Virus record (IMG/VR): IMGVR_UViG_3300020048_000036
Location: 66,639 to 130,638 of that record
Origin: a virus
Strand: one strand, 5' to 3'
Length of the DNA: 64,000 nucleotides
Shown: one piece after another, positions 1-64,000 of the stretch
Layout: every line of letters begins with the position of its first letter
How positions within the stretch are numbered: the stretch's first letter is position 1
The notes under the pieces: generated by a model
Told to the model about the DNA's origin: nothing
What the model saw: the letters and a program-made list of their open reading frames with translations, nothing else
The model's database searches: none
Program-made: the position numbers and the translations under genes

Positions 1-912
1 GATTTCCTAAAAGAGAATGAAACAGGTATAGAGTTTGATAGGGAAAAACTATACAACGCAAAGTTTACGGGTAATGTTACGGAACTAAAAGCAAGGCTTG
101 ATATTGCTACAAAAACAGCAAACGATATAGTAGAAGGTCAAGTATCTGGAACAGACACCACCGTAGCCTCACGTAACCCCCTTGTAAAGTTCTTGTTCAC
201 CATGCACAGGGGATACTTCCAAAGATTCATGGAACGTGCCTTTAAACCCCGTCAATTGAACCCGATTGTAGGCGCAGAGGAAGAAGGAACATACAGGACT
301 TTTGCAAACGTATGGGGCAAGTCTTGGGACGGGCTAAACGCAAAGGAAAAACTTATCTTGTTCTTGGGATATTTCAAAGCATTTGAACAGCACGATAAGG
401 TAATGACTAAGTTAGGTCTTGATACGGTTGATGTGATAAATACCCGAAGGATACGTAGGGATATGAGGATGTATGCTTTTGCTTTTACACTATATCTTTT
501 AGCTAATTTGCTTGCAGATGATGAGGATAGGGAAGATGATTTCTTTACCCAATATGCAGCTTACGTAGCAAGTAGGGTATTTAACGAGACAGGTTCAGTA
601 CAGTTGCCTTTTGGTGCTATGGATGCACTTAAACTAGTGGAATCCCCTTCAAGCGGTTTCGGATTCTTGGAAGACCTTTTAGGATTGCCTGGTTTTATAG
701 TAAAAGAGAAGAAGGAAATTACCAAAGGAGCATATACTGGTGTTGACCCGTGGACTAGAGGCTTTATACGCCTTACTCCTGCAAAAAACATTATTGAACC
801 AATGTTGTCAAACCCACGTAAATCAAATCTCTTCTTCCGTCTTAATACAATAGGACCAGTAAATGAAAGCCTATTTGAAAATACAAGTGATTTTGTTTAC
901 GACAGAAATTGA
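1..912 (+). CDS. C-terminal part of a large protein, probably virion/ejected (starts upstream of the window)
   Basis: Frame 1 is open from base 1 (DFLKENETGIEF...) through the listed 193..912 ORF. It lies just before the lysis genes. The structural role is inferred from position and general resemblance to the C-termini of giant Bacteroidota-phage proteins. Confidence 0.55.
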   Translation, partial: DFLKENETGIEFDREKLYNAKFTGNVTELKARLDIATKTANDIVEGQVSGTDTTVASRNPLVKFLFTMHRGYFQRFMERAFKPRQLNPIVGAEEEGTYRTFANVWGKSWDGLNAKEKLILFLGYFKAFEQHDKVMTKLGLDTVDVINTRRIRRDMRMYAFAFTLYLLANLLADDEDREDDFFTQYAAYVASRVFNETGSVQLPFGAMDALKLVESPSSGFGFLEDLLGLPGFIVKEKKEITKGAYTGVDPWTRGFIRLTPAKNIIEPMLSNPRKSNLFFRLNTIGPVNESLFENTSDFVYDRN

Positions 913-974
913 TAGGAATTTGGAAATCTGATTTAAAATTATTATCTTTACATACAAAAACCAAAAACAAAATA

Positions 975-1166
975 ATGTCAAAAGAGAGTAACACAGGGGG
1001 GATAGGCTTTGGAGCAGTATTGTTCCTTATTTTTTTAACTCTAAAACTAACTAACCACATTAATTGGAGTTGGTGGTGGATATTCAGCCCATTTTGGATA
1101 CCACTATTAATTGCTGTTGGATTAGGTTTAGTATGGTTGATATTGTGGGTAAAAGATAAATTTTAA
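975..1166 (+). CDS. Small two-TM membrane protein (GIGFG..LKL...W.WWW..SP.W family), holin candidate
   Basis: ATG at 975 follows an A/C-rich leader. Two hydrophobic segments; upstream of the endolysin. Confidence 0.6.
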   Translation: MSKESNTGGIGFGAVLFLIFLTLKLTNHINWSWWWIFSPFWIPLLIAVGLGLVWLILWVKDKF

Positions 1167-1181
1167 AATTTAAAAACCAAC

Positions 1182-1466
1182 ATTATAATAAATAGTTTTC
1201 TAAACCTTTTTTCTAGTAAGAAAGAAAAATTTCGTAATCGAGAGCCATTTGACCCCGAACAAGAAGATGAAGATTTAAAAGAATATATCGTATATTTTAA
1301 GGATAATTTTACGAAGCATATATATTTTACTATAAAAGTTTTTGCCTTAGATAAGGAATCCGCAAAATTCTATGCAGTTTCCACCGCAAATACTAGTGGT
1401 TTATCTTTGGTAGATTTGGTTGTTGAGGCGAGTGATAAAGAAAAAAGCCCCCATGTTTACTACTAA
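1182..1466 (+). CDS. Uncalled 94-aa ORF with a non-ATG (ATT/ATA) start
   Basis: 95 uninterrupted codons (IIINSFLNLFSSKKEKFRNREPFDPEQEDEDLKEYIVYF...HVYY*). The leader AAAAACCAAC is the same one that precedes ATG at 3037. Confidence 0.5.
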   Translation: MIINSFLNLFSSKKEKFRNREPFDPEQEDEDLKEYIVYFKDNFTKHIYFTIKVFALDKESAKFYAVSTANTSGLSLVDLVVEASDKEKSPHVYY

Positions 1467-1492
1467 TGTTTTATTGTTAAAACAAAAAGCAC

Positions 1493-1500
1493 TATATTTG
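1493..1500 (+). promoter_or_regulatory. Bacteroidota-type -7 promoter box (TATATTTG)
   Basis: Exact TAnnTTTG match about 10 nt before a GC-richer structured segment. Confidence 0.55.
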
Positions 1501-1510
1501 TGTTAATAAA

Positions 1511-1623
1511 GAGTCCATCTTTCCACTCGGAAGAAGGGAATCAGAAATCGTAAGCCTAGATGCTCTACGTTTTCCGCTACTACGGGGAGGGTTTTGGGTG
1601 CATCCAAACTCTCCCAATTTTTT
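1511..1623 (+). ncRNA. Candidate small structured RNA ending in an intrinsic terminator
   Basis: GAG..CATCT/AGATG.CTC closing stem with an inner TTCC-ACTC-GGAA hairpin, then a GGGAGGGTTTTGGG/TCCAAACTCTCCC hairpin followed by a T-run. Confidence 0.4.
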
Positions 1624-1640
1624 CGCTTAAAACCAACAAT

Positions 1641-1868
1641 ATGACAACAAAACAACAAGATTTCGTAGACAAATTAATGGACTTCAATAATGGCCTATTA
1701 CATTTAAAGGTAACAATGTATAATAAGGATGTATTAATAACATTCAATAAAGAATCATTACTTGTTTATAAGGATGGCGATAAAAAATATACACAAGACG
1801 AACAAACCGCTAAACCATTAGAATTACCTTTAAGAACTTTGTTGCGGAATTTTAAACTTAAAAACTAA
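1641..1868 (+). CDS. Hypothetical protein (75 aa; true start probably 1641, not 1560)
   Basis: AAAACCAACAAT-ATG leader; the 1560-1640 extension runs through the RNA hairpin. Confidence 0.7.
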   Translation: MTTKQQDFVDKLMDFNNGLLHLKVTMYNKDVLITFNKESLLVYKDGDKKYTQDEQTAKPLELPLRTLLRNFKLKN

Positions 1869-1870
1869 CT

Positions 1871-2530
1871 ATGCTAACACCACCATGTACGGGACATGAA
1901 TTTGAAGCAGAGGAATATAAAACAACAACTATGGAAATAGAAAAAGACTTGTTGGTTGGGGTAAAATATATACCATCACCAAACATAAGTGGTAAATTCA
2001 AAATCAATCTACCAGATACAATAATTATTCACTATACTGCTGGTTCAAGTGCTTCTTCGTCTATAAAAACCTTAACCACCAAAGGCACACAAGCATCAGC
2101 ACATATAGTTGTAGGGAGGGATGGGGAAATAACGCAACTAGTACCATTTGATACAATAGCTTGGCATGCTGGAAAGAGCGAATATGAAGGCCGTAAATCC
2201 TTTAACCAGTATTCTATAGGTATAGAGATAGATAATGCGGGATTATTGACAAAAGAGGGTAATACATACAAATCTTGGTTTGGTAAGGAATACCCAAAAG
2301 AAGAAGTTGTAGAAGGTATCCATAGGAACGGAAATAAAACCCAATATTGGCACAAATACACGGATAAACAAATACAAGCCGTAAAAGAACTTTGTTCAAC
2401 CTTAACAGAACATTACTGTATCAAACACATACTTGGGCATGAGGAAATATCAGTTGGGCGTAAAATAGACCCAGGGCCAGCGTTCCCATTGGATGAATTG
2501 CGTAGTGAATTGGGATATAAAGATAAATAA
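1871..2530 (+). CDS. N-acetylmuramoyl-L-alanine amidase (Amidase_2), endolysin
   Basis: IIIHYTAG, SAHIVV, AWHAG, SIGIEIDN and GHEEI...RKIDPG motifs. Confidence 0.93.
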   Translation: MLTPPCTGHEFEAEEYKTTTMEIEKDLLVGVKYIPSPNISGKFKINLPDTIIIHYTAGSSASSSIKTLTTKGTQASAHIVVGRDGEITQLVPFDTIAWHAGKSEYEGRKSFNQYSIGIEIDNAGLLTKEGNTYKSWFGKEYPKEEVVEGIHRNGNKTQYWHKYTDKQIQAVKELCSTLTEHYCIKHILGHEEISVGRKIDPGPAFPLDELRSELGYKDK

Positions 2531-3028
2531 ATGAATTTTTTATCAGAAGGTAAAAAAAAAGAAGTATCATTTTCTAAGTTGTTTAAGAATACAACTTTTA
2601 GTGGTAAGGAAGTAGATATAAAAGAACATTGGGATTTATCAATATCATTTAAAATTGATGTTAAAGGTTTAAAGAAAATCAGTAGAAGTGATAACTCTAC
2701 TAACGAACATTACCATTTTGTTGAATTAAAGAATGTACAGGGTAATCTAGGGTGGTTGTATGGGGAAGCGGATTATTTTGCTTTTGAGACTGATGAGTAT
2801 TGGGTTGTAGTAAAGAAAGAAGACTTACAAAATCTAGTAAAAGATAAGGTAAGTAAAACAATAGTTAATAGTACGGATAAATCCCTTTACTGCTTATATT
2901 CCCGCCAAGGTAGAAAAGATATAATAACTATGGTAAAGACTTTAGACTTGGTATTAATAGCAACCCAAACCATACCAAAAGAGGAAGATAAAAAGTACCA
3001 TACAATAGGCAACAGTATTTACAAATAA
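2531..3028 (+). CDS. Putative PD-(D/E)XK-fold protein
   Basis: W-D..IDVKG...VELKNV.G..GWLYG.ADY.AFE pattern. Confidence 0.5.
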   Translation: MNFLSEGKKKEVSFSKLFKNTTFSGKEVDIKEHWDLSISFKIDVKGLKKISRSDNSTNEHYHFVELKNVQGNLGWLYGEADYFAFETDEYWVVVKKEDLQNLVKDKVSKTIVNSTDKSLYCLYSRQGRKDIITMVKTLDLVLIATQTIPKEEDKKYHTIGNSIYK

Positions 3029-3036
3029 AAACCAAC

Positions 3037-3387
3037 ATGACACTACAAGAACAAATTTCACAAAAAGAACAAGAACTTAAAGAACTAAGAGCCAAAGTAC
3101 GTGAGCAAGATAAAGAAGAATATAAAAAGTTAATAGGTAATTACTATAAACTTTCCCCCTCGGAATATATTAGGGTAGATTTAATAAACCAATTCACATC
3201 TAGTGTAATATTTGTAACAGGTTTGTTAATTTATGGTGGAAAAGAAGCGGAAGGTAACTTTGAAATTAAATTTTCCGAAGAAATCTCACTATCAGCGGAA
3301 GAACTACAACAACAAGTAACAAGAGAAGAATTTTTAAATTTCCTTAACCAATCCCTAGACTATACTAGGACAAAACTAATAAAGTAA
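3037..3387 (+). CDS. Hypothetical protein with N-terminal coiled coil
   Basis: Intact ORF with the typical leader. Confidence 0.75.
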   Translation: MTLQEQISQKEQELKELRAKVREQDKEEYKKLIGNYYKLSPSEYIRVDLINQFTSSVIFVTGLLIYGGKEAEGNFEIKFSEEISLSAEELQQQVTREEFLNFLNQSLDYTRTKLIK

Positions 3388-3392
3388 AAACC

Positions 3393-4442
3393 ATGAGATT
3401 ACTTTTTATCTGCAAAGAACGAAACCCTTACACCTTCGGTCAAGAAAAACAACTAAAACAAGAAGGTTCTTACGGATTGATAAATTCCTGCAAGCTAGTG
3501 GGAAAATATCTACAGACTCAAAACCCTAAACTAGAATATCAGGTAATAACTGTAGTTGATAACAACGGTATAGATAAAGAAGTACATAACTACAAACCAA
3601 CTCACGTATTCATAGAAGCACTATGGGTAGTTCCCGAAAAGTTTGACGTACTACTGCCGAAATATCCTCATATTAAATGGTCTGTACGCATACATAGCAA
3701 AACACCATTTCTCGCAAATGAAGGGATAGCATACGAGTGGATAGCGAGGTATTTGGACATCAAGAAAAAGTACAATAACTTTACGCTTGCAGGGAATGAT
3801 TATGAATACAGTACTGATATGAACATGGTATACCGTACTAACCTAATGGATACATTACCAAACCTTTATCCAGTAAATACCCGTTTCAAAGTCAGTTGCA
3901 AGTGGGATAACAAACATATTAACATAGGATGTTTTGGTTCGCTAAGACCTATGAAAAACCAACTACAACAAGCCGTAGCAGCTATAATGTACGCTAACGC
4001 AACAGGTAAGATACTTCACTTTCATATTAACGGTAACAGGGCAGAACAGAAAGGGGAACAAGTGTTGAAGAACATGATTGCACTTTTTGATAAAACACCA
4101 CACCAACTTGTATTACATGGTTGGTATCCGCACCAAGAGTTTGTAAAGTTAGTTAAGACAATGGATGTGGGATTACAAGTAAGTTTCTCGGAAAGCTTCA
4201 ATATCGTAGCAGCAGACTTTGTAGCAAATGATATACCTATTGTAGTAAGTGATGATATACGTTGGGCCAGTAATTGCTATATGGCAAAGACAACTGTTGC
4301 GGAGGATATAATGAAGAAGATAGATTTTGCTTATAAGTGGAGAGGGTTAAATTTTCAATACCTAAATAAACTAGGACTTGACAAGTATAATAAAGAAGCA
4401 GCCACATTTTGGAACAAATACTTAAACAAACCAATACAATGA
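3393..4442 (+). CDS. Glycosyltransferase, GT-B fold (GT4-like)
   Basis: IGCFGSLRPMKN and MDVGLQVSFSESFNIVAADFV..IP nucleotide-sugar-binding motifs. Confidence 0.85.
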   Translation: MRLLFICKERNPYTFGQEKQLKQEGSYGLINSCKLVGKYLQTQNPKLEYQVITVVDNNGIDKEVHNYKPTHVFIEALWVVPEKFDVLLPKYPHIKWSVRIHSKTPFLANEGIAYEWIARYLDIKKKYNNFTLAGNDYEYSTDMNMVYRTNLMDTLPNLYPVNTRFKVSCKWDNKHINIGCFGSLRPMKNQLQQAVAAIMYANATGKILHFHINGNRAEQKGEQVLKNMIALFDKTPHQLVLHGWYPHQEFVKLVKTMDVGLQVSFSESFNIVAADFVANDIPIVVSDDIRWASNCYMAKTTVAEDIMKKIDFAYKWRGLNFQYLNKLGLDKYNKEAATFWNKYLNKPIQ

Positions 4443-4466
4443 TAACAGAAACATCAACTAAACAGG

Positions 4467-4497
4467 AAGCCCCACCAACTAAGGTAGGGCTTTTCTT
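4467..4497 (+). terminator. Intrinsic terminator at the convergence point of the two gene blocks
   Basis: AAGCCCCACC/GGTAGGGCTT stem followed by TTTTCTT. Confidence 0.75.
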
Positions 4498-4783
4498 ATT
4501 TAAGTATTTCAATACCTAATTCTCTCTGTACTAGAACTAGTTCTTGGAGGGTGAAATTATGGCTACCACGAACCCACAAATTAACTGTTTCTAGTGGTAG
4601 CGCAAGATTTTCCGCAAGAAGTTCTTTACTACAACCCTTCTCATCCAAAGCCTTCAAAATCTTTAAAGCAATAACTTGAGAATATTTAATCCAATATCTA
4701 TTCTCTACCCTCCATTTAATATTGGCTAAAGTTTTACCACCATCACTAACAGCAATAGCATTTAGTTTCTCTCGGTTTGTCAT
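4496..4783 (-). CDS. XRE/Cro-type HTH transcriptional regulator
   Basis: SKELLAENLALPLETVNLWVRGSHNFTLQEL..VQRELGI HTH pattern. Confidence 0.85.
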   Translation of the reverse strand: MTNREKLNAIAVSDGGKTLANIKWRVENRYWIKYSQVIALKILKALDEKGCSKELLAENLALPLETVNLWVRGSHNFTLQELVLVQRELGIEILK

Positions 4784-5462
4784 ACAATACTTTTTTCTAG
4801 TTCAAAAATCTGTTCTTCAAGACACCTAATAGTATCTTGTGCTTCATTCCATTCTTCATCACTTTTCTCAGCCCAAGTTCTAAGACCTTCATTACTTTTC
4901 CGCAAAGACTCAAGTATATCTACAACTTCATAAATAGAATCACCGTAATGAAAAGCATCACGTACATCATCTCTACCTAAAGCAAATAAATACCTTTGTA
5001 CCTCATCAATACTTTTAATAGCCCTATCAATATCAGGACAAGTGTAACCTATCTTAGTCATATTTTATTGGTTTATAGTGGTTCAAATTTATCAAAATAC
5101 ATACTTACACTCATTAGGGGTATTATAGCAGATAAGGGTATGAAGGCAAAAATAGCAAATCCGTAACAAGCTCCATAAAAGAATGATATAGTATTATCAA
5201 ACCAATCTCTGTCAGGGTATATGTTTAGTTCTTGGTCTATTCTAACTCTTATTACGCCACCCGTAATCAACACAGTTATAAAAACAATAATTAATGGTTC
5301 CCAAATACCAACAGCAAATAAACATCCTAGTATAATGGGGATAGATAAAGCTAATAGGTAGCATACATACTTCAACTTTCGCCTAGACTTTGGTTTCATG
5401 TCCCATATTAATAAATCTAGTTTAAAGAGTAAAATCAATATTTTCGCAAAATAACTTTTCAT
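4780..5462 (-). CDS. Two hypothetical proteins (4780-5061 coiled coil; 5073-5462 four-TM membrane protein)
   Basis: Intact abutting ORFs; hydrophobic segments in the second. Confidence 0.7.
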
Positions 5463-5492
5463 ACAACCTCCTTATTAAGTAATTCAATGGTT

Positions 5493-5524
5493 CAAAGATA
5501 AAACAATTTTTCCGAAAAACCTAA
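5493..5524 (-). promoter_or_regulatory. Promoter TTAGG-(TTTTTCGGAAAAA)-TATCTTTG
   Basis: -7 TAnnTTTG, -33 TTAGG and a palindrome in the spacer. The same geometry recurs at 9985, 30581, 37849, 46110, 53621, 57022 and 59767. Confidence 0.75.
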
Positions 5525-5533
5525 TTTAACCAT

Positions 5534-5570
5534 AAAAAAAAATCCCACCCTAACCGAAGTTAAGATGGGA
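5534..5570 (-). terminator. Intrinsic terminator
   Basis: TCCCATCTTAAC-TTCG-GTTAGGGTGGGA followed by a T-run on the minus strand. Confidence 0.85.
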
Positions 5571-5594
5571 ACACATACAATACAATAAAAAAGA

Positions 5595-5939
5595 TTACTT
5601 AGAATCGTCTACAACCTTTTCCGCAGAAACCTTACGTTCCTCTACAACTTTTTTAAACTCCTCAATAGAAACAGTACTACCATCCTCAAAATACCTACGG
5701 AAATAAACACGGTGCAAAGTAGAATACAAATCAGAAATAGGCTGTGCAGAAGGAAGCAAACCTTGAGCAACTACTTCACCCTCGCCATTATACAAATTAA
5801 TGGCATTCTCATCAATGTAATTCCTGAGAGCAGTCATAATCCGCTGGAAATCCGCACCCGTAAAATCCAGTTTCGTTTCAGGAAGGATAACCTGATTTTG
5901 AAGTGACTTGTAGTCAAATTCATCAACATTCTTTGTCAT
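5595..5939 (-). CDS. Hypothetical protein
   Basis: Intact ORF between a leader and a terminator. Confidence 0.7.
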   Translation of the reverse strand: MTKNVDEFDYKSLQNQVILPETKLDFTGADFQRIMTALRNYIDENAINLYNGEGEVVAQGLLPSAQPISDLYSTLHRVYFRRYFEDGSTVSIEEFKKVVEERKVSAEKVVDDSK

Positions 5940-6162
5940 TGTTATATAATTAAAATGGTTAAAAAATCAATCTCTATTATCAGGCCCACCATATAGATGG
6001 CCTAAAAAATCCCCTATAACAGCAAGGATAACCCCTATTGCTATAAGTAAAGCTATAAGTTGTATAATGTTCATAATGTAAGTTTAAGTGGGGTTTAGGG
6101 TTAGTTATTTGTGGGGCAGATTTTCCGCAATGAAACTACATATTACATTGACATACAACCCT

Positions 6163-7176
6163 TTAAAAATCCAGTTCCTCATCAACTGTTTTAATAGGAC
6201 TAGTAGGAGAGTTGGTTTCTTTAGTAATACCTAGCTTAGATTCTACAAATACATCCTGTATGTTTTCTATATCGTTTATATCACGAATTTTTATAAGATG
6301 ATAGAATATATTATTAATAGGATTAAAGTGATTCCAAGTACTACCACCATCAATTATAAACTCTGGTGAGATGTAATTATATTTTTTCTTATTGAAGACC
6401 ATATATTTTTGTAAAGCCCCTGCCTTGTAAGGGTCATATAAGAATAATACCAAATCTGACAATTGATAAATTCCGTCCGAGCCGTAGAGGTCTGACCTAT
6501 TAGGATTTTCTGTCTTATGATTACCTAAGCGTTCTTGTAGCCTTGTACGTTCTGATTGTACGAGGGGGAGGAAGCAACAATATGGGTGCTCCCGCTTTAA
6601 CCTATTAAAAGCCTCGAAAAGGGAATCCACTGCCTCCTTCGTATTTCCCTTGACAAGGGTCGTATGGTCGAGACTTATTACTACTTTTTTATCAAGATGT
6701 AACTTTAAGAACTCCGAAACCTCATTATAAAACTCAGAACTACTTAGTATCTTTTGAATAACAAACACATTAGGTTGTCTTTCCTCATCGGTAACTTTCC
6801 TAATAGCTTCTAAATTAGAACCAGTCTGTTTGTTAAACAGAACATCCTTCATTTTTAACCCAGTCTTCTGATAAATTTTGCGAAGAATTAGGTTTAGCGG
6901 TGAGCCTTCCCATTGGACCCGAAGCAATACCACATCCTTTTCTGTTTCTATAATATGGTTCTCTATACGTTGTAGTAAGTGGGTTTTTCCCATACCTGAT
7001 GGGCCTGATATTGAGCAAATTGTTCCAGGTAGTAAACCCCCTAATAGGGAATTGTTTAACCACTGACCAAAAGCATCATCCCCACAAGATATAGGCTTAA
7101 TAGTCCCCTTTTGAAATTGGCCTATTAACTTTATAGCATCATCTGTAATTTCCTTGGAAGTTAATATTACTGACAT
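6163..7176 (-). CDS. dnaB: DnaB-like (SF4) replicative helicase, ATPase domain only
   Basis: LLGGLLPG, Walker A GPSGMGKT, Walker B ISLDH, QSER..R and SDLYGSD.IYQLSD; the DnaB N-terminal domain is absent. Confidence 0.8.
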   Translation of the reverse strand: MSVILTSKEITDDAIKLIGQFQKGTIKPISCGDDAFGQWLNNSLLGGLLPGTICSISGPSGMGKTHLLQRIENHIIETEKDVVLLRVQWEGSPLNLILRKIYQKTGLKMKDVLFNKQTGSNLEAIRKVTDEERQPNVFVIQKILSSSEFYNEVSEFLKLHLDKKVVISLDHTTLVKGNTKEAVDSLFEAFNRLKREHPYCCFLPLVQSERTRLQERLGNHKTENPNRSDLYGSDGIYQLSDLVLFLYDPYKAGALQKYMVFNKKKYNYISPEFIIDGGSTWNHFNPINNIFYHLIKIRDINDIENIQDVFVESKLGITKETNSPTSPIKTVDEELDF

Positions 7177-7817
7177 TTTTTATCTTTTGTCTTTACATGA
7201 GGTGTAGTTATAGCTTCTATCTTATCCCAGTTACGTCTTATCCTATCTCTTATTATGTAAGCAGGAACATTATAAACCCTAGCCCAATCAGTAATAGACT
7301 TAGTTTCCTCCCCTATAGTAACATAATGGTTATTTCTACGGTTGTTCTGTTGGTCTCGAAAACTTATCCAACGACAATTTTCTGGGGAATATCCCAAATC
7401 ATTATTAGACCTATCTAAAGTTAAATCATCACTATATCCTGAGGATAAGGCCCAATCACGAAATGGTAAAAATTCAAGCCACTCATCACATACCTTTATC
7501 CCCCGTCCTCCATAGTTGTGGTAATCACAGAAGTTAGGACAACCACACCTATTTTTCATAGCGTTCCATATCCTATAAACTCTAGTATCCCTTTCACCAT
7601 GTCTATAGTTTGATTGTGTCCTACATTTTACACACCCTTGTCCTCTAGCAAAAGCAGCCCAATCTCTATCTATGATGTCCCCACACTTACATTTAAACCT
7701 GTAAGTAACATGTCCAAATTTGTCCCTTCCTAAGTATTCTAAAACTTCTAGTTTTTCATTTTTAAGGCCAACTCTATTTTGAATATCTTCCTCTGTTAAT
7801 CTTACTCCTTTAGGCAT
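7167..7817 (-). CDS. Free-standing HNH-type homing endonuclease
   Basis: YRIWNAMKNRC...YGGRGIKVCDEW...LTLDR.NN..GYSPENCRW...QQNN and a C-terminal helical DNA-binding tail. Confidence 0.88.
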   Translation of the reverse strand: MPKGVRLTEEDIQNRVGLKNEKLEVLEYLGRDKFGHVTYRFKCKCGDIIDRDWAAFARGQGCVKCRTQSNYRHGERDTRVYRIWNAMKNRCGCPNFCDYHNYGGRGIKVCDEWLEFLPFRDWALSSGYSDDLTLDRSNNDLGYSPENCRWISFRDQQNNRRNNHYVTIGEETKSITDWARVYNVPAYIIRDRIRRNWDKIEAITTPHVKTKDKKCQ

Positions 7818-7870
7818 CCTATATTTTTATTGTATGAAAAGTTGTTTTATTGTAAAGGGTTTTTGCAAAA

Positions 7871-8416
7871 TTACAACCCCCCCTCTTTACAAAGTGAGTA
7901 TAGCTTACTTGAATCAAGAGAAAACTTAACTGAAAAAACATTGTCGGCCTTAAAGATTAAGTTTTGGAGGGACCTAATGTACTTAGGCTCTCTACTATTT
8001 GACTCAAGATAATCTTCTACAACCTTATATACTTTTTCAGGTGCATATCCAGTTTCCGCAATAAAGCTGCAATAGTACTGTAAGCCTTTTTTATCAGAGC
8101 CTAGCTTATCATTATATCCATTTGCCAAATAGAGCTGCTTTAGAGCCACGTAGTGACCTTTAAATTCATCAGTGAGGTCAACTATCGACAAGGTACGTAA
8201 AAACGCTGTAGCGGCTTTTGTAGGCTTGAATCCTTTGCCAGATTTTAATGGTTCGATAAACCCTCTCTTTGATAATACTAAAATTGAGTTTTCAATAGGT
8301 ATAAAAGAAAATAGTTCCTTATACAACTCTAGGTCTTTTTGTTTGATTGCTATTAATAATCCTAAATCTTTTATGTCTAGTCCTTGGGTATGCAGTTGTT
8401 TGTAGTTAATATACAT
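7871..8416 (-). CDS. Hypothetical protein with possible winged helix (initiator/loader candidate)
   Basis: L.KRGFI...K.G..F..T pattern; lies upstream of the helicase. Confidence 0.45.
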   Translation of the reverse strand: MYINYKQLHTQGLDIKDLGLLIAIKQKDLELYKELFSFIPIENSILVLSKRGFIEPLKSGKGFKPTKAATAFLRTLSIVDLTDEFKGHYVALKQLYLANGYNDKLGSDKKGLQYYCSFIAETGYAPEKVYKVVEDYLESNSREPKYIRSLQNLIFKADNVFSVKFSLDSSKLYSLCKEGGL

Positions 8417-8566
8417 TTAGTATGTTTTTGTTGTATAAAAAATTTTAATGTGTTAGTGTAGGTTCTTGTTGCCAATTTAAGTATTGGTTATCGTAGGGGT
8501 GTTTGTTGGCTTGTTTTCCGCAAATCTCACAAATAACCCTACCATCAACTCTTTTAAAATCTTCCA

Positions 8567-10395
8567 TCACTTCACAAATTCAAATGAAATTCTTTTACTT
8601 ATATCCACATGACCTACAGCAGCCCAAGCATCCTCAATTGTATATACGCCTACATTATTAGGACTATTAGTGTACCCACAACTATTAGGACCCCAATAAG
8701 CACCATGTTCTCCTGAATAAATATAGACTTTTTGATATGGATTATCCGCAATAAGTTTCTGCATTTTTTCCTTCCACCTTCTGTTTTCTAGGATTTCTTG
8801 TATCCAATAGTAAGGTAATGTTCTTCCTTCAAACTCATAATTGTCAGCATATTTATCCCTCCTAACCCTAACATCTTTGTACTCAAGGTCAGTTTCCGCA
8901 CAAGAACCTTCTCCACAAAAATACTTATACTTGGCTTGTTCAGGAGTTTTAGCATACAACAATTCTTTATAATCACTATTAGGGTCATAGTTATACCAAC
9001 CATTTTTCTTGGTAGTACAAAGATATGCTTTCTCAACTAGTTTAAGTTTCTGTTCCATGTTGTAAAGGTAATCAATTTTTAGTTATTGTGCAAGTTATTT
9101 CTGTTGTTTTAGAACATTTATTCTATTCTCAAGTTGTTTAATTTCTGATTCTAGCTTTTCTTGCATTCTAGCCTTTTCCCATTCATCATCAGCAATAGAC
9201 TCTTCTACACTAGCCCTTGTGATTTTATACCCATATATATCATACTCTACGTGGTCTCCATGAAAATCAATAGATATAAAATTAGCACCAGCTTCTTTCA
9301 CTTTCTGTACAACACCTTCTAAGTACTCAATAGGTATTTCTAATGAAATAGGTTCACCGTTAAACTTACCTTTGAGAATATCTTTTGTATAGACATCCTT
9401 TTCAGTATCAAGTTCTTCCCTTGTGGCGAATTGTTGAGTTTTTAGAAAAGTTAGTTCTTCTGTGGAGTTGTAATAAACTTCTTCCTTGTTTACTTTGATT
9501 TCTATGTAATAATCTTCTACATTCATTTGTTTAAAATTTTATTAGTTAAATAATGCTCAATAATCTCATCCTCAAATTGCTCTAGTGCTCGTTTGGGATT
9601 TATAGGATATGGCGCAAAGTCTTCTTGCGGGTTAGGAGTAATCATGTTTAGTTCATTTTCTACTACATAATCCAACAAGTCATCTTCTGCAACACAAATT
9701 TCTTTGAAGTCACTAAAACCATCTAAGTCTACATATTCAATAACATACAATGCTACTTCTGGTGGTATTACGTTTACTTTAATATCCAAGTCCATAATTT
9801 AAGTTTTTAATTTTCGTCAAGTAATCTTACTCTCACATCAATATACCTTAATCCTTTCAACTCATTATCCTTACAGTACTTAAAGAACTCCGCCTTAGCA
9901 TCATCCTTATCGTAAGCATAAATGTAAGTTAAGTCATCTGCTTCTCCTAATGTGCAGTAATATTTCCGTAATGTTTTCATAATTCAAAGATAAGAATAAT
10001 TTTCGGAAAAATCTACTCTACAACAAACATTTTTTAAGATAATCTGTATCCATCTCAAATTCAGGTATTGAAAGTAAATAACCAAGACCAATATTAGCAA
10101 CAACAATTTCGCTAAGAACCCTCCATTCCTGATTAGATAAAAGATTAAACCCATTACATAGATAACGTTCTAGGTAACTCATGGCAAAAAATTCGTCCTT
10201 TCTAGGTAAAAAATTACGTTTTAGTAACAAAGCCTCATCAGCAATATAAGAACCAAATACCTGTTGATAGATACATCTTTTAGTAGGATGCAATTTATCA
10301 GCATCAAGCCTCATTTTCTGCTCAGGTGTAAGTGCCTTATTAAGATAAATTATCTCTTCCTTGACTTTCCCTAAAAATTGTTCGTTGGTTATCAT
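8567..10395 (-). CDS. Run of hypothetical proteins (8567-9058, 9095-9526, 9523-9795, an uncalled ~59-aa ORF at ~9801-9980, 10018-10395)
   Basis: Tightly packed co-directional ORFs; promoter at 9985. Confidence 0.7.
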
Positions 10396-11351
10396 TGGTT
10401 TATTGTGTTTTGTTTTCTAAAAAATACGTAAACATTTTTCCTAGTAACATCTGTTTTGGACATTCCTTGTAGTTTTTTAAAAAACGCTTTATCATCATAT
10501 AACTTATTAAGGAAGTAATCCAAGGTATAACATTCAGTATCCCCTTTAATCCTTAACTCAGAAAGGTAGTTAGCAAAACCATCCACAAAGTAGTCATATC
10601 GGGGAAAGGGCTCATTTAAGTAATTATTGGCTGAAATTATTTCCCTTATATCATCAATAACTCTTTCATTTTGGAATAGTAAATTCAAGTGTTGGTAGGG
10701 GGTATCGTGGACTCCATAATTTTCAGTCTCATGTTTAAGATAATTTCGTACAACATTAATGTCACCCCTATTCCTTACTCTTGTAGAGAAATCATCCGAC
10801 ACATAGAACGTTATATCAAACATTGATTTTAACAACAATCTAAGACCTCTATCAAAGAACAAATCAATACTTGCTCCTGCCCTAGTACCATTGGTTGATA
10901 ATTTCCAAAGGTTAAACCTTAGCATTAGTGACATAATATGATTTGGTTGCAGCTTGTTGGTTATCACCTTAATTAATACAGGTGCATTACCATCAAGTTC
11001 TGCATAATCAGTGAGTAATCTATTAAAACCATCAAGTAAAAAGTATTTATCTTCTATTTTGATTGCGTAAATTAAGTTACAAGCTAGTGCTGCCTTTTTA
11101 CTCTCTAGTATAATACCTTCTTTCCTGTATTTATTTTTAGCTTGGGAATCAAATTCGGTTAAATCATAACCATCATACCAAGACCTTACCCATTTTTGGG
11201 CTTCTGAAAGAGTTGTTTTATAAAGTGTGTAATCAACCTTCAACAAACAATCGTAACTGTGTTCTAAAACTTTTAATGTATTTTCCATAATTCTCGCAAA
11301 AGGGTTTTTATACAACCCTTCCATACAACAAAGATAAACAATCATTTCCAA
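10392..11351 (-). CDS. ParB/Srx-like (DGxxR, DUF262/DGQHR-type) domain protein
   Basis: YAIKIEDKYFLLDGFNRL motif followed by a helical region. Confidence 0.5.
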   Translation of the reverse strand: MEMIVYLCCMEGLYKNPFARIMENTLKVLEHSYDCLLKVDYTLYKTTLSEAQKWVRSWYDGYDLTEFDSQAKNKYRKEGIILESKKAALACNLIYAIKIEDKYFLLDGFNRLLTDYAELDGNAPVLIKVITNKLQPNHIMSLMLRFNLWKLSTNGTRAGASIDLFFDRGLRLLLKSMFDITFYVSDDFSTRVRNRGDINVVRNYLKHETENYGVHDTPYQHLNLLFQNERVIDDIREIISANNYLNEPFPRYDYFVDGFANYLSELRIKGDTECYTLDYFLNKLYDDKAFFKKLQGMSKTDVTRKNVYVFFRKQNTINQ

Positions 11352-11410
11352 ACTTCCAAACCGTTCACAAAAATAATTTGTTCATGTAACGTGAACACTA
11401 AAATAAAATG

Positions 11411-11443
11411 AACAAACAAAAGGCCGATAATTTCTTACCGACC
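11411..11443 (-). terminator. Intrinsic terminator
   Basis: GGTCGGTAA-GAAA-TTATCGGCC followed by TTTTGTTTG. Confidence 0.75.
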
Positions 11444-11472
11444 CCACATTTTTCCGCAAAAAGCTATTACAA

Positions 11473-12095
11473 CTACAACTTTTCCTCCCACTCCAAACCC
11501 CTCACAGTAACATTATAAGTACCCCTATCAACATCACCACTCTCATAAATATCCCACCACACGTCTTTCTCTTCAATATCATAACCATATTTAGCTTTAA
11601 TGGCTTCAAATATTTCTTCCCTCGTAATAACGATTGTTCTTGTTTCTTTAGGCATAATGTTTAGTTTTCAAAGTCATATAATACATCAATAAAATCATCA
11701 AATTCCAATTTATTCTCATCACAAATATCCCGTATCTGCTGTATCTTGTTTTCAATTTTGGAAATAGCTGAATTTAATATTTTGGCTTTATCCAAAAGAC
11801 ACCCTATTTCTTCCTCCAAATCATCTTTGGTAGGAATAGTATCGCCCCAACTGTTAATATCGTTTTGGTAGATAGAAAGACCGTTGTTGTTAACTGGTGT
11901 GTGAAATTGTATCCCCCAATCCTCATCCTTGGTTTCATTAAGGTAAATTTCCGCAAAAATAGTTACCTCCATAGAACCTACAAAAATTTTATAATACAGA
12001 CAACCACTATCATCTGTTTCCATATCAAACCTAAGCCTTTTCTCTTTAAGGTAATTCTCTATAATCTCCTGTATATTGTGTTTATTCAATTCCAT
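11473..12095 (-). CDS. Two hypothetical proteins (11473-11655, 11661-12095)
   Basis: Intact ORFs. Confidence 0.7.
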
Positions 12096-12186
12096 AGTAT
12101 ATTAGTTTTGTAGAGTATTGGTTTTCTCTGTTATAAAATCTTTTATCCAATTCAAGTCAATTTCAGATAAGCACTCTAGGAAGGTT

Positions 12187-12993
12187 TTAAAAATTAAAAA
12201 CCCATTTACCTAAATTAGAAATGTCTAATTTATAACTTAGTAATATAGCCTCATTGTCCTTTAGGACCCTACTTTCAATAAAATTCTTTATCCAAGTAAA
12301 ATCTAATTGACTTCGGCATTCAGTATCACCCTGGAAGCGATTTAAAGGAATGTATTTATAGGGGGCATGTTTTCTAAGGATATTAGTTTCTAATTCTCTA
12401 ATTAGGCTTGTGTAGGTCTGGTACCCTAATAAAAAACTAAACTCATAAGGCATTCTGCAAGGACCAGTAAATCTTTGTTTAAGAGTACTAGAAGTTAAAC
12501 CTATTTTGTAAAAAGATTCTTCATTATTATAACAATGGAGTATATATAAGGTTGATTTTCTACCTTTAATACTAGGCTCAGAGTATAATTTATCTTGTTT
12601 AAAACACTTTGCACACTCTCGGTCCTGTGCATGGTTTAGTGGGTACTGCCAAAAACTACAATGAATAGGGCATATAATTTCAATTTTATTCTTAGAGCCT
12701 GTAAAAGATGCTTTAGAGTAATCGTACTTGTTATGATATTTGTTTTTAAAGATAGGAATCCAATAATTTGAATCTTTTGTTCTAATTTTTCCAGATTCTT
12801 CCCTAGCACATTGGTCACAACCCCTTAATTTATGATTATCAGGTCTTTGGTAAAAGATACCGTGTATGGGACAATTGATTTTCATACTATCTTTGGCTCT
12901 CCCAATAGTTTCAGGAAAGTAGGTATATTTGTTATCGTGCTTTTCTTTGAACATTTCCAACCATTTGGTAATATACTTATCATTTTGCTTCAT
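12187..12993 (-). CDS. Homing-endonuclease-like protein (DUF723-type Zn repeats plus GIY-YIG/T5orf172-like domain)
   Basis: Two KY.Y...K..I.CP.H..F.Q.P..H....C..C repeats; LYIL..YN..E.FYKIGLT and F.G.TEC. Confidence 0.85.
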   Translation of the reverse strand: MKQNDKYITKWLEMFKEKHDNKYTYFPETIGRAKDSMKINCPIHGIFYQRPDNHKLRGCDQCAREESGKIRTKDSNYWIPIFKNKYHNKYDYSKASFTGSKNKIEIICPIHCSFWQYPLNHAQDRECAKCFKQDKLYSEPSIKGRKSTLYILHCYNNEESFYKIGLTSSTLKQRFTGPCRMPYEFSFLLGYQTYTSLIRELETNILRKHAPYKYIPLNRFQGDTECRSQLDFTWIKNFIESRVLKDNEAILLSYKLDISNLGKWVFNF

Positions 12994-15004
12994 ACCATGT
13001 TTTTCCTGAGTTGGCTTGGGCTTTGTGCCTAACTAAACCACTTGTTAAATAAAAATCTCCTCCTTGTAACATACACCTTTCAAGTATAGGTTTATACATC
13101 GTAACTAGTTGATTATCAACGTGTAACAAAAGCTCATCATGGATAATATTAGATATTTGTACCATGTGTTGATGGTTATTTTTTAATATCTCTTCAAATA
13201 ATAAAACCGCTGCCCTCTTAGTAACAAAAGCAGATGTAGCTTGCACAGGGTTGTTAAGACATAATCTTAAATATTTGCTCTTGGTTTTAAAGTAGTGAGA
13301 AATCCAACTTTTATTATCAGAGTATAGTTTATACTCTTTGTAGTTTACGGGTTCATATGTTTCTTCTTTTGAAGCAGCCTCTTTAACTTTCTTATACTCC
13401 TCCTTACCCATTCTATAACTTTTCCAGAAGTCCTTATCCAAACTTTCTATTTGGTCATGGCCTTGTTTGAAATCCTCAAAGAAAGGTAATTTAAGTTTAA
13501 ATCCCTCTGCGGATTCAATATAGCCTACTTCTATTGCTTTTGCAAGAATACCCTCCCCCCAGATTTTAACTGCTGCATGAAGCTCATCATATGCCAAAGA
13601 AACAGACTCACCTTCTTCCAAGGAAAGATTTTGATTTTTTGAGATAGTGTAGCCATTTCCACCATATGCTTTGGCAAAACGTACAGGTTTAGCAAAGTTA
13701 CGTTTATCCTTATGCTCTTTTTTGATAGTCTCATCATCTAAGTGTGCTATAGAGGGAAACAATACTCTTGCTAAAGCACAGTGCAAGCAGTCCCCATTAA
13801 CAATTGATGCAATCATAATTGGGTCCTGGTGGAAATCGGCCCCCTGTACATTTTCTTGTGAGTCAAAATCGGCTACAATAATAGAAAAACCCTCTTTAGC
13901 TTCAAAACAATCCCTTGTGCGTTCATTAGCTGGAAGGTTAAGACAATTGAACTCATTACGTCTTGTGGAGATACGGGCCGTATCTAACATAGGGTTGAAA
14001 GTAGTATATATGAACCCATCCTCAACTTTGTCCAATATATTTTGCCCATAAGTACTAACATCATGGGCACTTTCTTGGTACTTTAACCAAATATCAACAA
14101 ACTCATGTCCACTTCGTTTAATGGTATCTTTTCCTATAGTTTTCTTTTCAGGGTCTTCATCACTTTCTACATTTACACCATAAGCCTCAAACACAGGTAT
14201 CATTTGTTGAGATGAAGCTAGATTGACAACTATTCTTTTTTCTGTTGAGAATAGGTCTAGTTGGGGGTCTCTAAATTGCGGAAGGGTATCATAAATATAC
14301 TCCACTACTTTTTGTTCAGCAGCAGCTAGTTCTTTTAAATCTTCCTCAATCTTAGCTTTCCACTTATCTACGTTTATAGGTAACCCACACTGTTCCATAT
14401 AAGCCAACGCTTTTACATACCTACAATGTAGTTTAAATGCAGGTATAACTCCATAATCCTGCATCTTTTTCGCAAGGACTTTCATTAACTCTATTAAACG
14501 GTCTACGTCATTAAAACAATATTGTATGGCTTCTTTGTTAGATAATTGTGTTTTCGCAATGTTTTTCTGCTCGGTTTTGTCATAAATTGCATCAAGATGA
14601 ACTCTCATTACAGTACCGAAGTCATTTCTTGAACCTTTGACACCATTTTGAAGCAACATAGAGGCTATCATAGTATCATAAATTTCATATTTCTCAAAGA
14701 AATCATACTTGTAAAACCAACCGAGGTCAAAAGTAGCATTATGAAAAACTAATATATGATTATCCAAGTAAGGCTTTACCTGCTCAAAAAATAGTTCACC
14801 ACCAAGTTGTTGGAGGTCTATAAGATAGTTATTCTCACCTGTACCAATCTGCACAGCGAACATATGGCCTTTGCGAGGATAAAGGGAGGTTGTTTCAGTA
14901 TCTACTGCAATGGTTTTCGGAAGTATCATATCCTCCAATTTACAGTAATTGTACTGTCCAATTTTCTCGAAAAACTCTTTGTTATTAGTTATAATGTAAT
15001 TCAT
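12980..15004 (-). CDS. polA: Family A DNA polymerase with 3'-5' exonuclease
   Basis: Exo DTETT, FHNATFD, DTM and YCFNDV; motif A IVADFDSQE, motif B K-PVR-F-AKA-YG, motif C IIHDE; ends WYEAK; no 5'-3' exo domain. Confidence 0.95.
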   Translation of the reverse strand: MNYIITNNKEFFEKIGQYNYCKLEDMILPKTIAVDTETTSLYPRKGHMFAVQIGTGENNYLIDLQQLGGELFFEQVKPYLDNHILVFHNATFDLGWFYKYDFFEKYEIYDTMIASMLLQNGVKGSRNDFGTVMRVHLDAIYDKTEQKNIAKTQLSNKEAIQYCFNDVDRLIELMKVLAKKMQDYGVIPAFKLHCRYVKALAYMEQCGLPINVDKWKAKIEEDLKELAAAEQKVVEYIYDTLPQFRDPQLDLFSTEKRIVVNLASSQQMIPVFEAYGVNVESDEDPEKKTIGKDTIKRSGHEFVDIWLKYQESAHDVSTYGQNILDKVEDGFIYTTFNPMLDTARISTRRNEFNCLNLPANERTRDCFEAKEGFSIIVADFDSQENVQGADFHQDPIMIASIVNGDCLHCALARVLFPSIAHLDDETIKKEHKDKRNFAKPVRFAKAYGGNGYTISKNQNLSLEEGESVSLAYDELHAAVKIWGEGILAKAIEVGYIESAEGFKLKLPFFEDFKQGHDQIESLDKDFWKSYRMGKEEYKKVKEAASKEETYEPVNYKEYKLYSDNKSWISHYFKTKSKYLRLCLNNPVQATSAFVTKRAAVLLFEEILKNNHQHMVQISNIIHDELLLHVDNQLVTMYKPILERCMLQGGDFYLTSGLVRHKAQANSGKTWYEAK

Positions 15005-15035
15005 ACAACATTTTCTTTAAAACAAAAAAGGATGT

Positions 15036-15641
15036 CTAAACACCCTTCTTATTCACATCATAAAAATAATTATTGGTATCTTCACTAATCCATCTGTTAC
15101 TTATCTCGCAAGAAAGGATTTCTGTATCTACCTTTTGTGATTTTGCAAGTTCTAATGTAAGCTCTTTCGTAACAAAATTACTATCAGCCCATAGTATCCT
15201 ATTGTTTGGTTGGCAAAGCAAATAACCATCATCAGATACAAGAACATGACCGCACTTGTAATCCGTTGGGTCATTGGAGAAAGCGTTGTTAAACCAATCA
15301 ATAGTAAAAAGATATTCGGCCCATATCTTAGTTTGGTCTTTAAGTATCACTTGGCACCTATGTAACAAAGGATATTCTATTATGTTTGCCTCGTAACCAA
15401 AACAATCCCATAATTGTTTAAAATCGTGCGGAATATTTTTATTAGAAATAGATATAAAAATTTCGCTAAGAGGAACCCTAGAACGATGTATACCGTGTTC
15501 TGTTAGAACGTGAAAAGTAAGTATATGTCCAGGTAAGGACTGCACTGCATGAGCAATACAGTAATACCAATTATCACTATCTTTTTTGGTAAAATATGAT
15601 TCACGGACATAACATTTAAAATGTTGGATATTGTAGTTCAT
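15036..15641 (-). CDS. Conserved phage hypothetical protein
   Basis: QLWDCF.Y, YLFTIDW, HK/YK-CGHV...DG....QPNNRI.W pattern. Confidence 0.75.
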   Translation of the reverse strand: MNYNIQHFKCYVRESYFTKKDSDNWYYCIAHAVQSLPGHILTFHVLTEHGIHRSRVPLSEIFISISNKNIPHDFKQLWDCFGYEANIIEYPLLHRCQVILKDQTKIWAEYLFTIDWFNNAFSNDPTDYKCGHVLVSDDGYLLCQPNNRILWADSNFVTKELTLELAKSQKVDTEILSCEISNRWISEDTNNYFYDVNKKGV

Positions 15642-15748
15642 TATATTGTATTTATAGGTAATACCCTAGCTTTCTAAGGGTGTATTCTGCGGGTAGGTTG
15701 AATAGTTTCATAATGGTTATATTTTGTTTCTGTATGTAAAGGTACTAA

Positions 15749-17737
15749 TTATTTTTGAGATTCACAAATTTCTTTCGCAAAATTATTTGCAAGAGTTGTA
15801 AGGTATCTTGGTTTATAATGTTTTTCCAATCGAGTGTCATACCTAACCCCATTATAAATAAACTGCATAACGGTTTTATCGGGAAGGGTTCCCCCGACTC
15901 TTACCCTTGACATTACCCATACAAAACCATGTTTAGTTGGACAAATACCATAAGTACCTATATAACCCTCGGTTACTATTTCTGAAAAACCTTCACTACT
16001 AGGTTTAGTAATTTGTTTCTTTCTTACTATTTTAAATTCCATTTCTGTAAGTTTGTTCTTTCCTGTATAAATCAATAAGTATATTATCACCCTCCTTAAC
16101 TCCCCTTTCCTCATACCACAATACAACGTTATCTAACCATTCATCCTCCATATCTGCAAGTACTACCCACTTAGGCTCACTTCTACCATCCTTACCTATG
16201 TTAAGCCTATGGAAGTTTTGGCGGATTACCTTAAATGGAGCATCAGAGTAGATACTTAGTTCTGTTTCCTGTCCATCACCACTACGTCTAAGGTATTCTA
16301 AACCTCCATCTACCATATAAGTTACACCATTTTTGTCTAAGTGTTGTTTATAGTCATGCCTATTGTAGGATGTTAGGATTGTTCCATCAGGTGTCTTAAT
16401 TCTGTTTAGGATTATTCTTGGTTCCATAAATTTTGTTGTTGTATGAAAAGGATTTTTGCAAAATTACTGTTGTTAATTATTCCTTAATATAAAGGAACAT
16501 AAATTTAGGTGCATAATACCAAATGTAGCCTTTGAAAATTCATTGGTAAATGTACCAACATTCCCGTTAGGAAATACTGCTTTTATAAGAATAGTACAAA
16601 TACCATCAGGTTTAGTAATAGTTGTGTCAAAAACAAGTACTTCTACTTTATATTTATCCAACAATTCTTGAATTTGTTCTTTCACTTGTAATTTTTATTA
16701 AGAAACTGTATGATACTTATGTTATCCGCAAAGGCATTGATAACTTCCGCCAAATCCCTTTCTTCCATAAACTCCCCTGATAAACAAGAACTAAAAACCC
16801 AACAATCCTCTTGTTTAGTTATAGTACCATAATTAACATTTATTACGGGGGTTTCCCTATAATCTAAATAAAAATGACTTATTAAGCTACTTTCTTTTAA
16901 ATTTTCAAGAAATTTATTTAGTTTCATAACAGTTTTAATTTTTCAGTAAGTTTTTTAATCTTATTCCAATGTTCTTCTTGTAATTTCTCTCCAAATAAAC
17001 CTGTTTCAGGAATACCCGTCAATTCAATTCGCAAATCACGAATTTCAGATTTAATCCTAGATTTTTCCGCATTTAAAGCTTTGTTACATACAACAACTTC
17101 AAACGGATAATCCTTTTCCAATAACCGTAATTTTTGTCTAAAAGTCATCTTCAAATTCATCAAACTCATTTATAAAATCGTCCACAAAATCCAAATCAGG
17201 AGTAAGACAATTACCTTTACCAAAAATCTCGTTTGCAAGTAACCTTTCCAACTTAGATAAATCATCTTCTTCCAAATATAAATCCTTGATTTTCTGCGGA
17301 ACTACACCTAACGTAAGCTCACTAGCTAAACTAATTAGTGCATCATCCTTCTCTACTAATAGTCCATTTATATAAAGACTACAATTCTTAAATTCCAAAC
17401 TAACCCCTGTGCCCATAATCTACTTACTTTTAATTTTCTGAAACAAAGATAACACTTTTAAACCAAACTACCAAATCTACAAGATATATTTCTGAACTTA
17501 GTCATAAAATGGATTTTTATCCTTGGATTTTACAACCATTTCCTCTAAACCAAAGGTCATTATAAATAAATCATCTTCTAGTATAACTATAGGTTTATTT
17601 TTTGTACCTTTCTCTGTTAAGAATGGGGTACGAAATTTACCCCTGTAAACTCTTTTTAACTCCGCTTTCATTTTTTCAGCAAGTTCCCTTACTTTCTCCA
17701 ACTTTATTTTCTGCTTCTCTGTTAGTTCTGGTTTCAT
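15749..17737 (-). CDS. Run of small hypothetical proteins (15749-~16040, 16032-16427, 16473-16685, 16682-16927, 16924-17169, 17138-17416, 17498-17737)
   Basis: Abutting or overlapping ORFs; 16032-16427 has the common phage S..RHDY...MVDGG..Y.RR motif; promoter at 17444. Confidence 0.7.
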
Positions 17738-18396
17738 ACGATATATTTCTGAACTTCCTCGTTAAACTTTTCCCAATTCAACTTATCCCAAGCCTGAACC
17801 TTATCAAACCTAGCCTTAAATCTATGTTCATCTGAAATGTCCATATAAACAGCATCACGAAATGTCCAACCTTTTGAAGCAAGTATTGTTGTAGGTATCC
17901 CAAGTAAGTACCCTGCCTTAACACCCGCCTCATCTATACCAGTTTGACCACCACTCCTAATACTTACAATTTTATTCTGTAGGTTTGGATGCAAAATGAT
18001 TTCTCGCAATAAAGCGTAGGTAAAGTAGTCTAGTTGTTGCTGTGAATATTGGTTTCTAAGAGTGGAAATACTATTCCCCGCTATGTTAAGTGTCCTAATG
18101 TTATGTCTGTTAAATGAAGCAACAGTTAAATCTATAAGTCCTTTAGGAACTTCAAGTACCCTACTAATATCTATGTCACAATACAGCTTTTTATTTTTAA
18201 GCACTGACTTTTTGGTAAGAATTTCACCTGCACTTGTGAAATCAGCAGCAATCGCAATAGTACAGTCTGCTTTAGCGTTCTCTACAGTACGTTCCTTGTA
18301 ACCCTTAACGGGTGATTCTAGGAATTGTATAGGGTAATAACCTGCTTCACCAAACATAATTAAATCCTTGTAAACTTTTTGTTGTGGATGTTTCAT
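17734..18396 (-). CDS. SLOG-superfamily (MoCo-carrier-like) protein, circularly permuted
   Basis: Y..RT..N..AD.T, LNIAGN and a C-terminally placed IRSGGQTGIDEAG..AG..LGIP. Confidence 0.75.
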   Translation of the reverse strand: MKHPQQKVYKDLIMFGEAGYYPIQFLESPVKGYKERTVENAKADCTIAIAADFTSAGEILTKKSVLKNKKLYCDIDISRVLEVPKGLIDLTVASFNRHNIRTLNIAGNSISTLRNQYSQQQLDYFTYALLREIILHPNLQNKIVSIRSGGQTGIDEAGVKAGYLLGIPTTILASKGWTFRDAVYMDISDEHRFKARFDKVQAWDKLNWEKFNEEVQKYIV

Positions 18397-19685
18397 TAAC
18401 TAGCCTCCTCCATGTCAACTACTTGTGTATCTTTTATAATACCTTCAAGTACTTTAAATTCAAAAGATTTATATTTATATGTTTCGTTAGTACTATCTAC
18501 ACGGAGACAAATACCTTCTTTAATATGCGATTCATCTATTGTTGATGGCCCTTTTGCTAATTTCTCGCAATGATGAAGTACTAATTCATCAATACAAACT
18601 GGAACATCTTTAGTATAAGCAAAACTATATAATTCAGGAACATGTGTTACCCCAATCTCATCGCATCTCTTTTTCACATCTTCCCAATTATAATCCAATG
18701 TATGTCCATCCTCGTTAGTCATTGTGATACGATACACGTAAACATTGCAGGTGTGATTTGGACAGCCGTAACTAAATACCATATGTTCCCCATACTGTTC
18801 CGTAAAAGCCTTATCTTTAAGTGCCTTGGTATTCACACCTGACATAATAGGCTTACCCATCGGTTCAAAACCTACAATCTCAAAATAAACAGTCTCACCT
18901 TTCCGCAAATTACCCTCGAATTTACTGAAAGCATAGTCACGGATAGTAGTATCATGGAATGGTTTGGAGTCCTTAGATTTGGATTCACCCAATACAACCC
19001 TCCTAGAGCCATTCAGATAGCCCCAATATGTTTTTTGGATAGGTATTCCAAAGAAGGACAAAACCCTCTCAAAACGGCTTAAATTGCGTTCTAGGAGTAC
19101 ATGTCCTACCCGACCTGATGTACCGTGTACCTTTTCAGTGATAATCAGTTTCGTATCTATTGGTATTTTATGTAAATTCTTGCCTAGTTGGTCTGTATCA
19201 AAATGCTCTTTGAACATAATGGATGATTTGGAAGACTTTTTATTAGATTTTCCAAGTGAACCAGCTTGTCTTGTAAGTGGTGTCATGTATTTTTCGCAAA
19301 TAGGAACCCCACTAAACTCGGTAAGACTAATGTGTTCTTCCAATTTATCATAACCTTTTATAAAGGAAAGACTTGAAATAGGAACCCAAAACCCATCACT
19401 TACTTCGCCACGGAACTTCTGTGTACGAACACGCCTATTATCGTCAAACATACCCGTTGGAGCATCTATATTTTTGTTAAGTTCAGCCTTTCGGTAAAGA
19501 TTATTATTTTTCACAAATTCATGTGACAACCTTCCATCAGTAGGAAAATATATCCCCAAATCCCCTTCTTTTGTATCCAATCCCACTACAACTTGGTTTC
19601 CCTGACAGGTAGCAAGTAACACTTTATCTGCATTGCTATGTGGTCTTACGTTTTTAATCCTTAGTATTTCTGCACTATACGACAT
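18396..19685 (-). CDS. RNA ligase, DRB0094/Rnl5-like, with N-terminal OB-fold
   Basis: HSNADKV, R....RG..S.G, motif I TEKVHGTS, YFEIVG, EGI.LR and KYKS..F..LEG. Confidence 0.88.
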   Translation of the reverse strand: MSYSAEILRIKNVRPHSNADKVLLATCQGNQVVVGLDTKEGDLGIYFPTDGRLSHEFVKNNNLYRKAELNKNIDAPTGMFDDNRRVRTQKFRGEVSDGFWVPISSLSFIKGYDKLEEHISLTEFSGVPICEKYMTPLTRQAGSLGKSNKKSSKSSIMFKEHFDTDQLGKNLHKIPIDTKLIITEKVHGTSGRVGHVLLERNLSRFERVLSFFGIPIQKTYWGYLNGSRRVVLGESKSKDSKPFHDTTIRDYAFSKFEGNLRKGETVYFEIVGFEPMGKPIMSGVNTKALKDKAFTEQYGEHMVFSYGCPNHTCNVYVYRITMTNEDGHTLDYNWEDVKKRCDEIGVTHVPELYSFAYTKDVPVCIDELVLHHCEKLAKGPSTIDESHIKEGICLRVDSTNETYKYKSFEFKVLEGIIKDTQVVDMEEAS

Positions 19686-19700
19686 TGTTTTTATTGGTTT

Positions 19701-20241
19701 TTAGTTATAAATAGTGTTTGAAATTTTACTTGATTCAATCAATTCCGCAACAAGTTTTTCTGCAATAATATTATCTTCGAGGGGTATAAACTTTGATGCA
19801 CTAAAACTACGCTCTCCAAACCCATTACTATATAATGCTGGAAAGTTTTTTATCTCATTAAGGTAAATACCACCACCATCTTTGTCAAAACCACGTACAG
19901 AATAAACCTTGTCTTTTTTCGGGTAAGTATTAAATATACCCATTTCGTTATCAGCCCTCATAGAAGGTTCAAAATTCTCTTCAACACATACAACTTTTTG
20001 GTCAAGTTTAAACATGGAAAAATTCTTTAAGGATTGGTAGATAATATTCACTAGTATTATTGTAAAACCAAGCCCGTAATGTCTTAGCATCATGCTCATC
20101 AATATTATAACGTTCAGGATTATAGTGGAATCCACGTAAGCAACTTAGGTCTGCAAAGTCCTGTGCGGTTATATCACTACGTACTTCCCCTGAACTAAGG
20201 ATGTTTTTGATAATGCTTTTTATTTCTTCAATTGTTTCCAT
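19701..20241 (-). CDS. Two hypothetical proteins (19701-20015 starting MFKLDQK; 20008-20241)
   Basis: The longer 20135 start would overlap the upstream gene. Confidence 0.65.
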
Positions 20242-20243
20242 AA

Positions 20244-20423
20244 TTATTTCTTTGTAGTGTCAATTAACTCATAAGGGCCTAACACAATAGTCAAAACTAT
20301 GTCCACACAATCTTTATGATTGATATATCCTTCACCACCGTTGGCTATTTTCTTTCCGTTTGTAGCAACTAGTTTCCAGCGGAATTGCTTTTTGCGGTCT
20401 CTGTAAATGATGAGCTTTCTCAT
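20244..20423 (-). CDS. YegP/DUF1508-like small protein (59 aa, below the ORF-track cutoff)
   Basis: MRKLIIYRDRKKQFRWKLVATNGKKIANGGEGYINHKDC. Confidence 0.8.
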   Translation of the reverse strand: MRKLIIYRDRKKQFRWKLVATNGKKIANGGEGYINHKDCVDIVLTIVLGPYELIDTTKK

Positions 20424-21124
20424 AGTTGTATTTGGTTATATGGGTTAAGAAAACTACTAGCACTCACGGCTTGGTAATTTTCAATTAAATTAAAAAGGTC
20501 AAAATTATTATCAAGTAGGTACTTGGTTGCCAAAAATTGGTTAACCTTCATCTTTGCGCCATCAAAGGATAACTCAACACCCCTATCTAACTCAACTGTT
20601 AACCCTACTTTACTTTCACCATCAATAGCTTTAAATCCTATCGAATTTTCATATTCATAATATTTTTCAATATTAGTTAGTGTACCCCACATACTTTCTC
20701 CCCATTGCAAATTCCATATAATGTGGAATAGTTCTTGGGCTTGCTCTTCCGTCATATCAGACAGTTGGTAAAGGGAGGGTGTTTTTACCCAATCAACATC
20801 CTCTGTAGGTCTAGTTTTTACATAACCCATATTAGGATACAAGTGTTTAACGTCTTCAAATTTTAGTTTCATCAACTTATGTATTTAATTTGTTAGTAAT
20901 AATTTCAATATATAAGTTTAATTTTTGCGAAAAGACTAAGCTCTCTCAACTTCATACAAAAATCCCTCCTTAAAGAAATCTAAAAGTGTTATCCAATACA
21001 ATAACTTCCAATGCGGAGCGTAATTAACCAATCTAGGTGTACTACAAATACGGTACACTTGGTATGGACCTACTACAACTAGTTCCCCAATTTTATGTTC
21101 GTGTGAATCTGATTTGAGTGTCAT
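20420..21124 (-). CDS. Two hypothetical proteins (20420-20875, 20936-21124)
   Basis: Intact ORFs. Confidence 0.65.
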
Positions 21125-21283
21125 TTTTCTGTAGATTTTGTATATGTTTCTAATTTTAAAAGATAATCTGAATTTAATAGTTCTTCGCTACTTACCTTTT
21201 CCATCCAATGTATTTCACCGTCTATTTGAACCCCCACTTTAGTATCTGAGAGTTCATATCCCATATCAGGGGGAAGTTTCCAT

Positions 21284-21772
21284 TTAAGATTGTCCATCAA
21301 TATAATTTTCCAATGCGTTAACTAATTTTGTCCTTTCTTCTACCAAAGGTAATACTTTTTTTAACAAAATCCAAACTTTCGGGAATTTATTTTCTATTTC
21401 GCTGAATTTATGGCAATCTAAAAGATAATCAAAACTTGTGTGTTCCTGCCAAGTAAGGTAAACTACATTCTCATCTATTGTAGCTACAGATTTGTGGTTT
21501 CGCTTAGGTAACAAGTGAGCGATGTTAAGTCGACTTGGATTAAATATTTTTTCACCTGTGGTGCTGTAAGGATTTTTAGACAGTATTAATATATGTTTGT
21601 CAAAGAATTGGTTTAGTTCTTCCTTATTCCCCTTTGGTTTAGGCTTACTTTTAATCTTAGACTGTTGTATAGGTTTAAAAGTTTTTGAAGCGCAAAAATC
21701 ACATTTGCCTTTACTAAAGATAAACTTTTCTTCACCACATTCGCTACAGATTTTCCTTTTGCGTTGTATCAT
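21284..21772 (-). CDS. Zn-finger plus HNH-like nuclease (NinG/recombination-endonuclease-like)
   Basis: CSEC...C.FC; NIAHLLPK.......ENV..L..QEHT.FD. Confidence 0.55.
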   Translation of the reverse strand: MIQRKRKICSECGEEKFIFSKGKCDFCASKTFKPIQQSKIKSKPKPKGNKEELNQFFDKHILILSKNPYSTTGEKIFNPSRLNIAHLLPKRNHKSVATIDENVVYLTWQEHTSFDYLLDCHKFSEIENKFPKVWILLKKVLPLVEERTKLVNALENYIDGQS

Positions 21773-21917
21773 ACTTCTTTTTCAATAACTCCTTCTTCAA
21801 CCAAGTTACTAAAAATCTTTGTTGCTGCTACCTCGGCCCAATCTAAACTAGTCCTATAATGCTTTTCATGTTCGGTCTTAATCCTGTTCCGAATTAAGTC
21901 TATTATTTCTTGTTTTT

Positions 21918-22591
21918 TCATTCTTCCAATTTTACAACGTTAGTGGGTAGTAACCTATATTCTTGTTTCTTACCTCGTAAATCCAGTTCCCCATCCTCGT
22001 AGCATTTAATATACACTTCTGTATCCTTATCAAAATTATGGGTCTTAAATTTGTGTGATAACTTATTCTCCTCTAGTTCAGATACTTTTTTCCGAACTAC
22101 AAATACAGGCATTCCTTTCTTGATTACTTTTATAATTTCGCTCATACAGTCAAATTTAAACAGTTTACAATCAATTTAGTTATGGTTAAGAAATCAATAG
22201 ATTCTTGTAGTTCCTTATCTGTTTCCCAAATACCATCAGATGGCTCACCTTCATCGTTTACAAAAGGCTCATAACATAATTGCCAAATCTTTTTACCTTT
22301 ACTAAAACTTTTGGTAATATAGAATAAAGCATCACCGTCCATCTTTTTTATATCCCCATCTAAGTAAGGTTCCCACCCTAACTCAAGTTCCATAAATTCA
22401 AGGAACTCTTGAGTTGTTAATGGTTTAGGATTTTCCACGAAAACCACATCGGACATTGAAGTCACATAACTAAAAGGTAAACAAGCAAAATCACCTTCTT
22501 TATTTGGAAGACGTAAAATGTAATATACCTTATCATCAACCCACACTGGTTGTCCTTCTTTCAATTCTACTTCTTTGGTTTGTTTTTTCAT
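21918..22591 (-). CDS. Two hypothetical proteins (21918-22145, 22142-22591)
   Basis: ATGA-coupled ORFs. Confidence 0.65.
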
Positions 22592-23055
22592 AATTCTTGT
22601 TTTAGTTTTTGTGTTGCCCTAAAAGTAAGGCTCTTTACGCTACTCACTGTTATTTTTAAAATACTTGCTGTTTCTATTAAATTAAAATCATACACATACA
22701 TAAGTAAAATACAATGTCTTTGTTTTGTAGTTAGTTTACCTATGGCTTTTCTAACCTTATCGGAAAATACAAAATCATTCTTATAGTAACCTAATTCCTC
22801 CTCATAACCTTTTAGCTCTATTATTTCAGGTGAGCCACTTCTATAGTATTTCCTGTAATCGTCAATTGTGATATTTTTTAAGGTAGTAACCAATAAGGAC
22901 AATAAATTACCGTTACCATCTATATTATCAATATTCCTAAAAACCCTATAATAGGTTTCTTGTACCAAATCCTCCACATCGTTCCTATTGGTAAACTTTT
23001 TTGCCAAAGAAGTCAGTTTCCCCTTATTCTTTAATAACCTCTCTGTTACATCCAT
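22588..23055 (-). CDS. ECF-type sigma-70 factor
   Basis: DVEDLVQETYYRV...L....KN..ID.YRK (region 2); L..KQR....L.Y......ETA.IL.I....VKS...RA..KL (region 4). Confidence 0.9.
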   Translation of the reverse strand: MDVTERLLKNKGKLTSLAKKFTNRNDVEDLVQETYYRVFRNIDNIDGNGNLLSLLVTTLKNITIDDYRKYYRSGSPEIIELKGYEEELGYYKNDFVFSDKVRKAIGKLTTKQRHCILLMYVYDFNLIETASILKITVSSVKSLTFRATQKLKQEL

Positions 23056-23059
23056 GTTT

Positions 23060-23091
23060 CAAAGGTACAACTATTTTACGTAATTTCCAAA
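23060..23091 (-). promoter_or_regulatory. Canonical Bacteroidota promoter TTTGG-N19-TACCTTTG for the sigma gene
   Basis: The same spacing is seen at 17444, 26209, 30101 and 46820. Confidence 0.75.
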
Positions 23092-23092
23092 T

Positions 23093-23132
23093 AAAAAAGA
23101 AGGATTAGAAAAATAAATTCCCAATCCTTCTT
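23093..23132 (-). terminator. groEL terminator
   Basis: AAGAAGGATT/AATCCTTCTT stem followed by a T-run. Confidence 0.7.
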
Positions 23133-23165
23133 CCTCACATTAACAATCAATAAACAAGCATACAA

Positions 23166-26182
<3,017 letters not shown>

Positions 26183-26240
26183 AATATTAATTTTTGATTT
26201 CGTTTCAACAAAGATAAGACATTAAATTGAAATTACCAAA

Positions 26241-26759
26241 CTATTTGTCCAATAAATCAAGAACTTCTTTTGCAATCTGCAATTTACGAAGTTTTGAAAG
26301 AGGTTGTAGTTTCTTATCCAATATCTCATGCCTTTCTTCGGGGTATAAGTTACCTGTTAACATAAGGCTTATAGAATAATCCCCAAGCGGTTTAACATAA
26401 TGTAATGTATGTGTATTCCGCATTTCATAATAAGAACCTTTAGCTATAATAAACCTACTAATATCTTTCAATTTGTAGGCTTCCTCCGAACTTATTTCAT
26501 TTTCGCAATAAGTAATACCCATCTCATACTCACCTTTCAATATCTTGAAAGCAGCTTCCCACCTGTGTTTATGGTACAAACAGGGAGCATCAGTATGGTG
26601 TATCTTATGGATAAACAACCTATGATTATCGTCATATTGCAACCATAAACGCTCTACTCTTGGTGGGTAATAATCCACGTCAAGTGTTTGCCACAAGGAA
26701 AGGTTACTTAACAATTTTCGTAAGTCTTCCTTTTCTATTTGTTTTAGTAGTTCTATCAT
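26241..26759 (-). CDS. Cupin-fold putative metalloprotein
   Basis: HRLFIHKIH...LYHKHRW...F.IL.G.Y and Y.M...TLH.V cupin-type motifs. Confidence 0.55.
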   Translation of the reverse strand: MIELLKQIEKEDLRKLLSNLSLWQTLDVDYYPPRVERLWLQYDDNHRLFIHKIHHTDAPCLYHKHRWEAAFKILKGEYEMGITYCENEISSEEAYKLKDISRFIIAKGSYYEMRNTHTLHYVKPLGDYSISLMLTGNLYPEERHEILDKKLQPLSKLRKLQIAKEVLDLLDK

Positions 26760-27538
26760 GCTAATAATTTTAAACCATCAGTACACTTTGGACAAGTATA
26801 GTTTTTTCCAAATCTTTTATCAATTACTATATTAGTACCGCTGCAACAACTATAATCTTGTGTTTTATCAATTGTAGGTTTAGGTTGTTCTGATAGTAAT
26901 ACTTTAACCTTACCCAAAAGGAAACAATACCTATGTTTTCTTGTTCTAGGGAGCCATACCCCTCTTAAATCTTTGGTTGCACCTCTAGGGTTTACCCTAC
27001 CATCTTCACAATAAAAATCAGTTTTACTATCCGTCAAACCATAATACTTAAAATTACAAACTTGGTATATACTCCCCACATGCCTACTATCATCAGCTAG
27101 TGTTATTACTGCATTTACATCTTTACTTTTTAACATTTTCATACTGTTTCCCAACAAATAACTAGTAGCGTTACTACCATTTAATTCAGGCAACATACAA
27201 AGTCTGCTCAACTCCAAAACACTTTGGTCACTATTTTCTAAACCGAACCAACTTTTCATAGCAGAAATACCTTGTGGGTTACTGAAAGTAGAACAACCTA
27301 CTAAGTTTTCCCCTAAGTATAACCCATAACAGTACTTAGCAAAAAATTTTGCATCAGCTAAATAATGGTATTGTTTTATAAAAGCGTAAGCGATAGGTTT
27401 TTCAATTTCTTTTATTTGAAAAATATCCTTAGCTTTTACCTCTCTGTTTTTAAATTTGTGTATTAGTTCTTCCATACCCCAAAGATACTTATTTAATTCT
27501 ACAATTCCAAACTTTCCGCAAAATAAAAACCCCACCAA
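26756..27538 (-). CDS. mom: Mom-like GNAT DNA-modification protein with C-terminal Cys cluster (likely start 27475)
   Basis: FIKQYHYL, GL..G..LVG...FS.P, ELSRLC, S.LL..S, ITLAD....G.IYQ.CNF.Y.G and KHRY motifs. Confidence 0.75.
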   Translation of the reverse strand: MVGFLFCGKFGIVELNKYLWGMEELIHKFKNREVKAKDIFQIKEIEKPIAYAFIKQYHYLADAKFFAKYCYGLYLGENLVGCSTFSNPQGISAMKSWFGLENSDQSVLELSRLCMLPELNGSNATSYLLGNSMKMLKSKDVNAVITLADDSRHVGSIYQVCNFKYYGLTDSKTDFYCEDGRVNPRGATKDLRGVWLPRTRKHRYCFLLGKVKVLLSEQPKPTIDKTQDYSCCSGTNIVIDKRFGKNYTCPKCTDGLKLLA

Positions 27539-27583
27539 AACAAATAATCATTCTGATGGGGCTATTTCGCAAAGAACCTACAA

Positions 27584-27835
27584 TCAATAACGCTTAATCA
27601 AATTACCTTCCTTATCAATCACAATATTCACCCTTAACAAATTATCCAAATACATTATAACCCTATTATTTATTATTGCTTGGATGTGAGGAAATAAAGA
27701 GTTGTAGAATAAAGGAAAGTTTTTGGCGAAATCAGGAAATTCTAATTTACCTTTACCTTCCTTGAAAAATAGGTAGTAAATATCTAAGGTTAACTCGTTC
27801 TTATTAAGTTGTAGTATATAACTTTGTCTGTCCAT
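27584..27835 (-). CDS. Hypothetical protein
   Basis: Intact ORF. Confidence 0.65.
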   Translation of the reverse strand: MDRQSYILQLNKNELTLDIYYLFFKEGKGKLEFPDFAKNFPLFYNSLFPHIQAIINNRVIMYLDNLLRVNIVIDKEGNLIKRY

Positions 27836-27837
27836 AA

Positions 27838-30066
27838 CTAGTTGTTTGGTAGCTCACATTGACCTCCGCTACAAGCTATAGCAGCATAATCAGATATGGC
27901 TTTGTATTCAGGTTTGTTAAGAATCTTGGAGAAATCCACAGTCCTGAAAGTCCTACTTATAACTTGCCATTTATGCCACAAATGTACATCTTTCAAACAA
28001 TAAACCATTTTTTGTAGGTCATTTTGTAGATAGTTTTTCGCAAACTTCTTAACTCTCCGCAACCAATCTTTCCTCAACAACAATTGCTCTCTTGTACCTA
28101 CAAGTTTAAAATCCCTATTCGCAATAGCATTACATGCCTCCCACAAATCACCGTTAAAGTAATTAAGACCATCTACAATAAGCCCTGATGCAAATAATAC
28201 TCCTTCACCATACTTTTCTATAAGTTCTTGACTATTTAAAACAGAGGTAAAGGGTGCTTGAACATAGTCCTTATCTCCAAACAAGGTCAAGAAAGACACA
28301 GCGGTAAAAGAATCACTATGCTTAAATACATAATCAGTAACCTCTTTAGGATTATCCAAAATTACAGTATTGGAAACATTGTGCATTGAGTGAGGGGTAT
28401 AACTTCTCTCGTATACTTTTCCAGGTTTAACCCAATGTTCTTGAACCAACTTGATAAGTTCCAAGTGTTTAATACCCTGCATATCCTCTTTGTACATTGT
28501 ACCTTCCTTATTTTCGCAAGGGACAAAAACAACATAATCCGTATGACTTGCAGACCATTTACTTTCTTCCAAAACCTCTGGCATATTCTCCACAAGCCAT
28601 TTAGCAGTGTCACTTTCCTTGTTTATCTGCATTACCCTAAAATAACGTTGGCTATGTTCTGGGTGGATACCTGATGAAGTCATTGCAAGTACAGAACTGT
28701 TACCACTAGGTTTTACACAAGTAAGACGTGCGGAAGCATTAATATTGATAATTTTAGCTACCTCTTCGTTGGTTTCCTTAATAATATTTACACCTTCCTC
28801 TAACAATTCCGCATTGAACAATTCAGGACAGGTCATCCAGCCTGTAATAGACACCCCAAGTAAAGCCTCCCCTGCTACTATGTCCTCTGTTTGTTCGTTT
28901 ATGTGGGGGAAAGTAGTGTAACCTGCTTGAAGTGTTCCTAAAATAGAACCCATCCTACAAGCCTGTTTAAATTTATCCTTATTTAAACGACCTTTACTAT
29001 CCAATAAAGAACTTGCTACTATTTCTACAAGGTTACAGAATTGAAAACAAGCATAACGTAAATCCTTGATTTTCAAGTAGAAATCCATAGAAATTTCAAA
29101 GCATGGATTAAGAATTACATATGAGGAATCAGTGAAGACAAAGCCAATATCATTATCCCCCTCGTTCATTCGTAGTATTTCCTCAAATTGCTCTTTGGTA
29201 AATTGTCCCCTAATAAGACCAACTGAATTGTTACTACGTGCCCTCCACGGATACTTTGTTCTCCAATCCCCTGTTTTAGCAAAAAGGAGTTCCTTATCCT
29301 CAAAGTCCATAATTATATTCATCGCTGACCTTCTTACACCTCCGCTAAGAACTGCATCAGAAAGGTGCATGAAAATATCATAAGCTACTATACCATTAAA
29401 GGTAATTGATGTTTTATCCCCCAAAGCACCTAGCAACATACTTTCAATACGTTCCATTGATTGCTTCAAACCTTGTGGGCCTGGGGCACGAAAACCACCT
29501 GTGATTAGTGCTCCTTCTGGGCGTATTTGTGAATAGTCAAACCTTACCCTTTTACCAAACCAATTTGAGTATAAAGAAGGATGTTCACAAAAGGTACTTA
29601 ATAACACATGTGCTGCATCAGCCCATCCTTGGATACTATCCTCTACTACAAAAGTCTCCGTAGTTCCAGTAGGTTTTTGTATGTTTGGCAACTGCTTAGT
29701 AAATTCCAAACGCATATTAACCCCTAATCCAGTTCCGCACAACAGTACATAAAAACCTTTTGAGAACACATCAGGAGTATAACAATATGTTGTGGCACAA
29801 TTGTAAATTCTAGGCTCGTGGGAAAATATTTGTTCACCTCTAAATTGCAAGTTACGCTGTGAGGCAAGAATAGTTTTATCATGGTAGAAAGGGCGTACCT
29901 CATCTAAGAGGGATTGTACTTTATTACCATACTTAGTCAAGTGCGTATCCAATACAGCATCACAAGCCTCTTCCCATGTTTCATACCTTCCTTTTTCAGG
30001 TAGCCATTTTGCGTAATCAGTGTAGAATTTTAAATCAGATAGGAATTTCTTACCGTTATTGGACAT
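27838..30066 (-). CDS. nrdJ: Ribonucleotide reductase, RTPR/class II-like catalytic subunit
   Basis: YAKW..GRYETWEE, YNC, LSGGVRRSA, RSNNSV, NPCFEI, FCNLVEI, CVKPSG and C-terminal CSGGQC; no beta subunit in the window. Confidence 0.75.
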   Translation of the reverse strand: MSNNGKKFLSDLKFYTDYAKWLPEKGRYETWEEACDAVLDTHLTKYGNKVQSLLDEVRPFYHDKTILASQRNLQFRGEQIFSHEPRIYNCATTYCYTPDVFSKGFYVLLCGTGLGVNMRLEFTKQLPNIQKPTGTTETFVVEDSIQGWADAAHVLLSTFCEHPSLYSNWFGKRVRFDYSQIRPEGALITGGFRAPGPQGLKQSMERIESMLLGALGDKTSITFNGIVAYDIFMHLSDAVLSGGVRRSAMNIIMDFEDKELLFAKTGDWRTKYPWRARSNNSVGLIRGQFTKEQFEEILRMNEGDNDIGFVFTDSSYVILNPCFEISMDFYLKIKDLRYACFQFCNLVEIVASSLLDSKGRLNKDKFKQACRMGSILGTLQAGYTTFPHINEQTEDIVAGEALLGVSITGWMTCPELFNAELLEEGVNIIKETNEEVAKIININASARLTCVKPSGNSSVLAMTSSGIHPEHSQRYFRVMQINKESDTAKWLVENMPEVLEESKWSASHTDYVVFVPCENKEGTMYKEDMQGIKHLELIKLVQEHWVKPGKVYERSYTPHSMHNVSNTVILDNPKEVTDYVFKHSDSFTAVSFLTLFGDKDYVQAPFTSVLNSQELIEKYGEGVLFASGLIVDGLNYFNGDLWEACNAIANRDFKLVGTREQLLLRKDWLRRVKKFAKNYLQNDLQKMVYCLKDVHLWHKWQVISRTFRTVDFSKILNKPEYKAISDYAAIACSGGQCELPNN

Positions 30067-30152
30067 AATATTATTTAGTGTGTTTTGTGAAAAAAGAGCG
30101 TAAAGATACTAATATTTATTCAGATTTCCAAATGTCTTACAATTAGATGTAG

Positions 30153-30557
30153 TTAGTTAATTTCCAATACTACATTAGTTAACTTCTTCAATTCACCTAC
30201 AACTCGTTCAAATTCCTCTATATGAAAATAATCATAATCTAGGTAATGATATTGTCCGTTACTAAGGTTAATTTGGATACTAGATTTATTGAATACTTCT
30301 TTACCTCTTACAATGAAGCCGTGGTTTTCAAGAAATTCTTTACTAAGGTTTTCAGCCAATCTTGTAACTACACTTCCACCACAATACCTTTCGTTGTAGA
30401 AGCCTTCTTTGCGCCTACCAAATATCTTGTTCCAAAATGTTTCTTCTTCCCCATCTTGCCATTCCCAACTACTGTCTAGTTTTGATGGTTTAACTACAAT
30501 TGAAACTATTTGGTCAATTATTACTTCTGTTTGTTGTATTTTTATTGTGTTTTTCAT
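30153..30557 (-). CDS. Hypothetical protein
   Basis: ORF with its own promoter at 30581. Confidence 0.7.
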   Translation of the reverse strand: MKNTIKIQQTEVIIDQIVSIVVKPSKLDSSWEWQDGEEETFWNKIFGRRKEGFYNERYCGGSVVTRLAENLSKEFLENHGFIVRGKEVFNKSSIQINLSNGQYHYLDYDYFHIEEFERVVGELKKLTNVVLEIN

Positions 30558-30613
30558 GTAGTGTTGTAGGTTTGTTTCTGTAAAGGTAATAAACTTTTTC
30601 CGAAAAACCTAAT

Positions 30614-31096
30614 TTAACCTACAACTTTTTCTAAATTACTGTTGCCTGTTGAGCCAAAGCCTCCTGATGACCTCTCTGTATCACTCAAATACTGTGTTTC
30701 AACAAATTCCATATTAATAATTTTCTCAATAAAAATCTGTCCTACACGGTCACCAACCTTATAAGGAAATTCCTTAGCACCTAGAAACGTACCAAAAGCA
30801 ACTTTAGTAGGAATTGGAGCAAAACGAAATTCCCATTGGCCTCTAAAATCAGAATCTACAATACCAATTCCATTTGCTAACATCCAACCAGTCTTGGTTA
30901 TACTTGAACGTGCAGCACAAATTATTCGGTATCCTTCTGGAATTTCAGTGCTAAATCCTGTAAGGCAACGTACATATCCGTCTTCTACAATTATCTCTGT
31001 GCAAGTCACATCCATTGCTCCTGCGAATGGGGTTGCGGGTTTGGGAATAGTTGCATTGGGATTTAATTTCTTGAATTTTACTTGGATTGGTTTCAT
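30614..31096 (-). CDS. dut: Trimeric dUTPase
   Basis: AGAMD, ARSS, GIVDSDFRG, GDRVGQ and RSSGGFGSTG motifs. Confidence 0.95.
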   Translation of the reverse strand: MKPIQVKFKKLNPNATIPKPATPFAGAMDVTCTEIIVEDGYVRCLTGFSTEIPEGYRIICAARSSITKTGWMLANGIGIVDSDFRGQWEFRFAPIPTKVAFGTFLGAKEFPYKVGDRVGQIFIEKIINMEFVETQYLSDTERSSGGFGSTGNSNLEKVVG

Positions 31097-31141
31097 ATTT
31101 TAAAAGTTGTATGTTATAAAAGAATTTTGCAAAAAATAAAG

Positions 31142-31212
31142 TGTTCCACTCCCGAATTTAACGGGAACCTGTCTTCATATGGGAAGCCATACTATCATTA
31201 CACCAATGGAAC
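31142..31212 (-). tRNA. Aberrant tRNA-like gene (CAT-containing 6/8-nt anticodon loop, TTAAATT T-loop)
   Basis: GTTCCAT/GTGGAAC acceptor, TCCCG/CGGGA T-stem, GGCTT-CCCATATG-AAGAC anticodon arm, weak D-arm. Confidence 0.6.
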
Positions 31213-31293
31213 TTATGATGGACTGGTGGATTTTTGTACCTCGTTTGTGGCTAACCAGAATCTCCACACTCCATTCGGTAGCTATCCGACTTC

Positions 31294-31368
31294 GCTACCA
31301 CATTTGGAATCGAACCAAACAACCTCCTTTCAACTACAGAAAAGTGTTCTACCTTGAACTAATGGTAT
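31294..31368 (-). tRNA. Aberrant tRNA-Tyr(GTA)-like gene with an 8-nt anticodon loop
   Basis: TAGTTC-AAGGTA-GAAC D-arm, CTTTT-CTGTAGTT-GAAAG, GG-TTCGATT-CC T-arm, A1:G72 mismatch, short variable loop. Confidence 0.65.
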
Positions 31369-31454
31369 TTTACCTCCATAGAGGACTGTCTTTCTAAGCT
31401 GTCAGAAGGTTTTCCCAAGTAAGTACCTACAACTGCTTCTTTTACCTTTCAAGG

Positions 31455-31629
31455 TTTAATCTTCAAATTCTTCCTCAATAGGCTTTTCGTCAGTATGACC
31501 TAATACCCAACTTAAAGCAGATTCTACACCTTGTTCATAAGTCATTCCACTGTAAGCTGTCATACCAGCGGAAGTCCAATCTGCTGCACGGTACATTTCA
31601 TCTTCAATTTCGTTTGTTGTTGGTTTCAT
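31455..31629 (-). CDS. Small acidic protein (~57 aa, uncalled; coordinates approximate)
   Basis: MKPTTNEIEDEMY...MTYEQGVESALSWVLG; promoter at 31664. Confidence 0.6.
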
Positions 31630-31813
31630 AATTTTTGCTTTTAAAGAATTAATTCAATATTCCAAAGGTAATACTAATTTTTGTATAAAACAAGACTTCC
31701 GAAAAATAAAATAATACATAAGTAGTTAGGCGGGGTGGCCTGTCCCTCTCTATCTCAGCCCTTGTGAAGCTATACCTATTCAGTACCTACTACTTACATA
31801 TTACGATTTTTCA

Positions 31814-32575
31814 TCAGAAGGGTAAATCGTCCACAAAAGTAGACACATCTGTATCTTTACCTTTTTGAGTAAACTGACTATCTACTTCTTGTTCACGAGT
31901 TTTAGTTGTAGGTTTAGATGTTGGTTTACTCTCTGTTTTTGCGGAATCACCACCATCTTGCGGAAAGTTAGTTTCAACCCACTCTTTCAAGTAGTTAAAC
32001 AAGAAAGCAGTCTTAGCTTCATTATCAAACTCACGCTTTACAGAACCATCAAATGCCTTTTTCTCCTTAACTACTACTGGTGGAACATCACCTTCTACAA
32101 GAGTACGGTTTCCTTTGTCATCAGCCTTACTGTAATATGCAAAAGACAAACCCTTTTCAATCTTGGTATCACCACTTTTGATGGAGTATCCTTTCTTAGC
32201 ATACTTCTCACCGTCAGGTAAGTAAGAATAACTTGAAAGGCTATAAGTCTCTCCTTTCTTCAAATTTGGAATCTTGCTGATAAAATTCTCCAAATAAGAA
32301 TCAATAGCACCAAACTTGTTAAGGACATCCATTTGCAAGTTAAAGTATTCCTCACCGTTTTTCAGGCTAATGGAAAATTGATAAAACTCTTTGTCCTTAA
32401 AAGTTACCTTACCTAACTTAGCACCTACTAATGCACCTTCTATAACTCGGTGTTCCTTCCTATAGGCAGTCCCGCCACCAAATGTGTCCCAACTATACTC
32501 ACTAAATCCCTCTTTAGGAGTCTTACTTTTTTCATACATTGTTCCTGTGCCAAAATGCACTGATAAATACGCCAT
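31814..32575 (-). CDS. Putative single-stranded DNA-binding protein
   Basis: Beta-rich body, flexible linker and acidic DDLPF C-terminus. Confidence 0.55.
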   Translation of the reverse strand: MAYLSVHFGTGTMYEKSKTPKEGFSEYSWDTFGGGTAYRKEHRVIEGALVGAKLGKVTFKDKEFYQFSISLKNGEEYFNLQMDVLNKFGAIDSYLENFISKIPNLKKGETYSLSSYSYLPDGEKYAKKGYSIKSGDTKIEKGLSFAYYSKADDKGNRTLVEGDVPPVVVKEKKAFDGSVKREFDNEAKTAFLFNYLKEWVETNFPQDGGDSAKTESKPTSKPTTKTREQEVDSQFTQKGKDTDVSTFVDDLPF

Positions 32576-32577
32576 GA

Positions 32578-33383
32578 TTACTGTTTTTGTTTATTTGTTA
32601 AAAATTCAATTAATTTTGTTTGTATCTTGTTTATAGTTTCTCTACAACTAACTACTTCTAAGTTATATTGCTTATAATTTTCATTAAAAGAATCCCCTTC
32701 TAACTGGTTAACAATTTCTTCTGCTTGTTCTTTTAAAGCTAAAAGATTCCACTTTAAATCATTCAAATCTTTAAACTCTAAATTAGGTAGTTTAACTTTT
32801 TTCATTATTTCACATTTACTTTATCTACACTATCCAATCCACGAATCTCACTTGCTAATGAATGTAAGAAAGACTCTGTACTTGAAATTATCTTATCTAG
32901 GTATTGATATGTACTGTAACTTATGGCTCTTAACTGAACCCACTCCTTATATACATCAGTACCGCCAACAAAAACTTCCCGTGAAGACTTAGTTACTCCA
33001 TCGAATTGTGCTGGATTATCGTCTATGTATTTTATAGCTTCAAACACTACAACCTTTTTACTTTCTTCTACTAAATTTTTCAACATAGTAACAGGCTGTG
33101 TGAACTTATCTATTGTTTCACGTAAAATAAAACCAACCTCAGTCCTTAAAGATTGTAGTTCTTCTTGCTTCCTTGGTGTTGGTAAGTTAAAGTGTTTTTG
33201 TTGTATATCAAAGATTTTTCCGCTATAAACTTTCAACTCCTCGGAAATACGGTACATATCCTGGTAAGACTGGTTTATATGTAAGGCAGTCATTATTGAT
33301 TTAATTGCAGTAGTTGCTTCGGTTATATTTGATGCGGAAATTACCTCGTTTAGTAATCTATCTCTTAATGATTGTTCTTCCAT
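32578..33383 (-). CDS. Two helical hypothetical proteins (32578-32805, 32805-33383)
   Basis: Coupled ORFs. Confidence 0.7.
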
Positions 33384-33831
33384 ATTATTGTGTCATTGGT
33401 GTAAGTCAATAAATCTCCAAAACCATTCAGACTTGTATCACAAGAAAATACCAAGTAAAACCTATCCGCTTTGGTTTCCGAAATAGTATAAGCGTGACAA
33501 TTACAATCCCCCTTGTAACAATGTTTTTTTAACACTATCAAATGTTCTTCTTCACTCTTACATGCTCCAAAGATACAAAGAATAATTGGAATTACCAAAT
33601 ATTTCATGGATTTAATTTTACATTGTGAATAACTGTGTCGCCTACAAAATAAGATGAATCACAATTAAAATTTAACTTAACCAAACCACCTGCTTTATCT
33701 TTACCTTGGGATAAACAACCACAACCATAGCTATAACACTCAACAGCATAAATAACAGTTGTAGTTGGATTATAATATTCCCTACATGATACAAAAGTAA
33801 GTAAAAGAATTGACAATAGCAAATATTTCAT
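33365..33831 (-). CDS. Two small paralogous lipoproteins (33365-33607, 33604-33831)
   Basis: MKYL starts, lipobox-like FGAC and FVSC, shared C..C.C and F.CD.S..GD patterns. Confidence 0.6.
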
Positions 33832-33834
33832 GGT

Positions 33835-34341
33835 TTATTTTTTGAGTTGGTGGATTGTTCGCAAAAATTCAATTACATCTAATTCTAGGACTTCTAATGA
33901 ACTATCGTTGATGATTACATAATCACTGTCTTGAAAAACTGATACGACCTTAGAATGTGTTTCTAGGGGTTTACGGGGGTCGTAGATACCTAGCGTGACA
34001 TCAAAAACACCTTCCTCAACACAAGCATATAGTTCTTCTGGGTCTCGCATCCCCAAATAAACATTTCCTTGCTTTAGTACTTCCCTAGCCAACCTCGTTT
34101 TATCTTCCTTGTTATATCGTTGTATGGATTCAAACATTTCTTTGCGAAAAGGGAATCTACCCTCATAAGCATCCTTAATTGTCTTAAACCCATGTTTTAC
34201 GAATACATCCTCGAACATGAACAATTCCATTGCTACTTCTGAACTAGCAGTACATTTTAGGTCACTATGTTTTTCTATAAGCCTACCTACCGTATCTTTC
34301 CCATGCTGGGCTGAACCAATTACCACAATATTCATAACCAA
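33835..34341 (-). CDS. Deoxynucleoside monophosphate kinase-like P-loop protein
   Basis: IVVIGSAQHGKDT, G.RDP.E and VIINDSSL. Confidence 0.7.
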   Translation of the reverse strand: MVMNIVVIGSAQHGKDTVGRLIEKHSDLKCTASSEVAMELFMFEDVFVKHGFKTIKDAYEGRFPFRKEMFESIQRYNKEDKTRLAREVLKQGNVYLGMRDPEELYACVEEGVFDVTLGIYDPRKPLETHSKVVSVFQDSDYVIINDSSLEVLELDVIEFLRTIHQLKK

Positions 34342-34537
34342 CTTTGTTTACAAATTAAATAAACTTCCCACAACTCCTGTTCTGATAATTCCCGCAAGTA
34401 GGAATCGTACCAACCCCATTTGTACTGTTTTTCATTATAAGAGCCGTTAGGCTTTATAATAGGATTATTCAAAATCTTTATGTTAGGTTCTATATTTAAC
34501 ACTAACCTTACCAAATCTTCTTTATCCAATTCTAAAT

Positions 34538-35278
34538 TCATCCATTCAATTTTAAGTAAATTTCATAATGTTTACTAATCTCCACTGCTGTCTCCCTTAC
34601 AATACTAAAAGCCAAGTCAATAGTATTTTGGTCATAAATAAATGGTTCATACCATACACGTCCACCAAGCACTAAATCCTGTCTTGAACCTCCTTTAAAA
34701 ATAGGCTTGAGTTCTTTACGTTCAATAATACAGTACTCTGCACCTCCTACTTTTATTCCTTTTTGTTCTAATGCTCCAATATAGAGTGGGAGTTGTAGTT
34801 TCTTTGCGGAATGTAGGTCTGCTTTGCTCTTTTCGGACTTGGTTTTGTAGTCACGGATTAGGTCAATCTTTTTTCGTTTGATAGGTGTTAAATCATCAAT
34901 ATATCCAAGAACCACGAAATCTCCAAAATCAATAACTATCTCTACTTGATAATTACCTAAAGGTTGTATTGTGTCTAGGATTTTGAGGTCTTCTGCGGAA
35001 AACTTGTCTACATCCTTACGTTCACAAATATAATTTTCCACTTCCGTCCCAAAGTCACCGTAGATTGATAAGGCAGATGATGTAGTATCCAAATGTAGAA
35101 AATAATCCATTATGTAGTCAACCTTTCCGTCAACATTGTTAAACGATTCTTTCTTGGTGTTCCGCCACTTCTCTATTTGAGACCAACTTAATTGTGGTTT
35201 TCCAATATATTTATCATGTAATGGGTTACTTCCCCCTTTCTCCCAAGTTTTTTGGGTATATGTTTTTGGTAAAATCAT
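34538..35278 (-). CDS. PD-(D/E)XK (Cas4/RecB-like) nuclease
   Basis: LSWSQ, GYIDD, IRDYKT and QLPLY motifs. Confidence 0.8.
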   Translation of the reverse strand: MILPKTYTQKTWEKGGSNPLHDKYIGKPQLSWSQIEKWRNTKKESFNNVDGKVDYIMDYFLHLDTTSSALSIYGDFGTEVENYICERKDVDKFSAEDLKILDTIQPLGNYQVEIVIDFGDFVVLGYIDDLTPIKRKKIDLIRDYKTKSEKSKADLHSAKKLQLPLYIGALEQKGIKVGGAEYCIIERKELKPIFKGGSRQDLVLGGRVWYEPFIYDQNTIDLAFSIVRETAVEISKHYEIYLKLNG

Positions 35279-35604
35279 TTATTATATTTTTCGTTGTAAT
35301 TTTTTATGAGTTCTAAATTTTCTTCCGCATTCTGTAAAAGATTTTTTAAAATACTTATATGTTTTCTAGTCCTCCTCACGAAATTTACCCAAGCATCTTT
35401 TTTATCAGGATATGCAAATTTCTTTTTACTTTCTCTGTTAATCCATCTTTTCCTCCACCCCAAATCAACCCAATATCCTTTTTCAGTATAAGTGAGTATA
35501 AGGTATTCCTCTAAGTTTACTTCCTTTTGGTTATAACATAAAAGTCCGTCTCTTTTTTCCACTTCTTTTACAACGTATCTGTATAGCATCTTAGGTTTAT
35601 CCAT
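35275..35604 (-). CDS. Hypothetical protein
   Basis: Intact ORF; 34332-34541 is another small hypothetical nearby. Confidence 0.65.
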   Translation of the reverse strand: MDKPKMLYRYVVKEVEKRDGLLCYNQKEVNLEEYLILTYTEKGYWVDLGWRKRWINRESKKKFAYPDKKDAWVNFVRRTRKHISILKNLLQNAEENLELIKNYNEKYNK

Positions 35605-35615
35605 ATCTTGGACTT

Positions 35616-36398
35616 TTAAAAAGGTAATTTAGAATTGGGATTACTAATATTTTTCAGCAAATAGTTAAAATCACTTACATGTTTATCTTGACCATTGAGT
35701 GCATACTTCAATTTAGCTTCTATAATAGTCAACATATCAGCTACTTTGAAATCAAAACCATTGTACTTAATGTTTTTATACCTTTGCTGTGGCTTTACAA
35801 CTACGTCAGCTTTAAACTCTGTTGTTTCATTACCTAGTTTACAAGTTAGGCTGTAACAGTCCGTAAAGTCATTTGCGGATTTTTTGAAACCACCCTCCTC
35901 AACCTCCGTTAATATTTCACTACCATCAGGTGCTACAAGTTTTGTATAATATGGTAAGATTATATCCAAGTCCACATATTCTCTTTCCAAAACAACTCCA
36001 TGTAAGAACAACCCCACACTACCACCTACAATTATAAGAGGATTTGCTTTAGATAGTTCTTGAAGTACTGGAATAAGGAACCTGTTATCGGTTCTCTCTT
36101 TTTCTTGTTGATTTAAAATTTCCTGTAACTCTTCCACTGTAACTAACTTCTCTACTTTCAAAGAATTTGTTTTCCAATAAGTAGATTGTTTACTTGATTT
36201 TTCATCAGGCACTACTTCGATGTATTGGAAGCCTTTTCCGATTGGAAACTTGTTTAGCATTACTTCTACATCCGAGTAACACTCAAATGCGTAGGTGTAG
36301 CTGTTTTTAGGCTCAACACTAACTGTTTCTCCTATGTTAAAGATTGTTTTGTCAGCTATAAATTCAGGGCTAACGGCCTTGTAGTATTTCTTGCTCAT
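35616..36398 (-). CDS. Two-domain protein with a pol-beta-type nucleotidyltransferase domain
   Basis: IIVGGSVGL.L.G...R...DLDII (hhGS..DxD), KADV and K...D; separate N-terminal phage domain. Confidence 0.65.
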   Translation of the reverse strand: MSKKYYKAVSPEFIADKTIFNIGETVSVEPKNSYTYAFECYSDVEVMLNKFPIGKGFQYIEVVPDEKSSKQSTYWKTNSLKVEKLVTVEELQEILNQQEKERTDNRFLIPVLQELSKANPLIIVGGSVGLFLHGVVLEREYVDLDIILPYYTKLVAPDGSEILTEVEEGGFKKSANDFTDCYSLTCKLGNETTEFKADVVVKPQQRYKNIKYNGFDFKVADMLTIIEAKLKYALNGQDKHVSDFNYLLKNISNPNSKLPF

Positions 36399-36442
36399 GT
36401 TTGTGGTTTTGTATGTTAAAAGTTTTTTTTGCGAAATCTAAG

Positions 36443-36516
36443 TGTTCCCTACAGGACTTGAACCTATGACCCCCGTATTAAAAGTACGGTGCTCTAACCA
36501 TCTGAGCTAAGAGAAC
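36443..36516 (-). tRNA. trnK: tRNA-Lys(TTT)
   Basis: Canonical cloverleaf: GTTCTCT/AGGGAAC, GCTC/GAGC, CCGTA-CTTTTAA-TACGG and TTCAAGT; CCA is not encoded. Confidence 0.95.
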
Positions 36517-36525
36517 AAACCATTA

Positions 36526-37326
36526 TTACTTCCCTATGTTCTTAAACAAACCAGGTACTTGCTCACCATACAAAGGAGTGCGACCATCCCACTTCTCAAT
36601 AAACATTTTCTGTAGTATTTCGGGGGTTAAACCTGCTGCTAAAATTCGATTATGTTCTGCCTCAAGTTTAGCAAGTTCATTACGCTTTTGCTGCTCTTGA
36701 ATTTGTTGGTCAAGTACACTTATATTAGTGTTAACCTCGTTTCGGCTGTCAATTTTACTCTTTACCTTATCAGAGAAATCAAGATTTGCACTAAAGGTTA
36801 TTAATTCCAACCCTTTTTCCTGAAAAGATTGTTTAATCAATTCCTGTACACGTTCCTCAAATCTAAGTGAACCACCAGTAGCCATAAGACTGTCTGTGGG
36901 AAACTTTCGGCTTTCTTCCTTAATCAAATCATAAATATGAGGTTCAAGTATATTATTTTCCAATTGCGCCATAAAATCATCACCCCCACCAAGACGGGCA
37001 TTTTGAAATACAATATCCACTACACGGCTTTCAATGGCACGATAGGAATAAAGTGGTTTCGCTGTAAAAGCTGTATTGTCAGATGCTTTTAGATTCAACA
37101 CTTGGTCACCAAAGTTAGCACGTTGCTCGAAAGCAGGTACTTGGAATAGTTCACATCCCATACAAGTAGCTACATTCACCCTACCCTGTTGTTTTGAGTA
37201 GTCCTGCTTACCATTTTTCCCATAGTTTTCCATTAGTACACCATAGTAGTTAGGAGCTACACGTTCACAACTACTCATTAGCATTACTGCTATTCCTAGC
37301 ATCAAAATTACTTTCAGATTTTTCAT
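36526..37326 (-). CDS. SPFH/Band-7 domain lipoprotein
   Basis: Lipobox MSSC, V.PN..GV, C-terminal coiled coil and ..IEKWDG..P. Confidence 0.8.
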   Translation of the reverse strand: MKNLKVILMLGIAVMLMSSCERVAPNYYGVLMENYGKNGKQDYSKQQGRVNVATCMGCELFQVPAFEQRANFGDQVLNLKASDNTAFTAKPLYSYRAIESRVVDIVFQNARLGGGDDFMAQLENNILEPHIYDLIKEESRKFPTDSLMATGGSLRFEERVQELIKQSFQEKGLELITFSANLDFSDKVKSKIDSRNEVNTNISVLDQQIQEQQKRNELAKLEAEHNRILAAGLTPEILQKMFIEKWDGRTPLYGEQVPGLFKNIGK

Positions 37327-37517
37327 TTGGTTTTTGGTTTAAATTTAAGGATTAGTAAAAATATTATTAGAATTATTAAAGCGAAACTAGCATATGGGCT
37401 TACATGGTTAAATAACCAGTTGGTTGAGAATAACACAAATAAGCCAATAAGAAAATAAACAAGGTATTTCATGGTTTGTTAATTTGATGGTGTAAAGATA
37501 AGTAATTTAGTTGAGCC

Positions 37518-37844
37518 CTACAAATATTTCTTCATTGTTTGGTAAAAATCTTCCGACATTTTCTCAAACTCCTCTAATTGAATATCCTTGAATACAGAAA
37601 GGTCAATACGTACTTTACTAATCAACATACATTCATATTGTATGCTTATTCCTTCCTCTTCATCATATTTGCGGAAATCATAGAAGAACACACCAACTTG
37701 ATAACCTTCAAAAGATTTCCAGTAAGCAAAATTCTCACGTTTCCATCCTTGGTTGTATTTTCTGTAACCATTATCTTTAAGATAAGTTTCTACATCTTCC
37801 AACCACTTGTCCCAATCTTTTGGTTTTATTTCTGTTAGTTTCAT
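37518..37844 (-). CDS. Hypothetical protein
   Basis: ORF with promoter at 37849. Confidence 0.7.
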   Translation of the reverse strand: MKLTEIKPKDWDKWLEDVETYLKDNGYRKYNQGWKRENFAYWKSFEGYQVGVFFYDFRKYDEEEGISIQYECMLISKVRIDLSVFKDIQLEEFEKMSEDFYQTMKKYL

Positions 37845-37884
37845 AGTTCAAAGTTACTAAATTTTTTCCGAAAAACCTATTTTT

Positions 37885-38811
37885 CTACAACAATTCTTTT
37901 TTCAACTCCTCAACAGTTTTATTAAAACTAGTTTGAATTATAAGAGAAGCTATATTTTGTTCATACTCTGAAAAAGTATTGTACCTATCTAATACAATAC
38001 GAGCATCTTCTTTTGTATACTTACCTAGCTTGGCTACTTTTTCTAGGAGTGGAGTACCTTCAAAATCTAAATTGTTAAGACGTTTTTCTACAATAGGTAA
38101 TCTCATCATTCTAAGTAAAATATTGGCTACTGTAACAACATCCCTCTCGCAGTATCTTGCTACCCTAACCACATCCCCTGACCAATAGGTTTTACTAGTC
38201 TCATCCCCTTGAATATCTTGTTTAGGATTTTCCAACCCAAAAGCAGCAGCTAAAGCTATAAGGCTTGGTGGGGTAAATGACGTACCTTGGAAAAGTTCCT
38301 TAGTATCAAGAATATAGTGTAAATCCCAACTCTTAACACCACTGGTATCTATAAGGGGATGTAATTCTAATCCTAATATAAGTGACCTACGTAACAAGAA
38401 TGAAATGTCAAATGCTTTCACTGAATGACCACAAATATATATGTTACCATATTTAGCCTTGAAAGCATCCAAAGAATTACAAAAAGCATTTATAATATCT
38501 GCTTCTGTTTGTATTTTTTCATTACATCCTTCATAAAAGGATGTTACGTTTATAACACCATCACTAAGTTTAACATGTCCTATACTTATAACGGCTACTT
38601 TCGCAAATTCTGGGTATAGAGCCGCCTTCTCAGAAAAGGAATCTAGTATATCCTCAGTAAATCCTTTACGGTCAAATTCTTTGGAGTGGCGTTGTTTATA
38701 CTCCCAAGCGGAATGATACCTACTATCTTCCGTTAAATGTTCTTCAATGCAGACTGTTTCTATATCAAAAAACAATATATGTTCTACATTTACTTTACTA
38801 AGTACTCGCAT
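37885..38811 (-). CDS. PolB-type 3'-5' exonuclease (DnaQ-like)
   Basis: LFFDIETV, AALYPEFAKV, GHSVKAFDI..L.RR and YCERDV. Confidence 0.88.
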   Translation of the reverse strand: MRVLSKVNVEHILFFDIETVCIEEHLTEDSRYHSAWEYKQRHSKEFDRKGFTEDILDSFSEKAALYPEFAKVAVISIGHVKLSDGVINVTSFYEGCNEKIQTEADIINAFCNSLDAFKAKYGNIYICGHSVKAFDISFLLRRSLILGLELHPLIDTSGVKSWDLHYILDTKELFQGTSFTPPSLIALAAAFGLENPKQDIQGDETSKTYWSGDVVRVARYCERDVVTVANILLRMMRLPIVEKRLNNLDFEGTPLLEKVAKLGKYTKEDARIVLDRYNTFSEYEQNIASLIIQTSFNKTVEELKKELL

Positions 38812-39599
38812 AGTTCTTGATTTTCTTTAAGTTGTAAATTATAATAATAGTAATAATATTCCAATGGATTTTCTGATAAACACTCAGTGTGTCCCTCAAA
38901 TTTAATTGAAGGGGTAAAAGATATATTTTTAAAATCCTCTAAAATAGTTTTCTCACTTAAAATTGCTGAGTAAACATCCATTGGAAATTCAGCAATTACT
39001 TTCAAATTATATTTAGCAGCAAGTGGCCTAATTCTTTTTTTAATGTTATTAGTTACACCCACTTTAAAAAACCTTTCATAGTCATTCCATAATTCTACGA
39101 CATAAAAATTTGTATACATTTTACTATAAGTACCTTTATTATTCAAAACCTTAGTAGGTTTTATAAATAAACCTCCTTGCTGATACTCACTAATACACAT
39201 AGGGCATTTAGACCCTGCTATGTGTTGATTTGCCCTAACTACAAAATCACCATGCTCTTTACATGTTATGGTTAATTTCTTAGCAGTTGCTTGATATGTG
39301 GTATTATCATAATTAAAACAATCTTCACCATGTCTTTCTTTACTTAAATTAATAAAATAGGCTGTAGAATCCACAGCAGACCTAATAGAGGGCTTAAAAC
39401 CATCAAGTAGATATTTTGGCCTTGTAGCACAAATCCCATACTTATCCTTAACAAGAATATTAGTACTTACATCTACGAAATCTCCTCCTATCAAAGTAAA
39501 TACCCCTTCTCTATAATGTTTATTTTGGTTAAATAACTTAACCAAAAACTCATCTAAAGTAGTTACCTTACCAATCCGTTCCTTTTTGTATATTCTCAT
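38790..39599 (-). CDS. Homing-endonuclease-like protein (DUF723/GIY-YIG-like)
   Basis: I.CKEHG.F...A.QH..G.KCP.C; FYVVEL.ND.E.FFKVGVT; FEGHTECL. Confidence 0.82.
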   Translation of the reverse strand: MRIYKKERIGKVTTLDEFLVKLFNQNKHYREGVFTLIGGDFVDVSTNILVKDKYGICATRPKYLLDGFKPSIRSAVDSTAYFINLSKERHGEDCFNYDNTTYQATAKKLTITCKEHGDFVVRANQHIAGSKCPMCISEYQQGGLFIKPTKVLNNKGTYSKMYTNFYVVELWNDYERFFKVGVTNNIKKRIRPLAAKYNLKVIAEFPMDVYSAILSEKTILEDFKNISFTPSIKFEGHTECLSENPLEYYYYYYNLQLKENQELCEYLVK

Positions 39600-39602
39600 T
39601 TG

Positions 39603-39785
39603 TTATTTTTTGTGATTCCAAACCAATGTATAAATTCCCGCAAAAACTGGGATAAATATTACGATTCCCCCTGCAACCCACCCTAACTTAGTATCATAAT
39701 TAGCTAGAGCATATAACCCTAATGATAAGTATATCACCAATAGAATTAGTATAGCTAGACTTTTAAGTGCTATTTTAAAATTCAT
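39603..39785 (-). CDS. Two-TM membrane protein
   Basis: Two hydrophobic helices. Confidence 0.65.
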   Translation of the reverse strand: MNFKIALKSLAILILLVIYLSLGLYALANYDTKLGWVAGGIVIFIPVFAGIYTLVWNHKK

Positions 39786-40199
39786 TAATCTTCATTTAGG
39801 TTTGGTAAAATATCAACAACGGTTTCGTAAAATCCATCAACATAAGTTAGGTAGGGATGTTCGGACAACTCACCGCTATTTTCCCCTTCTTCTACATTAG
39901 CCATTGTTTGTATTTCTTGGTTTGTAATAAAATTATCTATTACGATGGATTTCTTTCCTTGTTGGATTGTAGTTATTACGTCATATACTTCTTCACCTAT
40001 TTTTGCTTTTACAATTACCTTGCAGTATGAACCAGGCTGTAGGTTCCAACTATTACCTTTCTTGGTACGATATTGTAGTTCAAAAGTATGTTCTTTAAGG
40101 CTATAGAACTTATTGAGGTCTTGTTCTTCGGCGAAATTTGTCAGTCTTTTGATTGGTTGGGTAAATCTCGAATAGCTTACCAGTTATTTCAAAGTTCAT
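39785..40199 (-). pseudogene. Chimeric or frameshifted gene: DUF3127-like 5' fragment joined out of frame to a ~116-codon ORF
   Basis: MNFEITGKLFEIYPTNQKTDKFRRR stops after 29 aa; the +1 frame stays open to 39785 with no upstream ATG. Confidence 0.5.
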
Positions 40200-40292
40200 G
40201 ATTAAGGGTTAAGGGTTACAAGTAAATAAATAGCTACTAATAGCATAATGCAAAAAGCAACTATGGCTATATCGGCTTCTGTTATTGGGCGG

Positions 40293-43200
40293 TTAAAGGG
40301 GTTTTTCATTGGCTAGGTTTAGGGCGGTTATAATGCGGTGGGCTTGTATGCACTCGTTGCCAAATTCCAATAGCCTTTCTGAAATGTTTGTATTCCACCC
40401 ACTAGGTCGCCATGTATTAGCAACTTTGGAAATAGAGATAAACCCTAAAGGTGAACTATATCCGTGGTCAACTTTCCACCCGTGCTTTTCTATTTCGGCT
40501 AATATTTCAGCTTCGGTTGCGGCTATTTTAGGTTCACTACCTATTATGCGAATCATTGAGCCAGAAATCAATTCAACCCAACTGTATATTTCGTCTTTGA
40601 CAAGAATACTTCCACTGGGGCTTATTACGGCTTGTCCTACTTGGTACATGGTGCTGTGTTTTGAGTGTTAGCTAAATCGGTTAATTCACGTTCTAAGGTT
40701 TGCACCTCGCTAACCAAATGGTCGATTAATGGAATTGCAGTGCCCACCATTACAGCGTGTTTCCTGTCGATGCCAGGCTGGTTACGGGCTTTCATTTCCA
40801 AATAGCCACGGGCTTTTAGCTCCGCTACTTGCTTAAATGTTTCGGTGTTGCTTAGTTTCATAAGGTGGTTTTTAGGTGTGCGTAATCGCTTGCCATATCC
40901 ACGGCTAAATCGTTAAACCCGTAATACTTTGCAAGGTCGATAAGGTCTTTTACTTTGCCCCCATTCAAAACGTAGTTGATACCGTTCAAATCCAGCATTT
41001 CAAACTGGTTGCGTAGCATTACTTTAATTATGCCTAATTGCTTTTCGGTTAGCTTTTCCATTGGTTACTTGTTATTGGTTAGTATATAAAAACGTGAAAG
41101 ACTAAAGCACCGCCCTCTAATTGGTAAGTGCCTAAATAGGTTTCTTTGATGTGATGGGTATTATGCCCCGTGCCAACCGTATAAACGGTGTACTCTATTG
41201 GCTGTTCTTGTGGGTCTAATAGCACCCATAGTTGGGGTTTCCCGTTTTGCACTTGCACGCACAATGGTTGCGCCCCGTCTGTTAATGTAACGCTTTGTTC
41301 ATTCGTTACACCTAAGGTAAATTTATGTATTACTTTCATGATTTTTGGTTATTGGTTAGGTTAAGTATTATGTCAATATCAAATTCGCTAATTCCGTAGG
41401 CTGTTGGTTTTCCTACTTTGCCACCTTTCAATATTGGGGCAATCCTGTAAGAAATACTAGGTTTTTCGTAAAGGTGAACATTTACATCAACCACTTGTAC
41501 TTCGGTTGACGTGCCGTGCTTATGTGGGTATCTAAACCCAATAGGGTACTTTACGGTAGGCAATATAAGTTCTTTAGCTTTAACACGTAACTCACGTTTA
41601 GTAGTCTCTAATTTAGCTATTTCTCTTTGCTTGTTAACTATTTCAGTATCAAGCATTTTGTTTTGTTCTATGATTTCTTGTATTGTCATACCTTTATTCT
41701 TTTCCGACATGAAATGTTTGGCTCTTGGTTTTCCGCAAATTACTTGCAATGTAATGACCATCTTGAGTAGTTATTATACTACAATAGTCTTTACCGTTGT
41801 TACTAATTTTTCCTTCCGAAATTGATGCTTTTACCAATTCAATAGCTTTAGAATCAGTAATATCCCCCTCTACAGTGATTATTATACGTCTAGTTTTCAT
41901 ACAACTTTGTCCTCTGGATTATTTTTAAGTCTATCTACACCTACCTGATATGCTTCACGGGTGATATGGGCGGGTTCTAAGCCTGTTTCGGTAAAGTTTG
42001 GGTATATACCTACATAATCAACATCGGCCTTGTGGTGAGGGTTTATATTAGGTACAATAAGGACTTTTGCGGAAATCCTTAGCTTCTCCATTAAGCCCAT
42101 TACTTTATTTTCCAAATGTTTATTAATAGTCATTTGGTCTTCCCACCCCTTCTTATACCTTTCATATTCTACTTCCAAATTTTCTAATTCTGTACTTAGC
42201 TTGTTGTTATCATCTTGAAATCCAAAAAGCAATACATCATTTTCAAATTCTTGGGCAATAAGTTTTTGTTGTAGGGTTCTTACTTTGCGGGATTTAAGAT
42301 ACCTACCTATTATAACTCCCAATGTTAATGTTGTTATCCCTATTGATATAATAAGGTATATTAAGTTTGTGTCTTCCATGTTAGTGTTGTTGTAGTTTGT
42401 TTGTGAAATTTGTTTCCTTCTCAAATATTTCCCTTAGTTCTTGGTGGGAAGTAACCTCATATTGATTAAATATTTCTGAAATAGCCCCTTCCTGTATCTC
42501 ATAGTTATCGTAGATTTTGTCGGGAAAATCATTTAACAAACCACTACAAGCAATACAAACTTTAAAGACTCCGAAATCGCCTTCAAACACGCCTACCATC
42601 TTACGCACCTTTTCTCCCTTTGGTATCTTAACATAACAGCCTTGGCATTGATGTTGCTTCCTAGCTGTCATTATTTTATCGGAAATGGAAGTATAGCTCA
42701 TTAGACAAGGTTTAAGGCGGTTATAATTGTGTGGGCTACCAATCCATCCTCGCAAAGTTCTTTTAAATTTTCGGTTGATATTGAGTTTCCGCCACCATAA
42801 ACCCAACCCTTGCGAACTGTTTTTATTAAGTTTATGTGTTTACCAGTTATGTACTCAATATCTGTTAATTCCCACCCGTGCTTTGCTATCTCGGCTAAGA
42901 TTTCAGCCTCGGTTGCGGGACGTATTTCGCTTTCGTGCTTATCAAACAACATAGCACTACCAAGTAAAGGTTTAAACCCGTACATGCCTTGCGGGTGTAT
43001 TGCGTTAATTACCGCTAGGTTATCGCCTACTAGTATTACGGCTTGTCCTACTTTATATTCTTTGGTTTCCATTTTAAAATCGGTTTTGTATGTTAATAGT
43101 ATTCATACCCATTATCCCTTCCCATAGCTTTATCCATAGGTGTTTGGAATCGTGGTCTCATTCTATTAGATTGAAGCCGTTGTAGTTCTTTACTTAGGTT

Positions 43201-43329
43201 TTCAACGGTTTTTTCGGGACCGTTTTCTTTTACGGGAATATCGTTATCCTTACTTAGTTGAGCCAATAATTCATTCAACTGTTCAATCAACTCTTCTAGT
43301 TTTTGCTCTAGTTGTTTTGTGTTATCCAT
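40293..43329 (-). CDS. Run of small early-type genes (40293-40649, 40637-40861, 40858-41061, 41079-41339, 41336-41689, 41694-41900, 41897-~42380, 42381-~42703, 42701-43072, 43093-43329)
   Basis: Overlapping or abutting ORFs; 40293 and 42701 are paralogues; 42381 has CxxC Zn ligands. Confidence 0.7.
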
Positions 43330-43380
43330 TTTGTTTAATTTTGTATTACAAAGGTAATTAAATTTTCTGAAACTACCTAA

Positions 43381-44379
43381 TTATTTATCTAAATGTTCTG
43401 ATAAATTATCAAGTGCTTTATGTAATTTTGCGGAAGATTCCCTTATCCGTCTTGCATGGTATTCTTCTTTCGCATCATCTAATTGCTTTCTTAATTCTTT
43501 ATATTCAAAAGACCTAGAACTAAAGTCAGTCATTTGATGTGTTAAATCTGCTATTAAATTTTGTAGTTCTAATTCAGTTAGGTCTTTCATTGGTTTTTGT
43601 TTTGCTATTTTCTTAATCAGTAGTTGTAGTTCTTCAAGGGGATTGACGGAAAGACATTCTTTATGCCCTCCAAAGTATATTTTTGGGCAATAAGTTAAAT
43701 GGTTAAAATTCTCTAAAAGAGTTTGTTCAATTATTATAGCATGGTACAAAGGTACAGAAAAATAAGCTATTATTTCTTTTTTGTAGACTTTTGGTAAGCT
43801 AGATGTTCTCTCCTTATATCTTCTACAAGTGGTAACCCCTACTTTATAAAATACTTCGTCCTCCCCTAGTAATTTAACTAAATATAAAGTAGCTTTTTTA
43901 TTTAAAAATTTTTCTTTATTTTTCTCTGCACTTTTAAAAGTATAGTGACCTTTACAATTTTCTTTTCTTAGTGTACATTTTTCACTATGCTGAGAACATC
44001 TAGCACACTTTTTTCCTATTAAATGACTTCCTGCAAGCTGAGTAAACTCTCCGTGGATTGAACAAATAATCTTTATTTTGTCTCTAAGTCTAACATACTC
44101 CACCTTACTATAATCATACAAATCACCATGTATTTCCTTAGCTTGGTTTATAAAAAATTCATTTTTGTTAACTGCGCTTTCTATAGTAGGGCAAACACCT
44201 TGTAATAAATCCCAAGGAGCAGTGTAACAATCTCCATATATAGTTCTTACCCTTAATCTTTCTTTCATCTTATTGAAAGAATCTACTACTGTAAAATAAC
44301 CACTTGCATAGCAATTATTACGTAGCATTAGAGCTTTTTCAAATTCTTCTTGATTGTCTTTATAATGTCTTCTAACCAT
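43381..44379 (-). CDS. Homing-endonuclease-like protein read in frame into a downstream 69-aa gene
   Basis: YDYSKVEY...K..IICSIHG.F.Q....H..G..C..C; LYLVKL.GEDE.FYKVGVT; FGGHKECL; internal AAAAACCA-ATG at 43590. Confidence 0.8.
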   Translation of the reverse strand: MVRRHYKDNQEEFEKALMLRNNCYASGYFTVVDSFNKMKERLRVRTIYGDCYTAPWDLLQGVCPTIESAVNKNEFFINQAKEIHGDLYDYSKVEYVRLRDKIKIICSIHGEFTQLAGSHLIGKKCARCSQHSEKCTLRKENCKGHYTFKSAEKNKEKFLNKKATLYLVKLLGEDEVFYKVGVTTCRRYKERTSSLPKVYKKEIIAYFSVPLYHAIIIEQTLLENFNHLTYCPKIYFGGHKECLSVNPLEELQLLIKKIAKQKPMKDLTELELQNLIADLTHQMTDFSSRSFEYKELRKQLDDAKEEYHARRIRESSAKLHKALDNLSEHLDK

Positions 44380-45280
44380 TAATCTTTTTTATAACAAAAT
44401 CTGCAATATCGGAACCTGATTCAAATTCCTCATCATCCAATTGCTCCATAAAATTAGAACATTTTATCGAGACCTCCAAATCTTCTTCAATAAATTCCTC
44501 ACATTTAGTTTTCCAGTATATATAAGTCTTCTCACCTTTATCTGGAATTACCTCACAATTTCTCCCCTTTAAACAAGGTAACAAGTGCTGCTGTAAGCCC
44601 GTGAACGACAACGTACTTAACCATATGTACTGGGGTCTCACACAATTTAAAATTAAGCTACTCTTCTCAGATTCTACTATTTTTATATCTTTCTCAGGAT
44701 ATTTTTTTATCAAATGGCTTCCAAAGGCTACCTGTTCATATTGAAACTCTTGATGATGTGTATGTAACCATCTAATATTGTCCCAGTAGTCAGAAAACTT
44801 AGTCCTCTTAGGTTCATTGTTGACAATATGGTAACGCATTAGTTTCCCAGAACGTATATTACCTTTTTCATCTACAAGTAAAAAGAGGGGTACATACTCA
44901 TTCCATTGTTTTACAAAAACACTAAATACAGCGTAATCATACAATATTTTCTTAGCAATATCTCCAAACTTCTCTACAAGCCAGATTGAAAGTGGGTCTT
45001 TATACCGTTCTAAATTAAGAGATAACACTTCCTCTTTGCTTATATATGAAGTAGGTAATACTATTTTAGGCTTTGGATTAGTTAGTATTGGTTGTGATGA
45101 TTCTGGTCTATTTATATATCCACATGTGTTTATGCGGTCACATTTTCCAAATTCTTCTGGTGCAAGAGTCTGATTCTCGTTATCAAAATACAAATTAAAT
45201 GAATGTTTTGTATTGCATTGGGGGCATTTGGTTTTGTAGTTTTTGTCGTGTTGTCTTTTGGCAAATTCATACCTGTACAT
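44372..45280 (-). CDS. Putative primase (Zn ribbon plus DUF6371/Toprim-like)
   Basis: CPQC...FGKCDR...CGY; FG.HL......I.IVESEKS; IPD...W; DIAD. Confidence 0.7.
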   Translation of the reverse strand: MYRYEFAKRQHDKNYKTKCPQCNTKHSFNLYFDNENQTLAPEEFGKCDRINTCGYINRPESSQPILTNPKPKIVLPTSYISKEEVLSLNLERYKDPLSIWLVEKFGDIAKKILYDYAVFSVFVKQWNEYVPLFLLVDEKGNIRSGKLMRYHIVNNEPKRTKFSDYWDNIRWLHTHHQEFQYEQVAFGSHLIKKYPEKDIKIVESEKSSLILNCVRPQYIWLSTLSFTGLQQHLLPCLKGRNCEVIPDKGEKTYIYWKTKCEEFIEEDLEVSIKCSNFMEQLDDEEFESGSDIADFVIKKING

Positions 45281-45315
45281 TATTTCTAATATTTAACTAT
45301 TTCCATTCTTGTGAA

Positions 45316-48300
45316 TTAAGTAGTTTTTTCGGCAATTCTACATTGGTGTAAGTAATCAATACACATTTTTATTCCACTTGTTTGGCCTGAATGGTAGTCA
45401 ACATCCTCTGGTGTGTAAAGACTTTGTGTATCACCTTCATGTTCATGAAATAGTTTATACAGCTTTTTAATTGCTTTACTATACTTATCTCCTGTTGCTT
45501 GTGGTTGCATCGTTTTTGTTTTGTTACTTCAAAGATACGGAAAGTTTTTTAGACCTGCAAATTTTTCCTGACTTTTCCGAAATTATTGTTGCTTAGGTGT
45601 ACTAGTATGTTACCATATCTTACCATTTTTATCCTTGTATTCTCTGATATAAGGTTTAACATTTCCCTAAGTATTTGGCTTCTCATTATTATATGGTTTT
45701 ACTGGTATAATAAATCTTTGTAGTTAACCTCAAGTATTGTTTTACTTAAAATTTCTTTTGCTTGCAAGTAGTGTTCTTGTGAAAAACCGTTAAAGTTTTT
45801 GGTGAAATTATTTGTTCTAATATTTTCTTCCCTTTTTCACTTATCTGAAAAGAAGTATACCAAGCATCAATATAGTCCTCTATTAAACCTTTTTCATACA
45901 ACGATTCTGCTTGCACAAATGTACCACCCTCATTCCTACGTAAATACCAATCTTCACCTTGAGGTAGACCTTGTTCCCTAAATTCACTTAGTGTAGGAGT
46001 TTCACTATCCCTGTATTCAAGAAAATCTTGTTCTCCACAACGGATAAGTAATTGTTCCTCTTCTTCTGTTAAGGTAATGGTTTCTGTGATTGTGTATTTT
46101 TTCATGGTTCAAATATAGTTAACTTTTTCGGAAAAACCTAATTATTCTGTAAGTATTTTATAACATTCTATGCCTTCAATATTATATGGTTCTTCCTCTA
46201 ACTTGGCGGAAATGTATTTTGTATCATTTTCACCGAATATCTTTTCCATCAATGTTCTTTTTATTGTAATATACCACAATTTATTGGTCTTTTCAAAATT
46301 TACTTTACGTTTGAATTTTGTTGCAGTTGGTGTTGATGCGTAGATGTAGAATGAATTTTCCGCAAAATCTTGGATTAAACCTAAGTAACTATCATTACCT
46401 GTCTGTAAATCCATCAACTCAATAGCACTAGTACTGATACCAATCTGTCCGTTTCTGCTTAAATAAAGTCTACTCATACAATATTTTTATTATACCAAAC
46501 TATTGCATCATACAAAGTTTCAAAAAGTTTTTGCGAGTTAAATTCCGCTATCGCATCCTGAATTTCGCAAGAAAACCACAAGAACTTACCATCACCTACA
46601 ACTTTTAGATTATCAAGAGATAAAAACTTCCTAGCTACAGGAAATAACCAATCAAAAGATTGATGAAACCTAAGTACAGAATAAGGTGAGCCATGTTCAA
46701 TACTAAAAACATAATCTCCCAAAATCCCTTCCTTATCATACCAACCATCACTATGTAAAACCATCCCACCGAATATGGCAAGTGTAGTGTTCTTTTCGTA
46801 AATATCTTGTATCATAAATCAAAGTTAACCTTTTAAATCCAAACTACCAAATTAAATCCCTGTCTTTTGTTTGATAATCTCCAATGCGTGTTCATATGCT
46901 GCTTGGCTCTCCAACAGGTTCGGGCTGTTGATGTAGCTAGGATAACAAGGCTATGGTCTTTGTGCCTCATTGGTTTTGGAAAATCGTTTGATTTTGGTTG
47001 TACCGTTGTTAGTTCGCTTTTCATGGTTGTAAAGTTAATGATTGTTTATTGAAGTTCTTTAGGGTAGGGTGCGTTTAATACTTCATCTTTTTCCATAGGG
47101 TGCAATCTGTCTGGCAATAATTCCCAACATTCTTCCCTCTGCTTATCACACATATCTTTGGCGTATTGGTGGATAGCCTCGATTGCTTGCTCACGTGTGT
47201 ATTCAGCACTGGAACAAATGCGTATTATTTCGGTGTACTTTTCTTCGGGTGTCATTGGTTGTGGTTTTTGGTCTTTTAATCTTTATGCGTTCCTTAGCTA
47301 TCAAATACCGAAAATCCGTTAGCTTGATACCGCTATTAGTGTAGCTGTAAGGTAGTTTACGGTCTTGTGCTATGGTGGTTAATTTTCTCATTTTCTAACT
47401 TTTCAAACAACTCATTGTATTTATCAAACAAATCTTTGCCCGTTAATGGTGTTGCATTGCTTTGGTTGCCTACCATGCCGTTTTTAAAGGGCGGTGGCGT
47501 GGTTTCAGCGTAATATGCCATACTTGCAACCACTAACATTAACTCATGCTTAGGGTCTAAGTTCAGCTTTTTTATTTCGGTTTTAAATTCAGATAGCTTT
47601 TCCGATACCGTCTTTTTGGTTGTGTCCATTGTGGTTAGTTTGGCTTACTAATATAGTGTTTTTTGTTGGCATTTACAAATAGTACCCTAATTCTCTTAGC
47701 TTGTCTACGTAGGCTGCGGTGTCGAAATAATCCAATCTAATACCACTTTCTAACTCATAACCTTTAACCAAAGCAAGGTTTATAATAGGCATCCTTACTA
47801 CCTTGTCTTCAGGGCTTGTTCCCGTATTTAAAATATGCTGGCCGTGCTTTTCTTCCCTGTACAAATATTTTTTCCCAGTTGCGGCACTTACCGCACTCTC
47901 CAAGTCCTTTATAAAGGCTTCCCCCTCTTGGGGCTTGAAAAGTGGCTTGTAATTATCCCATAAGTTACGTTCGTTCATGCAAAGGACAGTAACTACATTT
48001 AGCTTATACTTCTCCCCTACTTCCATCCATATTGGGGTATCTTTTTTTGGCTGGAAAGGATTAACGTATCCTTTAATTCGCTCCACCTCAATGGCATCTA
48101 TCCACAAATGTGGCTTTGCGTAGAATTTCGGGTACTTCTGTTGTAGTTCGTTGCTCATTCAAAGTAGTTTTTAAGCACCTGCGGGTTGATGCTGTTAAGA
48201 ATAAACATCTGCAACACATGGTTGCGCTGCTCTTGGGTCAATTGGCTCATATCGATTTGGAAGCCCCCGTTAAATTTGGGGTCTAGGTTAAATAGTGGTT

Positions 48301-49333
48301 TCATTTGTTAAGGTTGTAGTTGTATAAATAATCTTCGGTTGCCTTTTCGCCTTCCAGTTCTAAGGTTGCCATTAGTTCTAACAAGGCTTCATTTAGGGTA
48401 TCGCCAGTAGCGCAACTATTACTATATTCTGTATACCAACCCCGTTTTGTTCTTGCGACTTTTACTTTATCAAACCTATCGCACAAACAAGTGATTAGGT
48501 TATCAGTGGTTGGCTCAATGCCGTTATCCTTTAGGAATTGGGTTAGTTGCTGGGTTGTCATTTGTGGTTAGTTTAGTTACTCTAAGATACTGATTAATTG
48601 CCTAATTTTCAACTATTTAGCAATGTTTTTCTTTACTTGCTTTAGCCAATTTACTGCTTCTTTTGCAATATCGGCTCTGCCATTTTGAAATACGGCAAAA
48701 GAAGTGTATTGATTTTCAATTGCGGCTTTTTTAGCTTCAATATTTACCGCTTTAAAGTGCCTTATGCACATATCTAACTGGCGGTTTACTTCGTTTATAT
48801 CCATCGTAAAATCTTAAAATGTTCAGTTCTGAAATCACAAACGTACGGTCTTACATGCAAGTGTGCCACGTTGCCGTGTATGGTGGCTTTATAGCAAGCC
48901 CCACGCTGTAAACCGCAGTAGGTGTCCTGTTTGCCGTGGTAGGTTACTAACGCTGTCATGGCTGCTGGTTTAGTTGTCCTTTGGTTAGTGTCATGGCTTA
49001 TCCAAATAATTCATCTTGGGAAAATCCCCATTCATTTATTGTGCGGTGAAGCCCATCTAATACTTTGTCACGCTCCACTTTGGTCTTTTCGTTTAACTCT
49101 TGTAGCTTGTCAAATTCCTTCCACATTGGGTGTGATGGATTGCAGCCACGGTGGAATAAAAATTGTTGCTCTGTTTCATTGCCCCTGTGCAGGAAATTCT
49201 TTCTTTCCCTAATTAAATAATAACCGACAATAGGCAATTTGCACCTTACGCACTCCATTAAACCACATCGTAGGTAATCGCTATGGGCTACTTGATAGTA
49301 GTTTTTCCAACCGCTTGATGTATCCTTGCTCAT
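45316..49333 (-). CDS. Run of small hypothetical early genes (45316-45510, 45746-46105, 46142-46477, 46474-46815, 46833-47024, 47046-47255, 47357-47629, 47673-48158, 48301-48561, 48613-48804, ~48800-48960, 48998-49333)
   Basis: Co-directional ORFs; promoters at 45529, 46110 and 46820; 48998-49333 has CxxC...HxxC. Confidence 0.65.
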
Positions 49334-49409
49334 GTCCTTTGGTTTTTAGCTACCCACCACCACTAACAGCTTGCACAAATTGCGTAGCGGTGGGCAACCA
49401 GTTTGTTAA

Positions 49410-50056
49410 TTATCTACCCCAACGGGCTTCGTTATCTTTTTGCTCTAAGTAATCAGAGTAAGTATCTTTTTTGCTTGATTGCGTTTCCAGTTCCTTCACC
49501 CTATCCCGTAGGGCTTCAACTTCAACCAATAGCTTTGGTATTGATTCTAATGGGTCTTTAAATGGTTCGCAAGCGTTTACGCAAGCTACTATGCGTTTTA
49601 TGTTTGCCTCAGCGTTAGCTAGCCTCCATCCACTTAATTCAAAGGTTGCAATTCGCCCGTTTTGCAAATCTTCAATATTGTATTCTTGTTTTTTCCACGG
49701 TGTTGGTGTATGCATCACTTGGTTTTTAGTTTCTTAAAAAATACCCGTGGGGTTGTTCGCCCGAACTATCTAACACTCGGTTAAGAAATGTTAAAGCCCC
49801 CACGGGATAAGGTTTATTACCAAGTCAAATGGTAAAACATATCGTTACGGTCAAAAACTTGTTCGCAGCCAATACCGTTATTTTTAAGCCAAAGTTGCTG
49901 TTGCATGGAAAGCAATTTGTAATACGGTAGGAAATTATAGCCAGCCAAGTTTGCATTTTTTATTTGCTTCGTAAGCTCTATTGGTTCAATAGGCGCACCA
50001 CACCCGTTCCCATTTCGTTCTTCTTTTAGTTGTTCAGCTAAAGTTTTCACTTTCAA
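49410..50056 (-). CDS. Two hypothetical proteins (49410-49718 with HTP.PW...NA..IVACVNAC motif; 49817-50056)
   Basis: Intact ORFs separated by a structured intergenic element. Confidence 0.7.
49736..49806 (-). terminator. Branched hairpin or terminator
   Basis: CCCGTGGGG/CCCCACGGG stem with two inner hairpins, then a T-run. Confidence 0.55.
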
Positions 50057-50063
50057 TTAGTTT

Positions 50064-50095
50064 AAAAATTACCCGTGGGCAATACACCCACGGGC
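50064..50095 (-). terminator. Intrinsic terminator
   Basis: CCCGTGGG-TGTATTG-CCCACGGG followed by TAATTTTT. Confidence 0.75.
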
Positions 50096-50234
50096 TTGTT
50101 ATTCCACTAGCCTACCCGTCAGTAAGCATCACACGTCAATTCGTGTTTCCCTAATGCGCATTGTTAAGAGGCGGGGCGAGGTGTTTCTTTGTGTGGCATT
50201 TATAATTTAAAAGTGAGTAATAAAAATTAACCAG

Positions 50235-50365
50235 TACAGCCGACAGGATTTGAACCTGTAATTTTACTGCCCCGTTCGGAACCTTTAGGTATCCTATCCC
50301 TACCAGTATTGGATAGATATTTCGCTATACCTACGAGGTGCGTAAACCAATTTCGCCACGGCTGT
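50235..50365 (-). ncRNA. tRNA-like RNA (Leu-type acceptor/D/T arms) with an expanded anticodon/variable region
   Basis: ACAGCCG/CGGCTGT plus A73, TG-GCG-AAATTGGTTTA-CGC, ACAGG-TTCAAAT-CCTGT; 131 nt in total. Confidence 0.75.
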
Positions 50366-50421
50366 ACTGGCATCCCATCTTACCTATTCCCAAACTTAGC
50401 TTAGGTGTCAACGATAAGACA

Positions 50422-50610
50422 GTATTATTAGGGGCAACCTACATAACTAGCACAAGTTGCATTGTGGCAACCTAGTTACGGACGGTGATGCTCCGCCATT
50501 AGCGACTATCGGCTTGCCCCCGTATTATTGGGCAACCAACCTTTTAGCCCCCTATGGTATCAGATACCAACCTTAGTAGTTATAGCCTGTTGATTGGTTG
50601 CCCGTATCTT
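50422..50610 (-). ncRNA. Two tandem helix-closed structured RNA domains with repeated linkers
   Basis: GGGGCAA/TTGCCCC (50431-50520) and a 12-bp GGGCAACCAATC/GGTTGGTTGCCC helix (50530-50603); GTATTATT linkers at 50422 and 50522. Confidence 0.6.
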
Positions 50611-50617
50611 CAAAGAA

Positions 50618-50866
50618 CTATTCTCCTTTAGTCCAAGTGTCGTGTCCACCTTCGACATTTCTATAACCCATTGCAAGTGCAATAGTGTACCATTGCCCCC
50701 TACCATTATAGCTTTCCATGTGGCTTAATGCGCCCCACAAAATGTCTATTTTCTCTTGTTTTGTTAAATTATTAAAATGGTCAACAATGGTTTGAAATTT
50801 AATGTATTTCGGCTCGATAGTAGTTTTCATAAAGTTGTTTTTAGTTTGGTTAATTGCTTGGTACAA
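50618..50866 (-). CDS. Hypothetical protein
   Basis: ORF directly upstream of the RNA array. Confidence 0.65.
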   Translation of the reverse strand: MYQAINQTKNNFMKTTIEPKYIKFQTIVDHFNNLTKQEKIDILWGALSHMESYNGRGQWYTIALAMGYRNVEGGHDTWTKGE

Positions 50867-50877
50867 AAATAATAAAC

Positions 50878-51282
50878 TTATTTGGTAATTGCAAATTTTT
50901 TAGGAGTTATTTTTGTATTTTTCATTGTTTTTAATCTTTCCTCTATTCTTTGAGTGACTATAAATATATCGTTTTTTGTAGGTATGTATTGGTTCATAAA
51001 GGCTTTCGGCAAATTATCCCAAGCTGAACTGTAGTCTTGAACGTTAAAGCCTCTAGCTAAACATTCTTTGTGTAGTTGTTTATATCTTTCAAGCAAATAT
51101 GCTTGACGTGTGTAAAGAAAACGAACGTGCCCAGTTCCGAGTGTGAATTGCTTTGGTTGGTTTTTAAGACTGAATTTCCCCTTGCTTACTAAGTTTGGCA
51201 CACGAACCAACTCACGATGCTCCGCTAGTAGGTGAGCATCACATAATGTTTCTACTCTGATTCCAATGTTTACCCTTGTCAT
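50878..51282 (-). CDS. denV: Pyrimidine-dimer DNA glycosylase (T4 endonuclease V family)
   Basis: MTR.N....L.D.HL.AE.RE..R, FTLGTGHV.F and RY..L..EC..RG. Confidence 0.92.
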   Translation of the reverse strand: MTRVNIGIRVETLCDAHLLAEHRELVRVPNLVSKGKFSLKNQPKQFTLGTGHVRFLYTRQAYLLERYKQLHKECLARGFNVQDYSSAWDNLPKAFMNQYIPTKNDIFIVTQRIEERLKTMKNTKITPKKFAITK

Positions 51283-51317
51283 TTTCTTTTTTTTAGTTAC
51301 CTCAAAGGTAAGTAAAA

Positions 51318-52630
51318 TTATTTACCCAAACAAATAAGTTCTGTTAAATTTCTCAATACTTTTGCCAAGTGGTTTTTGTTCTCATATACGCCCATAAAAC
51401 CAGTCAAAGGTTCTTGTACTGTAAATAATATTTGGGTAAAATAGCTTTTTGCGAAAAACCTAGATTGGCATGGCTCTAGTATTTCCTTACAGGTTTCCTC
51501 AGTTGTAAGCATAGTACATAACCAAAAATTACCTCTTTTCTTTAGTAGTATATAGGGATGGTTAAAAGCATGGTGCATAAATACGTCACCTACTTTGTAG
51601 GTTAATGGTGTTACTTTTGCAGAGGTAGGGGGTAAATGTCTTAACCATTCTAATAATTGTTTCTTATCTATTGTTTGGAGCTTCTCTACTTTACTTATAA
51701 GTACTGCCTTGTCCATCATAGTGTTTTATTTGTTGTATGTAAATGTAGGTGTTTTTATTAGATTACATTAGCTTTTTCGCAAAAAATCTCGAAATTCCTC
51801 CACAACTTACCGACCCTCTTACATTCTTCCATTGCTGCTACTTTTATAAATCCATCAGTATCGGGGTTCATAAAAATTTTAGATACAGCAGAATATCTTT
51901 TACTAAACAGTTCTAAAATTTCCTCTTGTAGTTCTTTACTTAGTTCCATGTTTGTATTTTTTTGTTACTTAACTGTTACCAAATACTCTCCTACAATAAA
52001 ATTAATCCGCTGCAAATCCTCTAGGAAGATAATGTATTCTGCAATTTTATCCACATCCTTTACAGGAGGTAGTTTTATTTCAATACCTGTTTTGGTCACT
52101 TTCAAAATACCTTTGGAAAACTCATCAAAGTCTTTGTGAAATATAATATCAGAGTATATGATAGAAAATTGAAAGCCAAGTGCTTCAATGTCTTCAATAA
52201 TACCAATTGGTATATTTTTTACCCACTCAGGTAATACGTTTGAGTAATTTTCAATGTAGTCTGTAAATTCCATGTTTTTTTTTGTTTTAGTACAGTGTAA
52301 ATTTAGTCAATTAATTTGGTAATTGCAACTTTCTACTGACAATAATTTTTATTTATTTTCATAGTATTCTTTTGCGAAATCATCCCAAACCAACTCAATC
52401 TCATCAAAGAAATCAACTTCGTTCCAATCAGTATCTTTGTGTTTTTCCATGAAGTTGTCTGTAATTTCCTTTGCAAGCAACCACATTCCACCAGTTCCTT
52501 TGTCGTTGTAGATTTCATACGCAAAACCTTCTTCTTTATGTAGTTGCCATTCAATTCTGCTTACTATCTCGTGGTATGTTTCTAGGTAATCTTCTAAGTT
52601 TTCCATGTTATTTATTTTTGTATAGTACAA
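51318..52630 (-). CDS. Hypothetical proteins (51318-51719, 51758-51949, 51965-52273, 52349-52630)
   Basis: Intact ORFs. Confidence 0.7.
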
Positions 52631-52637
52631 AGATAGT

Positions 52638-53210
52638 CTAATTTTCTTTGATAAGCAAGTTTTCTTGCGAAATTATTTCTTTTAACTTACTAACATAGTT
52701 TGGGTCTTCTGCGTAATTTGAACCTAAATAATAAAAGTATTGCTCTTCACTACTAATCTTAGACAAATAAGCAGCAGAATACATCGCATAATCAAGTACA
52801 GATTCCTGCCATGAGTTGAAATAAGCATGTCCGTTCTCCTCACCTTTGTTAGTTGTAGGCCGTTTCCTAGCCTGTCGCATTCCAAATATGTTATTATTAT
52901 TTAAGAATATATGACTTTGAAAGTTACCAGTCTCTAACCTAGCTTGAGCATACACTATATGTGGAAACCTAATATTCAAGTCCAGTATATATGCTTTTAA
53001 TTTTTCAGGTGAAAATTCAAGTTCTTTTTGCGATTCACGAATAATTATTGCCTTGGTTTCCTCTGTTATATACTTAACTTCACTTAACTGGTAACTTAAA
53101 GCAGTGTTTATAAGTAAGGTTAATAATAAAGTTGTACCTAAGATTATACCTAAAATAGGCCATAAAACATTCCTATATAGTAGCCTTTTCTTGTCGAAGT
53201 AGTATATCAA
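52638..53210 (-). CDS. Glucosaminidase/FlgJ-like peptidoglycan hydrolase with an N-terminal TM anchor
   Basis: AQARLETG, NN.FGM, SWQES..DY and YAEDPNY..KL; TM at about residues 16-38. Confidence 0.85.
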   Translation of the reverse strand: MIYYFDKKRLLYRNVLWPILGIILGTTLLLTLLINTALSYQLSEVKYITEETKAIIIRESQKELEFSPEKLKAYILDLNIRFPHIVYAQARLETGNFQSHIFLNNNNIFGMRQARKRPTTNKGEENGHAYFNSWQESVLDYAMYSAAYLSKISSEEQYFYYLGSNYAEDPNYVSKLKEIISQENLLIKEN

Positions 53211-53373
53211 AATATTACGTTTTTAAGTGTTATTTCTAAAAACATCTTGTCAATATCACTGTAAGTAACATAACTTCTACCTAGTATGTACTGCTCAGAT
53301 AAATATTTTTTGGTAGGCTCAGATAGACTATCCCACCAAGCAACTGATTTTTCTCGTGTTTCCATACAACTTT

Positions 53374-54639
53374 TTAAACTTGTCCTGAAATAGTATCTAT
53401 ACCTGATTGTATCTCTCTAGCACCATATTCTAGTTGTTCTATGCCTGAATCCAAGTCATCTAGGAATGATTCCAATTCTCCATGAAGGTCACGTAGTTTG
53501 TCCCGTTCCTTTGAGATTATGTTTTTTGACTTTTCAATTTCTGCCAAAGTCTTTTTTAGTATTTTGTCTACTTCGTTCATAATTTTGTTGTTGTATGTTT
53601 GTTCTTGCTTGTTCATGTTTCAAATATAGTAAGAATTTTCCGAAAAACCTAATTTTTCTACAACTTTTATTTTCCTTAATTAATAAGTTCAACAAAATCA
53701 ACATAGTAATTATACACATCAGAGTAACCACTACTATGTCCATGTTCCCAAGCCAACTCAAATAACTTTTGTTCCTTTGGATGACCTGTTACACCAAAAT
53801 CCTCAGCCAAATCAGATTGGAATAGTTTGTTAAGCCTGTGGGTTTCTAAATGGTAGTTATTTTGGGCTTGTCTGTATTCTGCCATTAGGCGTATTTCAGT
53901 AACCTCTTTTTCGGTTTTGAGTTGTTGTAGGTTTCCTGTGAAATTTACCATTGCTTCCTCTATGTCCTTTTGTGTAGGTTTTGAGGGGTAAGGTAATTTG
54001 TTTTCGTATTTTCCTTCTCTTATGTTTTGTTGTATGTCCATTATGTTTTTTTTAGTGTTGTACAAATATAGGTAATCTTTTTGGTTATTCCTAGTCTTTT
54101 GGCGAAAATTATAGGGTTTATTTGTAGGATTAGTCTTGTGGTTCAGCATCACGGTCAAAAAATACACCTACTACCCATGTTGTCACGTCCTCGTGGTAAC
54201 TCATCATTTGTTTTTCCACTACTTCGTAACTACCATTTCCAAAAACTACGCTTTGTTTTTCCCAATCAAGGTTTACTAATTCTTGCTTGTAGTCCTCAGG
54301 GTTTTCAAATTCGCTAATAAAATCTATTGCGCTTTCATAGTCATCAATAAGTGTGTAATTGTCCCCTAAATCCTCTACGTAGTCCTCAGCAGTCAACGGG
54401 CGTGTTCTAGGTAACATAGAACCGTGCTGCTCCCAAACATCCCAACCGTTCTTTTGTTTACACAATACAATCTCACCACTATTTTCGTTAATAAATTGTT
54501 CAGCTTGTACATAATCATCAAACCCGTAAATAAAAGCACCTAAGTATGGAGTTGGATAACCGTTGTTTCCACCTGTTACGTGTCCACATTTCAGGTTTTG
54601 GTCACTTGCTAGTTGAGCGTAATCGTTGTATGTTTTCAT
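53374..54639 (-). CDS. Hypothetical proteins (53374-53616, 53676-~54042, 54130-54639)
   Basis: Each has its own -7 promoter box (53621, 54063, ~54662). Confidence 0.7.
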
Positions 54640-54713
54640 TGTAGTTGTATTTGGTTATGGTTCAAATTTACGGATAATTATTGGGATATGCAAATTTTTA
54701 GCGGAAAATTTTA

Positions 54714-55262
54714 TTAATTATCCTCATCATAATCGTAATCTTCGTCTTCGTTATCACTGATAAAAGTAACACTAAAGGCTACCCACTCCCCACTATCGTC
54801 TTTAAACCCAACTACATCGTAGCTACCATCACCATATCCTGATGAAGATACAGCACCGCTAGGTACTACCCCATAACCTTCCTCACTCAAAGTAATATTA
54901 CATACAGCCCTATACCAACTATCCCCCTCTTGAGTAGCATAACCTTCACCAAAGTCTGATTTAGAAAGGTTTTCCGCAACTTTGTCGTCCCTAAAAAAAT
55001 CCTTGTCAAAGAAACCAAACTGCCCACTATCAACACAGGCTGAGAATGGAAATGTAAATGGTCGTCCGTTTGAATGACTACCTATACGGCTTATATTGAA
55101 TACAGCTACCCTACTTCCAAAGGAATCTATTTTTTCCACAGAAACCTCCCATAACCCTTTCTTAACATTTTCTATTACACCCATACAAGGTGAGTTGGTG
55201 TCAAGTACGTAACATGGGTCACTTGCTACTATTATTCCTGATATTATTTCAAATGTTTTCAT
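54714..55262 (-). CDS. DUF4241-like protein
   Basis: SG.I..SDPCY, VDSGQ.G.FD and SSSGYGDGSY motifs. Confidence 0.65.
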   Translation of the reverse strand: MKTFEIISGIIVASDPCYVLDTNSPCMGVIENVKKGLWEVSVEKIDSFGSRVAVFNISRIGSHSNGRPFTFPFSACVDSGQFGFFDKDFFRDDKVAENLSKSDFGEGYATQEGDSWYRAVCNITLSEEGYGVVPSGAVSSSGYGDGSYDVVGFKDDSGEWVAFSVTFISDNEDEDYDYDEDN

Positions 55263-55313
55263 GTTGTGTTGTTTTTACTGTAGTACTAAGATACAACTTA
55301 TTTCCGATAAATC

Positions 55314-58300
55314 CTAATTTCCCCGAAAATTAAGTGTGTCAATCTTGCCTTTTATATACAATAATATGTTTTTTGCATCGTTAGGGCGTGAACCAATATA
55401 GGTTTCCATAGGCGAGAAAGTATCGCTATCTCCTCCTCTTTCCTCTGATTCTTTGGGGGCATTAATTGCGGTTTTAAGTACATTACGTAACTTATATCTC
55501 TCATAATTGTTATCTTGGATGGCTTTAAAAGTTATCTCCACCCCACATTTGGCAGCAAGTTCTACAGCTTCGTCCGAATGACAATCTCCCGTCATTAAAC
55601 CATAGATACATTCTGTAGGAGAACCTACATCTAAGAGCCTATTATTCAACCTAGCTTTTTGTTGCAAGGTAGCGTGTTTTCTTAATCCTTCTACTTCTTG
55701 CATTACTAGTTCTTGTAGTTGTTTTACGGTTTTGATTTTCATGTTGTTGTATGTTTTTATACTATGAGTTAAAAGGTTGTTCGCAAAAAATTAAAGTTCA
55801 ATCCTGTGTTTAAGTGAGTGGATATATTCTTTCCTTTTAGCCCAAGCACCATCTTTGTTTTTTCGGAAAGCAGCATAACCAAACTTAACTGTTTTAGGCG
55901 TAGCATAATCATATATGTTAACTACTATCTCGCAAATCAGGTACTCAACACCATCCTTTGTTATTACATCATCCACTTTTACAGGCGATAGTTTCTCAGT
56001 TTCTTTTAAAATAGCCTCACGGTCTTGGTTATACTTTGCCTGTGCTGCTTCCCAATCTTGTTCTAGTTGGGTATAGTTGTCAAATATTTGTGCTAATCCT
56101 TTCATGTTGTTGTTTTTAAGTTATAGTGTAAAAATAGGGATTGTATTTGGATTATGCAAGTGTTTCTGAAAGTTTTTCGCAAAAATCTTTTACTTCCCTA
56201 CAACTTTTTCCAAGACTTCAATAACTTTTACCTTATCCTCTTTGTTCATAATATCCTCAAAGTCAAACCACATCACATTACCCCCATCGTTATCCCCATA
56301 ATAATATTGGCTTACTTCTAACTTATCAACTTCACTTTGCCTAATACCTGTAAGATAAACCACAAAATTCATATCACAAGTATTATCCCACACCTCTATT
56401 ACATCTAGGTCATAATTATCAATAAAATCATCATCTAGTTGCTTACCATCTAGGAAGTCAATATCACCAGTCATTTTCTTTACCAGTTGGTTAAATGTTG
56501 CTTTGTATGTTTTCATGGTTGTTATTTTTGGGTTCTGTAAAAATTAATATAAGACAAATCTTTGGTGTAACTTACCCTCAAATCACTAGGATAGCCCCAA
56601 TAAGCACCTCCCTTGTCGTAGCCTTCGTTAAGTGGTACTGCACAGTCGAATACTTTTTTGTCCGTTGGTTTCTCACCTATACTGCTACGTCCCATTGGCG
56701 CACCGTATTTTCCATCCACTTTTGTTATTATTTTGTCTATGGTTCTCATAGTATATTTTCTATTAATAATTTTTCTAGTTCCTCATCCGACAATTCTATT
56801 TCCTCATTAGAAACATAGAAAAATATCTCATTATCTGTTTCTTCTGCAAAATCAGCATACACACCTCCCTCTTGTAATTCAATCGCATCCAATAACTCTG
56901 TAGTGGATATTGTTACCAGCCCGAAATCCTCTGTGTCTATGGTTCTTGAGGGATATTCTAATCCTAGAAATTTGATAGTGCTTTTCATAAGTGTTGTTTT
57001 GTTGTAGGTTAAATGATACTGTGAAGATACAATTATTTTTCGGAAAAACCTAGAGTTTCCAAACTTATTTTTTCACTACAATACTAATAAACTGACCCAT
57101 AAACATAGGCATGATAAGAGGTGAAAACAAAATATTCCATACAGGTATATTACCATCAATAGCAACACCAATCACAAAGAAATAACTAAACACACAATAA
57201 AAGATAATGAATGTCATAAAGTTGGTTTTAAAAGTTGTATAAATTATTTCTTATAATCCACCCATACCTCAATAGTAGGCAAAGATTCTGGGTTTGAATG
57301 GTTTTTGGCGAAAAGTATAACTTCATCAACCCACATACCTGCATACAAAGTACCATTAAATAACCTTGTATTACTATTCCAAGACTCATCAACATTATAA
57401 TTTTTTCCGTTGATACAAGCCCTTCCTATCACAACATCGCAACCCTTTGTATTGAAGTGGTCATTTAATGCTAAGGCTAGTGGGCAGCTTTTAGGCCAAG
57501 TGTAGCCCTCTGAATTTATAAAGTGCTCAGGTTTGATTTTTACGATTTCCATAAGGTTGGTTTTGTAGTTGATTAATAATAACACTAAGGTACAAATATT
57601 TTGCAAGAAAAGCAAGTAAAAACTACTTTTTATTTCTTACAGAATAAAGTTGCCAAAAGAACAATGCAACCACTATAAACATACCAAAAGCCACAATTAA
57701 CACATACAAGGTTTTATTATCCATTTTGTTGTAGTTTTCTTTGCCTTAAAATCTCCAAAGCATTATCAATAGATTTTTGGTACTCTGCATCCACATAAAC
57801 ATCGTTACCTTCTTCAATTATCTTGTCTACTTTCACGTTCCTAAAATCAGGTCTTGCAAACCACATCTTACCTAGTGCTTCTTCTTTGCTCAAAGCATAA
57901 CAATCATAGGTGTGCATGTTTATATTATGTGTCTTACCTTTGTCTTCAAGAATAATTGAGTAGTATTTGTTCATTGTAGAATTGTTTTGAGTTGTAGTAA
58001 ATTTACGGAAAATAATCAAGATTACCTAATTATTCTTACGAAATTGAGAAAATATGTGCGAAAAGGTCTCGTTAAAACTCATTTTTTCTGGGTAGTAACT
58101 TGAAGCCTTAAAATTGTTGGCAGGAATTTCATCTCTTACCTCTAACCTTAACAAAAAATTTAATACTTTCATAAAGGTGGTTTAAATGGATTATCTTTTG
58201 ATATGCTATACTTGGTATCGCAAAACAGAATTTCTCTTAACAGCGTGGCTAGAAATAGGCTTATTTTGGATTTTGCGAAAGAAACAACTATTCCCCCCAA

Positions 58301-59742
58301 TAAATATTGTAATAATTATCAGGCAAGGTAGCCATATCGCCCAACACGTTAACACCATACAAAGACAACTCTTGTAAGAGGGGTTGTACTTCCTCTTGGG
58401 TTGCTTCCCTTGTTACAGACATTACAAAATCTTTGTTTGCAACACCATACCCATCTTGTGTGCAAAAGGACTCTACAACCCCATTATCAACTACAATATC
58501 ATCAAACAAGATAATAAAATCAATATCGTTTTGTGAAGGGTCAGCATCAGTATAGAACCTATAAGTCAATTTAGAAGTAAGCATGTCAATTTGTTTTTAG
58601 TACGTTGTAAAGATAATAAACTTTTCGCAGAAAACCTAACAATTAAAATAAAAAAGTTGTAGGTTACGCAAGATTTTCCAAAATAGGATTAAAGTCAATA
58701 ACATAGTACCCATTAAAAATAGCCAAGCTAGACTGCTCATCTAATTTGTGCTTACCATAAGCAACTTTAAACAGTTCCTTACCTTTCTTAGTCAAGCTGT
58801 ACCAATTACTACACTTAGGTATTTCACCTACGGGTTTTTCAAATATACCCTTACTTATTAAGCTACTTACTTTGGGTGGGTGCGAAAGCAATAGTAAAGG
58901 TGTTTCTACATTGCCTTTGTGAAATTCGTGCAACCTACGCAATGTTTCAGATAATACTCCGTTCTCTTTTTGTGTGAATTTGGTAGCCATATTCTATGTT
59001 TTAAAGTTTAATCAAAGGTAAGTATAATTTCGCAGAAAAGCAAGGGTTGTAGTAAAATTATTTTGAGTTAGCCTTTACCCAAGGTTCTGTGTAGTGCTTA
59101 TAATAATATAATTCCCTTTCTAAACCTAATTTATAGTTATCTACAAATACTTTTATGTATCTCTTCTTGTACATTGTTAATCTTTGCTGGTACTCTTTAT
59201 TAGTTTCTTTGTTGTTTTGGGGGTATTTCAAAGCCCAATCCTCCATTGAAAAACTACTCTCCATTTTCTGTTTATACAGGAGGAGTTGTTTCTTTATTTC
59301 TTTCTTTGTTGTAACCATAGTATTTTATTGTAAAGTTAATTTTTGCGGAGAAACATCTACATCAAAAGTCATAATACAACTATTTAATTACACCACTAAG
59401 ATAACACTTTTTCCGCAAAGAAACAACACTAACAAAAGGTTAATCCTCACACCTACTTCTGGTCTGAATACAAGTAGCTTCCCAATCTTGGGCAAGGTGA
59501 TAAATTTCCTCCAAAGTATCTGTGGGTAGTTTCTCATAACCAATAAAATCCACACTTACCAAATCATCCCCGTTGTATAGGTTTACTTCTGCACCTAATT
59601 CGTTAAAATTTTCCGCAAGTAAAGCACTACTGCCTAAAGAATTTACAACAGGGGAACTGTTAGCCTCAACATCAGCTACACCAAAACTACCATATAGGTT
59701 TATAACGTTCTTGATTCCTTGTATTGTTTCTTGAGTATTCAT
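55314..59742 (-). CDS. Run of small early-type genes (55314-55742, 55791-56105, 56190-56516, 56522-56749, 56746-56988, 57244-~57552, 57717-~57974, 58288-58584, 58664-58990, 59058-59318, 59440-59742)
   Basis: Short ORFs, most preceded by an A/C-rich leader and a promoter motif. Confidence 0.7.
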
Positions 59743-60193
59743 ATTCTGTTTGTTTTAAGTACCCCATAAAGATACTACTAATTTTCGGAAAAAACAAACC
59801 CTTAGCAAAAATAATCTAGTAAATTTTCCGCCAAAAACCCTTGTAAACTAAAGACATTTTACTACAACATTTAAACACATAACACAAAACAAAACAACAC
59901 TAAATACAAAAAATACGTAACCAAAAGGTTACATAATGAGGCTATAACTCCTAGTACAAGGGATAACATAGTACTATGTAATACAAGGTACTGAAAAGTA
60001 GTTTAGGGGGATTATTTGCCTAAGAGTGTGGCTATGACTACGTTTCAGCTTACCCTCCAAAAACCAATTTACCCCTAAAAACAAATATAGTTTTCTGTTA
60101 TAAAACAAGAAAAGAGGGTATAAAACCCTCTCCTCAATCCTAAAATGTATATGAAGTGTTAAGGGTTATATATACATTCACCCCAAAACAACC
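59743..60193. other. ~450-nt gene-free, palindrome-rich region (origin or ncRNA candidate)
   Basis: No ORF of 60 aa or more; 14-bp perfect palindrome ACATAGTACTATGT and several hairpins. Confidence 0.4.
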
Positions 60194-62570
60194 TTATTTG
60201 ACAACCAAATACTTCTTTTCAACCATTATCTTGTGCTTTTTGGAAACATAAACTTCCTTATCGGGATTCCTAACTAACCAAGCACGGTATGTTACCTCTG
60301 GTATGTGCTCATACCTACACAATAGGGATATTTGTTTATAGTACCTTTCGTTGTTTCCTAATAGGTCTGTACATTTTAGTATTTGCAATTACTTTAAATT
60401 TTAATTGTTGTATGGTTACAAGAGTCTTTTGCGAAAAATCCCCTCCTAAATACTTATCTTATACAACCCTTTCATACTCTTGGGTTATGGTTACGCTTCC
60501 ATAGTAGGGTTCAAAATCACTAGGTTGTCCCCAATTACAAGAATGAAACCCTACTCCCCATCGTTTATCCTCTCCACAAGCAACTACTACTCCTTTGTTT
60601 TTAGAGTAGAGTAGTACTATGTTTTCGGGGTAATCCCTAACCCTCATTAGGCAGGGGTACTTTAATTCTTGATTGAATTGTCTTTCTTTAATTGTTGATG
60701 TTAATTTCATAAGTATTTGTTTTTGTATGTTAATCAGGTTATTATAAGTTTCTTTGCGGAATTTTTACCCCTTATAAGCTACTCCCTCCTCAACTACTTC
60801 TATCAGTTCGTTTTCAGGTAGGTTGATGTGTTCGGGTTCTACATAGTAGAATGTACCTTTGTCAATTTCTCTTGCCTTGTCGTTTACATATTCCATGTCG
60901 GAATCCAATAAGGCATCACTAAGGGTAGTATCTGCCACTTGTACTATTCCGTATGTTGGGGTATCTATTACCCTTACTGTGTAGTCTTTAGAGTTGAATA
61001 TCATGTTGTTTATTTGTTTATGCTAAGTTAGTAAAAGTTTTTGTATGTTGATTATCAATGTGTTATAAAGGGTTTTGGCGAAAAAATTTATACCCTGCCC
61101 CCTGTTAACAAGTTTATATGCACAAAATCATCATCGTCATCATCCCCATTACTATCGTCCCCAAACCAATTCTTTTCGGTTATTACCTCGTTGATTGTTT
61201 CTACGATGTATGGTGAATGAAGTACAGCATGGAGTATTTGTTGGGCTTCCTCGTCCGTACAATCATAATGTACTTTCACATCTTCTATATGCCACAGGTT
61301 TTCTACATAGTACCCGTTATCCTTTAATACTTGTTTTGCTTGTTCAACTGTCATGGTTATATTTGTTTGTTGTAGTAAAGTTACGTTATTTATTTGGTAT
61401 TAGCAAGGGTTTTAGAAGTTACTTTGCGGAAATTTTATTCCTTAATAACAGGGGCTTTATACCCTATTACTTCCTGCAATAACCTTTCAGTCAACTCCTC
61501 AACATACTCTTTAGGGCAGTTCTCAAGGTTATCCCTCCTGTAAGTAGTATCAAAACCTATTACCCACCAATCACTAGGTATTTCAAGTTCGTGCCTTAGC
61601 CTACCTGCATAATCACACCACGTTATCTCACGGGGTATATTCAGATAAGGTACATTTTCCTCCCAACTCATAAAGTCTATACCGTGTAAAGGGTGGTTTG
61701 GTGGTATTGCTACATATCCATTTCCCCATCCACATTCCTCTTTACGGTATTCATTGGATATTGTAAATGATATTGGTTGACTTTCCATGTTGCTAAGTTA
61801 AGGTTTATTATTGGTATTTCAAAATAAAATTGTATGTTATTGAAGGTTTTTGCGAAAAAAGTTTTTTATACAACCCCTTCACTACTCCCCATCAAAACCC
61901 CATATACTAGCATAGTCCTCAAGTACTGCCTTTTGACAATCCAATGGTAACTTATCAAAAGTAATTTTCTTGCCCAAATGCGAGTATGTAGGACGGTCTA
62001 TAATCTCGTTTTTGCTTTCCCCATGTTGGTAAAAACCTTGTGGGTAATATGGGTTTTCACTTGAGCCTACATACTTGTACCACTTGTTACCTTGTTCGTC
62101 TTTGTTCTTATCGTAACGTCCCGTAAATACGATTGTATAGCGGTCAAAACTTTCCCCTCCGTTATCATATATACGTATGTAGCGTGGTGAGTTATCAGAG
62201 TTTAAAAATTGTTGTAGGGTTCTCATAGTTGGTTCTTAAAGGTTCTCGGCAAAAATTGCACGGTATTTTTCTTTCTTAATAGGCTTCATGCCTTTTTTCT
62301 TGCGTGGATAGTCGGGTTTTACTTTACCCTTAATCCTGTCCCGTTCTTTACGTTCTTTCATTACAATTCGCTTAGGTTATCCAGATAAACAATCTCGTTG
62401 TTTAGGGTTATATATTCCCTGCCATCTTCCTCGGCATCATAAAAAACCTCAAACCAACCTATCTCCCCGTTCACATCATCATTAAGGCAAACCACGCCCC
62501 CTTTATGTTGGTAAAAAAGGTTATCCATCGAGGATATATTACCGTGCTCTATTGTTACTATCGCTTTCAT
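60194..62570 (-). CDS. Small early-type genes (60194-60388, 60459-60710, 60765-61004, 61088-61354, 61435-61788, 61882-62226, 62361-62570)
   Basis: Includes common phage families NGYV..P..HP.HG (61435) and IYDNGG.S.DRYT (61882). Confidence 0.72.
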
Positions 62571-62593
62571 AATATGCTTTTTTTTGTTGGAAA

Positions 62594-62870
62594 TTACTTT
62601 ACCTCAATTAGTTTACCGTCCCACTTCACCCCGTTCAAGTACCACTCAAAATTGGTTTGGCTAATGCGTACCCCATCAATTGAGTTAAGCCTATCTTTGG
62701 TTACGTTGGTAGCATACCCACAGTTGGTAATAAAAAGTTTACCATTCTCTTTATAGGCTATCTTGTGCCCTTTCGGTACGTCCGTTGTCAGTTGTTACGG
62801 TTGTGTTAATTTGTGTAGCCCTGCCGTTAGCATTAAAGGCATTTCCGATTGTTTCCGTTACTTTACGCAT
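62594..62870 (-). pseudogene. Frameshifted conserved early phage gene
   Basis: MRKVTETIGNAF...DNGRTE in one frame and GHKIAYKENGKLFITNCGY..NVTKDRLN..WYLNG.KWDG in the next; 277 nt. Confidence 0.7.
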
Positions 62871-62925
62871 GTGTGTTGTTTTTTAAGTTCCTTACAAAGT
62901 TAATGAATCTTTTTGTATTGTGCAA

Positions 62926-63919
62926 CTATTTCGGAAAATTTATTTCAATTTTATTTCCAAGACTCAAACCTAAGTTTAGCATGTTCATAACGTATTGACG
63001 TTCAACACTTGTTTCGGGCTTATACAATGTGGTTTCAAGCTGTTTAAGGCTTAATATATCCGCACCCTCACACAACATTAACTCCATCGTTTTGCCCTCG
63101 CTACGTTCAATTTCCTTGAGGCTTAGAATCAACTTGCTTTTTTCAATCTTACCACAGGCGAAATTTTCCAATAAGGTCGTTACCATATACGTATAATCCA
63201 TAAGATGTTTTTGTTGCACTATTTGTGAAATAAACCTACTTGTTGCATTTTTTCTGCAACGAATCCAACCAATAGAAAAAGGCTGTATATGCAAAGATAC
63301 TAAAAATTAATTCAACCATACAACATTTTTTTAGCCCTGTAAAGATACACAATTTTTAATACAATTCGCCATCTTCCATAAATTCGTATTCATTGGCTTC
63401 AATAGCTTCGATAATTGCCTCATCGCTTTGCAGGTATTCGCATTCATTCTGCAATATACTTGCATACTCGCTCAATAGGTCCTTTAAAAACTCGCTTTCA
63501 AGCTCGTTTGCTTCTTGGTCAAATTCATATTCGTTGTCCTCGGCTACCTTGTCGGTCTGTATGCCGTCCGAATACTTTTTTACTAGGTGGTTATATTCTG
63601 AAAAGTAGTTTTTTGCAAGTTTGTACGTATCGCAATGCTCCCCGTGCTCCGCTATAATTTTACGGGCGCAATAGTCCGCATCTTGCATAAATTCGCCTGT
63701 TGCGTGCCTGTTGCGGTCAAGGTCAAAACTTTTTAGTTTTAGCCCTATATTGGCTGCATCGTAATACGTGCCCTCCCACCAATCAGAATTAACGTTAATA
63801 TTGTAATTGCTGCGGATAGCGTTTTCTTTTGCCTCGTTGGATAATTCGCTAAACTGGTACAGTTTTACTTCAATGGTACGCATAAAATAGTTATTTAAGT
63901 TCTTTGTAAAGATAGGCAA
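62926..63919 (-). CDS. Two hypothetical proteins (62926-~63201; 63356-63883 starting MRTIEVKLYQFSELS)
   Basis: Promoter boxes at 63292, 63339 and 63907; the second gene belongs to a common early phage family. Confidence 0.72.
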
Positions 63920-64000
63920 AAATAATGAAATTAAAAAGCCCTAATCAAATCTTTTTTTTTACCATTGTTTACCTTGCTGGCAACCTTGATGGGTTTTACG

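What the first reader, a model, noticed from the sequence alone, without database searches (positions are those of the whole stretch)
50231..50370. tRNA-Leu-like RNA whose anticodon arm is replaced by a large structured insert
Seen: canonical acceptor (ACAGCCG/CGGCTGT, A73), Leu-type D-arm and T-arm, but about 78 nt lie between the D and T arms. In that stretch TAGGTAT can pair with either ATATCTA or ATACCTA, there is a CTATCC/GGATAG hairpin, and no canonical 7-nt anticodon loop exists. Flanks extend the acceptor to a perfect 12-bp helix (CCAGT/ACTGG). Established: bacterial LeuRS relies largely on A73 and the elbow/variable arm rather than the anticodon. Inference: this is either an aminoacylatable non-decoding tRNA mimic (amino-acid donor or decoy), or a tRNA with a short intron that is too small to self-splice and would need protein splicing; the phage encodes an RNA ligase.
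Basis: partly seen in the sequence, partly recalled or inferred. Interest (0 to 1): 0.75.

Follow-up and report, generated by a model that had tools for sequence, protein, structure and literature searches.

The report
Phage tRNA split by tRNA-shaped insert
A transfer-RNA gene of an uncultured 130-kb water phage is interrupted in its anticodon loop by a 52-base hairpin that is itself shaped like the top half of a tRNA; it is one more example of the barely described, unexplained "enigmatic introns" of phage tRNAs, and whether it is ever spliced out is not known.

Summary
The structure is real and lies on the minus strand (50365 to 50235). It has a perfect 7-bp acceptor stem, A73, a class-II-type D-arm, a canonical T-arm and a 12-bp leader/trailer helix. 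That parse is unique and occurs in about 2% of shuffles. ARAGORN's intron call alone means little, since it also fires on 70% of shuffles.

The insert is single-copy and matches no ribozyme, group I or BHB intron. It folds as a tRNA "top half": a 7-bp helix from nt 1, a 5' bulge, a contiguous 7-bp hairpin and a 4-nt tail (1 of 5000 shuffles).

An independent assembly is identical. Close relatives lack the cassette, or hold a roughly 73-nt tRNA in the same socket, or keep only a scar.

The phage has an Rnl5-like RNA ligase but no EndA, RtcB, kinase or CCA-adding enzyme.

Best reading (0.4): a non-ribozyme intron cut out by tRNA-end nucleases and resealed by the ligase. Rivals are a dead tRNA and an unspliced tRNA-like RNA. 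No RNA data exist.

Published precedent: Lak megaphage tRNA introns (PMC6784885). This scan has noted similar inserts in many other phages.

The parts
50334..50365 (-). Exon 1 of the tRNA (nt 1-31/32): acceptor 5' strand ACAGCCG, U8, G9, class-II-type D-arm (50340-50356), A26, anticodon-stem 5' strand CCUCG
   Evidence: all helices perfect
50282..50333 (-). 52-nt insert in the anticodon loop (between nt 31/32 or 32/33; one T is ambiguous). It has a 7-bp outer helix UAGGUAU/AUACCUA starting at insert nt 1, a 9-nt 5' bulge, a 7-bp inner hairpin (U)CUAUCC/GGAUAG(G) with an 11-nt loop running straight into the outer helix on the 3' side, and a 4-nt 3' tail AAGG
   Evidence: topology in 1 of 5000 shuffles; single copy in the genome; helical skeleton absent from IMG/VR and GTDB genomes
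50235..50281 (-). Exon 2: anticodon loop UUCCGAA (50275-50281; anticodon CCG at 50277-50279), stem 3' strand CGGGG, 10-nt unpaired variable region CAGUAAAAUU, T-arm (50243-50259), acceptor 3' strand, A73 (50235); no encoded CCA
   Evidence: (the Rfam tRNA model sees only the T-arm, 14.4 bits)
50366..50370 (-). 5' leader CCAGU, which pairs with A73+CUGG (50231-50235) to extend the acceptor to a perfect 12-bp helix
   Evidence: the same leader and trailer are conserved in variant contigs of runs X3 and X5
50219..50234 (-). 3' trailer CUGG followed by the U-rich run UUAAUUUUUAUU
   Evidence: terminator-like context is inference only
50186..50377 (-). 192-nt tRNA cassette (12-nt leader + tRNA + 48-nt trailer) that is cleanly absent in a near-identical relative; bounded by the 4-nt repeat AAGA (TCTT on the + strand)
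   Evidence: run X4, record 7 joins 50185 to 50378; 4 letters fit both sides
50431..50623 (-). Upstream part of the same non-coding block: block-start motif (50604-50623), helix-closed module B (50530-50603, 12-bp closure), linker AAUAAUAC, helix-closed module A (50431-50520, 7-bp closure). The framework is conserved in L016/L017 but the interiors are replaced
50071..50095 (-). Intrinsic terminator (11-bp stem, 7 GC pairs, then AAUUUUU) that closes the non-coding transcription unit
18396..19685 (-). ATP-dependent RNA ligase gene (429 aa; N-terminal OB domain + nucleotidyltransferase), the only RNA-joining enzyme found in the phage
   Evidence: PF21189 + PF09414; phrog_968, 5.6e-61; TIGR02306, 46 bits against a 151-bit cut-off; no PDB hit

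Best explanation
This is a phage tRNA gene (anticodon CCG, so nominally tRNA-Arg, but with a class-II-type D-arm and an odd 10-nt variable region). A 52-nt non-ribozyme insert, shaped like the acceptor/T-arm top half of a tRNA, interrupts its anticodon loop.

Proposed mechanism (inferred, not shown). The gene is transcribed on the minus strand as part of a highly structured non-coding unit that ends at the 50095-50071 terminator. Host tRNA-end-processing nucleases treat the insert as a mini-tRNA. RNase P cuts at the 5' foot of its 7-bp helix, which is exactly the exon 1/insert junction CCUCG|UAGG. A 3' endonuclease of the RNase Z/BN type cuts after the 4-nt NCCA-length tail AAGG. Both cuts leave 3'-OH and 5'-phosphate ends. 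The exons stay held together by the acceptor and anticodon stems. An ATP-dependent RNA ligase, such as the phage's own Rnl5-like enzyme, can then seal them without any end-healing enzymes. The product would be a 79-nt tRNA that reads the rare CGG codon.

It belongs with the 'enigmatic introns' of Lak and other large phages.
For: Anatomy: the acceptor, D and T arms are perfect. Removing exactly 52 nt restores a perfect anticodon arm with U33 and A37. That parse is unique and occurs in about 2% of 20,000 shuffles. The spliced 79-mer folds into a cloverleaf.

Insert shape: a 7-bp helix from nt 1, a contiguous inner helix and a 4-nt tail, seen in 1 of 5000 shuffles. The 5' boundary required by the anticodon parse coincides with the foot of that helix.

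Not self-splicing: no Rfam family matches, even at E<=10, and 52 nt is far below any group I intron. Not a dispersed repeat or known mobile element.

Not an assembly artefact: the ENA contig L015 is 100% identical over the whole block, and runs X1 and X2 hold it.

Enzymes: an RNA ligase is present. RtcB, EndA and a polynucleotide kinase are absent. That fits a route through 3'-OH/5'-P ends; the end chemistry of RNase P, RNase Z and ATP-dependent ligases is established knowledge.

Precedent: Devoto et al. [quoted passage not shown]

Weak hint for Arg ancestry: the best, non-significant BLAST hits of exon 2 are phage tRNA-Arg genes.
Against: No RNA data of any kind exist, so transcription, cleavage and ligation are all inferred.

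The mimicry is imperfect. The stack is 14 bp, not 12. The apical loop (11 nt, AAUACUGGUAG) has no T-loop motif. The tail is AAGG, not CCA. RNase Z normally cuts directly after the discriminator, which here would leave a 10-nt loop, so the 3' cut is the weakest step.

The insertion site (31/32 or 32/33) is unusual. No insert-free allele of the same tRNA was seen.

The slot is dispensable in relatives: absent in X4, a different body in X3 and X5, a scar in L016. CGG is the rarest Arg codon, with 37 codons or 1.0 per 1000.

The precursor's MFE (-37.0) is a rod that unpairs the anticodon stem, and it is slightly more stable than the cloverleaf (-35.7).

ARAGORN -i calls an 'intron tRNA' in 70% of interior shuffles, so that call carries no weight. 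The topology criterion was framed after seeing the fold. The Rfam tRNA model does not score the locus.
Confidence: 0.4

Rival explanations
1. Disabled tRNA. The 52-nt hairpin is a recent insertion that killed a dispensable phage tRNA in a fast-turnover cassette slot. The RNA, if made, is not spliced and has no function.
For: The slot is clearly dispensable and unstable among near-identical phages. The cassette is cleanly deleted in X4, other bodies of different length occupy it in X3 and X5, and L016/L017 keep only a scar that retains the acceptor 5' strand plus UGGC. More distant relatives have no tRNA here at all. CGG is very rare. No bacterial splicing route is known for such inserts. The variable region is abnormal and the tRNA covariance model fails.
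Against: Every helix of both exons is intact, including the split anticodon stem, so there is no sign of decay. The insert's geometry is precise and tRNA-like (1 of 5000 shuffles), and its start coincides with the helix foot. No donor copy of the insert exists in the genome or in the collections. Three assemblies are identical, although that also means there is no time depth.
Confidence: 0.27
2. Unspliced functional tRNA-like RNA. The insert stays in, and the tRNA body serves as a stable, RNase P/Z-processed scaffold or decoy. Possible roles are a target mimic for host tRNA-directed defence nucleases or synthetases, or a carrier that displays the 46-nt hairpin.
For: The MFE of the precursor is a continuous 4+7+7-bp rod in place of the anticodon arm, closed by ACCU/AGGU. 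The class-II/Leu-type D-arm plus A73 suits anticodon-independent recognition by LeuRS (established knowledge for E. coli LeuRS, recalled rather than tested). The tRNA is the third unit of an array of helix-closed RNA modules whose frames are conserved while their interiors are swapped. Phage tRNAs are known countermeasures to anticodon nucleases (PMC10264068).
Against: A perfect anticodon arm restored by exact removal of the insert (p about 0.02) is unnecessary for this role. The phage has no aminoacyl-tRNA-dependent transferase, Ro/TROVE protein or reverse transcriptase partner. There is no G3-U70 or tmRNA features. The insert is not conserved anywhere else.
Confidence: 0.2
3. Not an RNA gene in function. 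The 12-bp inverted repeat plus U-run acts as a terminator, or the conserved 'socket' acts as a DNA recombination site, and the tRNA-like interior is incidental cargo.
For: The 12-bp helix is followed directly by UUAAUUUUUAUU. The socket (leader, acceptor stem, trailer) is conserved while the bodies differ.
Against: The canonical T-arm, D-arm with GG, U8, A14 and A73, and a complete cloverleaf are not explained by a terminator or recombination role. A strong terminator already lies 140 nt downstream.
Confidence: 0.05

Closest known systems
'Enigmatic' tRNA introns of Lak megaphages and a JGI huge phage (Devoto et al. 2019, Nat Microbiol, PMC6784885, Fig. 4 and Table S6)
   Same: A phage tRNA gene with a short (23-141 nt, including one 52-nt) non-group-I insert in the anticodon loop. 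There is no known splicing mechanism. The locus is polymorphic among close relatives. One published insert 'itself may encode a tRNA'. These points are read.
   Different: The published inserts were placed at 37/38 by tRNAscan's eukaryote mode, and several contain a canonical GGTTCGAATCC T-arm. Here the insert lies on the 5' side of the loop (31/32 or 32/33), is a bare two-helix 'top half' without a T-loop motif, and ends in AAGG. The phage is 130 kb, not a megaphage. No insert-free allele of the same tRNA was seen.
Group I self-splicing introns in bacterial and phage tRNA anticodon loops (e.g. cyanobacterial tRNA-Leu(UAA), Azoarcus tRNA-Ile; from established knowledge)
   Same: An interruption of a bacterial-type tRNA inside the anticodon loop. 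The exon end pairs with intron sequence (ACCU/AGGU).
   Different: 52 nt, against roughly 200 nt or more for the smallest natural group I introns. No P3-P9 core and no Rfam intron hit at E<=10. It cannot be autocatalytic by any known fold.
Archaeal/eukaryal protein-spliced tRNA introns (BHB motif, EndA/TSEN plus RtcB or Trl1)
   Same: A short, structured, protein-dependent intron in the anticodon loop; a ligase is needed.
   Different: No bulge-helix-bulge can be drawn at either possible pair of splice sites (by inspection). The phage has no EndA or RtcB. The proposed cuts would leave 3'-OH/5'-P ends, not 2',3'-cyclic-P/5'-OH.
Rnl5-type nick-sealing RNA ligases (Deinococcus DraRnl, TIGR02306; Naegleria NgrRnl), as the candidate joining enzyme
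   Same: An N-terminal OB domain followed by a nucleotidyltransferase domain. The only NCBIfam hit is TIGR02306; the Pfam hits are PF21189 + PF09414.
   Different: 46 bits against a 151-bit cut-off, and only the N-terminal 190 residues align. No PDB relative is found by sequence. It is therefore not a member by the curated threshold, and its substrate is unknown.
Engineered 'tRNA scaffolds' that carry a foreign hairpin in place of the anticodon loop, and phage T4 stable RNAs C and D (recalled from the literature, not checked here)
   Same: A tRNA body carrying or accompanying non-decoding structured RNA, processed by tRNA enzymes. Relevant to the unspliced rival.
   Different: There is no evidence here that the unspliced form accumulates or has a target.

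Membership tests
tRNA (Rfam RF00005) | 7-bp acceptor stem with discriminator; T-arm with G53 T54 T55 C56 A58 C61; D-arm with G18 G19, U8, A14 | tested here: met
   ACAGCCG/CGGCUGU + A73; ACAGG-UUCAAAU-CCUGU; UG-GCG-AAAUUGGUUUA-CGC
tRNA (Rfam RF00005) | Contiguous 5-bp anticodon stem with a 7-nt loop (U33, R37) | tested here: not met
   Not contiguous in the DNA. It forms only after removing 52 nt (CCUCG-UUCCGAA-CGGGG). That parse is unique and occurs in about 2% of shuffles. ARAGORN without introns makes no call.
tRNA (Rfam RF00005) | Covariance-model score at or above the gathering threshold (29 bits) | tested here: not met
   only a local T-arm hit, 14.4 bits.
tRNA (Rfam RF00005) | Variable region of 4-5 nt (class I) or a stem-loop of 11 nt or more (class II) | tested here: not met
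   10 unpaired nt, CAGUAAAAUU
Group I intron | Catalytic core (P3-P9, G-binding site), size about 200 nt or more | tested here: not met
   The insert is 52 nt. cmscan of 49900-50700 at E<=10 gives no intron family.
Small self-cleaving ribozymes (hammerhead, twister, pistol, hatchet, HDV-like) | Match to the family covariance model | tested here: not met
   none listed, even at E<=10
BHB (archaeal-type) tRNA intron | Two 3-nt bulges carrying the splice sites, separated by a 4-bp helix | tested here: not met
   By inspection. For either splice-site pair, the four exon-1 nt before the last two (ACCU or CCUC) have no complement at the required intron position (UAAA or AAAG).
BHB (archaeal-type) tRNA intron | Splicing endonuclease (PF01974) and RtcB (PF01139) available | tested here: not met
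   none in the complete phage genome. The host is unknown, so host enzymes are not testable.
'Enigmatic' phage tRNA introns (Devoto 2019) | Short non-ribozyme insert inside the anticodon loop of a phage-encoded tRNA | tested here: met
   phage genome with direct terminal repeats, 100% complete
'Enigmatic' phage tRNA introns (Devoto 2019) | Presence/absence polymorphism of the insert among close relatives, with identical sequence where present | tested here: inconclusive
   The sequence is identical in L015, X1 and X2. The locus is polymorphic (absent in X4; other bodies in X3 and X5), but an insert-free allele of this same tRNA was not seen, and the variant sequences could not be retrieved.
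'Enigmatic' phage tRNA introns (Devoto 2019) | Insert itself tRNA-shaped | tested here: inconclusive
   The helix geometry is met (7 bp + contiguous 7 bp + 4-nt tail; 1 of 5000 shuffles). There is no T-loop motif, no CCA, and the stack is 14 bp rather than 12.
tmRNA / bacterial Y RNA (tRNA mimics) | G3-U70 and a tag reading frame (tmRNA); Ro/TROVE partner gene (Y RNA) | tested here: not met
   A3-U70 in the sequence. ARAGORN -m finds no tmRNA. The Rfam tmRNA hit covers only the T-arm, 6.4 bits. No TROVE gene.
Rnl5 RNA ligase (TIGR02306) | Score above the equivalog cut-off (151 bits) | tested here: not met
   46.2 bits, residues 9-196 only

The most novel reading that the evidence does not exclude
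The insert is never removed. The whole 560-nt block would then be a modular array of 'socketed' small RNAs. Conserved linkers and closing helices (12 bp for module B, 7 bp for module A, and the 12-bp extended acceptor of the tRNA) would serve as processing or recombination sockets, and the interiors would be cargo that related phages swap. In this phage a tRNA body would act as a natural scaffold that stabilises and displays a 46-nt hairpin, or acts as a decoy for host tRNA-targeting defences. That would be a natural counterpart of engineered tRNA scaffolds.
Probability: 0.15. Interest if true: 0.75.

Novelty: new member of a known kind. Interest (0 to 1): 0.5.

Why it matters
All bacterial and phage tRNA introns with a known mechanism are self-splicing group I ribozymes. 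Short inserts that cannot self-splice have been reported in phage tRNAs since 2019, but nobody has shown whether or how they are removed.

This example is small and clean: a 142-nt precursor, sharply defined boundaries, an insert with tRNA-top-half geometry, and a phage-encoded ligase with no end-healing enzymes. It is therefore a convenient substrate for the direct test: RNase P, a 3' endonuclease and an ATP-dependent ligase in vitro.

If the route holds, it would be a protein-dependent tRNA splicing pathway in bacteria, built entirely from ordinary tRNA-maturation enzymes. If it does not, the locus shows how phage tRNA cassettes are inactivated and exchanged within a conserved RNA 'socket'.

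Tried and rejected
- **+ strand tRNA:** rejected, because the T-loop reads on the minus strand.
- **ARAGORN -i as evidence:** rejected, because it calls an intron-tRNA in 70% of interior shuffles.
- **Dispersed repeat, MITE or IS605-type remnant:** no second copy in the genome, and the helical skeleton is absent from IMG/VR and GTDB genomes.
- **Group I intron, small ribozymes, BHB:** no match (inspection).
- **Retron or Y-RNA analogies:** no reverse transcriptase and no TROVE gene.
- **Amino-acid donor:** no L/F-transferase, FemAB or FemX-like genes.
- **Polynucleotide kinase:** the weak AAA_33 hit is a DnaB helicase.
- **CCA-adding enzyme:** none.
- **Dedicated promoter upstream of the tRNA:** dropped. 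TAnnTTTG shows no sense-strand enrichment. The leader only partly resembles the phage's repeated CACCT...TTTGG element. The sigma-70 scan found nothing relevant.
- **RNase III excision of the rod:** considered and rejected, because the required cuts do not give a 2-nt 3' overhang.
- **Homologue searches that found nothing:** phages database; IMG/VR patterns; JGI metagenomes; GTDB genomes. denV-anchored loci L001-L014 and L021-L025 have no tRNA or block. The contig of the 76%-identical denV relative (P0003) could not be served.
- **RNA evidence:** no RNA holder was listed among public runs, and the runs that were laid are DNA contigs only.
- **CGG-recoding test:** conserved genes contain too few CGG codons to decide.
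- **Ligase against PDB by sequence:** no hit.

Full report
**What is there.** The finding's coordinates (50231-50370) exactly span a 12-bp helix formed by CCAGU+ACAGCCG and CGGCUGU+ACUGG. The RNA reads on the minus strand. The T-arm ACAGG-UUCAAAU-CCUGU lies at 50259-50243, and every neighbouring ORF is on the minus strand. The element sits in a 560-nt ORF-free gap (50057-50617) between two small genes of a complete 130,638-bp phage genome. That genome is 36% GC, has direct terminal repeats, and comes from aquatic metagenomes. It encodes T4-type endonuclease V, an endolysin, PolA, a class II ribonucleotide reductase, a GroEL-like chaperonin and an RNA ligase. The 142-nt unit is much more stable than shuffles (z -3.5, 0 of 200).

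I did not take that at face value. When only the 79-nt interior is shuffled, the program still calls some 'intron tRNA' in 70% of cases. I therefore scored a strict criterion: a perfect 5-bp stem anchored at position 27 with at most one G-U, a 7-nt loop with U33 and R37, and a variable region of 4-21 nt. The real sequence has exactly one such parse (CCUCG / UUCCGAA / CGGGG, anticodon CCG), and about 2% of 20,000 shuffles have any. The spliced 79-mer folds as a cloverleaf. So there is a canonical anticodon arm, split by 52 nt (50282-50333) between nt 31/32 or 32/33. Oddities remain. The variable region is 10 unpaired nt. The D-arm is of the class-II type although the anticodon is Arg. The Rfam tRNA model sees only the T-arm (14.4 bits).

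**The insert.**
- It is single-copy in the genome.
- Its helical skeleton occurs nowhere in IMG/VR or in about 186,000 species genomes.
- Nothing in Rfam matches it, even at E<=10.
- At 52 nt it cannot be a group I intron.
- No bulge-helix-bulge can be drawn at either possible splice-site pair (inspection).
- Its fold has a specific topology: a 7-bp helix that begins at insert nt 1, a 9-nt bulge on the 5' side, a 7-bp inner hairpin whose 3' strand runs without a break into the outer helix, and a 4-nt single-stranded 3' tail.

That is the geometry of the acceptor/T-arm half of a tRNA with an NCCA-length tail. All of these features together occur in 1 of 5000 shuffles. I framed this criterion after seeing the fold and after reading earlier notes of this scan, so it is supportive rather than independent. 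The mimicry is imperfect: 14 bp rather than 12, no T-loop motif, and AAGG rather than CCA. The precursor has two nearly isoenergetic states. One is a cloverleaf with the insert stacked on the anticodon stem (-35.7 kcal/mol). The other is a rod in which ACCU (nt 26-29) pairs with AGGU at the insert's end (-37.0).

**Comparative evidence.** An independently assembled ENA contig (L015) is 100% identical over the entire block, so the form is not an assembly artefact. DNA contigs of a second study, laid on the region, show near-identical flanks but a polymorphic tRNA.
- Run X4: one contig joins 50185 directly to 50378. The 192-nt cassette is absent, with the 4-nt repeat AAGA at both ends.
- Run X3: one contig keeps the leader, acceptor strands and trailer but has 56 letters in place of 114. 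That gives a normal ~73-nt tRNA with a different body.
- Run X5: one contig shares the 3' acceptor strand and T-loop, then diverges.

I could not retrieve these sequences. Relatives with 83%-identical endonuclease V (L016, L017) keep the framework of the block nearly invariant: the block-start motif, the closing helices of two upstream hairpin modules, the AAUAAUAC linkers and a 60-nt spacer. They have entirely different module interiors. In place of the tRNA they have only a scar that retains CCAGU-GCACCCG-UGGC. More distant relatives have neither the block nor a tRNA. The flanking small ORFs are not even homologous between the two phages. The tRNA is therefore a swappable, dispensable cassette in a conserved RNA 'socket'. 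No insert-free allele of this particular tRNA was seen.

**Enzymes.** The phage has no splicing endonuclease, RtcB, CCA-adding enzyme, polynucleotide kinase (the weak hit is a DnaB helicase), reverse transcriptase, Ro protein or aminoacyl-tRNA transferase. It does have a 429-aa ATP-dependent RNA ligase with an N-terminal OB domain (PF21189 + PF09414; phrog_968, 5.6e-61). Its only NCBIfam hit is the DraRnl/Rnl5 model, far below the cut-off, and it has no PDB relative by sequence.

**Literature.** Devoto et al. 2019 (PMC6784885) reported 'enigmatic introns' of 23-141 nt in the anticodon loops of Lak and another huge phage's tRNAs. They are polymorphic among relatives, one is itself tRNA-like, and no mechanism is known. 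My searches found no later work that resolves them. Phage tRNAs as a counter-defence against anticodon nucleases are documented (PMC10264068).

**Earlier scan notes.** Earlier AI notes of this scan describe many similar 'tRNA-shaped' inserts in other phages, with the same proposed route. These are unverified leads. One related claim, for a different type of insert, was later priced low. Of these leads I tested only the shape criterion and the ligase type on this genome.

**Most likely mechanism (inferred).** Host RNase P cuts at the foot of the insert's outer helix, which coincides with the exon 1 boundary demanded by the anticodon parse. A 3' endonuclease cuts after the 4-nt tail. Both leave 3'-OH/5'-P ends. 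An ATP-dependent ligase reseals the loop while the acceptor and anticodon stems hold the halves together. This explains why a ligase is present without healing enzymes. The product would read CGG, the rarest Arg codon here (37 codons, 1.0 per 1000). I give this 0.4.

**Weak points.** There is no RNA evidence. The 3' cut has no clear precedent for a non-CCA tail. The slot is evidently dispensable.

**Rivals.**
- A recently disabled tRNA (0.27). Turnover of the slot and the rarity of CGG favour it. The pristine helices and the precise geometry of the insert disfavour it.
- An unspliced tRNA-like scaffold or decoy (0.2). The rod fold, the anticodon-independent Leu-type features and the surrounding array of helix-closed modules favour it. 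The restored anticodon arm and the lack of any partner gene disfavour it.
- A purely DNA-level or terminator role (0.05).

**Novelty.** This is another member of a published but unexplained class. It has its own features: the 5' side of the loop, a bare two-helix top half, a cassette in a conserved socket, and a mid-sized phage. Interest is moderate. It would not astonish a specialist who knows the Lak report, but it offers a compact, well-defined substrate for testing a long-open question.

Noticed in passing
window 50431-50623 (minus); L016:2289-2500; L017:1194-1405: Two helix-closed RNA modules lie upstream of the tRNA: B is 74 nt with a 12-bp closure, and A is 90 nt with a 7-bp closure. 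They are joined by AAUAAUAC-type linkers. In a phage whose denV is 83% identical, the linkers, closing helices and a 60-nt spacer are nearly invariant, while the module interiors are completely different and the flanking ORFs are not homologous. The whole 566-nt transcript folds with z -3.6. No Rfam family matches.
   Followed up: partly
L016:2520-2620: Where this phage has the tRNA, L016/L017 have a 30-nt hairpin that keeps the leader, a near-identical acceptor 5' strand and UGGC (CCAGU-GCACCCG-UGGC) and ends in CGGGU. It looks like the scar of a deleted tRNA. A long terminator-like hairpin follows.
   Followed up: partly
L016:3503-3523; L017:2408-2428: Both Logan contigs end exactly at a second copy of the block-start motif (GAAUAGUUCUUUGAAGAUAC). 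The relative probably carries at least two such RNA blocks, and the assemblies break at the repeat.
   Followed up: no
window 50148-50176 (minus): A weak match to the Rfam abiF RNA motif (24.6 bits against a gathering score of 37, E 0.064) lies just downstream of the tRNA cassette. This stretch is conserved in the X4 relative, where it is fused directly to the leader because the tRNA cassette is absent. A phage copy of a motif linked to an abortive-infection gene would be worth a look.
   Followed up: no
window 31294-31367 (minus): A second odd tRNA. ARAGORN calls tRNA-?(Tyr|Leu) with an 8-nt anticodon loop (4-base 'anticodon' GUAG) and a U-U mismatch in the acceptor. The Rfam tRNA model gives 27.1 bits, just under the 29-bit threshold. 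So two of this phage's three tRNA-like genes have non-canonical anticodon loops; only tRNA-Lys(UUU) at 36442-36516 is normal.
   Followed up: partly
genome G000:C1 14855, 17687, 45122, 35362, 36561 (+) and 10346 (-): A repeated promoter-like element, CACCTnTTTGTTAGGTnTTTGG, precedes several genes; another first-stage note had flagged it. The tRNA leader (window ~50395-50412, minus) has CACCTAAGCTAAGTTTGG: the same ends with a shorter spacer.
   Followed up: partly
L001:3281-3988; L016:584-1330; L019:3139-3861: Relatives carry a DUF723 (PF05265) gene immediately upstream of denV. This phage has an unrelated 133-aa ORF there instead (51318-51719), another sign of mosaic exchange around this locus.
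   Followed up: no
whole genome: AGG is by far the commonest Arg codon in ORFs of 100 aa or more (542 codons, 14.9 per 1000, against 37 for CGG). That is unusual enough that the ORF set or the coding habits deserve a check.
   Followed up: no
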